Shown: one piece after another, positions 1-64,000 of the stretch | Numbering within the stretch: the stretch's first letter is position 1 | Layout of the letters: the number at the start of each line of letters is the position of its first letter | Source: Trueperaceae bacterium | GTDB taxonomy: Bacteria > Deinococcota > Deinococci > Deinococcales > Trueperaceae | Direction: 5' to 3' | Assembly (NCBI GenBank): GCA_965213705.1 | Contig: OZ243913.1 | Span: forward strand, 3,968,001 to 4,032,000 | DNA: 64,000 bases | The notes under the pieces: model-generated | Seen by the model: the letters and a program-made list of their open reading frames with translations, nothing else | Told to the model about the DNA's origin: nothing | The model's database searches: none | Position numbers and translations under genes: made by a program

Positions 1-1315
1 CCTCTTAAAGACCCTCGGGCTGGCGGCGCTCATGGCGCACAGCGGCTTGTTCGTGGCGGCGAGTCGCCAAAAACCACCTACGCTGCCGTTTTTGGACGCC
101 CTGCTGACCGACATCGGCGACGAGCAGAGCATCGAGGCGAGTCTGTCGACCTACGCGGGCCACCTACAAAACCTCAAGGCGATTGCCGAGGGCGCAACTC
201 AAAACGTCCTCGTCCTTATCGACGAACTCGGCTCGGGCACCGACCCGGCCGAGGGCGCGGCCCTGTCGCAAGCGATTTTGGAGCGGGTTTTGCAAAGCGG
301 CGCGAAGGGCCTCGTCACCACGCACTTGGCCCCCTTGAAAGTGTTCGCCTCGGAGACAGGGGGCGTGCAGAACGCGGCGATGAGCTTCGACGTGGCGCGC
401 TTGCGCCCGAACTTCAGCCTGCTGCTGGGCCAGCCCGGCCGCAGTTACGCCCTCTCGATTGCCGAGCGCATCGGCTTGTCCGGCGACTTGTTGGAGCGCG
501 CCGCAGACATCTTGGGACCGGAGGGTGAAAAACTCGAGTCCCTCCTCGAAACTTTAGAAGGCCAGCGATTAGAACTCGAGCGCCAAGTCCGCGAGGTCGG
601 CTCGGCCCGCGACCAGGCCGTGCAAGAGGCGGCCGTCTTGCGTGAGCAAATAGACACCCTGCGCGCCCGCGAGGCGGAAGTCATCGCCGCCGCCGCCGAG
701 CGCGCCGAGGACATGCTGCAAGACACCTTGCAGCGCGCCAAAGAACTCAAGCGCACCGCCACCACCAGTCCCGAGGGCCGCTCCAAGGCCTTGGAAGAAC
801 TGCAAGAGCTGCGGAAGACGGCTCGAGCGCAGGCGCGGCCCGCGCCGAAAGCTGCGAGTGAAAAACCCCGCGCAGACCTGCAACCCGGCGCACTCGTGCG
901 TGTCGCCGACTACGACGCCGAAGGCCCCGTGGTCGAACTGCGCGGCGACGACGTGGTGGTGCAACTCGGGCTGCTGAAAGTCGAGGTGCCTAAAAAGAGC
1001 GTCAAGCTCGTCAAGGAACCCGAGGCCAAGGTCAAAACGGCTGCGGGCGCTTACGCCGCGCCGAGTCGCTTCGAGAGCGAACTCAACATCCGCGGCGAGC
1101 GGGTCGAGGCGGGGCTGGAAAAAGTGCGCGACTTCGTCCTCGAGGCCAAAGCCTTAAAAGCGCCTTCGGTGCGCATCTTGCACGGCAAGGGCACCGGCAC
1201 GCTGCGCGACGCGGTGCGCAACTACCTGAAAGACGAAAAACTCGTCGAGCGCTACGAAGACGCCGTACCCTACGAGGGCGGGCACGGCGTGACGGTGGCG
1301 TACCTGAGAAATTAG
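1..1315 (+). CDS. mutS2: MutS2 endonuclease, C-terminal part (5' end outside window)
   Basis: MutS ATPase motifs (DIGDEQSIEASLSTY, LIDELGSGTDP, TTH), coiled coil, C-terminal Smr domain (ILHGKGTG...GGHGVT). Confidence 0.95.
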   Translation, partial: LLKTLGLAALMAHSGLFVAASRQKPPTLPFLDALLTDIGDEQSIEASLSTYAGHLQNLKAIAEGATQNVLVLIDELGSGTDPAEGAALSQAILERVLQSGAKGLVTTHLAPLKVFASETGGVQNAAMSFDVARLRPNFSLLLGQPGRSYALSIAERIGLSGDLLERAADILGPEGEKLESLLETLEGQRLELERQVREVGSARDQAVQEAAVLREQIDTLRAREAEVIAAAAERAEDMLQDTLQRAKELKRTATTSPEGRSKALEELQELRKTARAQARPAPKAASEKPRADLQPGALVRVADYDAEGPVVELRGDDVVVQLGLLKVEVPKKSVKLVKEPEAKVKTAAGAYAAPSRFESELNIRGERVEAGLEKVRDFVLEAKALKAPSVRILHGKGTGTLRDAVRNYLKDEKLVERYEDAVPYEGGHGVTVAYLRN

Positions 1316-1339
1316 CGCGATTTACGCTAAAGTAGAGAC

Positions 1340-1567
1340 ATGCCTAAGACGATTCAAAATTGTAACGTGCCGGACGACCTCCACCGGCGGCTCAAGGTCA
1401 GGGCGGCCGAGTTGGGTATGACCTTGTCCGGCTACTTGCTTAAGGAAGCTAAACAGGCGGTCGAGAGACCGACCTTGCAAGAGATGATGGAACGGCTCGC
1501 CAAGAAAAGACCGGTGCAACTCGGTGAGGACCCTGTTGTGACGATTCGGCGTCACCGGGACGCTTGA
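1340..1567 (+). CDS. FitA/VapB-like ribbon-helix-helix antitoxin
   Basis: IQNCNVPDDLHRRLKVRAAELGMTLSGYL RHH-like motif; overlaps downstream PIN gene; TAAAGT 6 nt before the ATG. Confidence 0.8.
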   Translation: MPKTIQNCNVPDDLHRRLKVRAAELGMTLSGYLLKEAKQAVERPTLQEMMERLAKKRPVQLGEDPVVTIRRHRDA

Positions 1568-1970
1568 CCGGCGAAAGCTTAGCATTTGTCGTAGACGCTT
1601 CTGCGGTAGTCGCCCTCCTTTTAACCAACCGTCCGCAACACGTTTGCGTCAAAGGTTCGTCGAGGCTGACAGTTTACACGCCCCTCACTTACTCGACCTG
1701 GAAGTTGCGCAAGTATTGAGACGGGCTGTGCTGAGAGGTTCTTTGTCCAACGCAGAGGGCGAACAAGCTTTGTTGGAATACACTCTTTTGAGAATCTTGA
1801 AATATCCCCATCGACCTCTTTTAGAACGCGTTTGGCAACTCAAAGCCAACGTGTCCGCCTACGACGCCGCTTGTCTAGCCCTGGCCGAGGCGCTGGCCGC
1901 ACCGCTCCTTACGCTCGACGGGCGGCTGGCTCGAGCACCCGGCCACACCGCCGAAGTAGAATACGGGTAA
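1564..1970 (+). pseudogene. vapC: VapC PIN-domain toxin with a 1-nt frameshift near 1619-1624
   Basis: The TTG-1564 frame gives the PIN N-terminus FVVDASAVVALLL; the rest (HAPHLLDLEV...SAYDAACLALAEAL...LLTLD) is in another frame. Confidence 0.8.
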
Positions 1971-2035
1971 CCGCGGGACATTTACCTCTCGCCAGCTTCC
2001 GCCCAACCGCTTATAACCGACTAAGGAGTGATGGC

Positions 2036-3391
2036 ATGAACGTTCAAACCCCCGTCGGCGGCCCGCGCTTTTACCCGGTCGTGGGCAACTTGCTAGAGCT
2101 GGCCCAAGACCCCACTAGCTTTTTTCTGACCGCGCGGCGCGAGCACGGCGACCTGTTTCGCTACCGGTTCGGCCCGCGCACGGTGTATTTGGCCGCGCAC
2201 CCGGACGCGGTGAAGCACGTGCTCTTGGACAACAACATCAACTACCGCAAACACAGCGCCTACGACAAGGTCAAACCGCTTGTCGGCGAGGGGTTGCTCA
2301 CCAGCGAGGGCGACACCTGGCTCGCCAACCGCCGCTTGGCGCAACCCGTGTTTCACCGCCAGCGCATCCAGAATTTCGGCGCGATGATGGTGACGGAAAC
2401 CCTGCGGATGCTGGACGAGCGTTGGGAGGGGTACGCGCGCAGCGGCAAACCCTTCGACCTGCTGCCGGAGATGATGCGGCTGACCCTGACGGTCGTCGGT
2501 CGGGCGCTGTTCAGCCGCGACCTGAGCGGCGAGGCCCATAAAGTCGGCGAGGCGCTGAGTTTCGCGCTCGAGCACAGCAACAAACGCAGCTTGTCCGTCG
2601 TCAACGCGCCGGCCCACTGGCCGCTGCCGGCCAACCTCCGCTTCAAGCGGTCGCTGGCGGCGCTCGACAACCTTGTCTACGGCATGATTCAAGAGCGGCG
2701 CGCGGGTGGCAAGGACCAGGACGACCTGCTGTCGATGCTCCTCCACGCTTCAGACGCCGACACGGGCGAGGCCATGAACGACCGCCAGCTCCGCGACGAG
2801 GCGATGACCCTCTTTTTGGCCGGTCACGAAACGACCGCCAACGCGCTCGCCTGGCTTTTTTACCTGCTGTCGCAGCACACCGCGGTGACGCGCAGGCTTT
2901 TGGGCGAGACAGACGCGGTGTTGCAGGGCCGCGTTGCCACGCTGGACGACGTGCCTAATCTGCCCTACGGCCGCATGGTCGTCGACGAGGCGCTGCGTCT
3001 GTACCCCCCCGCCTGGATTATCGGACGGCACACGCTCTCTGCTGACCGCTTAGGCGGCGCGGACATCCCGGCCGACACCGACGTGTCCATCAGCCCGTTC
3101 GTGACGCACCGCCACCCGGACTTTTGGGACAACCCGGAAGGCTTCGACCCCGAGCGTTTTTCGCCCGAGCGCAGTCGCGGGCGGCACCGCTTCGCGTATT
3201 TTCCCTTCGGCGGCGGGCCGCGGCTGTGCATCGGCAGCAGCTTCGCGCTGCTGGAAATGCAGCTTACGCTGGCGACGATTTTGCAACGTTTCGAGCCACA
3301 ACTTGTGAGCGGGCATGGGGTCGAGCCTCACCCCGGCATCACCCTACGGCCCAAAAACGGCGTGCTGATGACGCTGAAGCGGCGAGGTTAG
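2036..3391 (+). CDS. Cytochrome P450
   Basis: AGHETT I-helix, EALR (ExxR), PERF, FGGGPRLCIG heme motif; AAGGAG SD before ATG 2036. Confidence 0.95.
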   Translation: MNVQTPVGGPRFYPVVGNLLELAQDPTSFFLTARREHGDLFRYRFGPRTVYLAAHPDAVKHVLLDNNINYRKHSAYDKVKPLVGEGLLTSEGDTWLANRRLAQPVFHRQRIQNFGAMMVTETLRMLDERWEGYARSGKPFDLLPEMMRLTLTVVGRALFSRDLSGEAHKVGEALSFALEHSNKRSLSVVNAPAHWPLPANLRFKRSLAALDNLVYGMIQERRAGGKDQDDLLSMLLHASDADTGEAMNDRQLRDEAMTLFLAGHETTANALAWLFYLLSQHTAVTRRLLGETDAVLQGRVATLDDVPNLPYGRMVVDEALRLYPPAWIIGRHTLSADRLGGADIPADTDVSISPFVTHRHPDFWDNPEGFDPERFSPERSRGRHRFAYFPFGGGPRLCIGSSFALLEMQLTLATILQRFEPQLVSGHGVEPHPGITLRPKNGVLMTLKRRG

Positions 3392-3393
3392 CC

Positions 3394-3451
3394 AGACCCC
3401 TCCGCCCTTCAACCCATCCTCCCCTAAAAGGGGAGGATGGGTTGAAGGCGG
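3394..3451. repeat. REP-like element (AGACCCC...CTCCCCTAAAAGGGGAG) forming a 20-bp perfect hairpin between convergent genes
   Basis: ccttcaacccatcctcccct-aaa-aggggaggatgggttgaagg at 3406-3448; core shared with copies at 6860, 12379, 12457 and 14409. Confidence 0.8.
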
Positions 3452-3467
3452 CTCAGCTCAGAAAGGG

Positions 3468-3887
3468 CTACTCGAACCCGAACGCCTGAAGGATGGCCTG
3501 AGGCACCCGCTTCGGGCGGCCGCTGCCCGGTTCTATCCACACCCATTCGGTCAGGACTTCGACCAAAAGTTCATCCGTGGTTGCAAGCCGCACCTCGTTG
3601 TGGCGCAACCCCCGCGGCCCGCCCAGCTGGGTGATGCGCGTCGAGACGCGTAAAACGTCGCCGAGTTTGGCGGGCCGGTAATAAGTGATTTCGTGTCGCC
3701 GGATAATCGGCACTGCGCCGTGCGTCTTGAACGCTGCGAGCGTCAGTCCTTCACGCTCCGAGTGGGCGCGGCCGCAGGCCTCGACGTACATCAGGTAGAC
3801 GGCGTTGTTGACGTGCTCGAGTTCGTCCAGGTCTTCAGGCGCGACCTTGACGGTGTGTTCGAAACGGGCGCGGGCGTCGGGTTCCAT
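3468..3887 (-). CDS. Acyl-CoA thioesterase (4HBT/hot-dog fold)
   Basis: DLDELEHVNNAVYL motif; TAAACT 7 nt before the ATG. Confidence 0.9.
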   Translation of the reverse strand: MEPDARARFEHTVKVAPEDLDELEHVNNAVYLMYVEACGRAHSEREGLTLAAFKTHGAVPIIRRHEITYYRPAKLGDVLRVSTRITQLGGPRGLRHNEVRLATTDELLVEVLTEWVWIEPGSGRPKRVPQAILQAFGFE

Positions 3888-3989
3888 GAGCCTCAGTTTA
3901 AACGGGCTGCGCAAGTCCGGCGCAACCTCCTCGGGCCCGGCTGACGGTTTCCTGACCGACAGCGCCGCACTTGCGCGTTAGTATGGCGC

Positions 3990-4700
3990 ATGGACACTCT
4001 CGAAAAACAGTACGTCATCGACGCGCTCGCGGTGGATTCGTGGCGCTTGTTTAGAATTATGGGCGAGTTCGTGCAGGGTTTCGAGGACATGCAGGGCGTC
4101 GGCAAGGCGGTCACCATCTTCGGCTCGGCCCGCTTTACAACCGACCATCCCTACTACGAAAAAGCGGAAAAGCTCGCCCGCGAGCTTGCCGAGGCGGGTT
4201 ACGCGGTGTTGACCGGCGGCGGTCCCGGCATTATGGAGGCGGGCAACAAGGGCGCTTATCAGGCGGGCGGCCGCAGCTTCGGACTCAACATCGACCTGCC
4301 CCACGAGCAAGATCCCAACCCCTACCAAACCGACGAAATCAAGTTCCGTTACTTTTTCACTCGCAAGGTCATGTTGGTGAAATACTCGACCGCCTTTGTG
4401 ATTTTCCCCGGCGGGTTCGGCACCCTGGACGAAATGTTCGAAGCCCTGACCCTCATCCAGACCAAAAAAATCAAGCCGTTCCCGGTCTACTTGGTCGGGA
4501 TAGAATACTGGAGCGGCCTCCTCGAGTGGCTCAAAAACACCCTCTGCAGCATGGGCACCGTCTCACCCGAAGACCTGGACCTGTTCAAAGTTTTGGACGA
4601 CGTGGCGGACATCCCCGAGGAAATCGACAAGTATTACCTGAGCGAAAACCACGGCGGCTTCAACAAGCCTTCAGAAGTCAGCTCGAGCGAGGGCACGTAA
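3990..4700 (+). CDS. LOG family nucleotide phosphoribohydrolase (TIGR00730)
   Basis: FGSAR, TGGGPGIMEA and PGGFGTLDE motifs. Confidence 0.92.
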   Translation: MDTLEKQYVIDALAVDSWRLFRIMGEFVQGFEDMQGVGKAVTIFGSARFTTDHPYYEKAEKLARELAEAGYAVLTGGGPGIMEAGNKGAYQAGGRSFGLNIDLPHEQDPNPYQTDEIKFRYFFTRKVMLVKYSTAFVIFPGGFGTLDEMFEALTLIQTKKIKPFPVYLVGIEYWSGLLEWLKNTLCSMGTVSPEDLDLFKVLDDVADIPEEIDKYYLSENHGGFNKPSEVSSSEGT

Positions 4701-4754
4701 CCTTTTCGCTTCTCGGGGTGCGCGCCCTAGAAACGGACCCACCTACACGCGAAG

Positions 4755-4778
4755 GACGCCCTCAGTTCTGAGGGCGTC
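4755..4778. terminator. Hairpin between convergent genes
   Basis: gacgccctcag-tt-ctgagggcgtc inverted repeat; no clear U-tract. Confidence 0.5.
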
Positions 4779-4812
4779 GGGACTGGTTCAACATCTCTGT
4801 TTTCGGCGGGAC

Positions 4813-5016
4813 CTAAACCTCTTCCCCGTCCCCGTCGGCGGGATAAGCGTCGTCGGGCAGAGGTTTTTGGTCCTCCGGGTCCATGTTCACTTCGGCCCCG
4901 TGGCCGTAGGTAGGGTCGAAACTTTTGCCGCCCTCGTAGCGGTTGCGGGCGACGTCTTTGTCTTTGTCGTGATAGTCCTGCTTCGGGTCGTAGTTTTTAG
5001 AGTTGGTGTCCGGCAT
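4813..5016 (-). CDS. Small acidic hydrophilic hypothetical protein
   Basis: 67-aa D/E-rich ORF with host-like codon usage. Confidence 0.65.
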   Translation of the reverse strand: MPDTNSKNYDPKQDYHDKDKDVARNRYEGGKSFDPTYGHGAEVNMDPEDQKPLPDDAYPADGDGEEV

Positions 5017-5333
5017 GGTGTACCCCCATCGGTATGTTCAACAGAGTGCTGCGGTCGCGGCGTCCGAAGACGCTTGTGGGCTGCTCGAGCCCGGTGCTCG
5101 GGCAAAATCAGTCTAGCACGCGCCGCACGGAACTTGCCCCGGCCAACTGCTTTGTGTACAATGCAAGTTAACCCTCGCCACATAAATGTAGGGTAGTATA
5201 CTCATACCAAGGTGCGAACCACACTCGTCTCCAGTGCCCTTCCTCCAACGTCGGTAGAGTCGACACCATTACTTTGTACACGGTTGTTCACAGTTGGGCG
5301 CGTTCGTGGCATTCTCGAAACCAGGAAGGGTCT

Positions 5334-5588
5334 ATGCTCCACAGGTTCAGCGAACTTAGTCAGCAGGTCGAAGTCACTTCGGCGAGGTTGGAGCGGTTGT
5401 TGGACGACTACGGTTTGTTCGTAGATACCGACCAAGCCAAGTTTCTCAAAGGCTACTTGCGCTCGCTGCGCTTGGATTTCGAGATGGCGATGACGCGTGG
5501 TGAAGAGTCGCAGTTGCAACTCATTTTGGAAGACGTCGACGACCTGCTGAACGACGCTTCAGTACGCCTCAAACAGTCCTTAAAGTAG
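5334..5588 (+). CDS. Hypothetical helical protein
   Basis: ATG 5334 after a purine-rich SD (AGGAAGGG); amphipathic helical sequence. Confidence 0.65.
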   Translation: MLHRFSELSQQVEVTSARLERLLDDYGLFVDTDQAKFLKGYLRSLRLDFEMAMTRGEESQLQLILEDVDDLLNDASVRLKQSLK

Positions 5589-5606
5589 CGGCCTGACAGC
5601 TATAAA

Positions 5607-6719
5607 TTACTCTCCCGTGTAGGGCGGCATGGCCCTGGCGCCGAACACTTGCGCGGCGAGGGTGTAAATGGCTTGAGGCTCCAAACCTTTGCCCAAGTAC
5701 ACGTCCCCTTTCCAAATCTCGACGTGCGGGTGCGGGTCGTCCTCGGTGTTTTGCGCCGCCTCGAGGGTGCCCGAATTGCCGGTCGCGCCGACGACTTGCC
5801 CTTGTTTGACGGCGTTGCCAACTACTACCTCGCCGGAAATGCCCGACAGGTGCGCGTAGCGCGTGACGAAACCGCCCGCGTGCTCAATCCACACCTGACG
5901 GCCCCGCAACTTGTCGAGGATGTCCGGCGGCGTGTTGAGGCTGCGCTTGGCGGCGTCGATAACCTGGTTGTACTGCTCGAGACTGTTTTCGACGTAGCCG
6001 TGGTCGGCGCGCACCACCACGCCATCGGCGACCGCGCTGATGGGCGTGCCGTAAGAAATAGGCACGCTCACCGAGCCGCCATAAAAGTCGAAGCCTTCGT
6101 GGGTGCCGTTGCGGTAGGCGCGCGGCGCGCCGGGCAGGTGGTTGGCGCGTGAACTTATCGTTGCGCCCTCGACCGGCACCACGTAAGCGCTCGGCCAAGC
6201 GGGGTCGAAGGGCTCGTCGGTAAGTTCTTGCAGCCGGTTGTAGAGTTCGCTGCTCATGGCGCTGTTGCCGCGGGCCAAGTCGGCGGCGCTCTGAGCGTCG
6301 GCGTTGCGTAAACTCGGGTCGGCGGCGGCGTTCATGAGGTGCAGCGGCACGGCTAAGTTTTTGGCGTCCCGCGCGGCGTACATGAGCGCGGTCCAGCCCG
6401 CGTCGGTCTGAGCGTTGACGTCCGCGCCCGCCTTTAACAGCGTGTCCAGCACGGCCGGGCTGTCGCCTTCGCTGGCCGCGTACATAAGCGGCGTTTGGCC
6501 GTACTCGTCTCGAGCGTTCAGGTCGGCTCCGGCCGCGATTTTTTCAGCCACCGCGGCGGTGTCGTCCGTTTTGGCGAGGGCGAACAGGTTGCGCGTCGGC
6601 GCGCTCGCCGTTTGGGAGGCGGGCAAAAAGGGCAGCTCGAGCACCTCGAAACGCCACAGCGCAAAAGCCGCACCTACCAAAAGGAGCAGGGTCAGGATGA
6701 TTGCCGAAAAAACTCTCAC
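5607..6719 (-). CDS. Membrane-anchored ankyrin-repeat plus M23 metallopeptidase fusion
   Basis: N-terminal TM; ankyrin repeats (GQTPLMYAA, GWTALMYAA); M23 motifs HEGFD, YAHL, HPH. Confidence 0.88.
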   Translation of the reverse strand: MRVFSAIILTLLLLVGAAFALWRFEVLELPFLPASQTASAPTRNLFALAKTDDTAAVAEKIAAGADLNARDEYGQTPLMYAASEGDSPAVLDTLLKAGADVNAQTDAGWTALMYAARDAKNLAVPLHLMNAAADPSLRNADAQSAADLARGNSAMSSELYNRLQELTDEPFDPAWPSAYVVPVEGATISSRANHLPGAPRAYRNGTHEGFDFYGGSVSVPISYGTPISAVADGVVVRADHGYVENSLEQYNQVIDAAKRSLNTPPDILDKLRGRQVWIEHAGGFVTRYAHLSGISGEVVVGNAVKQGQVVGATGNSGTLEAAQNTEDDPHPHVEIWKGDVYLGKGLEPQAIYTLAAQVFGARAMPPYTGE

Positions 6720-6859
6720 GTCTCAGGTTATAACCCGTCCGCCCTGCCAGGGGATGAGACGAAGCTAACTTTGGGGCGGAGGAAAGTACCGAGTACCGAG
6801 TTGAAAGTGACAACAGTTCCAGGAGCGATTGAGACGTACCAACGCGCAAGTTCAGAAGC

Positions 6860-6896
6860 AGACCCCCACAGGGCCACCTCCCCTAAAAGGGGAGGT
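6860..6896. repeat. REP-like element copy
   Basis: agacccc...acctcccctaaaaggggaggt palindrome. Confidence 0.75.
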
Positions 6897-7020
6897 AAGG
6901 TCAAGACCGATTTGTCTCAATGTCAAGTGGAAGAGTTATTAGTTTTTGGTTCTCAGATTAAAAACGAGTAATTAAGACCTTTCCCCACCCGAACTGAAAC
7001 TTTTATGTCAGACTGGAAAC

Positions 7021-7515
7021 GTGATTGTTTTGCTGATGGGCGTGTCGGGCTCGGGCAAGACGACGGTGGGCGGCCTGCTCGCCGCGCGTTTGGGCTGGCC
7101 TTTTTTCGACGCCGACGAGTTTCACCCGCAGGCCAACATCGCCAAAATGGCCCGCGGCACCCCCCTGACCGACAAAGACCGGCAGCCCTGGCTGCAGGCG
7201 ATTCGGGCCAAGATGGACGCCCTGGAAGCCCAGGGCCGCTCGGCCGTGCTGAGCAGTTCGGCCCTCAAACAGGCCTACCGCGACCTGCTCTTGGGCGGTG
7301 ACGACGGCGTCAAGCTCGTCTACCTAAAAGGAAGTTACGACCTCTTGAAAGACAGGCTCGAGGCGCGCGAGCAGCACTTTTTCAAGCTCGAACTTCTCGC
7401 GAGCCAGTTCGAAGCGTTGGAAGAACCCCAAAACGCCCTGGTCGTCACGGTGGACAAAAGCCCCGCCGCCATTGTGGAGGCAGTTTTAGAGGCGCTCGAG
7501 CTGTACACAGCCTAA
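7021..7515 (+). CDS. gntK: Gluconokinase
   Basis: MGVSGSGKTT P-loop, DADEFHPQANIAKMARGTPLTDKDR, SALK..YR. Confidence 0.92.
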   Translation: MIVLLMGVSGSGKTTVGGLLAARLGWPFFDADEFHPQANIAKMARGTPLTDKDRQPWLQAIRAKMDALEAQGRSAVLSSSALKQAYRDLLLGGDDGVKLVYLKGSYDLLKDRLEAREQHFFKLELLASQFEALEEPQNALVVTVDKSPAAIVEAVLEALELYTA

Positions 7516-7566
7516 AATCACACAACCTAAATAGAGCATCGACAGAGCCCAGTCTCAGGAGCCGCC

Positions 7567-8019
7567 CTAGTCTTTTTCGCCGGCAGCTTCGCTCAGTTTG
7601 TGCCGCAGGCCGTGCAAGGTCTCTACAAGTTGTTGGGCCTCGGGTGCGGACAAGTCCAGCGCACAGGCCAGGGCCTCGGGTATGTCGCTTGCGCGCTTTT
7701 GCAGGGCTCTTCCCGCAGGGGTCAACGAGATGACGACGCGCCGCTCGTCTTGGTCGTCGCGCCGGCGTTTGACGAGACCGGCACTTTCCAAGCGCTTCAG
7801 CAGCGGCGTCATAGTGCCCGAGTCGAGACCGAGGCGGGTGCCCAGCGCCGCGACCATGAGGCCGTCTTGTTCCCACAACGCCAGCATCGTAATGTACTGC
7901 GGATAAGTCAAGCCGAGCGCTTTGAGAAGCGGCCGGTAAAAGCGCGTCACCGCGTTGGACGTCGCGTAGAGCGCGAAGCAAAGCTGGTCGTCGAGCTTGG
8001 TAGAAGCGGATGTCGACAT
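7567..8019 (-). CDS. ohrR: MarR family regulator (OhrR-like)
   Basis: LDDQLCFALY with the redox Cys, LTYPQY, LDSGTMTPLLKRLE. Confidence 0.85.
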   Translation of the reverse strand: MSTSASTKLDDQLCFALYATSNAVTRFYRPLLKALGLTYPQYITMLALWEQDGLMVAALGTRLGLDSGTMTPLLKRLESAGLVKRRRDDQDERRVVISLTPAGRALQKRASDIPEALACALDLSAPEAQQLVETLHGLRHKLSEAAGEKD

Positions 8020-8201
8020 CTTCTTGGTGATTATATAGGTCTCGGCCGAAAAAGGTGTTCAGTTACCGGCATTGGTAGAAAGGGCCGGAAAAAGTGTGGG
8101 CGCGAGAGCTGGAACAAGCGGCGTGGCGACACTTCCGACGGGTGCGGCGACCGTGACAGGTCAGACCCGGACGCAGCGCGTGGCTCTGCTAAACTGAGCC
8201 G

Positions 8202-8426
8202 GTGTTCGAAATCCTGGCCGGCGACGTTTTTGTGGTGGACGGCGACCTTCTCACCGTGTTCAAACTGCGCGTCGGCGTGGTAGGTGACCGCGTCGACACG
8301 TTCGTCCACTTTTCCTACCGTGGCAAGGTCAAGCTGCGGCCTGCGGAAAAGTTTTGCGGCTGGCTCGGCGCGGGTTTGGAAAACGGCACGGTGAAAAACC
8401 TCAACCGCGAGGCCGATTTTTTCTGA
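8202..8426 (+). CDS. Small hypothetical protein, probably leaderless
   Basis: 74-aa ORF; TGC-TAAACT -10 (8190-8195) 6 nt before the GTG. Confidence 0.55.
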   Translation: MFEILAGDVFVVDGDLLTVFKLRVGVVGDRVDTFVHFSYRGKVKLRPAEKFCGWLGAGLENGTVKNLNREADFF

Positions 8427-8478
8427 GGGGTTCTCACAGGGCTGTCTTAACTCGGGTGAGAGATAACACGGCTTCCGG

Positions 8479-8696
8479 TACTACAGCTCCCCTTGGAAGA
8501 GTTGTTCGCTTCCTTATCGCTAGTCCGTGTTTTTTTCGCCCTGCTCGCATTTGATTCCGAAGAAATGAAACGGAAAAGGTACAAGCGCGGAGAATGGCGA
8601 ATGCAGAAGGGGAACGAGGCGGCAGTCTGTGTTTTGCAGTCCGACTCCCGACCTCCTCGTTCAACAGCTTCAGCCTGCGCTTGAAATGAGTTGTAG
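8479..8696. repeat. MITE-like repeat; 8479-8581 recurs inverted at 51392-51495
   Basis: ~103-bp match at ~87% (hand-aligned); imperfect terminal inverted repeats CTACAGCTC (8481) / GAGTTGTAG (8688). Confidence 0.65.
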
Positions 8697-8704
8697 GTTT
8701 GTTC

Positions 8705-9664
8705 TTACGAAGCGTCCAGCACCCCCCGCGCCGCCACGTCGTCGGTGACGAGCACGTCGGCGTAACCGCCGCGCAACGCGCCGCCGAGCGCCGCTGTCTT
8801 AGCCGCGCCCCCCGCGACGACCACGACGGTCGGAATCGCTTTCAGGGCGTCTAAGCCGATAGTCACGGCCCGTTCGTTGACGCCCGCCGCCACGGGACGT
8901 CCGTTTGGACCGTAGAACTGCGCGCAGACGTGGCCGGTCGCGCCGGCTTTTTTGAGTCGTCCCAAGTCTTTTTTGCTCAAGTAACCCTTAAAAATGAGGC
9001 CGGAGGCGTCGGCGGTCAGCGGGCCGACGCCGGTGAGTACGATATCGGCCTTTTTCGCCGTTTGGATGAGGTCTTTCACAAGCGGTTCTTGCAGCAACCG
9101 GTCGCGCGTCTCCGCGCTCTCGACCATCAGCGGGGCGTGCAAGTAGCGGTAGGTCGCCGAATACTTGTTGGCGAGCTGGCGCGCTAAGTCGGGGCCGTCT
9201 TGCAGCGGGTTCCCCGAGCCGAGCGCGCCGATGATTTGCAGCACGGTCAGGTCTTTGAGCGGGCGCGGCGCGACTTGGCTTACGGTGCTGGCGAGCGAGC
9301 GGCCGTAAGACACGCCGAGCACCAGGCCGCTGCGGATGACGCCTCCCAAGTAACGTGCCGCTAAGTAACCCAACCCGTCTATGGTCTCGGCTTCGGTGCG
9401 CCCGTCGGAGCGGAGCACGAACCCCTGCTCCAAGCTGAAAGCATTTTTGAGGTCGCGCTCCAAGGCACTGTCGCGCACCCACTTGTACTGAATGGTTATT
9501 TTGACGACGCCCTTATCTCGAGCCTCTTTCAGCAGCCTCGAGACCGTCGAGCGCGAGGTTTGGAGTTGCCGCCCGATTTGCGCCTGGGTCAGTTGCTCTT
9601 CGTAGTACAACTTGGCGACTTCGACCAGCAAGCCGGTGTCGTCGTCGGAGGGTGGGTTGTTCAT
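8705..9664 (-). CDS. SorC/DeoR family sugar-binding transcriptional regulator
   Basis: VAKLYYEEQLTQAQIG...SRSTVSRLL HTH plus sugar-binding domain ending LVTD. Confidence 0.92.
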   Translation of the reverse strand: MNNPPSDDDTGLLVEVAKLYYEEQLTQAQIGRQLQTSRSTVSRLLKEARDKGVVKITIQYKWVRDSALERDLKNAFSLEQGFVLRSDGRTEAETIDGLGYLAARYLGGVIRSGLVLGVSYGRSLASTVSQVAPRPLKDLTVLQIIGALGSGNPLQDGPDLARQLANKYSATYRYLHAPLMVESAETRDRLLQEPLVKDLIQTAKKADIVLTGVGPLTADASGLIFKGYLSKKDLGRLKKAGATGHVCAQFYGPNGRPVAAGVNERAVTIGLDALKAIPTVVVVAGGAAKTAALGGALRGGYADVLVTDDVAARGVLDAS

Positions 9665-9700
9665 GCGCTTGTGGGTCTCCAGTCGTGAGCTTACAGGTTC

Positions 9701-9763
9701 TTTGCACACCTGTGCAAAAGGTTGCACCCTTGTGTTGACCGAGTTTACACCGCGTGATACGTT
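9701..9763 (+). promoter_or_regulatory. Operator palindrome(s) and sigma70 promoter of the ulaG operon
   Basis: Perfect TTTGCACA-cc-TGTGCAAA (9701-9718), degenerate copy at 9721-9738; TTGACC (9735)-17 nt-TACGTT (9758) with extended TG. Confidence 0.75.
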
Positions 9764-9853
9764 TTGGTAACAAACAATCTTTTTCGCCCGCACCGGCCGT
9801 AAAGTGCCGTAGGTACGTCGCGGACGAGCCCTGAATAGCAAGGAGCCGCAAGG

Positions 9854-10918
9854 TTGAGCAAAGTCAACGAACTGACGAGAGAAAACTGGATACTGAGCAC
9901 CTTCCCCGAATGGGGCACCTGGCTCAACGAAGAAATTGAGGCCGAGACCGTTTCCCCCGGCACCTTTGCGATGTGGTGGCTCGGCTGCACCGGTATCTGG
10001 CTCAAGACCGAGGGCGGCGCGAACCTTTGCTTCGACCTGTGGGTGGGCAGCGGCAAGCGTTCGCAAAAGCTGCCCGACATGACCCCCGACCACCAGCACC
10101 GCCGCGCCATCGGCGCGGTGCAGATTCAGCCGAACCTGCGCAACGCGCCCTGCGTGCTGGACCCCTTCGCGATTCGCGAAATCGACGCGGTGCTCGCCAC
10201 CCACCACCACAGCGACCACATCGACGTGAACGTGGCGGCGGCGGTCGTGCAAAACTGCGGCCCGCACGTGCAGTTTATCGGGCCTGAGACCTGCACCGAC
10301 CTGTGGAAAAAGTGGGGCGTACCCGAGGAGAGGTGCGTGACGGTGCGACCGGGCGACAGCGTGACGGTCAAGGACACGGAAGTTATAGCGCTCGAGTCCT
10401 TCGACCGCACCGTGCTCGTGACCGCGCCCAAAGGCGTCGTGTTGAAAGACCAACCTGTCCAGGACATGGACCGGTCGGCGGTGAACTACCTCGTGAAAAC
10501 CCCCGGCGGCAGCCTATACCACGGCGGCGACTCGCACTACTCGAATTGGTACGCCAAGCACGGCCAGGACTTTTCTATCGACGTGGCGCTGGGCTCGTTC
10601 GGCGACAACCCCGTCGGCATGACCGACAAAATGACTTCCGTAGACCTGCTTAAGATGGCCGAGAGTTTGCAAGCGCAAGTGGTTATCCCCGTTCACCACG
10701 ACATTTGGAGCAATTTTCAGGCCGACACCAACGAGATTTTGGTGCTCTGGAACATGCGCAAACACCGGCACAAGTACGCGTTCAAACCCTTCATCTGGCA
10801 AGTCGGTGGTAAGTTCACCTATCCAGCCGACAAGGACGCGTTGCAGTTCAACTACCGGCGCGGTTTCGAAGACGCTTTTACGAGCGAGCCCGATTTACCG
10901 TTCAAGGCGCTGCTCTAG
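9854..10918 (+). CDS. ulaG: L-ascorbate-6-phosphate lactonase
   Basis: Signature N-terminus [53 protein letters not shown]. Confidence 0.93.
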
Positions 10919-11032
10919 CAGGTTTCATCAGGGAAGTTTTTTCATCAGGGAAGTTCCCGGCAGCCCCCCGCCGGTAGCTACAAAGGAGAAAGTCGTGACC
11001 AAAGTTCTAGCCGTTCTAGCAAAGGAGAACAA

Positions 11033-12367
11033 ATGAAAAGTGTTCGCATTTTAGGCTTGCTGCTCTTAGCGACGTTGGGTTTGTCGTTTGCACAGCCCTA
11101 CGCAGACTATGAAGGCACGACCATCGTCGTGAGCTGGCCCGCCCTGGGTCACTTCGAGGCGGCCGCCACGCTCATCCCACAGTTCACCGAGGAAACGGGC
11201 ATCGAGGTCGAACTCGATCTAACCCAATACCTCAACATGAAAGACCGCCAAATCACCGAGATTTCCAAACCCGGCTCGGGTGACTTAGACGTGGTTTCGT
11301 GGGTGGTGTTTACCAAAAACGAGTACGTGGCGAACCAGTGGCTCGAGCCCCTGGCCCCCTACCTCAACAACCCGCGACTCACCATGCCCGACTACGACAT
11401 TGCCGACATCGTCCCCGCCTACCTCACCAACGGCGGCAAGTCCGGCGGGCGCAAGGGTTACTTAGAAGGTCCCGGCGCGTCGCTCTACGGCATCCCGTTC
11501 AGCCCCGAGACGAGCATCCTGGCCTACCGCACCGACATCTTCGACGAGTACGACTTAGAAGTTCCTACGACCTACGACGAACTGCTTGAGACCGCGCAGT
11601 TCATCACTGATAACGTACCCGGCGTCTACGGCATGACCACGCGCGGCTCGGCCGGGCACCAGGTCGTCCACGCCTGGCTGCTACACCTGTCGCCCCTGGG
11701 CGGCACCGTGCTGGACGACAACTACAACCCCGTCGTGAACTCGCCCGAGGCGATTCAGGCGGTCGAGACGCTGCAGACGATTCTCGAGAACTCCCCTCCC
11801 GGTGCCGAAGCGAACGGCGCGGGCGAGCAGGACGCGGCGTTTTTACAAGGTGATTCCGCCATGTACTTAGACCGCATGGCAATCGCGCCGATGGTCTCGA
11901 ACCCGGAAGTCTCCAACGTCGTCGGCAAAGTCGGCTACGCGCTCCACCCCACCGCCGCGACCTGCGGCAGTGAGACGGGGGGCTTTGCAATGGGCATTCC
12001 CTCGAACTCGCAAAACAAAGAAGCCGCGTGGCTCTTCATCCAGTGGTTTACGAGCAAGATGGGCGACCGGATGATTGTCGACGCGGGCGGTAACCCCATG
12101 CGCATGTCGACCCTCGCCGACCCCGAACTGCAAGCCGCGCACCCCGAGTTCCCGGTCGTCTTGGAGCAGCTGGAGTGCGCCAACGCCGACTGGCGGCCCC
12201 TCATCCCCGAGTGGCCCGCGATGAACGCGCCGATTTTGGGTGAAGAGATTTCAGCCGCGCTCACCGGCCAAAAGAGCATCGAAGACGCGATGAACTCCGC
12301 CAACGACCGCCTGCGCGAACTCCTCGACCGCGCCGGTTACTACAGCTGGGGCTCGAGCCAACAATAA
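11033..12367 (+). CDS. Sugar ABC transporter substrate-binding protein (CUT1)
   Basis: Signal peptide, FTEETGIEV, YRTDIF, NKEAAWLFIQW. Confidence 0.92.
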   Translation: MKSVRILGLLLLATLGLSFAQPYADYEGTTIVVSWPALGHFEAAATLIPQFTEETGIEVELDLTQYLNMKDRQITEISKPGSGDLDVVSWVVFTKNEYVANQWLEPLAPYLNNPRLTMPDYDIADIVPAYLTNGGKSGGRKGYLEGPGASLYGIPFSPETSILAYRTDIFDEYDLEVPTTYDELLETAQFITDNVPGVYGMTTRGSAGHQVVHAWLLHLSPLGGTVLDDNYNPVVNSPEAIQAVETLQTILENSPPGAEANGAGEQDAAFLQGDSAMYLDRMAIAPMVSNPEVSNVVGKVGYALHPTAATCGSETGGFAMGIPSNSQNKEAAWLFIQWFTSKMGDRMIVDAGGNPMRMSTLADPELQAAHPEFPVVLEQLECANADWRPLIPEWPAMNAPILGEEISAALTGQKSIEDAMNSANDRLRELLDRAGYYSWGSSQQ

Positions 12368-12378
12368 ACTCTAAAAAG

Positions 12379-12501
12379 TCCCCCTTTGAGGGGGATTTAG
12401 GGGGTCTCACCGAGTCTCAAAGCTTGAAAGACCCCCACCTGAACACCCCGGCTCGAGTGAGACCCCTCCGCCCTGCGGGCACCTCCCCTCAAAGGGGAGG
12501 T
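12379..12501. repeat. Inverted pair of REP-like elements between SBP and permease
   Basis: tccccctttgagggggatttagggggtctcac ... gtgagacccctccgccctgcgggcacctcccctcaaaggggaggt. Confidence 0.75.
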
Positions 12502-12551
12502 CAAAAATTTCTCGGGCCTCCCCTTTATTGAGAGCACGTTGAGAGAATATT

Positions 12552-13460
12552 ATGCGCACGAACAGAGCCGTCCCCTATCTTTTTTTACTTCCCGCCGTCG
12601 CCATCCTGGTGCTCGGCCTCATGGTGCCGCTCTACAACTCGCTGGTGCTCAGTTTCTACGACTGGAACTTTGGGCAGGCGTGGGCGGACAAGGATTATTT
12701 GGGCTTTCAAAATTTCCGCCGTCTCCTCACCGACCCGGTCGTGTGGGCGTCGGTGCGCACGACGTTTATATTTGGTTTTTGGGTCGTGCTGTTGGAGATG
12801 ATTATCGGCGTCGGGCTGGCGCTGCTTTTAGAAAAGCCGGTGCGCGGGGCGTCGTTCTTTCGGACCATCTTCGTGCTGCCGCTGATGATTGCGCCCATCG
12901 TAGTGGGCCTCGTGTGGCGCTACCTGCTCGACGCGCGCAACGGAGTCATCAACTATTATCTCGAGGCCGTCGGCAACGCCCTCCCCTTTTTGCAAAACCT
13001 CGGTTTCGACAGACAGGAATGGCTCGCCAAACCCGACCTGGCGATGCTCTCAATCGTCGTCAGCGACGTGTGGCAGTGGACGCCGTTCATTTTTATGATT
13101 GCGCTGGCCGGGTTGCAAGGTTTGCCGAGCAACATCGTCGAGGCGTCGCACATCGACGGGGCGAACTGGTGGCAGATGACCTGGAACATCAAACTGCCGA
13201 TGATGCGCAACATCCTCCTCATCGCGCTGCTGATGCGAATTATCGACGTGTTCCGGGCGCTCGAAGTCATCTACATCATGACCAACGGCGGGCCGGGCGC
13301 TTCGACACGGGTGCTGTCGCTGCTGCTTTTCCAAACCGCCTTCACCTCGCAAGACCTGGGCTACGCCGCGACGATTGCGGTGCTGCTGAGCGTTATCTTA
13401 ATCGTGCTCAGCGTGCTGCTGATGCTCTACAACAACCCGCTGAAAGACCGGGCGGTCTAG
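12552..13460 (+). CDS. Carbohydrate ABC transporter permease
   Basis: Multiple TM segments; EAA loop (EASHIDGANWWQ). Confidence 0.93.
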   Translation: MRTNRAVPYLFLLPAVAILVLGLMVPLYNSLVLSFYDWNFGQAWADKDYLGFQNFRRLLTDPVVWASVRTTFIFGFWVVLLEMIIGVGLALLLEKPVRGASFFRTIFVLPLMIAPIVVGLVWRYLLDARNGVINYYLEAVGNALPFLQNLGFDRQEWLAKPDLAMLSIVVSDVWQWTPFIFMIALAGLQGLPSNIVEASHIDGANWWQMTWNIKLPMMRNILLIALLMRIIDVFRALEVIYIMTNGGPGASTRVLSLLLFQTAFTSQDLGYAATIAVLLSVILIVLSVLLMLYNNPLKDRAV

Positions 13461-14399
13461 GTGCAGCAGACCGTCCAACGCGGCTTGGAAAAGCGCGAAC
13501 AGAAGGCGCGCAACGCCCCCGTCAAAAGCGGTGACGTATGGCGCTACATTGCACTGGTAACCCTGGCGCTCGTCACGCTCGCGCCTATTTTTGTGATGTT
13601 CGCGACCTCACTCAAACTTCCCGTGGAGATTCAGTCTCGAGTTCCCCGCTGGATTTTCATGCCCACGGTGAGCAACTATACCGAAGTCATCACGCAGTAC
13701 CGGATGATTCCCTACCTCGTCTCGTCGCTCGTCATCGCGTTGGGTTCGACCTTTTTCACGCTTCTCACGGCGGGCATGGCGGCGTTTGCGCTGGCGCGGA
13801 TGCGCTTTCCGGGGCGCGGAATAATCGCGCAGACGACGCTCGTGATTCGCATGATTCCCCCGGCGGTCATCGCGGTGGCGGTCATCGGTTTCTGGATTTC
13901 GTGGAACATCAGCGACGTTTCCGAAGGCGTGCGTTTCAACTTACCCAACGGCCTCGGGCGAGGCGACCTGTTCGACGGCTCGCAACTCGGGCTGATGCTG
14001 TTTTACACGGCGCTCAACCTGCCCTTTTCGGTGTGGCTGCTGTTCGGCTTCATCCAGCAGATTCCGGTGGAGTTGGAAGAGGCGGCCATCGTCGATGGCG
14101 CGAACCTGCTGCAAGTCTTGTTCCGCGTGATTTTCCCGCTCATGGGCGGCGGCTTCGCGGTCTCGGCGATTTTTACCTTTCGCATCGCCTGGAACGAGTT
14201 CATCCTGGCGCTCTTTTTGACAAGTCGCTACACCAAAACGCTGCCCGTGTTCGCGTCGGAATTTATCCGCGACGACGGTGTGCTCTGGGGCCAGATGATG
14301 GCGGTCGGCAGCCTCATCGCCATTCCGCCCCTCATCATCACCTTTTTCGCCGCCAAGCAGATTATTGCGGGAATGACGGCGGGGGCGGTGAAGGGGTAG
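13461..14399 (+). CDS. Carbohydrate ABC transporter permease
   Basis: EEAAIVDGA EAA loop; ends GMTAGAVKG. Confidence 0.93.
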   Translation: MQQTVQRGLEKREQKARNAPVKSGDVWRYIALVTLALVTLAPIFVMFATSLKLPVEIQSRVPRWIFMPTVSNYTEVITQYRMIPYLVSSLVIALGSTFFTLLTAGMAAFALARMRFPGRGIIAQTTLVIRMIPPAVIAVAVIGFWISWNISDVSEGVRFNLPNGLGRGDLFDGSQLGLMLFYTALNLPFSVWLLFGFIQQIPVELEEAAIVDGANLLQVLFRVIFPLMGGGFAVSAIFTFRIAWNEFILALFLTSRYTKTLPVFASEFIRDDGVLWGQMMAVGSLIAIPPLIITFFAAKQIIAGMTAGAVKG

Positions 14400-14408
14400 G
14401 GCAAACCC

Positions 14409-14450
14409 GACCCCTCAGTCTCTTCGAGCCAGCTCCCCTAAAAAGGGAGC
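14409..14450. repeat. REP-like element copy
   Basis: gacccctc...gctcccctaaaaagggagc. Confidence 0.65.
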
Positions 14451-14528
14451 CAAGAGAGTACGGCCAGTTTGATTATCCTCACTCGTATCTGTCATCGGAA
14501 AAGACCAAATAATCCCTGAAGGGACACC

Positions 14529-15188
14529 ATGAAACCCAAACTCCAGCTCGCTCTCGACATGTTCGACCTGCCCGCGGCACTCTCACCTCTGCAAAAAGCT
14601 CACAAACACATCGACATCGTCGAGTGCGGGACGATTCTTTGTTTGTCGGAGGGGATGCACGCGGTGCGGGCGGTAAAGAGTTTGTTCCCGGACAAAATCG
14701 TCCTCGCCGACGTGCGGATTGCCGAGGCGGGGGGCATCATTTCCAAAATGTGTTTCGACGCTGGAGCCGATTGGGTGACGGTGGTGAGCGGCGCGGCCCC
14801 GGCGAGTGCGGAGGTCGTCTTAAAAGAAGCGCGGAGTCGTGGGCGGGACATGCAAATCGAACTCAGCGACGGTTGGACGTGGGACCAGGTCGAGCACTGG
14901 CGCGCTCTCGGCGTGGGCCAAATCATCACCAAACGCAGCCGCGACGGCGAGGCCAAGGGCGAGTTGAGCTGGCAAGACGGCGACCTGAAAACCGTTCAGC
15001 GGTTGCACGACATGGGTTACAAGGTCTCGGTGGCGGGCGGCGTGACCGCTGAGGACGTGGCGCGGTTCGAGGGTGTGCCGGTCTACGCCTTTATCGTCGG
15101 GCGGGCGATTTACGGCGCGGACGACCCGGCGGGGGCGGCTGAAACTTTTCAGGAAGCCGTTTCTAAAACCTACGGCGCGGCGGTCTAG
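14529..15188 (+). CDS. ulaD: 3-keto-L-gulonate-6-phosphate decarboxylase (OMPDC/HPS superfamily)
   Basis: PKLQLALD, IVECGTILCLSEGMHAVR, GADWVTV, RSRD, FIVGRAI; in the ulaG operon. Confidence 0.85.
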   Translation: MKPKLQLALDMFDLPAALSPLQKAHKHIDIVECGTILCLSEGMHAVRAVKSLFPDKIVLADVRIAEAGGIISKMCFDAGADWVTVVSGAAPASAEVVLKEARSRGRDMQIELSDGWTWDQVEHWRALGVGQIITKRSRDGEAKGELSWQDGDLKTVQRLHDMGYKVSVAGGVTAEDVARFEGVPVYAFIVGRAIYGADDPAGAAETFQEAVSKTYGAAV

Positions 15189-15301
15189 CGTGCGCGGCGA
15201 CGAGAAACCGGGACTCGAGCCTTCATCCCCGCACCCGAAGCGTTAGGCTGAGGCGTGTGTAAGGTGATTTTCCTTCACGTTTTACCGGACGTGCCCTGAC
15301 C

Positions 15302-16261
15302 ATGCCCCGCTTCGACGTCACCACCATCGGCGAGGGGCAACTGCGGCTTTGCGTCCCGGCGGGGACGCGGCTCGAGCAGGCCAGACAGTTCGACGTTCAC
15401 ACCTCCGGCACCGAGGCTAATGTCACTTGCACGCTGTCGCGTTTGGGCTGGAGTTGCGGCTGGGTGAGCGCCCTGCCGGACACGCCCCTGGGCCGCCGCG
15501 TGGCGGGCGAGTACCGCTTTACCGGCCTGGACCTAACAGCCGTGAAATGGTCGCACGACCACCGCTTGGCAACCTACTACGTCGAGTATGCGGTGCCGCC
15601 CCGCTCGACGCAAGTGTATTACGACCGGGCGGGCACCTGTTTTACACAACTCACAGTCAGGGACATCGACTGGGATTACTTGCTCGACACACGGTTGCTG
15701 CACCTTTCAGGTTTGAGCATGGCGCTTTGCACCAACATTCAAGAGGTGTTGACCGAGGCGGCCGCGCGTGCGAAGGCGGCGGGCGTGCCGGTCAGCTTCG
15801 ACATGAACTACCGCAGCCGTTTGTGGGCGCCGCAGCGGGCGAGGGACTTGACCGAGCCGCTGGTGCGCAACGTGGATGTTCTTTTTTGTGGGCGCGCCGA
15901 CGCCGCACAGGTGTTCGGTTGCAGGGGTACACCCCAGGAAATGGTCGCGCAACTGGGTCAGCTGACCGACGCCCGGTACATCGTCATGAGCATGTCACAC
16001 GAAGGGTTGATGGGCTGGGACGGCCACACCTACAGCCACGTGCCCGCTCGAGACGTCGTCATCCTAGACCGGATAGGCGCAGGCGACGCGATGGTGGCGG
16101 GCGTGCTGCACGGCTACCTGCAGGGCGAGTTCACCAAGGGTTTGGAGTACGGCGCGCTGACCGCCGCGCTTTCCTTGAGCCAGTACGGCGACCAGCCGGT
16201 GACGAACCGTCAAGAGTTGGAGCAGTTGCTGGTGCGGGGCGGCGGCGACATCGTCCGCTAA
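15302..16261 (+). CDS. PfkB family sugar(-acid) kinase, KDG-kinase-like
   Basis: GTEANV, SFDMNYRSRLW, DRIGAGDAM PfkB signature. Confidence 0.9.
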   Translation: MPRFDVTTIGEGQLRLCVPAGTRLEQARQFDVHTSGTEANVTCTLSRLGWSCGWVSALPDTPLGRRVAGEYRFTGLDLTAVKWSHDHRLATYYVEYAVPPRSTQVYYDRAGTCFTQLTVRDIDWDYLLDTRLLHLSGLSMALCTNIQEVLTEAAARAKAAGVPVSFDMNYRSRLWAPQRARDLTEPLVRNVDVLFCGRADAAQVFGCRGTPQEMVAQLGQLTDARYIVMSMSHEGLMGWDGHTYSHVPARDVVILDRIGAGDAMVAGVLHGYLQGEFTKGLEYGALTAALSLSQYGDQPVTNRQELEQLLVRGGGDIVR

Positions 16262-16677
16262 TGCGTTTCGGCCTTTTTGTCGAGGCGGGCTTTCAATAAC
16301 AAGCTCAAACTACCGAACAAGACCAGTGCCAAGCCACTTACAACGGCGACGACGTTCCGTGCAAAGCGGACGGTCTTCATTTGCCAGGGGTAGATGTCGT
16401 TCTCGAGCAGGTAGGTTTCGTTCAGAAAACGGACCGGCTCGCCGCGGGCATCGGTACTTTCTATAAACGCCTTTTTATCGAACACGAGGTACATGTTCGC
16501 GCCGCCTACGGGCGTGCCAACCTCGCCGAGGAGGGCGGCCGTGGCTTCACCGAAGGGGACGACGCGCTGCACCGTCTCAGCCTGACGCCCCAGCCAAAAG
16601 GTAGCGAGCAGTGCAAAAATCATGACCAAGGCGGCAAGGAGCGCCGTTCCCGCGCTGAGGCTCGCCAAGCGTTTCAC
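16258..16677 (-). CDS. Membrane protein (2 TM)
   Basis: Two hydrophobic segments; abuts the yceI-like gene. Confidence 0.7.
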   Translation of the reverse strand: MKRLASLSAGTALLAALVMIFALLATFWLGRQAETVQRVVPFGEATAALLGEVGTPVGGANMYLVFDKKAFIESTDARGEPVRFLNETYLLENDIYPWQMKTVRFARNVVAVVSGLALVLFGSLSLLLKARLDKKAETH

Positions 16678-17274
16678 CTAGTCACTCGCGGAGGCGAAGA
16701 GAGTCACGCTCAGCTCGAGTTCGTCAGCGATACTGTCGGTTCCGTAAGCGGTGTTGTCTATTCCGTAGTCGCTCAGCTTGACGATAAAAGTAGTTTTAAC
16801 CGAGAGGATGTCGCCTCTAAAGCCCGCCGCTTTCGTTTCCTCGCTCTCGAGCAGCGAGCGCACGGTTGCCGTGGCCGTCAGCGGCGCGACGCCGCCACTC
16901 ATCGCGAGGCTGCCCGTAATCTTGTAGCGGTCGTTCCCCAAGGGCGTCACACTTTCTAAGTCCAGACGGACTTCGGGATAAGTGTCGAAGTTCAGCCATT
17001 TTCCGCTGCGCATGTTTTGGTCACGCCCGCGGCTGCCCGTGTCGATGGTGGTCGCGTCCAGACTGACGTAGCCCGAACCCGTCTGTGTCGTGGAATCGAA
17101 GCCGATTTCGCCCGTGAGCGCGCTCGAGGTGCCGCTGAAGTCTTCGGCGGGGGTGCTTGAGTTCACGACCATCACGCTTCTACCGTCGGTTCCCCCGGCA
17201 CCGACGACGTACTGGGGCTGCGCCAGACTGAAACCCGACAGTAAAAGGCACAGAAGAAATGGCACCGACTTCAC
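16678..17274 (-). CDS. Secreted YceI family protein
   Basis: Signal peptide after GTG 17274 (overlaps the cupin stop); IDTG...RDQNMR...F..YPE; LSDYGI. Confidence 0.85.
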   Translation of the reverse strand: MKSVPFLLCLLLSGFSLAQPQYVVGAGGTDGRSVMVVNSSTPAEDFSGTSSALTGEIGFDSTTQTGSGYVSLDATTIDTGSRGRDQNMRSGKWLNFDTYPEVRLDLESVTPLGNDRYKITGSLAMSGGVAPLTATATVRSLLESEETKAAGFRGDILSVKTTFIVKLSDYGIDNTAYGTDSIADELELSVTLFASASD

Positions 17275-17714
17275 GGAGCCTCCAAAAAGGTCGCCCCTGT
17301 AGGCCCGAAGCCCACCTCTTGCACCGTGACACCTCCGTCTTTCGCCCACATGAAGTGAGGCACGCCTGCGGGCGTGTGGACGACCGAGCCGGCGGGATAG
17401 GGGATGAATTCGACCTCTTCCAAACTGTCGCCCACCCCGAAATACATTGTCCCGGACACCACGATGGTAAAGCGGTCGTCGGGGTGCGTGTGGCCGGGAA
17501 ACACGGCACCCGCGGGGATTTCACCGACCGAAGTGTAAAGTTCGGCGCGGTTGCCGTCCCCCAACAAGTTTGCGCTTCGCATACCTTGGACGAGCGGAAC
17601 GTCTTGCCAGTCGAACGCCTCGGGTGTGACGGCGTCGTAGCCGTAACCTTGGCTCAGCCCGAAGGTGGCGAGGGCGGCCATTAGGGTGACTAGGATGAGT
17701 CTCGAGACAGTCAT
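17271..17714 (-). CDS. Secreted cupin-domain protein
   Basis: Signal peptide; HTHPDDR...PAGVPHF cupin motifs; AAGGAG SD. Confidence 0.85.
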   Translation of the reverse strand: MTVSRLILVTLMAALATFGLSQGYGYDAVTPEAFDWQDVPLVQGMRSANLLGDGNRAELYTSVGEIPAGAVFPGHTHPDDRFTIVVSGTMYFGVGDSLEEVEFIPYPAGSVVHTPAGVPHFMWAKDGGVTVQEVGFGPTGATFLEAP

Positions 17715-17740
17715 GTCAACTCCTTTAAAAGAATGCGTAA

Positions 17741-17756
17741 TGGAACGATTGGTCAA
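17741..17756. promoter_or_regulatory. Putative TetR operator 2
   Basis: TGGAACGATTGGTCAA, 12/16 identical to the site at 18392. Confidence 0.6.
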
Positions 17757-17771
17757 AAACAAGCCAAAAAA

Positions 17772-18353
17772 TTAGTCGAGAACGCTGAGGGTGATGTCGA
17801 TGATGTCTTGCAAGGTTTCACGTTCGGGTCCGCGGCGGGCGCGAACTCTCAGGCCGAGCACGGTGTTGTACAAAAAGCGTGCGAGGGCCTGCGGGTCTTT
17901 GTCGGCGGCGATTTCTCCCTTCTGCTGGGCTTGTCTGAGTGCTGCCGCGAACACAGCTTCTTTGTCCGCCTCGGCCTCGTTGAGCCGCTTTCTAAGTTGC
18001 GGGTCGTGCGGCGCGAGTTCGGTCGAGGTATTTACCGCCAGGCAACCGTAATAAAAATCGGTCGTCAGCGACGATTCGAGGAGGGTGTCGAAAAGCCGTC
18101 TGAAGCCTTCCTTGACGTCTTCGGAAGCCTCGAGTACCCCGAGCATTTTTGCGCCCTGCTGCGCCTGGTAACGCTCGAAAACGCTCAAGAACAGGTCGCG
18201 TTTGTTGCCAAACGAGTTGTACAAGCTCTGCTTCGCCAGGCTTGTCTCTTTGACCAACTCGTCAACCGAGGTCGCTTCGTAGCCCTGCCGCCAGAAAAGT
18301 TTCATGGCGCGCTCGAGCACCTCTTCACGGTCGTAGGTCTGGGGTCGTGCGAT
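17772..18353 (-). CDS. TetR family regulator (ComR/NemR-like), apparent ATC start
   Basis: (I)ARPQTYDREEVLERAMKLFWRQGYEATS...SLYNSFGNK; YYGCLAVN; AGGAGG 6 nt before the ATC. Confidence 0.9.
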   Translation of the reverse strand: MARPQTYDREEVLERAMKLFWRQGYEATSVDELVKETSLAKQSLYNSFGNKRDLFLSVFERYQAQQGAKMLGVLEASEDVKEGFRRLFDTLLESSLTTDFYYGCLAVNTSTELAPHDPQLRKRLNEAEADKEAVFAAALRQAQQKGEIAADKDPQALARFLYNTVLGLRVRARRGPERETLQDIIDITLSVLD

Positions 18354-18391
18354 GGCTCACCTCCTGTTGAAAGGATAGGCGATGCGAGTAT

Positions 18392-18407
18392 TAGAATGAT
18401 TAGTCTA
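18392..18407. promoter_or_regulatory. Putative TetR operator 1
   Basis: TAGAATGATTAGTCTA imperfect palindrome upstream of tetR. Confidence 0.6.
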
Positions 18408-18586
18408 TAACTGAAGTGCGCTTCAGACCTTTGGACTTCGTGGTGAGCAAAAGTAACAGGGGCTCGACTATTTCGCCGAGCCCTACTGCGAGAAAACCGT
18501 TTCAGTCAATCTCTCAGCTCTCGAGAAGACGGGTCAGAGTTTGTCCATTCAGCACCGCCCCACCAGAAAACTGCTCTGAAACATTC

Positions 18587-19342
18587 TCAGGCGCTCACCC
18601 CCGGCATCTTGCCCAAAATAATCATGCCCAGCACCTCGTCCTTGGTCACGTCCTCGGTGCGCACCGTCCCGACTAAGTGGCCGTTGTGCAACACCGTGAT
18701 GCGGTCACACAGGTCGAACACGTCGTGGATGTCGTGGCTGATTAAAAAGATGCCTATGCCTTCGCGCTTCAGGCCCTTAATGAGCTGGCCGACCTTCTCG
18801 GTCTCCTGCGGCCCGAGCGCGGCGGTGGGCTCGTCCATGATGAGAATTCGTGCGTTGAAGTAAATCGCCCGCCCGATGGCGATGGCTTGCCGCTGCCCGC
18901 CCGAGAGGTTGCGCACGTTGTCGCTCAGGGACTTTATTTTGAGGTCCAGGCGGTCCAAAACTTTGCGCGCCTCGGCCTCCATGCGGTCGTCGTCGACGGT
19001 GCCGAACGGCGTCATGAGTTCGCGGCCCAAAAAGACGTTCGCGGGCGCGGGCAGGTTCTCGGCCAACGCGAGTTGCTGGTAGATGGTTTCGATGCCCTGC
19101 GCCTTGGCGTCGCGCGGGCTGCGGATGGTGACCGGCTGGCCGTTCACGAACACTTCGCCCGCGTCGGCCTGGTAAGCCCCGGAGAGAATTTTGATAAGCG
19201 TGGACTTGCCCGCGCCGTTGTGGCCGAGCAGGCCCACCACCTCGTCGGGGTAGAGGTCTATCGAGACGCGCTCGAGGGCGTGCAGACCGCCGAACGACTT
19301 GGAGATGTTGCGCATTTCGATTAAGGGCGTCACGCCAGCCAC
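18587..19342 (-). CDS. Sugar ABC transporter ATPase (xylose-type, single domain)
   Basis: [19 protein letters not shown]. Confidence 0.93.
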
Positions 19343-19343
19343 C

Positions 19344-20636
19344 TCAACCCTCCGTCAAACCGCTGCGGCGGCGGTAAAGCACGTCGAGCCACACCGCGAC
19401 GATGAGGACCAGCCCGATGATGACCTGGATGAGCGAGCTGTTCAGGTTTAGAAGCACCATCCCGCTCTGCAGGCTTTGCATAAACACCGCGCCGATAATC
19501 GCCCCCACGACCGTGCCGTAACCCCCGGCGAGCGAGGTGCCGCCGATAACCGCCGCCGCGATGACGTACAGCTCGGTCAGGGTCCCGGTCGAGTTCACGC
19601 CCGAGTTGAGGCGCGCCGTCGCGACCGCCCCGGCGAGAGCGCTCAACACGCCGATGAGCATAAACACGTACAGCGTCATGCGCTTGGTGTCGATGCCCGC
19701 GAGCTGCGCCGCTTCGGGGCTGCCGCCCATCGCGTAGACGTAGCGCCCGAACTTCGTCAGCCGCGCGACGCCGGTCATGAGGAGTGCCACGCCGATGAGG
19801 ACGAGCACGGGAATGGGTATCCCCTGCGCGATTTCGGTGCGCGGCCGGTTGTAGGCGTTCATGATGAGGACGAAGCCCGCCACCGCCGCAACGGCCGCCA
19901 AGCCGACCAGCACTTCGGCCCAGAGAGGCCGCACCGGGAAACCGAGCCGGGCGCGTTTGCCGCGCGTCTGAAAAGCGAGTAAGACGATGGCTAGAATAGC
20001 CGCCAAGCCGACCATCCAACTCCAAAACGCGCCGATGGAACCGTTCAGGCCGCCGCCCAAAAGTTGGAAGTTGCTGTCCAAAGGCGCGACGGTACGCCCT
20101 TGCGTCAGCAACCACGCGCCGCCCCTAAAAATAAGCAAACCCGCTAAAGTGACGATAAATGAGGGAATAAGTTGGTAAGCTATCCAATAGCCCTGAAACG
20201 CCCCGATGAGCGCGCCCGCCAGCAAACCCAGCGCGAGGGCGGCGAGCCAGTTCCAACCCCCGGCCGGCAGGGCTTGCGTTTGCAGCACCGCCATGATCAT
20301 TCCCGTAAAGCCCAGCACCGACCCCACCGACAAGTCGATGTGGCGCATCACGATGACGAAGACCATGCCGGTCGCGATAATGCCCACCACGCTCGTCTGG
20401 ACGGCCAAGTTCCAGAGGTTGCGCGGCGACAAAAAGCCGGTGCCGAAAAACTCGCCTACTGAACCGATAGAAATGTCGTTCTTAAAAATAAACGCGACGT
20501 GAAAACCGAGCCAGAGCAGCAGCAGCACGCCGACCATGCCAAGGAGTCGCACGTCTATCTCGAGCATCCTCAAAAACCCCGGCAGCCCGCCGCCGGAGGT
20601 TTTTTTGATGTTGACCTTGGTTTGAGACGTCGCCAT
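19344..20636 (-). CDS. xylH: Xylose-type ABC permease
   Basis: [34 protein letters not shown]. Confidence 0.88.
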
Positions 20637-20693
20637 AGCTTTCCCTTCGCGCAACCCGAGTTGTAAAAGAGGCCGTACCGGAGCAAGAATACC

Positions 20694-20729
20694 AAAAAAG
20701 CCGGACGCTGACGACGCCAGCGTCCGGCT
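20694..20729 (-). terminator. Intra-operon terminator or stabilising hairpin after xylF
   Basis: 12-bp stem agccggacgctg/cagcgtccggct followed by a U-run on the minus strand. Confidence 0.75.
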
Positions 20730-20745
20730 CGAACTCAAACCCTAC

Positions 20746-21777
20746 TTACTGACAAGCGGCCGGGGCGTCGGCGCTGCTCGCGTCCACGCCGGCACACAGG
20801 TCTGCTTGAGAAATCCAATTCGCGTCGATAACGACGTCTAAGTTGTCCCTGGTGACCGGGATGGGGGCCAGCAGGATGGCGTTCATGTCCATGCCCTTGG
20901 GGCCGTTGCTGAAGGTCGTCGCGCCTTCGACTGCGTCTACGGCGGTGCCTTGGGCTAAGGCCATCGCGATTTCAGCGGCGGCCGTGCCGAGCGCGCGCGA
21001 GTCTTTAAACACCGACACCGTTTGGGTGCCGAGCGCGACGCGGTTGAGCGCGGCCTGGTCGGCGTCTTGACCCGACACGGGCACTTGGCCCGCCAAGCCC
21101 TGCGAGGCGAGCGCGGCAATCGCGCCGCCCGCGGTGCCGTCGTTCGAGGCGACGACCGCGTCGACGTCGTTGTTGTTAGCGGTTAAGATTTGCTCCATGT
21201 TGCGCTGCGCGTTTTCAGGCAACCAACCGTCGGTGTACTGGTCGCCCACAATCGTAATGTCCCCTGCGTCGATGGCGGGTTGCAGGACCTCGAGCTGACC
21301 GCCGTTCAAAAAGTCGGCGTTCGGGTCCTGGGCGCTGCCCTTGATAAACACGTAGTTGCCGGTCGGTTGCGCCTCGAGAATGGCGCGAGCCTGCATCCGC
21401 CCGACCTCGACGTTGTCGAACGTCAGGTAGAACACGTCGTCGGCTTCGATGAGCCGGTCGTAGGCGAGAACCGGAATGCCTTGCGCCTGCGCCGAGGCGA
21501 CGGCGGGCAAAATGGCGTCGGCGTCCTGGGCCAGCACTATCAACGCTTCCGCGCCCTGGGTGATGAGGCTCTCGATGTCGGAGAGTTGCTTCTCGACCGA
21601 ACTCTGCGCGTCGGCGCTGATGTAACGACCGCCCAACTCTTCGATTTTCGCTTTGATAGCGGCTTCGTCGGTTTTCCAGCGCTCTTCTTGAAAGTTCGAC
21701 CAGCTCACGCCGATAGTCTGCGCGGCGGCGACGCTGAACAGCAGGGCAACCAACATCATCAAACCTAGCTTTTTCAT
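20746..21777 (-). CDS. xylF: D-xylose ABC transporter substrate-binding protein
   Basis: [39 protein letters not shown]. Confidence 0.88.
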
Positions 21778-21975
21778 AAACCTCCCGTAACTGTGACGCG
21801 CCTGTGCAAGCCCACCGTTTGAAACGGCGTAGGTGTGTTACCTGCCGGGTCCTGCCAACTGCGTCACGTAAAGGCTAATGTACTCGCCTCACACAGCTTT
21901 CGTCAAGTTGGACACGGCGCTTAATGAAACCGCCGACAGCGGTGCAGAGCCCGGTTTCATGCTACAAATGACCAC

Positions 21976-23541
21976 ATGCTGCGCTCGAGTCTAGCCTTCT
22001 TGATGTTCGTCACCACCTTCACCCTGGCGCAAACGCCGCTGTTCGTCGAGGAAACCTCTACCGCCGGTATCAACCACGTTTACGACGGCGGCTGGGAGTA
22101 TTTCGTGGGCGGCGGCGTGGCCGCGTTCGATTGTAGCGGCGACGCGCTGCCCGACCTGTTTTTGGCGGGCGGTATCAACGCGTCGGCCCTGTACCGCAAC
22201 GTGAGCGAACCCGGCGGCAGTTTGAGGTTCGAGAAGGTGGACGGCGTGGAGCCCCAGTACACGACCGGTGCCTACCCGCTCGACCTCGACGGTGACGGGG
22301 TTTTGGACTTGGTTGTGCTGCGCGTGGGCGAGAACGTCCTGTACCGAGGTCTGGGCGACTGCCGCTTCGAGCGCGCGAACGAAGCTTGGGGCTTCGACGG
22401 CGGACGCGCTTGGACGACGGCCTTTGCCGCTGTTTGGGAAGCGGGTCAAAGCTGGCCGACCCTCGCCTTTGGCAACTACGTCGACCGCGACGACCCGGCG
22501 GGGCCATTCGGAACGTGCGACCGCAACCTGCTGGTTCGACCTGTCGCGGCGGGGGGCTACGGGACCGAGGTTGTGCTCGAGCCCTCCTACTGCACCTTAT
22601 CGCTCCTTTTTACCGACTGGAACCGTTCCGGCACGCCTGCGCTGCTGGTCAGCAACGACCGCCAGTACTACCTCACCAACCAAGACCGCAGCGGCTCCGA
22701 GCAGTTGTGGCGGCTGGGCGAAACACCCACCCTTTACACTGAGGCCGACGGCTGGGCCAAGCTGCAAATCTGGGGCATGGGCATCGCCGCGAGCGACCTT
22801 TCGGGCGACGGCCTGCCGGACTACTACCTGACGAGCATGGCCGACCAAAAACTGCGGGTTTTGACCCAGGGCGCGGCGGGACCGAGCTATCAGGACGCCG
22901 CGTTCGAGCGCGGCGTGACCGCGCACCGCCCCTTTTACGGCGACGACTTAAACCCCTCGACCGGTTGGCACGCTGTCTTTGAGGACGTCGACAACGACAC
23001 GCTCACCGACCTGTTTGTCACCAAGGGCAACGTGGACAGTATGCCGGAGTTCGCGCTCGACGACCCGAACAACCTGTTTTTGGGCGCGGCGGACGGCACC
23101 TTTAGCGAGGTCGCCGAAGCCGCGGGCGTCGCGAGTTCGGAACGCGGGCGCGGCGCTGCGGTGGTCGACTTAAACCACGACGGCCTGCTCGACATCGTCG
23201 TGAACAACCGGCGGGCGAACCTCCAGCTGTGGCGCAACGTGAGCGCGAACGCCGGGAAGTTTGCTGAGTTGCGACTCTTTCAACCCGGTTCCAACCGCTT
23301 CGGAATTGGTGCGCGGCTCGAGGTCAAACTCGGCGAGCGCGTCCTCGTCAGGGACCTCACCGTCGGCGGCGGCCACGTGAGCGGCGCGCACTCGTTTGTG
23401 CATGTAGGTTTGGGCGACGCGACCGAGGCGCAGGTTCGCGTCACTTGGCCGGACGGCGAGCAGAGCGGCTGGTACACCGTAAAGGCCGATAGTTGGAACT
23501 TGTTAAAGCGAGACGCAGCAGAGGCCGAGGTTTTACCCTAA
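21976..23541 (+). CDS. Secreted CRTAC1-like protein (FG-GAP/VCBS repeats plus ASPIC/UnbV)
   Basis: Repeated D-x-D-x-D-G motifs; C-terminal HVGLG...VTWPDG. Confidence 0.88.
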   Translation: MLRSSLAFLMFVTTFTLAQTPLFVEETSTAGINHVYDGGWEYFVGGGVAAFDCSGDALPDLFLAGGINASALYRNVSEPGGSLRFEKVDGVEPQYTTGAYPLDLDGDGVLDLVVLRVGENVLYRGLGDCRFERANEAWGFDGGRAWTTAFAAVWEAGQSWPTLAFGNYVDRDDPAGPFGTCDRNLLVRPVAAGGYGTEVVLEPSYCTLSLLFTDWNRSGTPALLVSNDRQYYLTNQDRSGSEQLWRLGETPTLYTEADGWAKLQIWGMGIAASDLSGDGLPDYYLTSMADQKLRVLTQGAAGPSYQDAAFERGVTAHRPFYGDDLNPSTGWHAVFEDVDNDTLTDLFVTKGNVDSMPEFALDDPNNLFLGAADGTFSEVAEAAGVASSERGRGAAVVDLNHDGLLDIVVNNRRANLQLWRNVSANAGKFAELRLFQPGSNRFGIGARLEVKLGERVLVRDLTVGGGHVSGAHSFVHVGLGDATEAQVRVTWPDGEQSGWYTVKADSWNLLKRDAAEAEVLP

Positions 23542-23545
23542 AAAC

Positions 23546-24226
23546 TCACGGAGTTGCAGGAATACTCGCAAATGCCGCGGGCGGGCTGAGGCCGCGCCAA
23601 TTCGTTCCCCCGCCCCGCCGCGGCGGCCAGATGACGGCGGTCGCCCGGCCGGCGATGTTCCCCGCCGGGACGAAGCCGTAGACGCGCGAATCGCAACTGT
23701 TGGGCCTGTTGTCGCCCAGCACGAAATAGTGGCCCGGCGGCACCGTGACTTCGCGCATGGTGCTCGAGCTTAAACTCCCACCCTTGTCGGTAAGAAACGA
23801 CTGCTCGAGCCGCGCCCCGTTGATAAAAACTTGCCCGTTCCCCAAACGAACCGTGTCGCCCGGCCGGCCGACAACCCGTTTCACTAAAAAGTCCCGTCGC
23901 CCGCGGCGGCAGGGCGAGTCCTCGACTTCGCGAAAAATAACGACGTCACCACGCCGGTACTCGCCCAAGATTCCGGCCCGGTGCAGCCAGGTCTCGTACT
24001 TCGGGACGAACAGCCGGTCGCCGGTGAGGAGGGCGTTGAGGACTTCGCCCGAGCCGCCGTTCAGGGTCGGGTACATCGACGCGCCCGCCACGCCGACGGT
24101 GGTAACCAGGAACGTCGTGACGAGCAGCGCGACGACGAAAGCCTCGGCGTAGCCCCGAACCTCGCGCCAGAAGGACGACGGCGGTTTTTTAGAGGTTTTT
24201 TTAGACACGTCAGCGGTTTTGGGCAT
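23546..24226 (-). CDS. lepB: Signal peptidase I
   Basis: GASMYPTL, VKRVVGRPGD, GDNRPNSCDSR. Confidence 0.92.
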   Translation of the reverse strand: MPKTADVSKKTSKKPPSSFWREVRGYAEAFVVALLVTTFLVTTVGVAGASMYPTLNGGSGEVLNALLTGDRLFVPKYETWLHRAGILGEYRRGDVVIFREVEDSPCRRGRRDFLVKRVVGRPGDTVRLGNGQVFINGARLEQSFLTDKGGSLSSSTMREVTVPPGHYFVLGDNRPNSCDSRVYGFVPAGNIAGRATAVIWPPRRGGGTNWRGLSPPAAFASIPATP

Positions 24227-24371
24227 AACACCTGCTCCTGACTCGAGAAGAGCCGCTTTTAGCTTACAATCAGAGCTTGGTCGCGCTTGTGTCGCGCCGC
24301 TGTGTCGCGCCGAAACTGCAGCCGCCGGCGTAAAGTCGAGAGAAGTCCGAGGCTCGAGAACAGGTGAAAAC

Positions 24372-25781
24372 GTGCTCCGCCCTAAAACTAGACGCGAAAT
24401 CAGAGACTTGTCCACCCTCGCGCTGCCGCTCATCTTGGCGCAACTGGCGCAAAACACCCTGAGCTTTATCGACACGCTCATGGTGGGACGGCTCGGCAAC
24501 GAGGCGCTGGCCGGGATTGCCCTGGGCAGCACCGTGTTCTCGTTCGTGTTTCTCGTTTTGTCGGGGGTTATTTTGGCCGTTTCGCCGCTCGTCGCGCAGG
24601 CGCACGGGGCGGCCCGGCCCGACGAGTCGGGCCGGGCGGTGCGCCAGGGTTTGTGGCTCGGCCTGCTGCTGTTCGCGCCCGCTTTCGTCCTGTTCTGGAA
24701 CGCCGAGCCCCTGCTGCTGCGCTTGGGCCAGGACCCGGCGACGTCGGCGCTGAGCGCCGCCTACTTGCGGGCAATTTCCTGGGGGTTGTTGCCCGCGCTC
24801 GGAACGACGGCGTTGCGGGGACTGCTCGAGGGTTTGGGCGTCACCCGGCCCATCATGCTTTTCAGCTTAGCCGGCGTGGGACTGAACATCGTCGCCAACA
24901 ACGCCCTCATGTTCGGGCGCTTCGGTTTGCCGGCGCTGGGTCTGGTCGGCACCGGCTACGCCAGCAGCTTTGTTTACGCCATGATTTTTTTGGCGCTGGC
25001 GCTGTACGTGACGTTGAAGTTCGGGCGTTACCGCATTTTCAAAGACCTGCGCCGACCGGACTTTACAATGCTCGCCGAACTCGTGCGCGTCGGTCTGCCG
25101 ATAGCCTTTACGTTAGGCTTCGAGGTCAGCATGTTCGCGACCACCGCGTTTTTGATGGGTTTGCTCGGCTCGGCGCAACTCGCGGCGCACCAAATCGCGC
25201 TGCAGTCGGCCTCGGTCACCTTTATGGTGCCTTTGGGCCTGGCGATTGCTACCTCGATTCGCGTCGGGCAGGCCGTCGGCCGGGGCGACGCGGACGGGGC
25301 GCGGCGTGCGGGCTACGTCGGCATCGCGGGCAGCGTCCTTTTTATGTGCGTGAGCGCGCTGACTTTTTGGCTCGCGCCGCGCTTCGTCATCGGACTTTAC
25401 TTGGATTTAGGCGCCTCTGCCAACTCTGAGGTCGTCGCCCTCGCTACGGGTTTCTTAGCTTTGGCGGCCGCGTTTCAAATTTTCGACGGTCTGCAGGTGA
25501 GCGCCTCGGGCGCGCTGCGCGGGCTCAAAGACACCCGCGTGCCCATGTTTATCACCCTGTTTTCTTACTGGTTCGTCGGGATAGGCAGCGGGACGCTGCT
25601 CTGTTTCAGCTTGGGGCTGGGCGGGCGCGGGCTGTGGCTCGGGCTCGTGTTCGGCCTGGCGACGGCGGCGGCGCTGCTCGTCTGGCGTTTTTACCACGCG
25701 GTACGCGGTCGGCTCAGACAGCAAGCGGCAGCCGCGGAGTCGAACGTCCCTAGCGTCGCCGCTCCGGGTCCGTTACACTAA
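24372..25781 (+). CDS. MATE efflux transporter (NorM-like)
   Basis: FIDTLMVGRLG, AAHQIAL, FQIFDGLQV, LRGLKDTRVPM. Confidence 0.93.
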   Translation: MLRPKTRREIRDLSTLALPLILAQLAQNTLSFIDTLMVGRLGNEALAGIALGSTVFSFVFLVLSGVILAVSPLVAQAHGAARPDESGRAVRQGLWLGLLLFAPAFVLFWNAEPLLLRLGQDPATSALSAAYLRAISWGLLPALGTTALRGLLEGLGVTRPIMLFSLAGVGLNIVANNALMFGRFGLPALGLVGTGYASSFVYAMIFLALALYVTLKFGRYRIFKDLRRPDFTMLAELVRVGLPIAFTLGFEVSMFATTAFLMGLLGSAQLAAHQIALQSASVTFMVPLGLAIATSIRVGQAVGRGDADGARRAGYVGIAGSVLFMCVSALTFWLAPRFVIGLYLDLGASANSEVVALATGFLALAAAFQIFDGLQVSASGALRGLKDTRVPMFITLFSYWFVGIGSGTLLCFSLGLGGRGLWLGLVFGLATAAALLVWRFYHAVRGRLRQQAAAAESNVPSVAAPGPLH

Positions 25782-25800
25782 CTCTTACTGGAGGTTCGCC

Positions 25801-25932
25801 GTGGAAACGTTTCTTGCAATCAGTATGTACAGCGCGTTCGTACTCAGCGGCTTGAGCGCGGTCGCCGTGGTGTTGATACTCCTCGCCAAGTTTTTGAAAG
25901 ACGCTACTTACGACCCGGACACCGACCACTAG
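25801..25932 (+). CDS. 43-aa single-pass membrane protein (absent from the ORF track)
   Basis: GGAGG SD then GTG; METFLAISMYSAFVLSGLSAVAVVLILLAKFLKDATYDPDTDH. Confidence 0.65.
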   Translation: METFLAISMYSAFVLSGLSAVAVVLILLAKFLKDATYDPDTDH

Positions 25933-25998
25933 GCGCAGCGGCGCGGCGGCGACTCAAAAACTCCGGTTTTTCAGCCCCACACCCGGAAAGCCTGAGAC

Positions 25999-26493
25999 GT
26001 GTTCAGAGCGCTGAGGCGGTTTTTGCGCCAGCCTAGACCGTCACCTACCGAGGCGGCGCGGGTGTTGCGAGGCGTGTTCGCCGCAATGTTCTTGGCCCAG
26101 GTCGGGGTAGCCGCCGCGCTGGCAAGCGGGCTCGCACTTCTGGCACCCGTTCAGACCTCAGCCTCACCGTTGACAGCGCAAATTCTCGTCGTTCTAGCCC
26201 TGGTGGACCTTCCCGTCGCCGCGACGCTGCCCTACTTGGGTGCGCGGGGCGGCGGCAAAAGCGCGGCGCTGGCGGCGACGTTGCTGGCAGGCGTCCTGCT
26301 GGCGACGCCCGCCTGGTTTCTAGCTTTCGCCGCGTTGGTTAAGAGCGGCGCCGTGTACCTGCTTTTGCTGCTTGCAGTGGTCCTCAACGCCTACGCGTTG
26401 GGCTTTTTTTTGTGCGGCCGCTTTGCCGGTTTTGCGGTTGTCGCAACTCCCGGCTCCGCAAAAGGTCGTGTGACGAAGCAAGCCCAGCGGTAA
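25999..26493 (+). CDS. Hypothetical membrane protein
   Basis: About four hydrophobic segments. Confidence 0.7.
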   Translation: MFRALRRFLRQPRPSPTEAARVLRGVFAAMFLAQVGVAAALASGLALLAPVQTSASPLTAQILVVLALVDLPVAATLPYLGARGGGKSAALAATLLAGVLLATPAWFLAFAALVKSGAVYLLLLLAVVLNAYALGFFLCGRFAGFAVVATPGSAKGRVTKQAQR

Positions 26494-26630
26494 GTAGAAG
26501 CTCAGCGGGTAGCTCGGCGCGCCCGCACTTTTGCCCGAGCGCAGGTCACAGGCGACGCTTAAGTCAGCCGCCAAGCCCTAGCACCAGACCGTGATTTTGC
26601 ACGGGAGGCTCGAGTTACACTCTCAGCACT

Positions 26631-27176
26631 ATGACGAGTCTTTGGCAACTGTTCTGGTCGTTCACCAAGGTCGGCGTGTTCGGTTTCGGCGGCGGCCCGT
26701 CGATGATTCCCTTAATTCAGCAAGAGGTCGTCGAGTCGCAGCAGTGGCTCAGCCAAGAGGAGTTTCTGGACGCCTTCGCCTTTGGCAACGCGCTACCGGG
26801 GCCGATTGCGACGAAGCTGGCGGGTTACGTCGGCTACAAGGTCGCCGGAGTTCTGGGCGCGGCGGCGGGACTCGTCGGTATCGCCGTGCCGACGATTATT
26901 GCCATCGTCGCCCTCGGCGCGCTCTACGCGCGCTACAAAACCAATCCCGCCATCGAAGGGTTTTTGAGGGGCGTGCGCCCGGTCGTCGTGGCGCTGTTGG
27001 CCCTCGTCGTGTGGCAGTTCGCGCCCAAGGCCTTCGGCGCGCCGCCCCAGTGGCTCGCCAACTGGGCGCTGTGGGGCTTGGCCGTGGTTGCCTTCGTGTT
27101 GTCGGTCCGGTACAACGTGCATCCGGCGCTGCTCATCGTGGTGGGCGGGTTCGTCGGGGTGGCGTTTTTGCGGTAA
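26631..27176 (+). CDS. Short-chain chromate transporter (CHR family)
   Basis: GVFGFGGG and LPGPIA motifs. Confidence 0.9.
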   Translation: MTSLWQLFWSFTKVGVFGFGGGPSMIPLIQQEVVESQQWLSQEEFLDAFAFGNALPGPIATKLAGYVGYKVAGVLGAAAGLVGIAVPTIIAIVALGALYARYKTNPAIEGFLRGVRPVVVALLALVVWQFAPKAFGAPPQWLANWALWGLAVVAFVLSVRYNVHPALLIVVGGFVGVAFLR

Positions 27177-27267
27177 GGAAAAGGAAGTACCGAGGACCGA
27201 GTGGAAAGTACCGAGTGAAGTCAAAAGCTTTTTCTTTTTCGAGCACCCTCGAATGGAGCAGACCTGC

Positions 27268-27735
27268 ATGGAACCTTTCAACCCAGAGCGTCACAGCAAA
27301 GCTATGGCGGCAGCGGCCCTCATCCGGGACGAGGCGGGAGCGTTGCTCATCGTCAAACCCGTTTACCGCGATGGCTGGCTGTTGCCGGGCGGTATGGTGG
27401 AGCCGGACGAGTCTCCCAAGCAAGCCTGTCGGCGCGAAATCAAGGAGGAAGTGGGCCTCGAGCTTGAGGTGGGCCGCTTGCTGTGCGTGGACTACGAGAG
27501 CAGAGACCTGGGTGGTTTTGAGAGAATGAGATTCTTTTTCGGCGGAGGCGTGATAACGCCAGCGCAAACAGCCTGCATCGTCCTCCAAGAGTCCGAGTTG
27601 AGTGCTCACGCTTTTGTACCACTTGAAGAAGCCCTGGAAAAGCTCAATCCTTTTTTGAGTCGCCGTCTGCAACACGCTCTAGCAGCCGAGCAGACTGACG
27701 AGACGTTTTACGTCGAGGACCTGGAACGCGCTTAA
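27268..27735 (+). CDS. NUDIX hydrolase
   Basis: PGGMVEPDESPKQACRREIKEEVGL Nudix box. Confidence 0.9.
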   Translation: MEPFNPERHSKAMAAAALIRDEAGALLIVKPVYRDGWLLPGGMVEPDESPKQACRREIKEEVGLELEVGRLLCVDYESRDLGGFERMRFFFGGGVITPAQTACIVLQESELSAHAFVPLEEALEKLNPFLSRRLQHALAAEQTDETFYVEDLERA

Positions 27736-27745
27736 GGAGTCGTGC

Positions 27746-29326
27746 ATGAACTACACCTTCCCCTACCCTTCCCAGCGGATGCCGGTGATGGCGAAAAACG
27801 TCGTCGCCACTTCGCAGCCGCTCGCCGCTCAGGCGGGTTTAAGGATGCTGCTCAAGGGCGGCAACGCTGTCGACGCCGCGCTCGCCGCCGCCATCACCCT
27901 CACCGTGGTCGAGCCGACGAGCAACGGCATCGGCAGCGACGCTTTTTGCATCCTGTGGGACGGTAACGAGTTGCACGGCCTGAACGCCTCGGGCCGCTCG
28001 CCCGCGGCGTTGACGGCGGAGCGGTTCAAGGGCCAAAAGCAAATGCCCCTGCGCGGCTGGGACGCGGTGACGGTGCCGGGCGCGGTTTCGGCTTGGGTCG
28101 AGCTGTCGAGTAAATTTGGCAAACTGCCGTTCGAAGACCTGTTCGAGCCCGCCGTCACTTACGCTCGAGACGGCTTTCTCGTCTCCCCCATCACCGCCCA
28201 CGCCTGGAGTTACGCGCCGAAAACCTTTGGCGATTTTGAAGCGTTCAGCAAGGGCTTTTTGCCGGGGGGCCGCGCGCCGCGAGCGGGTGAGGTGTTCAAG
28301 TATCCCGAGCAGGCCGGCACCTTGGAGAAAATCGCTACGACCAAGGGCAAGGCGTTTTATGAGGGCAAACTTGCCGAAAAAATGGTCGCGGACGCCCAAA
28401 GACACGGCGCGCTGCTCACCGAAGAGGACTTGGCCGCGCACCGAGCCGACTGGGTCGGCACGATTTCGCAGCGTTACGGCGATGTCGAACTGCACGAAAT
28501 TCCACCGAACGGTCAGGGTTTGGCCGCCCTGATGATGTTGGGCATGTTGAAACATCACGACGTGAGCCGCTACGAGGTGGACTCGGCCGACAGCCTGCAC
28601 CTTCAAATAGAAGCCATGAAACTCGCCTTTGCCGACGCCTACCGCTACATTGCCGACGTGAACGCGATGGACGTTTCTGTGGAAGCCTTGCTGGACGACG
28701 CTTATCTTGCCGAGCGCGCCAAACTCATCGACATGACCAAGGCCCAAACCCCCCAATACGGCGTGCCAAAACGCGGCGGCACCGTCTACCTCACCGCTGC
28801 CGATGCGAGTGGCATGATGGTGTCGTTCATCCAATCGAACTACTACGGCTTCGGCTCGGGCGTGGTGGTGCCGGGGACGGGGATAAGTTTGCAGAACCGG
28901 GGTGCGGGTTTCGTGCTCGAGACAAACCACCCCAACGAGGTCGGCCCCGCCAAACGCCCTTTCCACACCATCATCCCGGCTTTTTTGACCCACTCGGGCC
29001 GACCCCTCATGAGTTTCGGGGTGATGGGCGGGCCGATGCAGCCGCAGGGCCACGCGCAGATGGTACTGCGCATCCTCGACTATAGCCAGAACCCGCAAGA
29101 AGCGAGCGACGCGCCCAGATGGCGGGTCGTGGGCGGAAACGAGGTCGCCGTGGAACAAGGTTTCAGCGACGCGGTGCTGAACGACCTCGTCAGCCGGGGC
29201 CACGAGGTCAAGGTGGACGACTCGGCGTTCGGCGGCTTCGGCGGGGCGCAGCTCATTTACAAGACCGAAGGTGGGTACGTCGCCGGCTCGGACTCGCGCA
29301 AGGACGGGCAGGCGGTGGGGTTTTAA
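27746..29326 (+). CDS. ggt: Gamma-glutamyltransferase family protein (YwrD-like)
   Basis: GGNAVDAA, autocleavage site G-TVYL, LQNRG, PFHTIIP, DSRKDG. Confidence 0.93.
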   Translation: MNYTFPYPSQRMPVMAKNVVATSQPLAAQAGLRMLLKGGNAVDAALAAAITLTVVEPTSNGIGSDAFCILWDGNELHGLNASGRSPAALTAERFKGQKQMPLRGWDAVTVPGAVSAWVELSSKFGKLPFEDLFEPAVTYARDGFLVSPITAHAWSYAPKTFGDFEAFSKGFLPGGRAPRAGEVFKYPEQAGTLEKIATTKGKAFYEGKLAEKMVADAQRHGALLTEEDLAAHRADWVGTISQRYGDVELHEIPPNGQGLAALMMLGMLKHHDVSRYEVDSADSLHLQIEAMKLAFADAYRYIADVNAMDVSVEALLDDAYLAERAKLIDMTKAQTPQYGVPKRGGTVYLTAADASGMMVSFIQSNYYGFGSGVVVPGTGISLQNRGAGFVLETNHPNEVGPAKRPFHTIIPAFLTHSGRPLMSFGVMGGPMQPQGHAQMVLRILDYSQNPQEASDAPRWRVVGGNEVAVEQGFSDAVLNDLVSRGHEVKVDDSAFGGFGGAQLIYKTEGGYVAGSDSRKDGQAVGF

Positions 29327-29423
29327 AGATGGAGCCGAGAAACCAAAAGTCGCTGTGGTGTCTATAAAGCGTCCAGCCACGACGTCTTGAACTGACATCA
29401 GCGTTTCTCTTACCCTAGAGGCC

Positions 29424-29918
29424 GTGAGGTACGGGCGCTATTTTCTAGCCATCTTGAGGCACAAACGCCGCGTGCTAAAACAGTGCTGGCTCGAGGGCCT
29501 CTACTGGCAAGGCTTGACCCACGACTTATCAAAATTTTTGCCCGACGAGTTTTTCGGTTCAGCCCTCTTTTTCGAGGGTGCCGGCTTGACGGACGAACAG
29601 CGGGAAAGAGCGCAAGTCGGGCTTCTCAAGCACTACCACCGCAACCCGCACCACCCCGAACACTGGCTGCTCAAGCCGGGCCGCGTCCTGCCGATGCCGC
29701 GGCGTTACTTGCTCGAGCTGCTCTGCGACTGGCGCGCCTTGGCGGATAACCCGGAGAGCGTTAAAGCGTGGTACGTGCAAAACAGAGACGAGTTCGTCTT
29801 TCACCCGGAGACGCGCGCCGAACTCGAAACGCTGCTCCAGGTGGCGCCGGCACGCCCGGCGACCGACGCCGACCGGACAAGCCGGGGGCGTGAAAAACGC
29901 AACACCCAACCCAAATGA
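29424..29918 (+). CDS. HD-like hypothetical protein (DUF5662-like)
   Basis: HK...HDLSK...HYHRNPHHPEHW...CDW motif set. Confidence 0.7.
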   Translation: MRYGRYFLAILRHKRRVLKQCWLEGLYWQGLTHDLSKFLPDEFFGSALFFEGAGLTDEQRERAQVGLLKHYHRNPHHPEHWLLKPGRVLPMPRRYLLELLCDWRALADNPESVKAWYVQNRDEFVFHPETRAELETLLQVAPARPATDADRTSRGREKRNTQPK

Positions 29919-29963
29919 GGTCAAACTAATAGGAAACTTATCCTAAGCGATTATAGTGACTTG

Positions 29964-30110
29964 ATGCTTTGCGGTCCAACACCGGCCAATTCGCCCACTA
30001 CCGTTTTTGAAGACGCGAAGCTCGTCTTTTGCGAGGGGCTGCCGCGAGCAGAGTTGCCACGAGCACAGTTGCCACAAGCACAGTTGCCACGAACGAGTAG
30101 ACGCCGGTGA
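29964..30110 (+). CDS. 48-aa leaderless uORF with pentapeptide repeats; stop overlaps the GGDEF start
   Basis: TATAGT 6 nt before the ATG; MLCGPTPANSPTTVFEDAKLVFCEGLPRAELPRAQLPQAQLPRTSRRR; GTGA overlap. Confidence 0.5.
   Translation: MLCGPTPANSPTTVFEDAKLVFCEGLPRAELPRAQLPQAQLPRTSRRR
30046..30090 (+). repeat. 3 x 15-bp tandem repeat
   Basis: gagcagagttgccac gagcacagttgccac aagcacagttgccac. Confidence 0.9.
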
Positions 30111-31828
30111 GGACCGCCGACATCAAACAGGCCGCAGGGCAGCCGCAAGAACGGAGTGGGCTCAACCGGCACGTGCGCGACCTGCTCGAGACCGACCTGG
30201 AGTTGGCCGCAACAATGGTTCAAGAACTGCTCGAGCACCTGCCCGAGGCCGACCTGTACAACCGCGCCCAGGCACTCCGGACCTTGGGCGTCGTCCAGGT
30301 CAAAGCAGGCAACTACACCGCCGCTCAAAAAACCTTGCGGCAAGCCCTGAGCTTGAGCCAGGCCGCCTACGACCCCGCAACGCAAGCCGATATTTACACG
30401 CACCTGTCGTCAAGCGCTTACTTTTTGAACGACTTCGAGGCGGCGCTGTCTCACGCTATCAAGGGATTAGAAGCCAGCCGCGAAGCCGGCTCTAAACTCA
30501 ACGAGGCTTTTGCGCTTCACAACATCGGCTGGGTGTACGACAACTTCGGGCTGCACAAAGACGCGCTCGACAGTTTTAGCGCCGAACTCGCTATTTTAGA
30601 AGAGCACGGCGTCGGCGGCACTCGCAAAGCGCGCGTTCTGAACGCGGTCGGCATGGGTTACAGGCGTTTGGGCGACCACGGCCGGGCGACGACCTACCTG
30701 GAGTCGTCGCTGGCGCTGGCACACCAACTCGGCGACCTGCGCTCGCAAGCGCTGGCGCTTGGCAACTTGGGTGTGGTGAGAGAGGACTTGGAACAACCCG
30801 AGGCGGCGCTGCGTTACTACGAAGACAGCATCACCTTGTACCTGAGCGCCGACGACCCTTACGAGCTGGCGCGGCAGTACACCCACATGGGTAAAACTTT
30901 GTTGGGTTTGGCGCTTGACGGCGAAGCCAGGAGCGCCTTTACGCAAAGCCTGGTCCACTTGCAGCGCGCGCCCAACGTGTCCTTAAAAATCGACGTGCTG
31001 CTGAACCTGAGCGAACTCGCCAAACGCCAGGGCGAGGCTCAGTCCGAGCTGGAACGCCTGAACAACGCCTTGCAACTGGTCGACCAAGAAATGGCCCCCG
31101 CCGACGCCTACCGCGTCCACAAAGCGCTCGCGGACCTTTACAAAGCGCGCGGCGAGGCGGAACGAGCCCTCGAGCATTTCGAGACGTTTCACGGTTTGCA
31201 AGAGCGGGTGCGGCGCGAGGCCGAGCTGCGTAAAACCAAGGGTTTGCTGCTCCAGTTCGACGTCGAACGTTTGGAGTTCGAGCGGGAAATGTACCGTTTG
31301 AAACACGTCGAACTGGCACGGGCCTACGCGCAGCTCGAAGAAGTGAGCGTCCGCGACCCGCTGACCAACCTGCACAACCGCCGGTTCTTGGCCCAACAAC
31401 TCGCGCAAGAGGTCGAGCGGGCCAAACGCTACGACAGGCCGCTGAGCCTTATGCTTTGCGACATCGACAACTTTAAGCAAGTCAACGACACCTTTTCACA
31501 CGCCGTCGGTGACGAGGTCTTGAAAGCTGTTGCCGACCTGCTGAAAAGCCGCACGCGCACTTCCGACCTCAAAGCCAGGTTCGGCGGCGAAGAACTCGTC
31601 GCCGTCTTCCCAGAAACCTCGCTCCAAGACGCCGTGTCGCTGTGCGAGGCAATGCGCCGCGCCGCCGAGAGCTACGACTGGGCGGGGCTGCACCCCGACT
31701 TGCGCGTCACTTTGAGCGTAGGCGTCGCCCAACTGCGCCCCGAAGACACCCCGGACAGTCTGCTGCGCGTCGCCGACGACCGCATGTACGAAGCTAAAAA
31801 AGCGGGCAAAAACAGGGTGTGCCGCTAG
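30107..31828 (+). CDS. TPR-repeat diguanylate cyclase
   Basis: TPR-like helical repeats; DPLT, DIDNFK, RTSD I-site, RFGGEEL. Confidence 0.92.
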   Translation: MRTADIKQAAGQPQERSGLNRHVRDLLETDLELAATMVQELLEHLPEADLYNRAQALRTLGVVQVKAGNYTAAQKTLRQALSLSQAAYDPATQADIYTHLSSSAYFLNDFEAALSHAIKGLEASREAGSKLNEAFALHNIGWVYDNFGLHKDALDSFSAELAILEEHGVGGTRKARVLNAVGMGYRRLGDHGRATTYLESSLALAHQLGDLRSQALALGNLGVVREDLEQPEAALRYYEDSITLYLSADDPYELARQYTHMGKTLLGLALDGEARSAFTQSLVHLQRAPNVSLKIDVLLNLSELAKRQGEAQSELERLNNALQLVDQEMAPADAYRVHKALADLYKARGEAERALEHFETFHGLQERVRREAELRKTKGLLLQFDVERLEFEREMYRLKHVELARAYAQLEEVSVRDPLTNLHNRRFLAQQLAQEVERAKRYDRPLSLMLCDIDNFKQVNDTFSHAVGDEVLKAVADLLKSRTRTSDLKARFGGEELVAVFPETSLQDAVSLCEAMRRAAESYDWAGLHPDLRVTLSVGVAQLRPEDTPDSLLRVADDRMYEAKKAGKNRVCR

Positions 31829-31906
31829 ACCCCGTGTAAGAATTTTGTAAGAACTCTTTGTTACCCTTTTCACACAACACCGTGAGAGGTGGAGAGGGTG
31901 ACGCAG

Positions 31907-32155
31907 ATGCAACAAACCTACCGAGCAGTTTCCACTTTACCCGAGCGCTTTTCGCTCGTGCCGACCGGCAGCGGCGCGCTGCGAGTGATGCACGCGGCGC
32001 AGTGCGTGGGCTACCTGTGGGTTGAGGGCGACAAGTGGCGGGCGCGCGACGACGTGGGCGCACCCTTGGACGGGGTCGCGAACGACAGCGTTCACGGCGT
32101 CCTGGCGGCCCTCTTCGCCGCGCGGCGCGAGCAGGTCTTTTTGACGGCTTTGTAG
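31907..32155 (+). CDS. Small hypothetical protein
   Basis: 82-aa ORF after a purine-rich SD. Confidence 0.55.
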   Translation: MQQTYRAVSTLPERFSLVPTGSGALRVMHAAQCVGYLWVEGDKWRARDDVGAPLDGVANDSVHGVLAALFAARREQVFLTAL

Positions 32156-32215
32156 CGGACGAACAAGTACTTTTCTGGCAAGGACTTTGCCGGCGCTCCG
32201 TGGTAAAACAGGGCC

Positions 32216-33022
32216 ATGACGAACATCCGAGACCTTACCCACGACCTGCTGACAACTAAGGGCGTAGGGCAACCGCTCCCTTCCGCCGCCCCCGACTTCG
32301 ACCTCGGGGCAAGTTACCAAGTCGCCCACGGCCTCTACCAAGCCCAAGTGAACCAGGGGAAAAAGCTCGTCGGCCGCAAAATCGGTATCAGCAACCGCGC
32401 GGCCTGGGCCAAGCTGGGTTTGAGCGACGTGGTGTGGGGTTACGTCTTCGACGACACGGTCTTTTACGCCGAGGACAACCGCTACACCCTGTCCCTGGAG
32501 AGCCTGCACGCGCCCAAGCTCGAGCCCGAAATCGTCTTCGGCTTGAAAAACGCACTGCCGACGGGCACCCGCGACCCAGTTGAACTTTTACAAGCGGTCG
32601 AGTGGCTGGCGCTCGGCTTCGAGGTCGTACAGAACCCTTACCCGGACTGGCAGTTCAAACCCGCCGACTTGGTCGCCACCTTCGGGTTTCACGGGGCGCT
32701 CGTGGTGGGGCATAAGGTGGGGCTCGAGGGCATGAGCCTGTCCCGTTTGGCCGGCACCCTCGCCGAAACTGTGGCGACGCTGTACAAAGATGACGAGGTC
32801 GCGGCCGAGGGCGGCGGTAAAAACGTGATGGACAGCCCGGCGGTGGCGCTGGGACACATCGCCGACTTGATAGCTGCCGACCCCGACGCGGCACCGTTGC
32901 AAGCGGGCGAGTTCGTCACCACCGGCACGCTCACCAACGCACCTGCGGTCGCTGCGGATGAAACGTACCGGGTCGAGGTTACGGGCTTGGACTTGTCACC
33001 GCTGACGCTGACTTTTTCTTAG
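32216..33022 (+). CDS. 2-keto-4-pentenoate hydratase / FAH family
   Basis: GRKIGIS, EPEIVF, GGGKNVMDSP, TTGTLT. Confidence 0.88.
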   Translation: MTNIRDLTHDLLTTKGVGQPLPSAAPDFDLGASYQVAHGLYQAQVNQGKKLVGRKIGISNRAAWAKLGLSDVVWGYVFDDTVFYAEDNRYTLSLESLHAPKLEPEIVFGLKNALPTGTRDPVELLQAVEWLALGFEVVQNPYPDWQFKPADLVATFGFHGALVVGHKVGLEGMSLSRLAGTLAETVATLYKDDEVAAEGGGKNVMDSPAVALGHIADLIAADPDAAPLQAGEFVTTGTLTNAPAVAADETYRVEVTGLDLSPLTLTFS

Positions 33023-33231
33023 AGCGTGTTATGAACTAGCCGGAAGCGCCAAAAAGGAGTAAGCCGCTTGAGCATGAGGAACGCCAAGAAATGCAGGCCA
33101 GCAAGCGTTTCAGGTTGTCTTTCATAGTCACGCGCCAAACGTCTAAGCCGAGCCGTCCTGGCAAACGAACGCTCCACCGCCCATTTTCTGGGCAGCAAGA
33201 CAAAGCCTTCTTGGCTTTCATAACACGCTCT
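33021..33231 (-). mobile_element. IS5-family internal-deletion derivative (MITE) with both TIRs
   Basis: Perfect 15-bp TIRs AGAGCGTGTTATGAA/TTCATAACACGCTCT; interior encodes the transposase C-terminus GFVLLPRKWAVERSF...RRLARDYERQPETLAGLHFLAF...VHNTL*. Confidence 0.9.
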
Positions 33232-33279
33232 CGCAAGATGAGGGTGAATAGTAGGTGTCGGTTCATATTTGATGTCTGG

Positions 33280-34110
33280 TTAAAGCTCTTCGAGAAGTTC
33301 TAAAAGCTTGTACTTGTGCTCCTCTTGTGCCAAATTGAGCACACGTTCGAGGGCAGGGTCAGAAAAGTCTAACCACCAGCTATCAAAAGCACTTTGCATT
33401 TCCATTTCGTACCAACTCTGGTCTTCATTGCCTAAGCCCGCCGTATCAGATAGCCAGACAACAGGGCCATCAAGCTTACGCAGGTAGTACAAACTGTCTG
33501 TGAGAGATGTCAATCTTTTTACAAGGTTGAACCTCTCACAGAGTTCTGAACCGAAAATCATGGTGTTGGCATAATTGCGCCAAGGTTCCGCAATATTTCC
33601 AAAGTGGGCTCTATCCCAGTCAATTTGGTTTGCCGATGAACTCCAGGCAAACGTGGGCTGAAGTATTTCCACGACTTTCTCAAGCAGAAATCTAGTCGGA
33701 AGGTGGTTGTTTGTGGTTGAGTTGTTAAAAGGAAAATTGAGGGTAAGCAGAGCATCTTTTTTAACCTCACCATATACTCCTTGGTTATTCCTTAAACCTA
33801 TGTAGAGGTGTTGGTACCCTCTGCTAGGCAGGTAGACTTCTGGCACCTCACCCAGCTGAATTTCGACTCCAGTAGCAACTACACCGTCTGTATCTTTTTT
33901 GGGCGGGGAATCAATAAATCCATTCTTTTCAATTTCACTGTAGATCTGATTCACATAATTTTGGTCTCCGACAAGAACTTTGTACTTCCAACTGGGAATG
34001 TGACAGTCAGGGTAGCGTTTCTTTTCTAGCTTTGGAGATATGAGCTGTTGCATGCGTGCCGCGAAGTCATTTCGCGGCACGAGCATAATGAGTGTATGTG
34101 TTATCGACAT
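33280..34110 (-). CDS. AT-rich orphan protein (possibly a toxin-immunity type)
   Basis: 276-aa intact ORF, visibly lower GC than the flanks, no motif recognised. Confidence 0.7.
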   Translation of the reverse strand: MSITHTLIMLVPRNDFAARMQQLISPKLEKKRYPDCHIPSWKYKVLVGDQNYVNQIYSEIEKNGFIDSPPKKDTDGVVATGVEIQLGEVPEVYLPSRGYQHLYIGLRNNQGVYGEVKKDALLTLNFPFNNSTTNNHLPTRFLLEKVVEILQPTFAWSSSANQIDWDRAHFGNIAEPWRNYANTMIFGSELCERFNLVKRLTSLTDSLYYLRKLDGPVVWLSDTAGLGNEDQSWYEMEMQSAFDSWWLDFSDPALERVLNLAQEEHKYKLLELLEEL

Positions 34111-34119
34111 TACACCAAC

Positions 34120-34499
34120 CTATAATGGATTCCCACCGAAATCCAAAACCTCTATACAAACATCGCCCTCACATTTTTTTGAGAAAGTTAAGTCTTGAAC
34201 ACTGCTGCAAACCATCGTCACGTTTTCTTCTAAGCCGTGACGCGCGACAGCTTCACGAGCTTTAGCCAGCATATCTTGCGAGGAGTCGGCCAAAAGAACT
34301 CTGTGTCTAAGCTGAGCAAGCCGGATTGACAGGTGTTCTATGCCGCCCATACCAAGAATGTCCAGCGACTCGGTTTCGAGTTCAAGATGATTTGACAGAG
34401 GTCTTCCCATAAAACGTTCAACCGTATGTAACCTTTCGACGTTCCGTAAACTTCGCCTTCAAAGTCTTCAGCTATACCGTCGAAATGAATATCTGTCAC
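34120..34499 (-). pseudogene. CmoM/SmtA-like SAM methyltransferase remnant, frameshifted and truncated
   Basis: GTG 34499 gives TDIHFDGIAEDFEGEVYGTSKGYIRLNVLWEDL, resembling the CmoM N-terminus; continues in another frame HRVLLADSSQDMLAKAREA...SSVQDL. Confidence 0.7.
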
Positions 34500-34549
34500 G
34501 AGCGCCCTTTCACTCTCTACAAGGCTGAAAAAGTGACTAAACTCGTTGT

Positions 34550-35830
34550 TTACGGCTGTAATCTGCTCCCGTCCCGCGGAAAGGCTCGAGCAAACCTCAC
34601 GTTGGAAATCCCCAACAGCAGCGCCGTAAGCCGCTCCGCGCCGATGGCGAAGCCGCCGTGGGGCGGCATCCCGTGTTTGAACACCTGCAAGTAGCCCGCA
34701 AACGCCTCGGGGTTCATGTTGCGCTTTTTCAACTCCTCGACGAGCATAGCGTACTCGTTCACCCGCTGCCCGCCCGAGGTGATTTCGACGCCCCGAAAAA
34801 TCAGGTCGAGGCCGCGGGTGAGGCCGTTCTCGAGCGGATACGTGTAAAAGGGCCGCGCCGCCTGCGGGTAATGCGTGACGAACACGAAGTCGCTGCCGTA
34901 CTCCTCCAAAGCCCAGCGGCTGATTAAGCGCTCGGCCTCGGGGTCCAAGTCTTTGCCGCCCGAGGCGTGACCGTAGCGTTCCTTGACGATTTCGCGCGCC
35001 TCGATCAGCGGTACCCGCGGGAAGGCCACGTCAAGGTTGGGGATTTTTGCGTTCAGCAGCTCGAGCTGCGCCGCGCAGGTCTCCCCCACCTCTGCCATGA
35101 TGTTTTTAATCAGCGCTTCTTCCAAGTCCATCACGTCGCCGTCATCCTCGATAAAGCCCAGCTCCACGTCGAGCGACAGGTATTCGGCGAGGTGGCGGCT
35201 CGTGTTGGACAGCTCGGCGCGGTAGACCGGGGCTACTTCAAACACGCGCTCGAACACGCCGACCATGATTTGCTTGTAGAGTTGCGGCGACTGCGCCAGG
35301 TACGCGCGCCTGCCGTAATAGTCGACCTCGAACAAATTAGCGCCGCCCTCCGCGCCCGCCGCGACGAGCTTGGGCGTGAAGATTTCGGTGAAGTCCTGCG
35401 CGTTCAAGTAAGCGCGGAACGCCCGTACTAGTTCGGCCTGCACCTTCAGCGTCGCCTTGGCCTTGAGGCCGCGCACCGAGACGTGGCGGTACTCGAGCAA
35501 GGTTTCCGGGTTGGCCTGCCAGTCCTCTTTGGGCAATTCAATGGGGGTGGGCTCGGTGGCTTCGCTAAGGGTCTCGAGCGTGTGCGCCTGCACCTCCAGA
35601 CCGCCCGGCGCTTTTTTGTTTTCGACCACTTTGCCGGTCACACGCACGCTGCTTTCGGCGAGCGGGATGCTCGTGTTTTCGAAAACGCACTGCACCGTGC
35701 CGCTGCGGTCGCGCAGGATTAAAAAGCTGACGCCGCCCAGGTCGCGGCGGTTGTGAACCCAACCCTGCAGGGTGACTTCTTTGCCTACGTGAGCGGGCAG
35801 AGTCGAGACGAGCGTTCGCGTTTCTGTCAT
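34550..35830 (-). CDS. aspS: Non-discriminating (archaeal-type) aspartyl-tRNA synthetase
   Basis: 426 aa with no GAD insertion; GWVHNRRDLGG, AEGGA, LAQSPQLYKQ, ITSGGQR, PPHGGFAIGAER, FPRD. Confidence 0.93.
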   Translation of the reverse strand: MTETRTLVSTLPAHVGKEVTLQGWVHNRRDLGGVSFLILRDRSGTVQCVFENTSIPLAESSVRVTGKVVENKKAPGGLEVQAHTLETLSEATEPTPIELPKEDWQANPETLLEYRHVSVRGLKAKATLKVQAELVRAFRAYLNAQDFTEIFTPKLVAAGAEGGANLFEVDYYGRRAYLAQSPQLYKQIMVGVFERVFEVAPVYRAELSNTSRHLAEYLSLDVELGFIEDDGDVMDLEEALIKNIMAEVGETCAAQLELLNAKIPNLDVAFPRVPLIEAREIVKERYGHASGGKDLDPEAERLISRWALEEYGSDFVFVTHYPQAARPFYTYPLENGLTRGLDLIFRGVEITSGGQRVNEYAMLVEELKKRNMNPEAFAGYLQVFKHGMPPHGGFAIGAERLTALLLGISNVRFARAFPRDGSRLQP

Positions 35831-35854
35831 AAGTTTCCCTTCGAGCCGCGCCCC

Positions 35855-35886
35855 AAACAAAAACCCCGAGGCTCTAGCCTCGGGGT
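35855..35886 (-). terminator. Attenuator terminator upstream of aspS
   Basis: ACCCCGAGGC-UAGA-GCCUCGGGGU followed by UUUUGUUU. Confidence 0.85.
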
Positions 35887-35907
35887 GAACGGCGGTGACC
35901 GACGCTT

Positions 35908-35964
35908 TTACGCCCCGAGACCTCCGCCGAAATTATCGTCGCTGTAGTTGAAGCGCGTCGTCAT
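35908..35964 (-). CDS. Leader peptide MTTRFNYSDDNFGGGLGA
   Basis: 18 codons with N6, D9, D10, N11; 3' end carries the antiterminator strand. Confidence 0.75.
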   Translation of the reverse strand: MTTRFNYSDDNFGGGLGA

Positions 35965-35972
35965 CGCCGGGT

Positions 35973-36001
35973 ATCGTAGCAGGGGGGCTGTAGCGTGTCA
36001 A
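35973..36001 (-). promoter_or_regulatory. Sigma70 promoter of the leader-aspS transcript
   Basis: TTGACA (36001-35996)-17 nt-TACGAT (35978-35973) with extended TG. Confidence 0.85.
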
Positions 36002-36022
36002 CAGCGGCGGGCTCGAGCCGCC

Positions 36023-36370
36023 TCAACCCCTGAGCTGTTCCAGGGTGATGCCCAAGGCGTTGGCGACCTTCTCGAGCGTAGCTTTGCGGGGCCGCTTGGC
36101 GGCTTCGGTTTGTGAAAGGGACGCCTGTGAAACGCCCATGCGGGCGGCGACTTCTTCTTGAGAGAGGTTCAGGTACTCGCGCCAGGCTTTTACCATCGAC
36201 ACCTCTTCACCGATGGAACGCTTGACCACTTCCCAAGGTATGTAGGGGTCTTCGGGTATTCGGGAGTTGCCAAGTAACTGTGGCGCGTGTTCGCGCAGAA
36301 CGTCGGTAGGAACGAGTGCGTAGTTACGGCCTTCTATAGTGAGCGTTTGAACTTCAGTAGGTGTGGTCAT
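36023..36370 (-). CDS. HigA-like XRE antitoxin
   Basis: AWREYLNLSQEEVAARMGVSQASLSQ HTH; downstream of the toxin. Confidence 0.88.
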   Translation of the reverse strand: MTTPTEVQTLTIEGRNYALVPTDVLREHAPQLLGNSRIPEDPYIPWEVVKRSIGEEVSMVKAWREYLNLSQEEVAARMGVSQASLSQTEAAKRPRKATLEKVANALGITLEQLRG

Positions 36371-36617
36371 CTCGCCTTTCAACCTCCTCAATAAAAATAA
36401 CTCTAACGTCTTTGCCCACGTCGAAAAAGACGCGAAACCTGCCGACGCGTAAGCGGTAACCGTAGGTATGACGGGTGAGCGCTTTGACCCCCGTGACCTC
36501 GGGCCAGTTGGCAAGCGCACCGATAGCATCTTCCAATGCCTGATAGTCGCGACGATATTTCTTAGCAAGCTTGCGAAGTTGTCTCGCAGCTTTTGCCTGT
36601 ACCCTCACCGAATACAC
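36354..36617 (-). CDS. RelE/HigB family toxin
   Basis: VKAL...YRLRVGRFRVFF...EEVERRDDHTY; leaderless TATAGT-6-GTG. Confidence 0.88.
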   Translation of the reverse strand: MYSVRVQAKAARQLRKLAKKYRRDYQALEDAIGALANWPEVTGVKALTRHTYGYRLRVGRFRVFFDVGKDVRVIFIEEVERRDDHTY

Positions 36618-36625
36618 AACTGTAC

Positions 36626-36645
36626 TATAAGCTTTCTATAAGCTT
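36626..36645. promoter_or_regulatory. Probable TA operator
   Basis: TATAAGCTT repeated twice with 11-bp spacing over the -10 region. Confidence 0.55.
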
Positions 36646-36790
36646 GTATCACTATCAAAAACACTTTTGATGAGCGAGAACTAGCCGCCTTACACCGCCC
36701 GCTCGTTCCGCTCGGGCTCGAGCCTACACACTAACAGGTTGAGTAGCGCCTAAACCTTAAAAGCCCTATGATAAAAGTACGCGTGACGAA

Positions 36791-36975
36791 ATGCTCGACA
36801 GAATTACCCTCGACCTTGCCGTCTGCCACGGTTAAGCCCTGCGCGGTTTGCGTTATCCCGTCGAGACCCTGCTCGAGCTGCTAGGGAGCGGTATTTTTTT
36901 GACGAAATCTTGGCAGATTATAAAGACTCAGAACGCGAAGACGTAAAGGCGGCTTTGACTTATGCTGCTCGCTAA
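36791..36975 (+). pseudogene. DUF433 antitoxin-like pseudogene
   Basis: MLDRITLDLAVCHG*ALRGLRYPVETLLELLGSG, frameshift, DEILADY...[14 protein letters not shown]. Confidence 0.8.
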
Positions 36976-37379
36976 CGTAGGTAGCCCTCGAGCCTCCGAA
37001 CATGCTCCACGTCCTTGGGCCTGTTGAGCTTCCGTTTGAACGCCAACACGTCGTGCAAACTAGCAAAAGGCAAACCGTTTATCAGCACGGCCCGGTCGAT
37101 AATCGCGTCTGTGTCCATGTCCAGCCAGCCGTCGAAAACGTCCACGCCGTCCGCTAAGCGAATTATCCTATCGCCGTCGGGAGCCGTTTCTAAACTGCCG
37201 AGCGTAGTTGCCTTGAGCCAGGCCGCGCCTCGAGCCAGCAGGTCAACGTCGCCGACGTGCTCGACGAGTCCGTGCGCCAACAACGGGCCGCTGCCGAAGA
37301 CGGCGTAGTCCTGCGGAGGCAGACACAGCGCTGAGACTCGAGCTTTAAGTTCGGTAAGTGTTAGGCTAATTTGTGACAA
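36972..37379 (-). CDS. Hypothetical protein with a nucleotidyltransferase-like motif
   Basis: YAVFGSGPL...GDVDLL...RPKD; start codon uncertain. Confidence 0.65.
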
Positions 37380-37689
37380 CCGCCGTCCCGTTCGCGGTGA
37401 CCAGGAGCATACTGCCCGAGTCGCCGAAGGTGATGTTCTCATAGTCGAGGTCTACACCGACGATGGCGTTGGCCCCGAGCTTTTCAGCCGCCTCTTGCAT
37501 TTCGCGGAGCGCTATTTCTTTGGCCTCGCGCAGCGCCTGTTCGTAAGCGCCGCTGCGCCCGCCGACGATGTTGCGGATGTTGGCGAAAAAGTCGCGGAAG
37601 ACGTTCGCGCCCAAAATCGCCTCGCCCGAGACGATGCCTTTAGACTCCCGAATCTCCTTGCCCTGCACGACCGAGGTGGTAACCAACAT
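37366..37689 (-). CDS. YbjQ/UPF0145 family protein
   Basis: [10 protein letters not shown]...GGRSGAYE...[13 protein letters not shown]...GTAV; GGAGG SD. Confidence 0.92.
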
Positions 37690-37720
37690 AAAACCTCCGG
37701 CTGCAAGCATAGCAAAGGCT

Positions 37721-37978
37721 TCAAGCAGCTTCGGCAAGGCCGAAAAACTCGGCGTAACTTGTATCCGAACCGAGCTGCGCAAACGGTAAGGTTTTACCCT
37801 CCTCGCTTTTCACCCGCCGGAAGTGGGTGCCGTGTTTGGGTTTGCGGTGGTATTCCAAAATTCTCACGCGCTCGCCGCCGACGGGTTTTAAAACAGAACG
37901 CACCGTCGTTCCCAAGCTCGTCGTCTTTTCGAAGACGACGCCGGTCTCTTGAAGGTCAAAGTTACTTGATTTGGTCAC
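37721..37978 (-). CDS. Hypothetical protein, probably leaderless
   Basis: TACACT 5 nt before GTG 37978; 85-aa ORF with host-like codons. Confidence 0.55.
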
Positions 37979-38155
37979 GAGATAGTGTACCTTATTATTT
38001 AAGGTAGCAACAGGAGCCGTGACGAACGAGGCTTCGGAGGTGAACGGACTAGGTAGGGAAGCACTCGAGAGTGAGCCGGCAAGGCGATTTTCGGGCGCGG
38101 GTGCCTCTGGTACGAAGGCTATACTGGGGTTAGCAAGTGACCCAAGGAGACACGT

Positions 38156-39106
38156 ATGTCTGACCACCTAAACGATTCACCTCTTACCCCTTTCGGCGAC
38201 CCGGACGCGGCGACCCGCTCGGGTTTTATCGCGCTGCTCGGCAAGCCCAACGTCGGCAAGTCGACGCTGCTCAACACCCTGTTGGGCGTCAAGGTCGCGC
38301 CGATTACGCCCAAGCCGCAGACCACGCGCCGCGGCGTGCGCGGCATCTACACCCAAGACGACCGCCAACTCGTCTTTGTCGACACGCCGGGGCTGCACCG
38401 GGCGCAGGACGCGCTCGGCAACTACATGAACCGCGAGGTGAGGTCGGCTGTAATCGACGTGGACGGAATTTTGTGGGTCGTCGACCTGCGCCGCCCGCCC
38501 GGCGACGAGGACAAGGACGTGGCGCGGCTTCTCAAAGGCATCGACCCGGACACGCCCGTCTACCTCGTCGGCAACAAGGTCGACAGTGCCAAGTATCCCG
38601 ACGAGGCCCTCGAGCTGTACCAAGACCTCTACCCGGACTTAAAACGCGTCTACAGCTTGAGCGCGCTGAACGACCCCAAGGCCGTGTACGCGCTGCGCGA
38701 CGACCTGTTCGAACTCATTCCCGAAAACCCGTTTTTCTTTCCCGCCGACATCCGCTCAGACCAGTCGCGCGAGGACTGGGTAGCTGAAATCGTGCGCGAG
38801 AGCGCCATGATTCACCTGCGCCAGGAGCTGCCCTACACGGTCGCGGTGCAGGTCGCGGAGTGGCGCGCGCCCGAAAAAGAGGGTGAAGCGATTTACATCC
38901 TCGCCGAGATTTGGGTCGAGCGGGGCAACCACCGGATGATAGTCCTCGGCAAGGGCGGCAAGATGATCAAGGAAATCGGCCGCACGGCTCGCAAGCAGCT
39001 CGAGGTTTTTTTGGACCACAAAATCTACCTCGACTTAGAAGTCACCGTCCACAAAAACTGGCGCGAAGACTTGGACGCGCTGCGCGAACTCGGTTATGAG
39101 AACTGA
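38156..39106 (+). CDS. era: GTPase Era
   Basis: GKPNVGKS, PQTTR, DTPG, NKVD, KH domain. Confidence 0.97.
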   Translation: MSDHLNDSPLTPFGDPDAATRSGFIALLGKPNVGKSTLLNTLLGVKVAPITPKPQTTRRGVRGIYTQDDRQLVFVDTPGLHRAQDALGNYMNREVRSAVIDVDGILWVVDLRRPPGDEDKDVARLLKGIDPDTPVYLVGNKVDSAKYPDEALELYQDLYPDLKRVYSLSALNDPKAVYALRDDLFELIPENPFFFPADIRSDQSREDWVAEIVRESAMIHLRQELPYTVAVQVAEWRAPEKEGEAIYILAEIWVERGNHRMIVLGKGGKMIKEIGRTARKQLEVFLDHKIYLDLEVTVHKNWREDLDALRELGYEN

Positions 39107-39246
39107 AGACGACTTAGGGCGTTCTGGGCCAGTAGCTTGTAGCTTGTGGCTTGTAGAAAAACCACTGGTTACGAGCCACAAGCCGCTGACGTCGGCAAGC
39201 CTCCGGTACAAGGAACCCAAAAGCCCGTCTTCTTGCTACTGGACCC

Positions 39247-39600
39247 GTGCCGCTTTTCGCCCGCTGGCGTAGCCTCTCGGCGCTCCCGGCGCGGCGCGGA
39301 CGGGACGCGGCGCCGGGCGTGTACGAACTCGCCGACGAAGGCAAGACGCTCCTCTATATCGGCCAGTCCGCCAAGGACGTGCCCAACCGCATCCGGCAAC
39401 ACCTGCAAAAAGAGGGCTGTATTCAGACGCGCGCTCGCTACTGGCGTTACAGCTACAGCCGCGTTCCACAAGCCGAAGAAGCCGAGCACTTGGCCCGCTA
39501 CGCGGCTCAAAACGACCTCAGCCTGCCGCCTTGCAACCGCGCCAACCAACGCGTGCGCGACGCGGCGCAGCGGTATAACGAGCGCAGCCGTTCCCAGTGA
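39247..39600 (+). CDS. Small stand-alone GIY-YIG-like protein
   Basis: PGVYEL...LYIGQS...RIRQH...E...PPCN. Confidence 0.7.
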   Translation: MPLFARWRSLSALPARRGRDAAPGVYELADEGKTLLYIGQSAKDVPNRIRQHLQKEGCIQTRARYWRYSYSRVPQAEEAEHLARYAAQNDLSLPPCNRANQRVRDAAQRYNERSRSQ

Positions 39601-39745
39601 ACTGTGTAAGCGCTCCAAATACGCGCCCAAAAGCCTCTTTATACTTTGGGTACGGCCGGGTTGCACTTGTGAGCATTTACACAGTGTGATATAACCGTGA
39701 CGAACAGAGGGGGGATTTTCCCCTCACAACTCATTGGAGGAGAAC

Positions 39746-40240
39746 ATGCGCAAACTGGTTATTTTGTTGAGTTTTCTCGCCCTCAGCTTCGGCACCGTCT
39801 TTGCCCAGACGGACGACGCCAGCGTGTCGGTCAACCTAAACATCAACAACGCCGTCACCGAAAACTACTGGGCGGGCATTTCGTTCGGCTACCCCGGTAT
39901 TTACGGGCACTTCGGCCTGAAAGACATCATCGGCACCGGCGGCGACGTGCGCGCTAACCTGGGCTACAACTACGTCGGGGGCCGCTTCGCCATCGGCGCG
40001 GACGCCCTTTTCGACATCAACCTCAACGTGGACGCGCCCCTGGGTCTTTACCTGGGCGGCGGCCCTTACATCAACGTCGGCAACAGGTTTGTCTTCGGGG
40101 TCGAGGGTTTGGCGGGTTTGGAGTACCGACTGAGCGATTTCGGTTTCAATCCGGGCGCTGTTTTCTTTGAACTCGGCCCGGCTATCGGCACGAACGGTTT
40201 CGACTTTCGCAGCCGGGTAGGATTCAACTACTACTTCTAA
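39746..40240 (+). CDS. Small outer-membrane beta-barrel protein
   Basis: Signal peptide, alternating beta strands, C-terminal FNYYF; GGAGGAG SD. Confidence 0.8.
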   Translation: MRKLVILLSFLALSFGTVFAQTDDASVSVNLNINNAVTENYWAGISFGYPGIYGHFGLKDIIGTGGDVRANLGYNYVGGRFAIGADALFDINLNVDAPLGLYLGGGPYINVGNRFVFGVEGLAGLEYRLSDFGFNPGAVFFELGPAIGTNGFDFRSRVGFNYYF

Positions 40241-40254
40241 ATCGGACGAACTGT

Positions 40255-40292
40255 AAAAAAGAGGCTCGAGTCGTGCTCGAGCCTCTTTTTTT
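40255..40292. terminator. Bidirectional intrinsic terminator
   Basis: aaaaaa-gaggctcgag-tcgtg-ctcgagcctc-ttttttt. Confidence 0.9.
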
Positions 40293-40378
40293 GTACATCC
40301 CTTTCAGGCTTGAACGCCTCGAGCTGCACTGGCCTTGTCTCCTCTTTCAGCGTCCTGAACGTCCTTTTTCACCACACC

Positions 40379-40407
40379 GTAGGGGCGGGTTTGAAACCCG
40401 CCCCTAC
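40379..40407. repeat. GTAG-type REP palindrome
   Basis: GTAGGGGCGGGTTT-G-AAACCCGCCCCTAC. Confidence 0.7.
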
Positions 40408-40437
40408 ACAACAGATGCACAACGGGTGGGAGCAACC

Positions 40438-43400
40438 TCACCCGCACAGATACAGCACCCGCGTAATCGCCTCCAGCAGCTCGCCCTCTTTCAAGCCCCG
40501 CTTTTTGATGCTGAACCCCGGCGGGTAGCGCGTCGGTTCGACGTTGTAGGGCAGTTCGCGCAACGTGCGCGCGTCGTAGTCGACGCTTTCACTCTCGAAA
40601 CTGAGTTGCACGTCGGTCATGTGTTCTTTGATGGTGGCGACGTCTTTTTCAAGAGCTAAGAGCCGAATCTTGACGAGGTCGACGAAGGTTTTCACCTCGG
40701 CGGGCAGCGGGCCATAAGCCTCGCGCATCTCTTTGGCGATGCGCCCGACCTCGGCCAAGCTACTCGTCTCAGACAAACGCCCGTAGTAGCCGATGCGCGC
40801 GGTGTCGTCGGCGATGTAGCTCGGACTGAGGCGCGCGTCGACGCCCAAGTCGATGCCGACGCTTTTACGCTCCTCGGCCCGTTTTTCGCCCTTGAGCTTG
40901 GCGATTTCCTCGGCGAGCATTTCGGTGTAGACTTCCAGCGACACCGCGCTGATTTGCCCGTGCTGCTCCGGCCCGAGCAGGTTGCCGACGCCGCGAATCT
41001 CCATGTCTTTTTCGGCCAACAGGTGGCCGCTGCCGAGGTCGTTGAGTTCGGCGATCGCGTACAGCCGCCGCTGCGCCTGGTCGGTGAGGCGGCCCGGATA
41101 GAGCAGGTAGGCCCACGCCTCGGTCTGGCGGCGACCGACCCGGCCGCGAAGTTGGTACAACTGCGCCAGCCCCAGCCGGTCGGCCCGCTCGATAATAAGG
41201 GTGTTCGCGCCCGAAATGTCCAGCCCCGACTCGACGATGGTGGTGCTGAGCAACACGTCGTAAGCGCCCTCTTGAAAACCGAGCATGATTTCTTCCAGCT
41301 CGTCCGCGCCCATCTGCCCGTGCGCGACGCCGATGCGCGCTTCGGGCACGAGCTGTTGGAGGGTTTTGGCGCGCATCCCCATCGAACCGATACGGTCGTG
41401 GATGTAGAAGATTTTGCCGCCGCGCTCCAACTCAAACATCATCGCCTCGCGCGCGGTCAAGGGGTCGTAGGGTTGCAGCACGGTTTGGATGGGCTTGCGA
41501 CCCGCGGGCGGCGTCATGATTTGCGACACGTCGCGCAGACCGACCAGGCTCATGTACAACGTGCGCGGAATCGGCGTGGCCGACAACGAGAGCACGTCCA
41601 GGTTGGCCTGCAGCGCCTTCATCTTCTCTTTTTGCCCGACGCCGAAGCGGTGCTCCTCGTCGATGATGAGCAACCCTAAGTCTTTAAAGCTGATGCTTTC
41701 GTTCAGCAAGCGGTGGGTGCCGACGGCGATGTCGACGGTGCCGTTTTTGAGGCCTTTGACGACCGCTCGAGCTTCCTTGTCGCTCGAGAACCGCGACAGC
41801 ATCTCGACCCGCACCGGCAGCCCCTTGAACCGCTCCTCGAACGTTTCGAAGTGCTGTTTGGCAAGTACCGTCGTCGGCACGAGCATCACGGTTTGTTTGC
41901 CGTTCCCGACCGCCCGGTGCGCCGCGCGAATCGCCACCTCGGTCTTGCCGAAACCCACGTCGCCGCTGATGAGGCGGTCCATCGGCACTTCTTTCGCCAT
42001 GTCGTTTAGGGTGGCGTCGACAGCTCGAGCCTGGTCGGGCGTGAGGGTGAACGGGCAATTCTTCTCGATAAGCTCGTCCCAGTCGGGCACCGGCCCGAGC
42101 GCCACACCCTTGGTGACCTGGCGCTTGGCGTAGGTTTTGATGAGCCGCATCGCCAGCTCTTGCGCGCTGACCCGCGCCTTTTCCTTCGCCCGCGCCCACT
42201 CGTTGGTGCCGAGGGTGGACAAGCGCGGTGGGTCGTCGGTGGTGCCGGGGTGGCGGCGCAGCAGCGGCAACTGCTCGACCGGCAGGTAAAGCTTGCCCTC
42301 GCCCGCGTAGCGCAGCATGAGGTAGTCGCGGGTGACGCCCAACACCTGCCGCGGCTCGAGCCCCGTAAATAGCCCGATGCCGTGGTCGGGGTGGATGAGG
42401 TAATCGCCGACCGTGAGCTGCACCGCGTCGTGGACGCTTTTGCCGGGCAAACGCTTGAGCTTGCGCGCGCCCTGGTTGCCGTACAAGAGGTCTTCGGTAA
42501 TTAAGACCTCTTTGGCTTCCGGGTCGCGGTAGCCGCCGCGCGTGTTCGGCGCGATGACGAGGCTGAGCGAGCCTGGATGAGACCGCACCGTGTTGTGCCA
42601 GTGGGTTTCAACGTCGTCGATAATTTTCTCGCGCAGGTAGCGCCCGGTGCGTTCAAACTTTAGCAGCAGCGTGACGCTGTAGCCGTCCTTGAGCCAGGTG
42701 CCGACGTCGTTGCGAAATTCGGACAGTTTGCCGCGGTAGTAGCCGAGCGATTCTTGCGAGGTCTCGCCCTCTTCAAGCCCAAGCGCGTCCCGCCCGAAGG
42801 ACACGACCTCACGGCCGGCCAGGTACGACCACAGCCACTCGATTCGCTCGTCGCCCAAATCGCCCGCGAACAGTTCCGAGCCGTCTAAAAAGAGCGTACC
42901 CGGTAGATGCTCTAAAAGCTTCGAGTCCCAGGCTTCCTCGCTTAGTTCGGCCTCAGGACGGGGCGCGAGCAAAAAGTTTTTCACCTCGTCCTCGCCGCGC
43001 ACCAGCCGGTCCAACTCGTCGCCGAAAAACTCGAGCCGCAGCGTGTCCTCCGGGTCGGCCTCGTCCAAGTAAAGCGTCAGCGTGTCGCCGCGCACGACGA
43101 ACCCCGGCTGCGCGTCGCGCTCGAAACCGTAATTAACAAGCGTCTCGAGCAAACTTTCCCGCGCGTACTCGCGTCCCAACTCCAAAGAGAGGGCGTAGGC
43201 GTCCGGGTTCTTGGGGAAGGGTTTGAGGGCGTCCTCGAGGGACACGACAACTTTTTCGAAGCGTTCGGGCCAGCTTGTCAAACTGGGGTTGACGCTGGCA
43301 GGTGTGTTGAAGGCGCTCGAGTCGCTGTAAAGTTCTAAACGTTCACCCGTCGTGAGGAGCACGGCGGGGCCGTCATGCCGGGCGAACAGCGCCAAGCGAG

Positions 43401-43458
43401 CGACGGCGGGCAGACCTAACAGGCGTTTTGAGCGGGTTTTTTCTTGGGTTTGGGGCAT
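40438..43458 (-). CDS. mfd: Transcription-repair coupling factor
   Basis: CarD/RID domain (HPDHGIG), GDVGFGKTEVA, DEEHRFGV, QLRGRVGR, TRCF C-terminus. Confidence 0.96.
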   Translation of the reverse strand: MPQTQEKTRSKRLLGLPAVARLALFARHDGPAVLLTTGERLELYSDSSAFNTPASVNPSLTSWPERFEKVVVSLEDALKPFPKNPDAYALSLELGREYARESLLETLVNYGFERDAQPGFVVRGDTLTLYLDEADPEDTLRLEFFGDELDRLVRGEDEVKNFLLAPRPEAELSEEAWDSKLLEHLPGTLFLDGSELFAGDLGDERIEWLWSYLAGREVVSFGRDALGLEEGETSQESLGYYRGKLSEFRNDVGTWLKDGYSVTLLLKFERTGRYLREKIIDDVETHWHNTVRSHPGSLSLVIAPNTRGGYRDPEAKEVLITEDLLYGNQGARKLKRLPGKSVHDAVQLTVGDYLIHPDHGIGLFTGLEPRQVLGVTRDYLMLRYAGEGKLYLPVEQLPLLRRHPGTTDDPPRLSTLGTNEWARAKEKARVSAQELAMRLIKTYAKRQVTKGVALGPVPDWDELIEKNCPFTLTPDQARAVDATLNDMAKEVPMDRLISGDVGFGKTEVAIRAAHRAVGNGKQTVMLVPTTVLAKQHFETFEERFKGLPVRVEMLSRFSSDKEARAVVKGLKNGTVDIAVGTHRLLNESISFKDLGLLIIDEEHRFGVGQKEKMKALQANLDVLSLSATPIPRTLYMSLVGLRDVSQIMTPPAGRKPIQTVLQPYDPLTAREAMMFELERGGKIFYIHDRIGSMGMRAKTLQQLVPEARIGVAHGQMGADELEEIMLGFQEGAYDVLLSTTIVESGLDISGANTLIIERADRLGLAQLYQLRGRVGRRQTEAWAYLLYPGRLTDQAQRRLYAIAELNDLGSGHLLAEKDMEIRGVGNLLGPEQHGQISAVSLEVYTEMLAEEIAKLKGEKRAEERKSVGIDLGVDARLSPSYIADDTARIGYYGRLSETSSLAEVGRIAKEMREAYGPLPAEVKTFVDLVKIRLLALEKDVATIKEHMTDVQLSFESESVDYDARTLRELPYNVEPTRYPPGFSIKKRGLKEGELLEAITRVLYLCG

Positions 43459-43618
43459 TCATAACCGTTTCTGTGAGGGCTTGAAAAGACCGTTTATGAT
43501 ACCGCCTGCGCCACCTTTTTCCTTGCCCGTGTCTTACAGTTCGGGTGAGTGGTCGGGGTTTAGAAAGCGACGTGGCGAAGCCGAATAGAAAACAATTCAA
43601 GCTGGTAGAGTGGTTCTC

Positions 43619-44422
43619 GTGAACGAGCCGCAACGACAGCCCGATGATGGCCCCTGGCTACAGCTTCGGGGTGGAAACGTGAACACGGTCGCTCGCAAAG
43701 GTGACGTCGTGCGCCGCCGCACCGGTCCCGCCAGCCCGGCCGTTCACCAACTCCTCGCCTGGTTGCACGCCCAAAACTTTCACCGGGTTCCCGAACTTAC
43801 CCACCTGACCGAAACCCACGAGTTTTTGACCTACCTGCCGGGTCAAGCCGTTTTCAGGCCGTGGCCGGAAGAGGTCAAAACGGATACTTGGATGGCGCAG
43901 CTCGGCGACTGGTTGAAGCGGTATCACCACGCGGTCAAAGACTTTCGGGTTCGCGGCGGGGCCGGCTTCTTGTGGGGACCCACCGACCCCGAGGCGGGGA
44001 TGGTCGTTTGTCACGGTGATTTAGGACCGTGGAACTGCATTCGGCAGGACACCGAACTCGTCGGGGTCATCGACTGGGACCTCGCGCGGTACGGCGTCCC
44101 GTTGGACGACCTCGCCGAACTCGCGCTCGAGGCCGTTCCTTTGCGGCCGAACGTCGAGAGCACGGTGGGACCGGACACAGCCAAAACCGACCTGTTGCGG
44201 CGGCTGAAAACTTTGTGTGAAGCCTACGGTGCGGCGACGCCGGACGAGGTGCTGAACCACGTTCCGGACTACCTGACGAAAATTATCCGGGACATAGAAA
44301 CACAAGCAGAGCGCGGCGTCGAACCGTTTGTGTCTTTCAGGGCGGGAGGTATCTTGGCAGAACTCGAGAAGGACAAAACTTTCGTGCTGACGGAGTGGGG
44401 AGTTGACGGCTCCTGGACCTGA
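43619..44422 (+). CDS. Aminoglycoside phosphotransferase-fold kinase
   Basis: LRGGNVN, CHGDLGPWN, IDWD. Confidence 0.85.
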   Translation: MNEPQRQPDDGPWLQLRGGNVNTVARKGDVVRRRTGPASPAVHQLLAWLHAQNFHRVPELTHLTETHEFLTYLPGQAVFRPWPEEVKTDTWMAQLGDWLKRYHHAVKDFRVRGGAGFLWGPTDPEAGMVVCHGDLGPWNCIRQDTELVGVIDWDLARYGVPLDDLAELALEAVPLRPNVESTVGPDTAKTDLLRRLKTLCEAYGAATPDEVLNHVPDYLTKIIRDIETQAERGVEPFVSFRAGGILAELEKDKTFVLTEWGVDGSWT

Positions 44423-44664
44423 GCCGCGCGGCAGGCGCGTCTGAAACCTCATCCAAGTGGCGTACAAGGGTTGCTCGAGGACACACGTCGCCAAATCCCC
44501 AAGCTGAGTTCTCTGAGCGGCGTTTCGCGCGCAGCCACCGCCGTCAACGTTGGGCGCGGCTCGAGTACCACACAGAAGATGCTTTCGACTTGTACGAAGA
44601 CCCGGCAGCCCTCATGTGAAATGGCTAACGAGTAAACCTTGTACCTCTCCTTTAAGGTAGACAC

Positions 44665-46059
44665 ATGACGAGCGCACCCGAAGTGGCGCACCCTTCCACC
44701 CTCGGCAGCGACACCCCAACTTTCGGACCCGAGCAAGCTTACGACGACATCGTTCTTTTGGCGGCGCAGCTTTGCCGCACGCCCATCGCCGCCGTCAGTT
44801 TTTTGGACGGCGAGCGCCAGTGGTTCAAGGCCGAAACAGGCCTGGGGCTGACAGACATCCCGCACGACGGCTCCTTTTGCTTTTACACGCTTGCCGAGCG
44901 GGCTTGTCTGGTCGTCCCCGACGCGCAGCGCGACGCGCGCTTTAAGGAACATCCGCTCGTCGTCGGCGAGCCGCAACTGCGGTTTTACGCGGGCGTGCCC
45001 TTGCTGACCCCCGCGGGCGCGGCCCTGGGGACGCTGTGCGTGCTCGACCGGACGCCCCGCGAGTTGGGCGCGGGGCAACAAGAAGCCTTGCAGGCCCTGG
45101 CGCGGCAAGTAATGCGGCAGCTCGAGCTGCGCCGTACGGCCGCGCGGCTAGAAGAGAGCGAGCAGCGTTTTACGGCGCTCATGGACAACAGCCCCGTCGT
45201 CACCTTTATCAAAGACGAGGCGGGGCGCATGGTTTACGCGAACAAACCGTTCGAGCGCCGTTTTCAACTTGGGCGGCGGCAGTGGCAGCACAAAAACGAC
45301 TTCGAGCTGTGGCCGGGCGAGGTAGCCCGCGCCCTGCGCGAGCACGACCTGAGCGTGCTCCAGGGTGAGGAAACGGTCGAACTGCTCGAGAGCGTGCCCA
45401 CGCCGGACGGTTCCTTGCAGCACTGGCGGGTTTACAAGTTCCCGCTGCACTTGGGCGGCCGCAAGTTCGTCGCGGGCACGGCCCTGGACGTGACCGAGAT
45501 GAAGCGCTACGAGGAGCAACTAGAAGCGTACGGTGAAAAGCTCGAGGCGGACAACTTGCACCTAAACCGCTTAGGCAGGACCGACAGCCTCACCGGTCTC
45601 AAAAACCGCCGCGCCTTCGACGAGGCCCTGGCAAAGGCGTTCGAACATGCAAAACGTCACGGCGAGCCCTTGTCTTTGCTGCTTCTCGACGTGGACCATT
45701 TCAAAGAGTACAACGACACCTTCGGCCATCCCGCCGGGGACGACGCGCTCCGCCAAGTCGGCCGTCTGTTGAGCGAAACGACGCGAGCCGGGGAACTCAT
45801 CGCGCGCTACGGCGGTGAGGAGTTCGCCGTCGTCCTGCCCAAAACCGACCTGCACAACGCGCTGGCGCTGGCCGAACGGTTTCGGCGCGCGGTCGAGGCG
45901 TCAAGTTGGCCGCGGCGCGACGTGACCGTCAGCGTCGGGGCGGCTACCCTGACGCTCACCATGCCGGACCCGGCGGCCCTCGTCACGGCGGCCGACAAGG
46001 CGCTTTACCGTGCCAAGGCGCGGGGGCGCAACCGCGTTTTGGCGTTCGCCCAAGCTTGA
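44665..46059 (+). CDS. GAF-PAS diguanylate cyclase
   Basis: GAF (RFYAGVPL), PAS, RYGGEEF. Confidence 0.93.
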   Translation: MTSAPEVAHPSTLGSDTPTFGPEQAYDDIVLLAAQLCRTPIAAVSFLDGERQWFKAETGLGLTDIPHDGSFCFYTLAERACLVVPDAQRDARFKEHPLVVGEPQLRFYAGVPLLTPAGAALGTLCVLDRTPRELGAGQQEALQALARQVMRQLELRRTAARLEESEQRFTALMDNSPVVTFIKDEAGRMVYANKPFERRFQLGRRQWQHKNDFELWPGEVARALREHDLSVLQGEETVELLESVPTPDGSLQHWRVYKFPLHLGGRKFVAGTALDVTEMKRYEEQLEAYGEKLEADNLHLNRLGRTDSLTGLKNRRAFDEALAKAFEHAKRHGEPLSLLLLDVDHFKEYNDTFGHPAGDDALRQVGRLLSETTRAGELIARYGGEEFAVVLPKTDLHNALALAERFRRAVEASSWPRRDVTVSVGAATLTLTMPDPAALVTAADKALYRAKARGRNRVLAFAQA

Positions 46060-46112
46060 GGCCGGCTCCGGCACCGCGCCACGCGACCTCGTTTTGAACT
46101 GGCCCGGTCTTG

Positions 46113-46922
46113 TTACGAACCCGCGGCGCGCAGGGCAAGTTCGTAAGCGACGTTTCGCGGCGCGCCGACCGCTACCAACGCTCGGCGCAGCTCGAGCCCG
46201 GTCAACCCTTCGGCGGCAAACTTCCTAGCCTGCGCCGCGAAGTCGCTTTCTTCAACTTGCTCGGCGGGCGCGACGACGATGACGATTTCGCCCTTGACCT
46301 CACCTTGCGAAAGCTCTTCTACAAGTTCGGCGAGCGTGCCGCGGTAAACAGTCTCGAAGCGTTTGCTCAGCTCGCGGCTGACGCTGGCGTTTCTCGTCTC
46401 GCCGCAAACCTCGCTCAGGTCCTTCAGCGTGGCGACGAGGCGCTGCGGAGACTCGTAAAGGAGGCTGGTGGCGTCGCTCTGAGCGACGGTCGCAAGCCTG
46501 GCTTTACGCGCCGCACCTTTGCGGGGCAAGAAACCCTCAAAAGTAAACCGGGCCGTGTTCAGGCCCGAAAGCACGAGTGCCGGAACGAAGGCCGTCGGGC
46601 CGGGCAACACCTCGACGCTGTCGCCGCGTTTCAGGGCCAGTTGCACGAGTTCCGCGCCGGGGTCGCTGATGCCCGGCGTGCCCGCGTCGGTGACGAAAGC
46701 GACGTGGTCGTGGGCAGCCAAAACGCCTGCGCCGCGCTCGAGAATAGTGTGGGCGTCTAAACGCACCAAAGGCTTGTCGATGTCGTAGTGGGTCAACAAC
46801 TTGCGGCTGTGGCGGGTGTCTTCGGCGGCGACGACGTCGGCGGCGCGCAAAACGGTGAGCGCGCGCAGGGTGACGTCGGCCAAGTTGCCGATAGGCGTCG
46901 GTACCAACGTAAGCTTTGCCAC
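46113..46922 (-). CDS. rsmI: 16S rRNA C1402 2'-O-methyltransferase
   Basis: PTPIGNL, AEDTR, DAGTPGISDPG, RELSK. Confidence 0.95.
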   Translation of the reverse strand: MAKLTLVPTPIGNLADVTLRALTVLRAADVVAAEDTRHSRKLLTHYDIDKPLVRLDAHTILERGAGVLAAHDHVAFVTDAGTPGISDPGAELVQLALKRGDSVEVLPGPTAFVPALVLSGLNTARFTFEGFLPRKGAARKARLATVAQSDATSLLYESPQRLVATLKDLSEVCGETRNASVSRELSKRFETVYRGTLAELVEELSQGEVKGEIVIVVAPAEQVEESDFAAQARKFAAEGLTGLELRRALVAVGAPRNVAYELALRAAGS

Positions 46923-46928
46923 GCCGGT

Positions 46929-47120
46929 TTAAACGGGTGCGCCCAGCGCGACCCGCGGGCGGCTGCGGCGGCGACGGTTGCGGCGCAAGGCCGAGCGCAA
47001 CGTCGCGCGCACGTACTCGGCCTCACCGATGGTGACGGTCACCGTTGCCCCTTCGGGCAGCTGGACACCCTCGGCCAGCACGACTTTGCCGTCTTTGACA
47101 AGCCCTTTATAAGCTCGCAC
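46929..47120 (-). CDS. Small hypothetical protein (DUF104/AF2212-like N-terminus)
   Basis: YKGLVKDGKVVL...LPEGATVTV; co-oriented directly upstream of rsmI. Confidence 0.7.
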   Translation of the reverse strand: MRAYKGLVKDGKVVLAEGVQLPEGATVTVTIGEAEYVRATLRSALRRNRRRRSRPRVALGAPV

Positions 47121-47532
47121 GACTTTCCTCCCCGTTACCGTTAGCCAGTTTCAAGATCATCTCGTCTACTTCCTGGGTCGTTTGGCCTTGGCGCACCAGC
47201 ACGGCGCGGTAGGCTTCGTACATCTTCAGGGCGGCGTCCTGGTGACCTTCGCGGACGAGGCGCTCACCCTGAAAAACGCCGTCGTGGAAAAAAAAGTCCG
47301 GCACGAAAGTTTCCTGGGGCAAAACACCCGGCCGCGCGTCCTCGAGCCCAGTTTCGTCTTGGTCGCGCAAACGCCAGCGCAACCACGCGAACGCGACCAG
47401 AAAAATACCGAGTGCCACGCTCAACGCAACCGCGTAGCTGCGCGGAATGCCGACGTTTTCACCCAGGCGAGCTAAAAAGGGCAGCGCAAAGGCGAGCGCG
47501 GCTAGAAGCGTCAAAAGACTCGCGTAGCTCAC
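47107..47532 (-). CDS. Hypothetical membrane protein
   Basis: Two N-terminal TM segments; overlaps the next gene. Confidence 0.7.
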   Translation of the reverse strand: MSYASLLTLLAALAFALPFLARLGENVGIPRSYAVALSVALGIFLVAFAWLRWRLRDQDETGLEDARPGVLPQETFVPDFFFHDGVFQGERLVREGHQDAALKMYEAYRAVLVRQGQTTQEVDEMILKLANGNGEESRASL

Positions 47533-47831
47533 TTTGTCACCCGCTTCATCCCGTTCAACACCTCTGCGTTCAGCACCTTTTTTCAGCTTACGACTTTGCT
47601 CTGTTCTTTTGGTCTGTTCTTGCGGACCCGCTCTTTTCGACCTAAATTTTTTCCGTTTTTGCCCGCTGTAGTAAATTACCGTTTGCGAACCCTCGAGCCT
47701 CCCGGCTTCACCCCGCTAGCGTAGCAGCAAACACGGGTTGGTGGGTAGATGCACGACGGTCGGGCGAATCCTGCTCGCTCCGACAGTCCAAGCCGCCCCG
47801 CCGCCGTAGAGTAAGTGTAAGGAGGCGTACT

Positions 47832-48680
47832 ATGAAAACGGTACAAAACCAGAGTGACACGTCCGGGTTGGGCAACTCAACAGTTCACCGCCTCGGTTAC
47901 GGCGCGATGCGGCTGACCGGCGAGGGCGTTTGGGGGCCGCCCAAAGACCGTGCCGGAGCCAAAAAAGTCCTTCACCGCGCCTTAGACCTGGGCGTCGACT
48001 TTATCGACACCGCCGACGCCTACGGCCCCGACGTAAACGAGGAGCTTATCGCCGAGGCGCTGTACCCTTACCCCGAAGGGCTCGTCATCGCGACCAAGGG
48101 CGGCCTGACGCGCTCCGGCCCCAACGAGTGGCACCCGAACGGGCGGCCCGACCACCTGCGCAAAGCCTTGGAAGGCAGTTTGAAATGCCTTAAAGTCGAC
48201 ACCGTCGACCTCTACCAGTTCCACCGCCCCGACCCCGACGTGCCGTTCGAAGACTCGGTCGGCACGCTTCATGAGATGCAAAAAGAGGGCAAGGTCAGAC
48301 ACGTCGGGCTGTCGAACGTGTCGGTCGAGCAGTTGGACAAGGCGAGGAACCTGTTGGAAGTCGTCTCGGTGCAAAACCGCTACAACCTCACCGACCGCGC
48401 TTCGGAAGCTGTTTTACAAGCCTGCGAGAAGTACGGTATCGGTTTTATCCCCTGGTACCCCATCGCCACGGGCGACCTGCCTGCGGACGACCTCGAGAAA
48501 ATAACGAGCGCCCACGACGCCACGCCCGCGCAAGTCGCCTTGGCCTGGCTGCTGCACAAGTCCCCGGTGATGCTGCCGATTCCCGGCACCTCGAGCCTGG
48601 CACACCTAGAAGAAAACGTCGCCGCCTCGGCCCTGCAACTGAGCGACGAAGAAATGCAAAGGCTCGGCGACATGAACTAA
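47832..48680 (+). CDS. Aldo/keto reductase
   Basis: GYGAMRL, IDTADAYG, ATKGG, IPGTSS..HLEEN. Confidence 0.94.
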   Translation: MKTVQNQSDTSGLGNSTVHRLGYGAMRLTGEGVWGPPKDRAGAKKVLHRALDLGVDFIDTADAYGPDVNEELIAEALYPYPEGLVIATKGGLTRSGPNEWHPNGRPDHLRKALEGSLKCLKVDTVDLYQFHRPDPDVPFEDSVGTLHEMQKEGKVRHVGLSNVSVEQLDKARNLLEVVSVQNRYNLTDRASEAVLQACEKYGIGFIPWYPIATGDLPADDLEKITSAHDATPAQVALAWLLHKSPVMLPIPGTSSLAHLEENVAASALQLSDEEMQRLGDMN

Positions 48681-48737
48681 GGCGGCATGAACTAAAAAGG
48701 GCAACCCGCCAAGGCTGCCCCGAATTCAACTTTTTCG

Positions 48738-49238
48738 CTACCGCGTCTTGACATCGACCTCTTCTTTTTGGTCTGGGCGGTCACCCTCAACGAAGTTTTT
48801 TATGGACTCCAGGGACTTGACCAAGCCCTCACGAATGTCGTCCTTGCTCGGGCCGCGGTCGGGCGCGTCCTCGTTTTGTTCGGGCTGCTTGTCCGCGGGC
48901 GGGCGGCCCTTGAAAGTCAGGTGGACGGTTACTTCGGAGGTGTCGCCCTGCCCCTCTACTTCCAACCAACCCGAATAGTAGTGTTCGTCCGCGCCCCACT
49001 CGAGCCGGTGGGCCGATTCGTCTTTACGAAAATAACCATCCGAGTCGTACTCGTGCCCCTCGACCTCGCCCTGGACCCGCACGCGCTCGCCCTGTTGCGG
49101 CTCGGCGCTCTCGGTGGTGGGCAGGTACTTGGGTAGGTTCCGTACGTCCGAAACGAAGTCGTAAACCCGCTCCGCCGCAGCCTCGACCGTCGTGCTCTCC
49201 TCAAATTCCTGTGTGCCGCCTTGCGTTACGTCACTCAC
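48738..49238 (-). CDS. SRPBCC family protein
   Basis: VEAAAERVYDFVSDVRNLPKY...LESIKNFVE. Confidence 0.85.
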   Translation of the reverse strand: MSDVTQGGTQEFEESTTVEAAAERVYDFVSDVRNLPKYLPTTESAEPQQGERVRVQGEVEGHEYDSDGYFRKDESAHRLEWGADEHYYSGWLEVEGQGDTSEVTVHLTFKGRPPADKQPEQNEDAPDRGPSKDDIREGLVKSLESIKNFVEGDRPDQKEEVDVKTR

Positions 49239-49339
49239 GCTGCTCCCCTTTCAAGTTTGTTTGACCTGCAGCATAAGGCCGGGGGGCGGGAAGGTTGGGG
49301 CGGGTTGCCACAATTGTTTGATTTAGAGATGTATTCATA

Positions 49340-49705
49340 CAAAAGGGGCGAGCAGGTAACCAGTTCCCGCTCGCCCGCTCGAGCGATAAGCCGCCGTTCG
49401 CCCCACACCTCGCCGTGCAGCACGGCCCGAACAGCCCACACGACGTTCTTGTCGCCGGGCCGCAAGTAGCCTTTGTAACCGGTGCGCAAAAACTGCACCA
49501 GGTCCCGGTCACGCCCCGACACAAAAGCCACCGTCGGGTAGGGCGGGGGCGGCGGGTAGGGTGCAAATTAGGCGTGCAGGTCTCTCAGCACAATTTCGGG
49601 TGAAGGCGCGAGCGTAAAACTCGGCGTGAAGCCCTTACGGCACAACAGCGTCTCTAAGTAGTCCTACATCATAACGTTGGACGTGTCGATAAAAACGGTT
49701 GCCAT
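49340..49705 (-). pseudogene. Degraded response-regulator-like gene
   Basis: From ATG 49705: two in-frame stops and a frameshift; FLRTGYKGYL...AVRAVLHGEVWGERRL resembles the end of a NarL-type receiver domain. Confidence 0.45.
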
Positions 49706-50074
49706 GAAAGACTTCCCTCGAGAAAACGGTTTGGGCGCAAAAAAACGGGGCAGTTCGATGTTTTGTACACGTCATCTAAACTTTTGGATGTCTGCAAAAT
49801 TCACAAAGCGTACAAAGCCAGGTTTTCTCAAGACACCCGCGAGACTCGTTAGGGCGCGTTTGAGAAGACGACCCCTGCTTTTACCGACAAAAATGTACCG
49901 TCGAAGTAGGTACAGCACGTGAACCTGGTTCGTTCGGCTCAAATCGAACGAACCTCACGCTCGCTGTTTCGTTGGTTATTACGTTTCAAAAATCCTGAAG
50001 TGCGAGGCCGACGTGTTAGATTTCTTACGCCGACAGCGTGAAAGTAGCCTGTCTTACCGTGTTAGCATCGGGCC

Positions 50075-51391
50075 ATGACGTTCGGCCTGCCGCCCGCCAC
50101 CGATGAGCGCAGTTTGAACGCTCGCTACTTGACGCTCGCAGGCTTGCAAGAATTTGCCGCTCTTTTTCCGCTGGCCGTGCTCGTCGTTCACATGACCGAG
50201 CGCGGTTTGGGTTTGGGCGTGGTGGGCCTCGCTTTCGCCGTGCGTTCAGTTATCGTGGTCATCCTGGAAGTTCCGACCGGCGGTCTGGCCGACGCCGTCG
50301 GCCGCAGACCCGTCGCTTTGGTATCTCAAGCTTTTACGCTGGCCTCGATGGTCGCGCTGCTGCTGGTGACGAACACCTTTACGGCGTTAGTCTTTGCGGT
50401 GCTGCAGGGCGTCGGGGCGGCGCTGAACAGCGGCTCGCTCGAGGCCTGGTACGTCGACACCCTGAAACGGCTTGCGCCCGGCGCAGACCTGCAAAAAAAC
50501 TTGGCCCGTGTCGAGGCGGTCGGCGCGGTCGCGCTGTTGGGCTCGGGCATCGGCGGAGTTTTGCCCACCTTGGTCGCGGGCTGGAACCTGCCTTGGCCGC
50601 TCTCGGCTTTCGGAATCAGCTTGTTCGTAAGTATTTTGTTGAGGTTTGTCGTGTTCGCCCTCACCGCCCTGCTCGTCGAAGAGCCCGACTACAAAGAGCG
50701 CGCGAACATAGCGGGTTTTAGGGCCGTGCCGGGTATCTTGAAAGACGCCGCGCACCTGGCGCGCAGTCTGCCCGTCGTGCCTTACCTCCTCGTGGCGATG
50801 GTCGTCAACGGCGTGGCGATGATCAGCTTGGAGACTTTTTGGCAACCCATCGTCGCCACGGCAACCGGCGCGTCGGCCGAAAACAGCGGTATTTTCGGGC
50901 TGTTGGGTGTGGTGACCGGCGTCGCGTTTTTGGGCGGCAGCTTTGTGGTGATGCAGGGGGCGGGCTCGAGGTTTGTCGGCGGCAAGGCCGGCTTGGCCGG
51001 TTTGAGCCAACTTCTCAAGGGCTTGGCTATCGTTTTGCTCGCGGTCGGCTTGTCCGGGCCGGCTTTGGGCACCGGCCTCGGTATAGCTTACTTCGCCATC
51101 GCCTCCAACAACATTCCTCACGCCACGCTGTTCAACGAAGCGGTGCCCAGCGACCGGCGCTCGGTGATGCTCAGCCTCAATTCGCTGGCCCTGTTTCTGG
51201 GTTTGGCGCTGGGGTCGGGTTTGCTCGGTGGGCTCGCCGCGCTGACCGGGCCCCGCTTGGCCCTGTTGGCGGGGGGGCTGTTTACGGGCTTGGCAAGTTT
51301 AGTCTATCTGGGCGTCGCCAGGGCGCAACGCCGCCAACCCGGCGCGCTGACGCCCGACCCGGTTGTCGAAGCGACCAGTTCCCAGGTCTAA
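50075..51391 (+). CDS. MFS transporter
   Basis: EVPTGGLADAVGRR motif A; about 12 TM; leaderless TAGCAT-6-ATG. Confidence 0.92.
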   Translation: MTFGLPPATDERSLNARYLTLAGLQEFAALFPLAVLVVHMTERGLGLGVVGLAFAVRSVIVVILEVPTGGLADAVGRRPVALVSQAFTLASMVALLLVTNTFTALVFAVLQGVGAALNSGSLEAWYVDTLKRLAPGADLQKNLARVEAVGAVALLGSGIGGVLPTLVAGWNLPWPLSAFGISLFVSILLRFVVFALTALLVEEPDYKERANIAGFRAVPGILKDAAHLARSLPVVPYLLVAMVVNGVAMISLETFWQPIVATATGASAENSGIFGLLGVVTGVAFLGGSFVVMQGAGSRFVGGKAGLAGLSQLLKGLAIVLLAVGLSGPALGTGLGIAYFAIASNNIPHATLFNEAVPSDRRSVMLSLNSLALFLGLALGSGLLGGLAALTGPRLALLAGGLFTGLASLVYLGVARAQRRQPGALTPDPVVEATSSQV

Positions 51392-51495
51392 TACCCTTTC
51401 CGTTTCATTCCCTCAGAATTAAGTGCGGGCAGAGCGAGAAGAAATACGGACTAGCGACAAGGGAGCGAACAACTCTTCCAAGGAGAGCTGTAGTA
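51392..51495 (+). repeat. Second copy of the 8479-8581 repeat
   Basis: ...acggactagcgacaagggagcgaacaactcttccaaggagagctgtagta. Confidence 0.8.
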
Positions 51496-52042
51496 TAAGA
51501 ATCCGTACAACACGGTACCGCCCCGACTGTCGGGGGCACGACTCGGCAACAAAGCAGTGCTCACAACGAGGCGTCCAGCATCTCGCCACACAAGTTTTCG
51601 GTGTAAAGCTCGTAGCACGGAGTCTGAACAAATTCGCCGTAAATAAAACCCAAGCACTCGCGAGACGGTGTTGAAAAGACGCCGAGTCGTCGTCGAGATG
51701 TTGCTGAGACGGTGCAAAAAAGCGCTCGGTGCTTGGGACGTCGAAGTGATGGACTCGTGGACGAAGTAGTGCGTGATGTTTAAGCCCAAAAACAGTATAC
51801 ATGAAAACTCTGACTTTTTTCTTAATCCTCGTTCAACGTCCGAAAACGCGACAAAAAAAGCCAAAAATTACCCTTCAAAGCTCGAGACGGCCTCCAAACA
51901 AGGCGGCTCCCACAGTTGCCCTGCACACATTCGACTTTGAGGCTTTTACTGCGCTACGCTCGCCCACCGAGAACCGGGTAAGAAACCAAAAAACTGAGCT
52001 TGTAGCCCCGCCCCAGTCCCACTCAGGCGGCTTCCTCGCCGG

Positions 52043-52708
52043 TCACGAGGTCCCGACGAGGTCCCGTAGCGCCTTGCGTTGGCGGCGGTGCCCGACGTGG
52101 CCGACGACCACACCCTGCACCGTCACCTCTGTAAGCGGCAGCCGCAAGGGTGCGTAGGCCGCGTTCTCAGCGACGAGGAGCGCGTCACCGCCCTGTTGGT
52201 AATAGCGTTTCAGGGTCGCCGTTTCCTCGTCCGGCAAAAACGCGACGACGACCTCGCCGTCGAGCACTTCTCGGGTTGGGTGGACGACGACGTAGTCGCC
52301 GGGTAGGTAGCCCGCGCCCAACATCGAGTCGCCGTCTACTTTAAGCAAAAAGTCCCCCTCGTGCAGTGGCAACAGGTCGCTCAAGCGGTCGGTGTAGCTC
52401 TCTACTTGCTCGGCGGCGTGGAGCGGTTGCCCCGCCGCGATACAGCCGAGAACGGCAAAACCGGGTTTTTCCAGCAGCGCGCTCGCCTTGGGCGTCAGCA
52501 CGGGCGTCAGGGCTTGGCGGTCCTGCGCTTTGAAGTTCACGTAACCCAGGTCGCGCAACCGCCACACGTGCTCGCGCGTGTTTTGGCGGCTTATGGCGAT
52601 GCGTTTGGACAGCTCGGTCACCGTGGGCGGCCGGCGAAGCGCTTCGCACAGGGCGGCGACCGCCTGCAGCACTTCTTTCTGACGTTCGGTCAGCTCCGAC
52701 TTGGTCAT
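52043..52708 (-). CDS. lexA: LexA-like repressor
   Basis: LTERQ...PPTVTEL wHTH; IAAGQP cleavage site; GDSM Ser; ATLKR Lys. Confidence 0.88.
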   Translation of the reverse strand: MTKSELTERQKEVLQAVAALCEALRRPPTVTELSKRIAISRQNTREHVWRLRDLGYVNFKAQDRQALTPVLTPKASALLEKPGFAVLGCIAAGQPLHAAEQVESYTDRLSDLLPLHEGDFLLKVDGDSMLGAGYLPGDYVVVHPTREVLDGEVVVAFLPDEETATLKRYYQQGGDALLVAENAAYAPLRLPLTEVTVQGVVVGHVGHRRQRKALRDLVGTS

Positions 52709-52819
52709 CGCCCTCATCATGTCACGTGCCGCTCGTTGTGTTCGTACTGAAACCCTCAAAACCTATCCCGGGAGAGCGGTAACCCGTATGAACACGTCTC
52801 GTCCGCCTTATGGGGGTGC

Positions 52820-53296
52820 TCAGCCCTGCCCAAGCAGTTCCTCGAGCTGAAACGCGTGCCGAACCGGGTGCATAGCGGCGTGCTCGAGCATGACGTCGAT
52901 GCAGAGGTGATGCGTTCCCGCGTTGGCAACGTACTCGGGGTGGTAAAACTTTTCTTCTTCAACGTCGGCAAGGGGCAAGCGCCAGCGCTCGAGCAGGTGC
53001 TCCAAATAAGCATCTGCCTCCTTGCCGACGACGGCGGAATCCGGGGCAGGCTTAATCTCAGGGTCAGGTAGATTGAGTTGCTTGCACGTCCAAGTCATGT
53101 AGCCTCGTGCAGCGCCCAGAACATGGCTCAGCAAGGTTTCCAGAGACGCATAGTTGCCATCCTCTGTTTGCGGCAGTTTGACTTGGGCGGCTTTCGCCTG
53201 TTTCCAGACACTTAGACACTCGCGCATATGTTTTTCGTGCAAGAGCACCAACGCTCTTGCACCCCGATGTTGGTAGTCGCTCAGTTCTTTAGCCAC
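52820..53296 (-). CDS. DinB/YfiT family protein
   Basis: LLSHVL ... EHAAMHPVRH His triad. Confidence 0.75.
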   Translation of the reverse strand: MAKELSDYQHRGARALVLLHEKHMRECLSVWKQAKAAQVKLPQTEDGNYASLETLLSHVLGAARGYMTWTCKQLNLPDPEIKPAPDSAVVGKEADAYLEHLLERWRLPLADVEEEKFYHPEYVANAGTHHLCIDVMLEHAAMHPVRHAFQLEELLGQG

Positions 53297-53299
53297 AAC

Positions 53300-53764
53300 T
53301 TACCTCTCGTAAAATTTGGGCAGCTCGAGGCCTAAGAGTCTCAGGTAAACGAACCCTTGGCTCCGGTGGTGAATCTCGTTGTCGATGACGTAGAAAATCC
53401 GCTCGAGGTTGCTCGCAGTCATGCCCCAAGCGTCGGTTTCCACAAGCTGGAACTTGGCCGTATCCAAGCTTGCGTAAATTTCTTTCGTCCGCTCCTGCAC
53501 CTCGCCGAAGGCGTGCAGCAACTCGGCTTTGGTCTCTAGGCCGTCGTAGGTGGGTTCCCAAGTCCATTCACCCGTAGCGAGACCCTGAAACACCGCCGTT
53601 TCCACATTGAGGAGTTCCCATAGCAGTTCGGCAAAGGTGCGCATTCCCTCGACTTTATAGCTGGCGAGTTGGTCTTGGGGATACGCTTCGAGGGTGCGCA
53701 GGGTCAGGCGGCGGTGGCCTTGCCAGTGCTCAAGTAGTTTTTCTTTGCTTAGCAATTCGCTCAT
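53300..53764 (-). CDS. DinB family protein
   Basis: EHWQGHRRLT...DNEIHHRSQGFVYLR. Confidence 0.9.
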   Translation of the reverse strand: MSELLSKEKLLEHWQGHRRLTLRTLEAYPQDQLASYKVEGMRTFAELLWELLNVETAVFQGLATGEWTWEPTYDGLETKAELLHAFGEVQERTKEIYASLDTAKFQLVETDAWGMTASNLERIFYVIDNEIHHRSQGFVYLRLLGLELPKFYER

Positions 53765-53797
53765 ATTTTTCTCTCGTCCTTGCTTCTTCTATTTTCT

Positions 53798-54265
53798 TTA
53801 ACGCTCGTAGAATGCAGGTGGCTCAATGCCAAGTAGCCTCAAATAAACATAGCCTTGTGCGCGGTGATGGATTTCGTTATCAATCATGTAAAGTAGACGT
53901 TCACGATTAGGTTTCTCTGCCCCACCAGCATCTATTTCCACTGCCTCGATCCTTTCAGGTGTCAACTGTGTCCACACTGCTCGAGTTGTCTGCGCCGTCT
54001 CTTTAAAGACTGTGAGAAGAGCTTCTTTATTAAAAACGCTTTTGTATTTAGGCTGCCATACCCAATCTCCAGATAGAACACTGTGGAGAAAGTTCACTTC
54101 TATTTCGAGAATCTCAACCATCATTTTGCCGAATGACCGCATCGGCACGACAGTGTAGTCAAAGAGTTTGGCTTCAGGAAATGCCTCAACGGTACGAAGC
54201 GTTAAACGGCGGTGGCCTTGCCAGTGCTCGAGTAGCGCTTCAGGGGTCAACAACGATTGGCTCAT
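53798..54265 (-). CDS. DinB family protein (paralog of 53300-53764)
   Basis: EHWQGHRRLT...DNEIHHRAQGYVYLR. Confidence 0.9.
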   Translation of the reverse strand: MSQSLLTPEALLEHWQGHRRLTLRTVEAFPEAKLFDYTVVPMRSFGKMMVEILEIEVNFLHSVLSGDWVWQPKYKSVFNKEALLTVFKETAQTTRAVWTQLTPERIEAVEIDAGGAEKPNRERLLYMIDNEIHHRAQGYVYLRLLGIEPPAFYER

Positions 54266-54325
54266 AACCTAGTCTCCTTTTACGAATGTATAAACCTCAT
54301 CATTTTTCTCTGGACGGCGTCATGG

Positions 54326-54802
54326 TTATTCGTTTTTCCACGGCCCCCACATAACGTCGTCACCGGGCAGCGGGAAGCCGGAAGTTTTCAGCGCCAGCAA
54401 CACCTGCCCCCGGTGGTGCGCGTCGTGGACCATCATGTGGATGAGGTAGGCGTCTAAGCTCGTATGGGGTAAGTCCCCTGTATCATCAGCGGTTTCGGCG
54501 GCGTCCAAGACAGCGTCGGCGGTTTGCTGGGCGACTTCGCGGATGCGCCCTAAGTCGGTTTCGGCAACAAAGCCCTCAGCCTCCTCGTCATAAAGGTTAG
54601 GCAGCGGCTCGAGTCTCGCTTTGGCAAACTTTGTGCCAAAATGCTTGGGCGTACCCACGAACTCCGCGATGTGCTGCGCCACGGTCCAACCACCCCCAGG
54701 GGTCTGCGCCGTCACCATGTCGGGGGTGAGGTGCTCTAAGAGCGTCCTATTGATGCGGGTATTGGCTTGCCAGGCTTTTTTGACGGATGGACTCAAAGAC
54801 AT
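54326..54802 (-). CDS. DinB family protein
   Basis: WTVAQHI...HDAHHRGQ. Confidence 0.9.
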   Translation of the reverse strand: MSLSPSVKKAWQANTRINRTLLEHLTPDMVTAQTPGGGWTVAQHIAEFVGTPKHFGTKFAKARLEPLPNLYDEEAEGFVAETDLGRIREVAQQTADAVLDAAETADDTGDLPHTSLDAYLIHMMVHDAHHRGQVLLALKTSGFPLPGDDVMWGPWKNE

Positions 54803-54951
54803 GATGTTCCTTTCTTAATGGTGGCGAAAATGGATTCGGACGCCTTGATTGGCGTGAGTCTCCTTGACTGAACCGCGCTGATTTGTGAGGGATGTGCCGA
54901 CCAGTGGCGGCCTCAGTCTAACAGATGAACGGGCATCACCTCCAGAATGTC

Positions 54952-55512
54952 TCAATAAACTGTGCATAGGCGAAATTCCCTTTGCGCCGCCTGAAACGCC
55001 TCTCGAGTCATCGCGTAGTAAGCGCCGCCGTTCGCGTCGAAATGCTCATTTTCGGTACGCTTCAGACCGGCTTTTTCAATGACGCGCAAGGACGCACTAT
55101 TGGAAAGTAGCGCGCCCGCGCCGATGCGCTCGAGCTTCAAGTGGGTAAAGCCGTACCACAAACACGCCTGCATGATTTCCGTTGCCAAGCCAAGCCCCCA
55201 GTACGCTTTGGCGAGGATATAGGCGACCTCCGCTGGAGCCACAAACCCGCCCATGCCGATGAGCACGGCGTCCGCCTTATGCACGACCGCCCACAAACCC
55301 CACGGTTGTTGCGCCCACTGAGTCCGGTACTCGCCCAGCGTTTGGACCACCTGTTCCCTTGTCTGAACGCCGTCACTGATGAACGCCATCACGTCGGGGT
55401 CGCCATAAATTCCAGCGAGGTCGTCCGCGTCTTCCGGTCTGAACTGGCGCAGGTACAAGCGGGGTGTTTCAAGGTCTCGAGCTTCTGGGTGAAGCGAGCG
55501 TTTTTCTCTCAT
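54952..55512 (-). CDS. GNAT acetyltransferase (RimJ/RimL type)
   Basis: LETPRLYLR, YWGLGLATE, NSASLRVIEKAG. Confidence 0.9.
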   Translation of the reverse strand: MREKRSLHPEARDLETPRLYLRQFRPEDADDLAGIYGDPDVMAFISDGVQTREQVVQTLGEYRTQWAQQPWGLWAVVHKADAVLIGMGGFVAPAEVAYILAKAYWGLGLATEIMQACLWYGFTHLKLERIGAGALLSNSASLRVIEKAGLKRTENEHFDANGGAYYAMTREAFQAAQREFRLCTVY

Positions 55513-55514
55513 AG

Positions 55515-55997
55515 CTAAGATGTTCCAACCGCCCCGACCATCTGCCGAATCGCCCCCAAATGGTAAGCCGCGTGCGGCGTAAAAGCCAGCATCACCGTCA
55601 GCATCTGCTCGTCGGCAATCTCCTCTTGAGCTTGAATCGCACGGTGAAGCGTTTCGTACTCGCTTTTGAGGTCGGCGCGGAGCTCTTCCCAGGCGGCAGC
55701 GTCCACGGTTTGCACCGTCCAGCTTTCCGCCCAGTTCAGCTCCGGGGTTTCGCCCCGCGTGAAAGCGTTGGCGAGCGCCAGACTCCAGTGCACATGTTCG
55801 GTGTGCGCGGCGATGCTCGAGCCACTCGGCTGGCGGCTCGAGGCCTCCTCAGCACTCACGTTCTCGAGCGTTCCTAAAAGCCCGGAGCCCGGTTCGTTGT
55901 TGATAAACCAGGTGTAGGCGTGGTTGGGGCCGGTGTAGGCTTCGCTGAACAGTTCAGCAAGGATGGTAGTCAAGGTTTCATTGGGGATACTGGTCAT
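55515..55997 (-). CDS. DinB family protein
   Basis: SIAAHTEH...HAAYHLGAIRQ. Confidence 0.85.
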   Translation of the reverse strand: MTSIPNETLTTILAELFSEAYTGPNHAYTWFINNEPGSGLLGTLENVSAEEASSRQPSGSSIAAHTEHVHWSLALANAFTRGETPELNWAESWTVQTVDAAAWEELRADLKSEYETLHRAIQAQEEIADEQMLTVMLAFTPHAAYHLGAIRQMVGAVGTS

Positions 55998-56085
55998 GAT
56001 TGATCCTCAGCAAAGGTTATGAGAGGGTCGTTCTCGAGTAAGCTTTTCTCAAAAACAGCTTGCATAGCTCATTCCTTTCAGCGGG

Positions 56086-56457
56086 TCAACCAACCTGAGT
56101 GGCGAGCCACCAGGTATTGCCTGCCGGGTCCTTGACCCCGCCCCGGCGGTCGGGTTCGTCTTTCTGAACAGGCTCCTGCACGGAGACACCCCCCGCTTTC
56201 AGTGCGCGCTGATAGGCAGCGTCTACGTCGGGCACGTAAACGTGCAGCCAGACCGGAAAAGGTTGGTCGGTATCGGCAATCATGACGACGGTGTCGTCTA
56301 TCTGAACTTCGGCGTGCATGACGGAACCGTCCGAATTGTGGAAGCGCCGTAGCACCTCAGCACCCAACGCCTCAGTCAGAAAGTCAATAACGTGTTGCGC
56401 CCCGTTCGCCATGATGTAAACCGAGACGCTGGCGTAGCCTTGCGGTTTATAGGTCAT
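56086..56457 (-). CDS. VOC/glyoxalase (PhnB-like) protein
   Basis: VMHAEVQIDD, DVDAAYQRAL, VKDPAGNTWW. Confidence 0.9.
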   Translation of the reverse strand: MTYKPQGYASVSVYIMANGAQHVIDFLTEALGAEVLRRFHNSDGSVMHAEVQIDDTVVMIADTDQPFPVWLHVYVPDVDAAYQRALKAGGVSVQEPVQKDEPDRRGGVKDPAGNTWWLATQVG

Positions 56458-56465
56458 AAATTCTC

Positions 56466-56831
56466 CTATCCTGCTTTGAAATGTGGGTTTTGAATGATAC
56501 CGAGCGCGTTGCCGAACAGGTCTTCGACCAGCGCCGTTTTGATACCGTCACCGACATCCTCAACTTGATTGATGGCGGTTGCGCCCAGCTCGAGCAACCG
56601 TTTGAAAACCGCTTCGATGTCGTCTACTCGCCAGTACGGAACGCTCCCGCCCAAACCTTGCAAACTCTCGTTACGGTCGGGTTGCAGGCCGAGTTCGTAA
56701 CCCCCAACATCGAAGCCGACGTAAAAGGCTTCGTCAAAGTAAGGTTGGACGCCCAACACCTCGCTGTACCAGGCTTTAGCTTTTTCAATGTCGGGGGCGT
56801 GATAAATGGCGGTGACTAACTGCTTGAACAT
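56466..56831 (-). CDS. VOC/glyoxalase family protein
   Basis: DIEKAKAWY...YWRVDDI...DLFGN. Confidence 0.9.
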   Translation of the reverse strand: MFKQLVTAIYHAPDIEKAKAWYSEVLGVQPYFDEAFYVGFDVGGYELGLQPDRNESLQGLGGSVPYWRVDDIEAVFKRLLELGATAINQVEDVGDGIKTALVEDLFGNALGIIQNPHFKAG

Positions 56832-56840
56832 ACGCTTTCC

Positions 56841-57461
56841 TTAGTGGGCCTTCTCAACGGGTTGCCTGAGCACGGTTCGCAGGTTCTCGGGCGCGGCTCT
56901 GCGAGGGTCGCCCAAATAGATTTCGTGGTGCTTGCCGCGCAGGGTGTACCCCTGTTGCTCGACAAAGTCGTGCAGCTTGGCAATCGTCGGCCCTTCGTCG
57001 TCGTAAGAACCTAGGTGCATAATTTGCGCGGCCAAACCTTCGTGATAGCTTTCAAACCTGAGCTTAGCCAACGCGACGGGATTTTTCTTTTTTTCGACTT
57101 CGGCTTTTGTTTCGTCAAACAGTTTTTCTGTGACCTCTTCGGGCTGCATTATCAGCATCGTCCAGTGCCAAGCGTCTTTGTCTCGAGCGCTCGTAAAGGT
57201 ACGCATATCGTCCGCCCACCACAGGCCCTCGAGCGGCATCACGACATAATCGACCCCCGCAGTCTTTTTGACCTTGAACTTGAGCGCGTAAGCCACCGCG
57301 TAAAGCGCCTCGACCGCCTCCGCGTAACGCAGTGAGGTGTTGGGGTTGCCTTGACCGTCAATCATCAAAAAGTTCATAGCGAGAACCCCGACTGTGACGA
57401 CTTCTTTGGCTGAAGGCTTGTAAAGATGCTTCAGTTCTTTTTTGTAATCAACTTTCGTCAC
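56841..57461 (-). CDS. GyrI-like small-molecule-binding protein
   Basis: DYKKELKHLY, MPLEGLWW, HLGSYDDE, HHEIYLGDPRR. Confidence 0.88.
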   Translation of the reverse strand: MTKVDYKKELKHLYKPSAKEVVTVGVLAMNFLMIDGQGNPNTSLRYAEAVEALYAVAYALKFKVKKTAGVDYVVMPLEGLWWADDMRTFTSARDKDAWHWTMLIMQPEEVTEKLFDETKAEVEKKKNPVALAKLRFESYHEGLAAQIMHLGSYDDEGPTIAKLHDFVEQQGYTLRGKHHEIYLGDPRRAAPENLRTVLRQPVEKAH

Positions 57462-57865
57462 GCGTTTTTCTCTTCGCCGAGGCTGTACTCAAAGGTGTAG
57501 CCGTGCTCTCCCCCACTCACTTCTATCGTCATCTGCCCCTTCAGCCCCACTAGTTCCCCCGTACCCGAATCCGGCACGACGGTGATGTTCTGCTCGCCCT
57601 CGCCGCGGGTCATGGTGCTCGAGTGTTGCAAGACGAACGTTCCCTGCCGTCCGTGCAGCGTGCCCGTGAATTTTTCAATAGCGACGTAACCGGCAGAATT
57701 TTCAACGCTCGTTCTGGCGCTCAGCATCTCGCCTTTACTCGTGCCCTCCAAGTCGCCGTGAAACTGCTTGGCGATGGACAGCCTGCCAAGGCTCGCGTCC
57801 GCTTCGGGGTCGGACAGAACTTGTGGTTTCAGGTCGACTTCGAAAGTGCCGCTGGCTTTCGTCAT
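57458..57865 (-). CDS. DUF3224 family protein
   Basis: FHGDLEG, AGYVAIE, FVLQH, VVPDSGTGEL. Confidence 0.85.
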   Translation of the reverse strand: MTKASGTFEVDLKPQVLSDPEADASLGRLSIAKQFHGDLEGTSKGEMLSARTSVENSAGYVAIEKFTGTLHGRQGTFVLQHSSTMTRGEGEQNITVVPDSGTGELVGLKGQMTIEVSGGEHGYTFEYSLGEEKNA

Positions 57866-57902
57866 ATGTTCCTCTTTCTGAAAGGGGCTCGAGCCCAAGC
57901 GT

Positions 57903-58319
57903 TTACGCTTTTTTTGAACGCATCGCCTCGAGGTGGGCTATCGTTTGGTCGCTCGCAAGTTTTTTGTAGTTCGTGTCTTCGACGGCGACCAGGGCGAGCC
58001 TTCCCTCCTCGTCGCTGTGAATCCCCCAGCCGTAGCGTTTGGGCAGCGGCGACGCCCGCATACACGGCTGACCTTTTGAGAAGAATCTTTCTCGCCCGGT
58101 TGCACGGTCCTTTTCGGGAATACCCTGTCTTTCTGCGTACACGGCGAACAGCACGTCGTCGGAGGTGTAGCGGTAGGGATGCTCGAGAATCATGCTGTAC
58201 TGAAGGCTCGCAACTGTTTTCTTATCACCTTTTTGTGGAGGAACTTCCGCCACCGTTACCGGACAATCTTCCGCAACCTCGATAAACGTGTTGGCGTAAT
58301 TGGTGGTGTGATGTTTCAT
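57903..58319 (-). CDS. DUF6157-like protein
   Basis: HTTNYANTFIEVAEDC...FFSKGQPCMRASPL.KRYGWGIH. Confidence 0.75.
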   Translation of the reverse strand: MKHHTTNYANTFIEVAEDCPVTVAEVPPQKGDKKTVASLQYSMILEHPYRYTSDDVLFAVYAERQGIPEKDRATGRERFFSKGQPCMRASPLPKRYGWGIHSDEEGRLALVAVEDTNYKKLASDQTIAHLEAMRSKKA

Positions 58320-58353
58320 TTCCCCTCACTTTCAAGTGTTGCCAAGCTCGAGC

Positions 58354-58764
58354 CTACGCTCGCCGCACATCGAAAAATTGCCCGTAAGCAAAAAAGTGGG
58401 GCGGTGGGAGAGCCGCCCCGGGAAGGGATTGGGACACCGAACGTAAACCGACTTCGCCGCCTTTGGTATCTTCGAAGACGGCGATAAAGCCGTTTTCGCC
58501 GATGCTCGTTTTTGCCTGCAGCACTGCGCCGCCTGCCGCCTCGACGCGGTCCTGGACGATTTGTAAGTCGTCACCACCGTTCAGGTGAGGAAGCGTACCG
58601 TTGTGTCTCAGCGTGTAGTCTGCGCCCTGCACGAGTGCGCCGCCGACGCCGTCGGGAGTAGGGAAAACTGCCATTTTGTGCCCGTCGAGCATGGGATAGT
58701 CCTCGAGCTTGGCGCTCTCCATGCCTTTCACGGGAACGTCGAACCCGTTGAGGACACTTTTCAT
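58354..58764 (-). pseudogene. Decaying VOC-family gene
   Basis: VOC motifs eroded (LNGFDVP, DTKGG), the FY-containing helix appears deleted after AK, C-terminus extended. Confidence 0.55.
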
Positions 58765-58838
58765 ACACGTCTCCCTGGTTGACGTCTCCTCAGTTGACCT
58801 CTCCTCGGTGTGGCTCCCCAGCGGCGTGCGGGTGGTTA

Positions 58839-58885
58839 TGTCACGTGACACCCTTAGTATATACAGGTAGCTCGAAATTTGACAA
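58839..58885 (-). promoter_or_regulatory. Promoter of the DinB/VOC array with a palindrome at the predicted start site
   Basis: TTGTCA-18-TATACT (58861-58856); perfect TGTCACGTGACA at 58839-58850. Confidence 0.55.
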
Positions 58886-58962
58886 GTCCTCTCGAGGTAC
58901 TCTAAGGGCGCTGCTACTGACGCAATCGTTTTAAGAGAGTTACATGAATACCGGAGGCACTT

Positions 58963-59748
58963 ATGGCAAGTCGAGTTCTAACGCAGACCAACAACGACGT
59001 TCTCAGGCAAATCGTCAACATCTTCGCGCTCGGGGCAGTGCTGACCGTGAACGTGCTGTCAAACGCCCTACCCATCAACGGGCGCACCGCGGGCGAGATT
59101 TCCGACGCTTACCCCAGCCTCGTCACCCCGGCGGGTTACGTGTTCAGCATTTGGGGGCTCATCTACACGCTGCTCATCGTGTTCGTCGTCTACCAGGCAC
59201 TACCCGCACAGAAAGACAACCCCAGGTTAGAGCGTCTGGGCTACATGTTCGCGTTGAGCTGCGCCTGCAACTTTTTCTGGATTTTTGCCTGGCACTACGG
59301 CGTGGTTTGGCTCAGCGAACTGTTGATGTTGGGGCTGCTCGCTTCGCTGATTGTGTGCTACAACCGGCTCGGCATCGGCAAGACGGAGGTGTCCGCCGCT
59401 GAAAAATGGGCGGTGCGGTTGGCCTTTAGCGTTTATTTGGGCTGGATTACCGTGGCGACGATTGCCAACACGACGGTGCTACTGCTCGAGTGGGGTGTCG
59501 AGGGCGGCTGGCTCGCGCCGGTTTGGGCGGTCATCGTCATAGGGGTTGCGGCCGCCATCGGCCTGCTCGTGTTGCGGCGGCGCGGCGACGTGCCTTACAG
59601 CCTCGTTTTAGTGTGGGCGTTTTTCGGCATCGCGGTCAGCCAGTGGGGTGCCGAAGCTTTCGTGGTCATCACGGCGCTCGTGGCGGCGGGTGTGCTGGCG
59701 GTGTTGGCTTACCGACGCATCAGAGAACCGAAAAGCGTGGCGGTTTAG
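58963..59748 (+). CDS. TspO/MBR-related tryptophan-rich membrane protein
   Basis: TPAGYVFSIWGLIY, FSVYLGWITVATIAN; GGAGG SD. Confidence 0.85.
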   Translation: MASRVLTQTNNDVLRQIVNIFALGAVLTVNVLSNALPINGRTAGEISDAYPSLVTPAGYVFSIWGLIYTLLIVFVVYQALPAQKDNPRLERLGYMFALSCACNFFWIFAWHYGVVWLSELLMLGLLASLIVCYNRLGIGKTEVSAAEKWAVRLAFSVYLGWITVATIANTTVLLLEWGVEGGWLAPVWAVIVIGVAAAIGLLVLRRRGDVPYSLVLVWAFFGIAVSQWGAEAFVVITALVAAGVLAVLAYRRIREPKSVAV

Positions 59749-60321
59749 AATCCGAGACTGCAGCCACGCCTTAGCTACGTCACGGCTGCGTCACGTTCAC
59801 CAGGTTCGAAGTGTTTTATCTGCAACGAGGTAAAACGCTCGAGCACCTTGATCAAGCTCACGTACCGACCCTTGTCACCGACGACGGCCGCTTTTTCAAC
59901 GTCTTTTATACGGACTCCGATACCACAGCTAATTAAACTCAAAGGGGTTTTTCGGCTCCTTGTCTTCAGGTTGCGACAGTTTCTTCTCGCTCCGCTCAGG
60001 TTGACAGAGGTCATGAACTGGAAAGGGTATGAGGTGTTTGGCGTCGTACTTCAGGTCTTCCCACAGCGCACCCGCTCGCGCCCCTTGGTGATGCGCTCCA
60101 CCGCCTCGATGATGGGTTGGTAGTCGTCCTTGTCGATCCTGCCGTCGGGTTCGTGCTCCACAGTGACCACGGGAACCTCCTTCAGGCGCAAATTTGTTCC
60201 AACCGTAAGACGAGGCTTGCAACCGAGAACGTGGGTTTGGCGGGTTCTGTAGAAAATTTTGAGAAAACCAAGTTCAAAAATAGGCAAAAAAAGAAGCGCC
60301 TCGTAAGCGCTGATAAAAAGT

Positions 60322-60350
60322 AGTATAGCCCGATATACGCTATTCGTCAA
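60322..60350 (-). promoter_or_regulatory. Near-consensus sigma70 promoter
   Basis: TTGACG-17-TATACT on the minus strand. Confidence 0.6.
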
Positions 60351-60663
60351 GAGGTTGCACTGTTGACCGGACAAAAGTCTGTAATAGTCCTTTTCCCAGA
60401 ACCTGAGAAGCCCAGTCCCTACGCGTACAAACCTGACGCCTCAAAAATTTTTCCAGAATACCCGTCCATAACGGTACAAATTGAGTTTCGTTTTCTTTTC
60501 TAACCCACGCAAGTCGTCTTAAATCGACGGAACCGTCAACGATTTGCAGGCGTTCAGCAGTCGTAGTCACGGCCCAGGGTTTAGGGTCGGTCAGCGGGAA
60601 GAAGCGAGCGCCCAGTTTACCCGGCAACACCACTTCTTGCCGCAGTCACGCTATAGTCTAGCC

Positions 60664-60999
60664 ATGAGCGACGCTTCCAACCTACCCGAAGTAAGTTCCA
60701 CCGAAGCCCAAAAAAGTCTCGAGAACGGCGCTGTTTTGGTCGATGTACGCGAACAAAACGAGTACACTGAAATCCGTATTCCCGGCAGCCTGCTCATCCC
60801 CTTGTCGGTTTTTGCCGAGCGGTTCGGGGAATTGCCCAAGGACAAACCCCTCGTCATGCAGTGCCGCAGCGGCGCGCGCAGCGCCAAGGCCGCCGAATAC
60901 CTGCTGGCGAACGGCTATACCGACGTGACCAACCTGACCGGCGGTATTTTGGCCTGGGACGAAGCGGGTTTGCCGGTTTTGCGGGGCGAAGAAAGATAA
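60664..60999 (+). CDS. Rhodanese-like protein
   Basis: DVRE..EY, CRSGARS, GGILAW; leaderless TATAGT-6-ATG. Confidence 0.92.
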   Translation: MSDASNLPEVSSTEAQKSLENGAVLVDVREQNEYTEIRIPGSLLIPLSVFAERFGELPKDKPLVMQCRSGARSAKAAEYLLANGYTDVTNLTGGILAWDEAGLPVLRGEER

Positions 61000-61000
61000 A

Positions 61001-61026
61001 ACAGGGAAGGGTCACGCCTTCCCTGT
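61001..61026. terminator. Hairpin between convergent rhodanese and nuoN
   Basis: acagggaagg-gtcacg-ccttccctgt. Confidence 0.7.
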
Positions 61027-61035
61027 AGGTTGCGC

Positions 61036-62496
61036 TTAGAACCCGGCGACGACCCGCTGACCGGCGTCCAAAAGACCGTACCAGAACCCCGGAAACACGC
61101 CCAAAAACACCGTGGCGACGGCGGCGACGCCGATAGCCCAGCGCGTCATGGTGCTGTTTGTACGCGGAGGCTCATACTCGGGCTCGCGGAAATACATGTA
61201 GACGACCGGCCGAATATAATACACGACCGCGACGACGCTCGTAAGAATTGCCAGCACCGCCAGCGCCACGTAGCCCGACTGAATCGCCGCTTGGAACACG
61301 AGAACCTTACTTACAAAACCGGCAAACAAGGGAATTCCCGCCAGGCTGAGCAAAAAGATGGTCAGCGCCGCGGCCAAACCGGGCCGGGTGCGGCCCATAC
61401 CCGACAAGCGCTCCACGGAGTCTCCGTGGTCGTTGTTGTCGGTAACAAGGGTCAGTACCGCAAACGCTCCGGCCGTCATCAAGGTATAGGCGGTCAGGTA
61501 CCAGATCGCCGCACGTATACCGACGGGACTCGAGGCCAGCACCGCCAGCCCCAGGTAGCCTGCGTGCGCGACCGCCGAATAAGCGAGCATCCGTTTTACG
61601 CCTTGCTGCATCAGGGCGGAAAAGTTGCCGATAATCAGCGTCAGCACGACAAGCGCGACGAGGGCTTGTGCCACCACCGGCGGCAACCCCGTAAAGAAAG
61701 TCCCGAACACGCGCAGCAGCGCGCCGAACGCGGCCGTCTTGACGACCACGCCCATAAACGCCGTAACCGGCGTGGGCGCACCGGTATAGACGTCCGGTGC
61801 CCACTGGTGAAAGGGCGCGAGGGCGACCTTGAACCCCAAACCACCCAGGATCAACATGCCGCCCAACAACGCGTAAAAACCGTTGCCGAAGCCGACCCCG
61901 AGGTAAGCCAGCGCGATGTCGCCATACACAAAGCTGCCCGACGCGCCGTAGGTGAGGGCGATACCGTAAATCAGAAAGGCCGAGGCGAACGCGCCCAACA
62001 AAAAGTACTTCATGCCCGCCTCTTCGCTCTCGCGGGCGCCCTGCCGCCAAGCGGAGAGGACGTAGACCGGCAAAGACATGATTTCTAGTCCCAGCAGCAG
62101 CGTAATCAGGTCGCCCGCCGCTACCATCACCATTGCGCCACAGGCGCTCAGCAGCAGCAGCGGGTAGTATTCGGGCTGGTCGAGGCCGGTGCGCTCTAAA
62201 TAGTCGTAGCTCATCAGCATCGCCAACGTAAGCCCGATGAGAATAACGAAATTAAAGGCCAGCGCGGGCGTGTCGGCCAAAAAGCGCAGACCGAAGCTGG
62301 TGACGTACACCCCCGTCACCCGCCCCGCCGCGAACAAGTCCAGGTTGAAAATCGCGGCGAGCGCGATGCCGACGAAGCTGAAGCCCGCCACCACGCGGCC
62401 GTCGTCTTGAAACAGCGCGATGAGGAGCGTCGTGGCGGCGACGAGAAACAAGCTCAGCACGGGGGCAAAGGCGAGCCAGTTGAGGTCCAGGGGCAT
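61036..62496 (-). CDS. nuoN: NADH-quinone oxidoreductase subunit N
   Basis: EAGMKYFLLG, PFHQWAPDVYTGAPTP, KRMLAYS. Confidence 0.95.
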   Translation of the reverse strand: MPLDLNWLAFAPVLSLFLVAATTLLIALFQDDGRVVAGFSFVGIALAAIFNLDLFAAGRVTGVYVTSFGLRFLADTPALAFNFVILIGLTLAMLMSYDYLERTGLDQPEYYPLLLLSACGAMVMVAAGDLITLLLGLEIMSLPVYVLSAWRQGARESEEAGMKYFLLGAFASAFLIYGIALTYGASGSFVYGDIALAYLGVGFGNGFYALLGGMLILGGLGFKVALAPFHQWAPDVYTGAPTPVTAFMGVVVKTAAFGALLRVFGTFFTGLPPVVAQALVALVVLTLIIGNFSALMQQGVKRMLAYSAVAHAGYLGLAVLASSPVGIRAAIWYLTAYTLMTAGAFAVLTLVTDNNDHGDSVERLSGMGRTRPGLAAALTIFLLSLAGIPLFAGFVSKVLVFQAAIQSGYVALAVLAILTSVVAVVYYIRPVVYMYFREPEYEPPRTNSTMTRWAIGVAAVATVFLGVFPGFWYGLLDAGQRVVAGF

Positions 62497-63965
62497 CAGC
62501 GGTCACCTCTCGCAAACACGTTGGGGACGTTCGAGGCGTCAAGACCTACGACCGCCACGCGCGACTGCACTTCGATACGCTGCAACTGCGGGGCCGGGTT
62601 GAGGCCGAACCAGAGAATGCCCGCGATAATAGGAACCAGGACGACAACTTCCAAACTGCGCAAGTCCGGCACCGCCTCACCCGCCTGACCTTGGTAAAGA
62701 CGCTGGTAAAGGTTGACCCCGTAAACGCCGGCCGCGATGACCGACGTGGTCGCCAGCACCGTCCAAAACAAGGTCCAGGCGCCGCCCGCTTGAAACGTGC
62801 CCATCAGGCTCATAAATTCGCCCGGAAAGTTTGCCAGGCCCGGTACGCCGATGCTTGTAAACAGCACGAACAAGCTCAGTGCGGCTAAGGCGGGGGCGGT
62901 TTTGGCTATTCCGCCGTAGGCGTCCAGGTCGAAAGTTTGCCGCCGCTCGTACAACATCCCGCTGATGAGGAACATCCCGCCCGTCGAGAGCATCTGCGCG
63001 GCCAACAAAAACACCGCGCCGGAAAGCCCCGCCAGTTGCAAGCCGAAAATCCCTACCCCGACGATGCCCATGTGGGACAGCGAGGCGTAGGCGAGCAAGC
63101 GTTTCAGGTTCGTCTGCGTCGTAGCGATGGTCGCGGCGTAAAGGGCGGTAAACGCCGCCAGCGCCAGGAGAATCGGCGCGACGACGAGGGCCGCGTCCGG
63201 CAACAGCGGCATGGCCCAGGCGAAAAAGCCGAAGCCGCCCACCTTGTAGAGCGTGCCCGCCACGTCGGCCACGCCCGAAGGGTGGTTCTGCTCGTGAAAG
63301 TCCGGCAGCCACGAGTGCAAGGGCCACAGCGGCAACTTCACGGCAAAAGCCAGGGTGAAACCGACGAACAGCCACACCTGCGTGCCCAAGGGCAAAGTCG
63401 GCGTGACCAGCAGCAAGTCTTCCAGGCGGTAACTTACCGCGCCCGACAGCGGTTTGATAGCCAGCATGGCGACGAGCATCAAAAACGAACCCGTAACCGC
63501 GTAAAGAAGATACTTCACCGCCGCCCGCCGCCGTTCCGGTCCGCCCCAAACCCCCAGCATGAGCACGCTGGGGATAAGCGTCGCTTCCCAAAACAGGTAG
63601 AAAACGACCAAGTCCTTCGCCAGAAAAAGGCCGTTCAACCCGGCCTGCATCCCAAGGAGCAAGCCCAGAAACGGCCCGACCCGCTCGGTGAGTTTGGCGC
63701 TTGCGTACAGAACAGCCGGAATCATCACAAGGGCGGCGACGGGAACGAGCACGCTCGCCGCACCCGCCGGGTTCAGTTCGAAATAGGTGTTGAAGCCGGG
63801 TATCCAGAGCACGCTCACGCCGCCGTCGCCTGTCAAAAAGAGGGCCAACCCAAAGGTGAGAACCGTACTTAACAGCGCCACACCGTCGGCGATTTGGCGA
63901 CTTCTTGCAAAAGCGGCCAGCAGTGCGCCCGCCAAAGGAACGGCCAAGACGAGCAGCGAAATCAC
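62496..63965 (-). CDS. nuoM: NADH-quinone oxidoreductase subunit M
   Basis: FYLFWE, KLPLWPLHSWLP, LLAYASLSHMG, NFPGEF. Confidence 0.95.
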   Translation of the reverse strand: MISLLVLAVPLAGALLAAFARSRQIADGVALLSTVLTFGLALFLTGDGGVSVLWIPGFNTYFELNPAGAASVLVPVAALVMIPAVLYASAKLTERVGPFLGLLLGMQAGLNGLFLAKDLVVFYLFWEATLIPSVLMLGVWGGPERRRAAVKYLLYAVTGSFLMLVAMLAIKPLSGAVSYRLEDLLLVTPTLPLGTQVWLFVGFTLAFAVKLPLWPLHSWLPDFHEQNHPSGVADVAGTLYKVGGFGFFAWAMPLLPDAALVVAPILLALAAFTALYAATIATTQTNLKRLLAYASLSHMGIVGVGIFGLQLAGLSGAVFLLAAQMLSTGGMFLISGMLYERRQTFDLDAYGGIAKTAPALAALSLFVLFTSIGVPGLANFPGEFMSLMGTFQAGGAWTLFWTVLATTSVIAAGVYGVNLYQRLYQGQAGEAVPDLRSLEVVVLVPIIAGILWFGLNPAPQLQRIEVQSRVAVVGLDASNVPNVFARGDR

Positions 63966-64000
63966 GACAGCACCCCGCTTAGGGCGACGACGAGAACGAG
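63962..64000 (-). CDS. nuoL: Probable 3' end of nuoL (partial)
   Basis: Hydrophobic LVLVVALSGVLS* whose stop overlaps the nuoM GTG; assigned by operon order only. Confidence 0.55.
   Translation of the reverse strand, partial: LVLVVALSGVLS

Follow-up and report, generated by a model that had tools for sequence, protein, structure and literature searches.

A candidate PTS-free version of the Ula route in a Trueperaceae bacterium, with an ABC importer and a PfkB kinase

Comparative sequence analysis supports the view that the operon described here is a PTS-free version of the known Ula route, in which the usual transporter, which both imports and phosphorylates the substrate, seems to have given way to an importer and an ATP-using kinase. 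We consider it reasonably probable that L-ascorbate or a close analogue is phosphorylated with ATP and then enters this Ula-type route. The window, which is the whole 64-kb stretch of DNA analyzed, encodes a SorC/DeoR-family regulator with a sugar-binding domain on the minus strand (8705–9664; PF04198, 199 bits, above the cut-off). Divergent from it on the plus strand are ulaG (9854–10918; NF008688, 626 bits against a cut-off of 306), a CUT1 ABC solute-binding protein (11033–12367; PF01547), ABC permease 1 of the MalF/UgpA type (12552–13460; PF00528), ABC permease 2 of the MalG type (13461–14399; PF00528), a UlaD/KGPDC-like decarboxylase (14529–15188) and a KDG-kinase-like PfkB kinase (15302–16261; PF00294). 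Inspection of the open reading frames found all seven operon frames intact. The gene order and strands agree with the preliminary description, as does the absence of ulaABC, ulaE and ulaF, which have zero matches within the 64 kb. Its statement that the window lacks an ABC ATPase was wrong, as one lies at 18587–19342; this gene is part of a distinct CUT2 cluster of the xylose type, and the CUT1 importer would probably draw on a shared MalK-type ATPase whose gene lies elsewhere. The best solved relatives of the solute-binding protein are 5iai (2e-50) and 4rya, labelled sorbitol (3e-35). Among labelled structures, the closest one binds a polyol, which counts against the ascorbate reading.

In the proposed route, the CUT1 importer would take up a hex-2-enono-1,4-lactone, most likely L-ascorbate, in unphosphorylated form, and PfkB would phosphorylate the lactone at C6 with ATP, a replacement of the UlaABC PTS that gene complementarity suggests. 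UlaG, judged by its family function and conserved residues, would then open the ring to a 3-keto-hexonate 6-phosphate, and the UlaD carrying Arg64 and Glu67 (E. coli numbering), for which the fold and metal ligands are in evidence, would presumably decarboxylate it to a pentulose 5-phosphate. In most relatives, UlaE and UlaF would complete the route to D-xylulose 5-phosphate; in this genome that step appears incomplete, since AraD could replace UlaF but the searches detected no orthologue of UlaE. The E. coli ula regulon (ulaG, ulaABCDEF, ulaR) shares the UlaG lactonase and the UlaD-like decarboxylase, along with UlaE and UlaF in most relatives. In contrast to that regulon, the present family has no PTS but a CUT1 ABC importer (or MFS and other importers) and PfkB, its regulator is of the SorC type (PF04198) rather than the DeoR/GlpR-type UlaR, its UlaD carries R64 and E67, and the window copy is without UlaE. 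According to the accessible part of an earlier study, every ulaG orthologue examined was accompanied by ulaABCDEF (PMC3219644). The E. coli yiaK-S (sgb) system, as far as described in the accessible part of bioRxiv 10.1101/2020.09.08.288738, resembles the window operon in taking up its substrate independently of a PTS, in using an ATP kinase and in ending with KGPDC and epimerase steps, but it relies on a TRAP importer together with the reductase YiaK and the FGGY-family kinase LyxK and has no lactonase, whereas the window has a lactonase and PfkB and no reductase. The window cluster contains no counterpart of YiaK, the TRAP importer or the FGGY kinase, and YiaK has no match in this genome.

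A neighbourhood survey of related loci revealed a conserved family, and this comparison across related loci and genomes supports the PTS-independent variant of the Ula pathway suggested in the preliminary description. Its members share a core of SorC, a lactonase of the UlaG or PTE type, a UlaD whose residue 64 is Arg and not Lys, UlaE and UlaF, and a PfkB resembling KDG kinases. This module is spread over Trueperaceae, Chloroflexota, Spirochaetes, Actinomycetota and Proteobacteria, and the kinase remains constant while the importer changes among CUT1, MFS, DppA-type, CUT2 and TTT-like systems. Among the CUT1-type loci, whose counts take in the window itself plus some duplicate loci, pfkB is present in 33/33 (those with at least 2.8 kb downstream), ulaG and sorC each in 25/26 (those with at least 7 kb upstream), ulaE in 26/33 and ulaF in 25/33, and the genes of one locus, L009, pass the NCBIfam cut-offs. 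The gene arrangement is not due to chance. Of the 61 Arg64 loci whose downstream flank reaches at least 2.8 kb, 59 have PfkB, versus none of the 42 Lys64 loci, 39 of which carry PTS genes; these counts do not represent independent events, because the Lys64 set consists mostly of near-identical enterobacteria and the Arg64 set forms one clade. L086, alone among the Arg64 loci in having a PTS, lacks pfkB. No oxidoreductase cluster recurs in the CUT1-type loci, suggesting that the substrate is already at the oxidation level of ascorbate. A polyol substrate was set aside, as no dehydrogenase recurs.

The preliminary description had named a UlaABC PTS elsewhere in the genome as evidence against its proposal; searches of this genome, a single contig that is 98% complete, detected no UlaA-family PTS. 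PF03611 (UlaA) yielded 0 matches, with the control positive in 5/14 genomes, and tblastn with ulaA, ulaB and ulaC likewise yielded 0 matches. PF03611 failed to detect UlaA in 26/26 genomes carrying Arg64 loci and detected it in 4/4 genomes with Lys64 loci. The sole EI in this genome is an HPr-EI fusion adjoining dhaK/dhaL-like genes.

The lactonases bear on the order of the steps. The window UlaG is approximately 67% identical to enterobacterial UlaG, with a structure match to 2wyl (E=7.5e-172). Residues H117, H119, H122, H223, H228, H281 and H282, together with K68, R96, R185, K259 and R336, are retained in 31/31 kinase-linked copies. The PTE lactonases of the family are related to 3msr, and the five positions that we take to be their phosphate ligands, which map onto the 3msr chain with a constant offset of 2, are basic or aromatic in 25/25, PTS-linked and kinase-linked alike. 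This retention suggests that the kinase is probably the first to act, before the lactonase and on the lactone itself. A PTE lactonase would also stand in for UlaG in Mycoplasma ula operons (MS53_0025, 3msr, NF045706), as it does in part of the Arg64 clade, whereas the window has UlaG and a kinase. In the accessible part of PMC4866288, the role of the PTE lactonase was proposed from gene context, and the swine mycoplasma systems were proposed to use an ascorbate PTS.

On this evidence, PfkB is proposed to be a lactone (ascorbate) 6-kinase. Its best family model is NF041332 (259 bits against a cut-off of 440), another KdgK model gives 53 against 400, and its structural relatives are 2afb, 4gm6 and 1v19, the nearest being KDG kinases. 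E38, N40, D108, R109, N169, R171 and GAGD are invariant in 61/61 aligned copies. The fold and the pocket motifs GxEANV, YDR, NYR, GAGD and GD are shared with KDG kinases (T. maritima 2afb, T. thermophilus 1v19, NF041332), and these motifs could fit an open-chain keto acid, which counts against the lactone reading. An ordinary KDG kinase adjoining ulaD by chance would account for the top family and structure matches; this is very improbable, as the protein scores under every KdgK cut-off, stands without Entner-Doudoroff or hexuronate partners (eda, uxuA and uxaA have no match in this genome) and is linked to ulaD, ulaE and ulaF in several phyla. The separately transcribed KDG kinase considered in the preliminary description finds no counterpart here, since pfkB lies directly behind ulaD, ulaE and ulaF in relatives; its gap to the upstream match is at most 50 bp in 28/66 measured cases. 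The nearest solved structures and common motifs also speak for a reversed order, in which UlaG would open free ascorbate and PfkB would act as a 3-keto-L-gulonate 6-kinase, equivalent to E. coli LyxK but not homologous to it, or, in a variant, would take 2-keto-L-gulonate. The kinase-linked UlaGs do differ consistently from the PTS-linked ones near the metal site (for example, N120 to S, G or T; T97 mostly to N). We nevertheless regard the reversed order as unlikely: the PTE partners keep their phosphate ligands, the core basic residues of UlaG are retained, and one kinase clade serves interleaved UlaG-type and PTE-type loci on a FastTree phylogeny read without support values. Of the two kinase substrates put forward in the preliminary description, the lactone is thus favoured and 3-keto-L-gulonate less so.

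The UlaD model (pLDDT 88) is predicted to be an OMPDC-type barrel resembling KGPDC, with TM scores of 0.91–0.92 and 44–45% identity. In the alignment to 1kv8, the canonical D-x-K-x-x-D reads D-x-R-x-x-E (D-V-R-I-A-E) in the window UlaD, with His136 replaced by Lys and Thr169 by Ala. These substitutions at the catalytic motif, His136 and Thr169 were overlooked in the preliminary description. K64R, D67E and H136K fall at catalytic-site residues, a point against the main reading. E33, D62, D11, E112, R139 and R192, which we take to be the functional residues of KGPDC, are kept. Among the UlaD homologues listed, R64/E67 occurs in 120/120 and K136 in 60/120. The protein scores 248 bits against NF009832 (cut-off 250) and 212 bits against NF009831 (cut-off 294). 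It may be a naturally occurring KGPDC whose catalytic motif has been rewritten, and bears on what Lys64 and Asp67 do. Formaldehyde fixation by a 3-hexulose-6-phosphate synthase was rejected (TIGR03128, 139 against a cut-off of 200), the gene context also being against it; no recurring cluster resembling the RuMP isomerase was seen among loci L008–L038, with clusters judged by eye.

A genome-wide search for ulaE, ulaF and ulaABC located neither UlaE nor UlaABC in this genome, leaving L-xylulose 5-phosphate without a known exit. The best UlaE hit has 72 bits against a cut-off of 272 and approximately 25% identity. UlaF is absent from the operon, and the AraD of the ara operon is 51% identical to the UlaF of L009. 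The 113-bp spacer at 15189–15301, where relatives carry ulaE (and ulaF), contains no ulaE remnant by blastn or tblastx against L064 and L059, and the scan reported no terminator-like site in it. Counting this genome, UlaE was not found genome-wide in six (G000, G062, G033, G079, G010 and G016), and the last two also lack UlaF/AraD. The ulaE-less copies remain under purifying selection, with dN/dS of 0.03–0.20 in pairs lacking ulaE and 0.04–0.12 for the G010/G016 genes. Gene loss in the CUT1 loci is uneven (ulaE 7/33, pfkB 0/33, ulaG 1/26), and a UlaD tree built by a quick search places at least three separate ulaE losses.

The window copy may act on a different sugar acid. All seven ulaE-less CUT1 loci carry Ala169 in UlaD, which hints at a D-configured substrate such as D-erythorbate; decarboxylation would then give D-ribulose 5-phosphate, needing neither UlaE nor UlaF. 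Such a D-erythro analogue in the epimerase-less copies, the window's included, is compatible with the kinase mechanism. It would fit the biased and repeated loss of ulaE, the absence of UlaE from six genomes, the low dN/dS of the G010/G016 genes despite the additional lack of UlaF/AraD there, the lack of a second operator pointing to a substitute gene, and the occurrence of T169A among engineered KGPDC changes crystallized with D-ribulose 5-phosphate (1xby, 1xbx). We regard it as possible but doubtful: 26 Ala169 loci retain ulaE, two non-CUT1 ulaE-less loci have Thr169, the other two engineered positions (E112 and R139) are unaltered, about three events against a background of about 40% of loci are weak, and some other, unrelated epimerase could take over, given the 12 PF01261 proteins of this genome. 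The best own-genome candidate for such a substitute (L003) gave no hit at 1e-25 across 15 genomes, in a search run with no positive control. A route for erythroascorbate via an isomerase of the RpiB type is unsupported here because PF02502, present in 7/16 genomes tested, is absent from this genome. Alternatively, the route may have been disrupted when ulaE was lost, and the window copy would be a decaying remnant whose other genes await deletion. In G062, from the same genus, sorC, ulaG, the solute-binding protein and permease 1 are gone, as is a portion of permease 2, which also speaks against the main reading; the HAD gene of L061 has an in-frame stop, and dN/dS is somewhat above that of two ulaE-bearing pairs (L009/L010, L014/L031). 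However, two other ulaE-bearing pairs exceed every ulaE-less pair, the seven frames, candidate operator and candidate promoter are all intact, and chance erosion is unlikely to delete one gene first repeatedly, making decay improbable in our view.

In the literature covered, UlaG is invariably accompanied by a PTS. If the PTS-free reading holds, the family would carry ascorbate-type catabolism into lineages without a UlaA-type PTS, and PfkB would be a concrete candidate for an ascorbate kinase; annotation pipelines would overlook the route or label the kinase KdgK. The phrase "ascorbate kinase" was not found in the open-access literature, nor was a description of an ABC/kinase ula operon, which is weak evidence of novelty since subscription journals were outside the scope. 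A more speculative and rather unlikely extension is that the PfkB clade comprises ATP-dependent ascorbate 6-kinases and that Ala169 lineages were repeatedly re-tuned to a D-erythro ascorbate analogue of the erythorbate type. This would imply a three-enzyme path to D-ribulose 5-phosphate without epimerases and a dedicated catabolism for a second natural ascorbate stereoisomer.

The SorC regulator scores 219 bits against NF053881, under the cut-off of 420. It would repress through a candidate palindromic operator at 9702–9717 (TTGCACA-NN-TGTGCAA), recognized in an upstream alignment of seven loci and present with at most two mismatches in 28/52 loci. This palindrome is the only site with at most one mismatch across the 4.25 Mb genome, and G033, G079 and G068 each have a single site; operator scans of these four genomes found no second regulon member. 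A candidate sigma-70 promoter on the plus strand at 9735–9763 (TTGACC, 17 bp, TACGTT with a TG extension) was read by eye and not reported by the consensus scan; its –35 and –10 columns are conserved in the upstream alignment.

All seven genes of the operon (window 8705–16261) are present and intact, with the orientation given in the preliminary description: a divergent SorC regulator, ulaG, a CUT1 binding protein, permeases 1 and 2, ulaD, and a PfkB kinase. The host genome (G000; window at G000:C1:3968001-4032000) comprises one 4.25 Mb contig and is 98% complete; its closest named relative is a Trueperaceae MAG of the same genus, with a UlaD identity of 92%. UlaG exceeds its equivalog cut-off in NCBIfam, UlaD misses its own by two bits, and the kinase reaches none. 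Although it would work like the Ula route, the operon does not belong to the E. coli-type Ula system, from which it differs in the window by the absence of the PTS, UlaR, and UlaE and by an altered UlaD motif. The yia/sgb route was rejected as its identity. Short hairpin repeats occupy the spacers after the binding protein gene (window 12368–12551) and after permease 2 (14400–14528), with 8 and 6 blastn matches in the genome, respectively, self included. Upstream, window 7021–8019 carries a gluconokinase above its cut-off and a MarR-like regulator, the latter read from the sequence; this pair is not kept beside the operon in distant relatives.

A UlaD protein search yielded 582 matches among 1856 candidates. 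Among the matches listed, all 120 UlaD homologues contain Arg64 and Glu67 (E. coli numbering), while position 136 is split evenly between Lys (60) and His (60). The 128 loci examined, some of them duplicates, comprise the window itself, 31 loci taken from genomes, 16 recovered in the family survey, and, of 479 metagenome matches, the best 80. UlaD residue 64 is Arg in 86 of them, as in the window, and Lys in 42. Of the 61 Arg64 loci whose downstream sequence extends for 2.8 kb or more, 59 encode PfkB (the exceptions are L086 and L090); none of the 42 Lys64 loci does, and 39 of these contain PTS genes. Locus L086 (3666–12473) is the sole Arg64 locus with a PTS, which has two EIIC genes. Its Arg64 UlaD is accompanied by a phosphotriesterase-type (PTE) lactonase in place of UlaG and by a HAD phosphatase, and the kinase is missing. 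Genome-wide, PF03611 was detected in 0/26 Arg64 versus 4/4 Lys64 genomes, many of which are incomplete MAGs. The pfkB match lies less than 100 bp from the nearest upstream ulaD, ulaE, or ulaF match in 43 of 66 loci (maximum, 792 bp). The recurrent core consists of SorC, lactonase, UlaD, UlaE, UlaF, and PfkB, while the importer type changes. Since the Arg64 enzymes form a single clade (support 99, quick IQ-TREE), this kinase/PTS pattern reflects few independent events. Occurrence is scattered, with full-length matches (60% identity or above) in 19 of 121 genomes of the bacterial family and with UlaG above its cut-off in 3 of 301 genomes of one Chloroflexota class.

No UlaA-family permease was found in G000 with a profile that was positive in 5 of 14 genomes. 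Its matches to enzyme I are one protein resembling PEP synthase and one HPr-EI fusion (names read from the sequence). The fusion, the only enzyme I found in G000, adjoins a dhaK-like gene, two dhaL-like genes, and a CUT1 ABC system with two ATPases (L039 8349–17662, at about 1.280–1.290 Mb). On comparative grounds, the proposed PTS-independent pathway variant is supported by the complementary occurrence of kinase and PTS, the recurrent core, and the failure to find UlaA in the genome, and the operon is a real, conserved variant of a known pathway. It is probably undescribed so far. In the available text of PMC3219644, ulaABCDEF accompanies every ulaG orthologue examined, and no word beginning with "ABC" or "kinase" occurs. 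Our search of the open literature, with subscription journals outside its scope, found, among the papers listed, no description of an ABC/kinase ula operon of this type and no match to the phrase "ascorbate kinase".

The family's enzyme set comprises a lactonase, a β-keto-acid decarboxylase, and two epimerases acting on pentulose phosphates but includes no redox enzyme, so its substrate should already be as oxidized as ascorbate; among common natural compounds, L-ascorbate is the one that fits. The established pathway logic followed here is that in the available part of bioRxiv 10.1101/2020.09.08.288738. All of the later enzymes need the terminal phosphate, and the kinase turns up exactly where the PTS is missing. 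The order of steps was judged from the PTE lactonases, which replace UlaG in part of the Arg64 clade, are relatives of 3msr, and match NF045706 below its cut-off. Five aligned positions, which we take to be phosphate ligands, are retained as R/K, K, Y, K/R, and Y/H in 25 of 25 of these enzymes. This conservation makes a phosphorylated lactone the likely substrate of the ring-opening enzyme, with the kinase preceding the lactonase. A PTE-type protein is also proposed as the missing UlaG of mycoplasmas in the available text of PMC4866288. UlaG itself keeps its metal histidines and basic core residues in 31/31 kinase-linked copies, which differ from 27 PTS-linked ones at 16 other positions. Counting against an early-acting kinase, PfkB retains KDG-kinase motifs. 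Between the two suggested activities, ascorbate kinase and 3-keto-L-gulonate kinase, the sequence comparisons favor the former, and phosphorylation is quite probably the initial step. The operon offers a testable new enzyme activity, together with an unexplained recurrent gene loss.

Among 33 CUT1-type loci with enough flanking sequence, ulaE is absent in 7 and ulaF in 8, and the UlaD tree implies at least three ulaE losses. UlaE was not found genome-wide in G000, G062, G033, G079, G010, or G016; the top matches in G000 are about 25% identical. UlaF/AraD is also absent from G010 and G016, while one is present in G033, G079, and G068, and the AraD of G000 lies in an araBDA-like cluster. A tblastn search of G000 with YiaK, Eda, UxuA, and UxaA returned 0 matches. 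Because the candidate operator (window 9702–9717) occurs once in G000, no co-regulated UlaE substitute is visible. In G010, two ulaG copies (G010:C1:756984 and G010:C2:87025) each lie near an operator site.

A shift of the window copy to a D-analogue (D-erythro) may be entertained tentatively. It would be compatible with Ala169 in all 7 ulaE-less CUT1 loci and with T169A among the engineered KGPDC structures with bound D-ribulose 5-phosphate, but Ala169 is shared by 26 ulaE-bearing loci. Decay of the window copy seems slightly more doubtful still. Decay is real in this genus, since the front half of the operon is deleted in G062 (the same genome as G001; locus L008), which has lost sorC, ulaG, the binding protein, permease 1, and the 5' part of permease 2; ulaD and pfkB are still there (L008 7324–8901). 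Nei-Gojobori dN/dS is 0.03–0.20 in ulaE-less pairs and about 0.01 to 0.38 in four pairs with ulaE. For the window copy, we consider it somewhat probable that the substrate is L-ascorbate, with an unrecognized epimerase or another exit.

The statement that the window contains no ABC ATPase needs correction, as one is encoded there within a separate xylose-type CUT2 cluster (18587–21777, minus strand), in which XylF exceeds its cut-off and the ATPase has a single domain. Shared ABC ATPases occur in this phylum. Permease 1 matches about 30 permease clusters in G000, versus 7 strong MalK-type ATPases. One of these ATPases, G000:3629814-3630980, stands more than 8 kb from any permease cluster of that kind and is a candidate for a shared ATPase serving the importer.

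Several relatives carry variant loci. The Chloroflexota operons L012, L014, L015, L017, L019, L020, L023, and L031 encode a binding protein of about 890–990 aa with a double domain in tandem. An HxpB-like HAD phosphatase recurs in operons L019, L061, L064, and L086, with an in-frame stop in the L061 copy. In the Anaerolineae loci L036 and L038, SorC and ulaE adjoin a ulaD-like gene that has the motif D-V-K-x-P-D and Ala169; neither locus has a PfkB of the operon's clade. In a further UlaD subgroup (L033–L035, L062, L063, and L097), R64 is combined with R or K at position 67, and R139 has been lost. Its partner genes encode, among others, a PTE lactonase, a TTT-like importer, a CobW-like GTPase, and, in L033, a split transketolase.

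Follow-up and report, generated by a model that had tools for sequence, protein, structure and literature searches.

A predicted ribosome-coupled attenuator with a leaderless Asn/Asp-rich leader peptide upstream of aspS2 in the Deinococcota

The classical leader-peptide attenuators are those of trp, his, thr, pheA and pheST in E. coli. In clostridia the pathway of the non-discriminating aspartyl-tRNA synthetase (ND-AspRS) and GatCAB is reportedly controlled by a T-box (papers of 2012 and 2013), in which tRNA charging sets antitermination through direct binding of the tRNA and without translation. The closest described system comes from Deinococcus deserti, in a study that also summarises the trp attenuator and reports putative attenuation leaders, 14 in number and all leaderless (de Groot et al., 2014; PMC4007540). 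Its Table S9 includes Deide_10019, MFAALANNNDNDPH, as the putative attenuation leader of Deide_10020, “Aspartyl-tRNA synthetase, non-discriminating”, and its supplement maps the primary transcription start site (TSS) to the first base of the leader ATG (1191 reads), with TEX-treated reads on the 45-nt leader and on the 1290-nt gene numbering 724 versus 36 and 631 versus 28. The Deide_10019 entry gives only the peptide, TSS and read counts, no helices or test being seen there, and a term search of the main text returns neither “aspS” nor “asparag”. An earlier note on the DNA analysed here knew of no description of such an attenuator for aspS, but Deide_10019 is one; since the attenuator idea was already printed as a one-line prediction, the value of the present work lies in anatomy, conservation and codon choice rather than in discovery. 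New here are the three-helix anatomy and the strong preference for the rare codons AAU and GAU. No experimental study of an aspS2 leader in any organism was found in the mainly open-access literature searched, and the excerpts of PMC4833913 make no mention of such a leader.

The window, a stretch of 64,000 nt from a Trueperaceae bacterium, carries on its minus strand aspS2, whose product exceeds the cut-offs of NCBIfam models PRK05159 (563.6 bits, cut-off 353) and TIGR00458 (409.9, cut-off 368.4) and has T. thermophilus AspRS2 (1n9w, E 4.9e-174) as its closest solved structure; the nearest named aspS2 loci are those of Trueperaceae. The genome (98% complete) encodes AsnRS, bacterial AspRS1, GatB and a single tRNA-Asn with U1-A72. 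By orthology with T. thermophilus AspRS2 and from this U1-A72 pair, AspRS2 probably aspartylates tRNA-Asn. Neither AsnA nor AsnB was found in the genome, its sole Asn_synthase match reading by eye as GMP synthase. AsnB-family proteins may act on other substrates. In D. radiodurans and T. thermophilus a second AspRS together with GatCAB is described as producing Asn on the tRNA (PMC4206432). As the genome has AsnRS as well as a second AspRS, AspRS2 with GatCAB is better read as an Asn-making route than as a substitute for an absent AsnRS and, since it is the only Asn route found in the genome, a device controlling aspS2 would act as feedback on tRNA-dependent asparagine synthesis. Because AsnB-family genes score above cut-off in 36 of 80 genomes, AspRS2 with GatCAB can be called the sole Asn route with confidence only in genomes resembling this one, and elsewhere in the family this may fail. 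The elements in and upstream of aspS2 are as follows.

35973..36001, minus strand: sigma70-type promoter, TTGACA-17-TACGAT with extended TG (sequence; TTGAC-17/18-TAnnnT at the equivalent place in orthologues)
35908..35964, minus strand: near-leaderless leader ORF, MTTRFNYSDDNFGGGLGA and a stop, 18 codons (sequence; orthologues; TSS of the D. deserti counterpart at the A of its ATG)
35949-35947, minus strand: additional Asn codon N6 (sequence)
35932..35940, minus strand: putative control codons D9-D10-N11, GAC GAT AAT (leader codon conservation and codon usage)
35911..35922, minus strand: predicted antiterminator 5' arm (segment 2), within the final leader codons (folding, covariation)
35877..35886, minus strand: predicted shared arm (segment 3), pairing with segment 2 or with the terminator 3' arm (folding, covariation)
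35855..35886, minus strand: predicted intrinsic terminator, 10-bp stem, 4-nt loop, U tract 35862-35855 (sequence and folding)
35836..35842, minus strand: Shine-Dalgarno (SD)-like GAAGGGA, 5 nt upstream of the aspS2 ATG (read from sequence)
34550..35830, minus strand: aspS2, archaeal-type non-discriminating aspartate--tRNA(Asn) ligase, 426 aa (NCBIfam, structure match)

The promoter, leader ORF, antiterminator and terminator had all been named in the earlier note, and each is found as claimed: TTGACA (36001-35996), a 17-nt spacer with TG (35981-35980) and TACGAT (35978-35973) on the minus strand, matching consensus at 10 of 12 positions; an ATG 8 nt after the -10 box that opens the ORF 35964-35908 with N6, D9, D10 and N11; GGUCUCGGGGCG (35922-35911), able to form 10 bp with the 5' arm of the terminator; and a 10-bp stem (35886-35863) with a U tract to 35855, 24 nt upstream of the aspS ATG (35830). 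No SD is seen upstream of the leader ATG at 35964. Leaderless genes of this genome show a peak of -10-to-ATG spacers (166 at 6 nt, 113 at 7 nt and 59 at 8 nt, over a background of 12-32), so that with its 8-nt spacer, on the shoulder of the peak, the leader probably starts 1-2 nt before its AUG. Folded alone, the antiterminator segment reaches -24.0 kcal/mol with its inner hairpin included and the terminator stem -20.6 kcal/mol. The parts in isolation are weak proof, because single promoter-like matches in the region number 2 versus 1.3 in shuffles and terminator-like matches 6 versus 5.0; genome-wide, 117 promoter-plus-ATG sites yield 42 short closed ORFs, of which only the aspS2 leader has adjacent D/N codons. 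The interval 35400-36184 is identical (0 differences) in assembled contigs from two runs of one sample, a match that is not independent since this is possibly the source sample. A search of the leader region against Rfam brought no family near its gathering score, and the T-box riboswitch (RF00230) gave no match up to E=10 in 35000-37000, the leader being about 135 nt long; a T-box or other Rfam family is thus ruled out as its identity. An RNA model of the element matches only the aspS2 site (scores from 150 of 1321 candidates), and no such leader is apparent by eye upstream of asnS, aspS1 or gatB in the genome.

The window leader and Deide_10019 share the regulated gene, a leaderless N/D-rich mini-ORF and, as far as the D. 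deserti entry goes, the proposal of transcription attenuation. In our set, locus L158 encodes the 14-residue peptide of Deide_10019, and its promoter, G-tract, C-tract and terminator are arranged as in the window; with the same position before orthologous aspS2, the same layout and a continuous distribution in the phylum, the two leaders are orthologues. They differ in that the window ORF extends 7 codons beyond the D/N run and has the antiterminator inside it, whereas the Deinococcus antiterminator lies after the stop codon. Like the classical attenuators, the window element has control codons, mutually exclusive antiterminator and terminator, a U tract and a position before a biosynthetic or synthetase gene; unlike them, it combines leaderless initiation with Asn/Asp codons, and control codons in such leaders are few (1-6). 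The clostridial T-box controls the same pathway by charging, but the window has no T-box match.

Taken together, these features very likely describe a ribosome-coupled transcription attenuator that governs aspS2. Sequence and computation supply the parts, their conservation and frame, the covariation and the exclusion between helices, and from these we infer translation, stalling, termination and the amino acid sensed. Transcription would begin at the leader AUG or 1-2 nt before it, a start predicted here and mapped in D. deserti, and translation would proceed without an SD. When Asn-tRNA-Asn or Asp-tRNA-Asp is abundant, the ribosome would clear D9-D10-N11 and come to sit over GGUCUCGGGG; with this segment covered, the 10-bp terminator would fold and a transcript of ~110 nt would be released. 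When the charged tRNA is scarce, the ribosome would pause at D9-N11, codons that end 9-15 nt upstream of the antiterminator arm, and GGUCUCGGGG could pair with CCCCGAGGCU ahead of synthesis of the terminator 3' arm, so that the polymerase would continue into aspS2. Such a device would give the tRNA-dependent asparagine synthesis of Thermus and Deinococcus, where the pathway was worked out, a concrete point of control, and suggests that leaderless ribosomes can drive attenuation; the 9-codon Thermus-type or 14-codon Deinococcus-type leader could serve as a simple reporter of Asn/Asp charging.

One line of support for this reading is conservation. The phylum sample comprises 301 genomes, 289 of them with aspS2 (a tally that includes G251), and 120 upstream regions picked for genus spread, plus the window, gave 121 loci from five Deinococcota families (f1-f5), the kin among which are not independent. 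Leader calls started from the best promoter and ignored the encoded peptide, and the remainder was read manually. The leader occurs in all five families; it looks intact in 108 of the 121 loci (two of these cut by contig ends), is degenerate in 2 (L122, L140) and is missing in 11. Promoter-based calls led to a short closed ORF in 110 of 121 loci, and 98 of these 110 contain adjacent D/N codons, L120 spuriously; each of the two alternative frames has 1 such case, and the shuffle expectation is 3.9. D and N together make up 26% of leader codons in frame versus 1.5% in the other frames of the 110 calls, and although the D/N run begins anywhere from 1 to 28 codons after the start, the frame is kept. 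Typical forms are DDN-x5-LGA in f1, NDDPR in f2 (Deinococcaceae), DDN or NN with one or two further codons in f3, NNDR in f4 and DDDN in f5. The comparison of ND-aspS upstream regions across Deinococcota that the earlier note had proposed thus recovers a conserved D/N-rich upstream ORF and a covarying antiterminator stem. Conservation among orthologues lies far above chance; the element is real, is common to the Deinococcus-Thermus group and, judged from sequence, very probably functions.

Departures from the common form were also seen. Five leaders with terminators have N only (L178, L191, L192, L193, L200), and D-only leaders with intact helices occur (L125, L136, L196; also L009). Loss of AspRS1 is ruled out as the cause of the D-only form, aspS1 being present in 79 of 80 genomes; three of the four D-only leaders, a set of four leaders only, are in genomes with AsnB-family genes (G162, G164, G200; not G195). 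L140 (G206:C2:214790-215270) precedes a second aspS2 copy with an internal TGA, and a long insertion in the leader puts NND out of frame with the promoter-proximal ATG. In L137 (G294) and L121 (G245) the conserved promoter abuts aspS2 and the attenuator is absent, with the pheS attenuator retained. Three genomes of one genus (G168, G170, G194; genus g14) have AT-rich upstream regions in which no aspS2, pheS or leuS attenuator was seen, and in these asnS was not found and GatB is present. A link between attenuator loss and AsnRS loss was rejected, since this is a single, non-specific event in one genus in which the pheS and leuS attenuators are also unseen; at 1e-100, asnS was missed in 5 of 80 genomes, the three of g14 and two (G193, G229) in which it is split over contigs. 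Outside the phylum, 36 aspS2-related loci show no D/N ORF at the leader position; 18 of the 36 carry a T-box-like motif, and the Rfam gathering score was reached by 1 of 6 tested. T-box-like motifs stand before ND-AspRS-like genes in one Candidatus Adlerbacteria and two Thermomicrobiales records (L046, L056, L057), those of L056 and L057 falling below the gathering score.

Codon choice within the leaders is also distinctive. In 39 of the 44 Deinococcota loci with full genes (four loci lacking the leader and one truncated omitted; the set overlaps the 121 loci), Asn is encoded by AAT at 38 of 74 leader positions versus 28 of 284 in the corresponding aspS2 genes, and Asp by GAT at 38 of 81 versus 100 of 729; for the other NNT/NNC pairs the NNT counts are 56 of 247 in leaders and 1035 of 8040 in aspS2 genes. 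The final Asn of the run is AAU in 38/41 leaders of f1, 16/22 of f2, 13/15 of f3, 2/10 of f4 and 4/5 of f5, and the genome uses AAT at 3.0 and AAC at 26.2 per thousand codons. RNA pairing was rejected as the reason for the AAU bias, the third base being predicted unpaired in 31 of 36 cases. Slowly read AAU and GAU codons may be under selection in the leaders. The conserved L-G-A of the leader peptide (CTC GGG GCN) is explained by the antiterminator 5' arm that lies in those codons; LGA as an arrest peptide was set aside, its codons being nearly fixed (CTC in 33/47, GGG in 41/47), as the antiterminator predicts, and no RAGP motif was seen among the leader peptides.

The predicted RNA structures agree with the attenuator reading. 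In 46 of the 47 f1 leaders (L085 omitted as a near duplicate), 90.7% of cells of the antiterminator helix are paired and two-sided changes occur at 5 of 8 pairs; none of 500 shuffles reached as high and every slid control was lower, a result that relatedness inflates. Some base changes traverse all three arms (L097, L099). Folding of the alternative structures, likewise proposed earlier, gives a predicted antiterminator and terminator that are mutually exclusive, and attenuation as such is now backed by phylum-wide and reading-frame conservation, covariation and folding. In the nascent RNA of the window, the antiterminator is predicted with P of at least 0.99 when the ribosome stalls no later than F12 or G13, and stalls beyond that abolish it. 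On the attenuator reading, a stall at an N/D codon should free the antiterminator and a ribosome at the stop should mask it; 100 of 103 leaders behave in this way when modelled with a 9-nt footprint, and 102 of 103 with a 12-nt footprint, a result partly built in by the anchoring of C tracts (five called loci lacking a proper leader and two lacking a C tract were omitted); a cruder, unanchored pass that used the last D/N codon only predicts the switch in 68 of 108 leaders. In the equilibrium fold of the full window leader the terminator dominates in every ribosome state (P of at least 0.99), and readthrough would therefore require kinetic trapping of the antiterminator. Without a ribosome, the antiterminator is also predicted to form on nascent RNA, both for the window and for 61 of 103 leaders. 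The consensus fold of the Deinococcaceae (18 of 22 leaders; L151, L153, L154 and L195 omitted) contains a protector 1:2 hairpin formed from the D-P codons, plus the terminator, and in free Deinococcaceae RNA the antiterminator forms in 3 of 22 leaders. No protector helix was found in the window fold, and a conserved one in f1 was rejected because alifold gave none; in contrast to trp, no conserved 1:2 protector was found for f1, and its untranslated RNA is predicted to read through.

Which amino acid such a switch would sense is a finer question, and here Asn would likely be the main signal, with Asp a plausible second one. At its fullest, the attenuator would be a phylum-wide leaderless two-input device reading both tRNA outputs of AspRS2/GatCAB and tuned by selection for rare wobble codons, AAU and GAU, where the ribosome stalls, a tentative proposal that we hold at well under even odds. 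If true, it would do by translation what the clostridial T-box does for this pathway, and given the AAU/GAU tuning, its set point may also vary with the state of the anticodon in the lone tRNA-Asn and tRNA-Asp, tgt being present in the genome. A reading in which only shortage of Asn-tRNA-Asn induces, the Asp codons being kept mainly for pairing in the protector hairpin, is possible but doubtful. It would account for GAUCCCC (D-P) of the Deinococcaceae, which pairs with a downstream GGGGA, for the five N-only leaders, for the discriminating AspRS1 in 79 of 80 genomes and for the model outcome in f4, where with a 12-nt footprint the antiterminator is freed by a D stall in 1 of 11 leaders and by an N stall in 10 of 11. 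The D-only leaders with intact helices speak for an Asp input instead, as do Asp codons that vary between GAC and GAT and are GAT-enriched as the Asn codons are AAT-enriched, and D stalls that are modelled as permissive in 96 of 103 leaders (9-nt footprint).

Two further explanations touch the specificity of the signal and the nature of the run. That the leader is translated and its terminator dampens aspS2, with output set by how fast ribosomes translate or load in general and not by Asn/Asp charging, would fit the window, in which a stall anywhere up to codon 13, or absence of the ribosome, leaves the antiterminator free, and rare U-ending codons would constitutively slow ribosomes; we nevertheless consider it improbable, because enrichment falls on precisely those two residues whose tRNAs are substrates of AspRS2, leaders elsewhere in the genome have different residues, and in L158 the antiterminator is freed only by stalls at N/D codons. 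The conserved GAYAAT could also act at the DNA level as an internal -10 box, launching a transcript shortly upstream of the antiterminator; this would yield basal readthrough and account for some of the codon bias. The GATAAT of the window, at 35937-35932, ends 9 nt upstream of the antiterminator, and in D. deserti a further start, TEX-enriched and supported by 348 reads, lies inside the leader at -93 with GATAAT as its -10 motif (PMC4007540, Tables S5 and S8). Yet a -35 box at constant distance is absent, since the distance from ATG to run varies, the hexamer is missing from the AACAAC leaders of Thermus type and the AAYAACGAY leaders of f4, and conservation of frame would go unexplained; such a box is thus at most an added feature, and as the explanation it is very unlikely.

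The aspS2 device is one of a set, as like-built leaders stand before pheS, leuS, alaS, ilvB and leuC in the same genome. Leader ORFs with terminators precede pheS, leuS, ilvB and leuC (G000:C1:3490026, 2863451, 2657921 and 2410966, minus strand; L227-L230), matching targets in Table S9 of de Groot et al. (PMC4007540), and the pheS leader is also present in G294 and G245. At G000:C1:2577979, minus strand (L225), a near-leaderless MMLPQPRAA with a stop and a terminator precedes alaS (NCBIfam TIGR00344), forming a candidate attenuator for Ala; the 14 leader targets given in that Table S9 do not include alaS. At G000:C1:3493898, minus strand (L226), MSLAPRAF with a stop and a terminator precedes a 386-aa protein that has no NCBIfam match at 1e-60 and looks by eye like a class V aminotransferase. 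In the window, a ParE/RelE-family toxin and HTH antitoxin pair (36023-36617, minus strand) adjoins the aspS2 promoter upstream, in this locus only among 44, and an unannotated 156-aa gene (36972-37442) lies near aspS2 in 6 of the 44. Elsewhere in the genome, two IS630-type transposase-like ORFs, recognised by eye, lie immediately upstream of aspS1 (G000:C1:2454433-2455484, minus strand).
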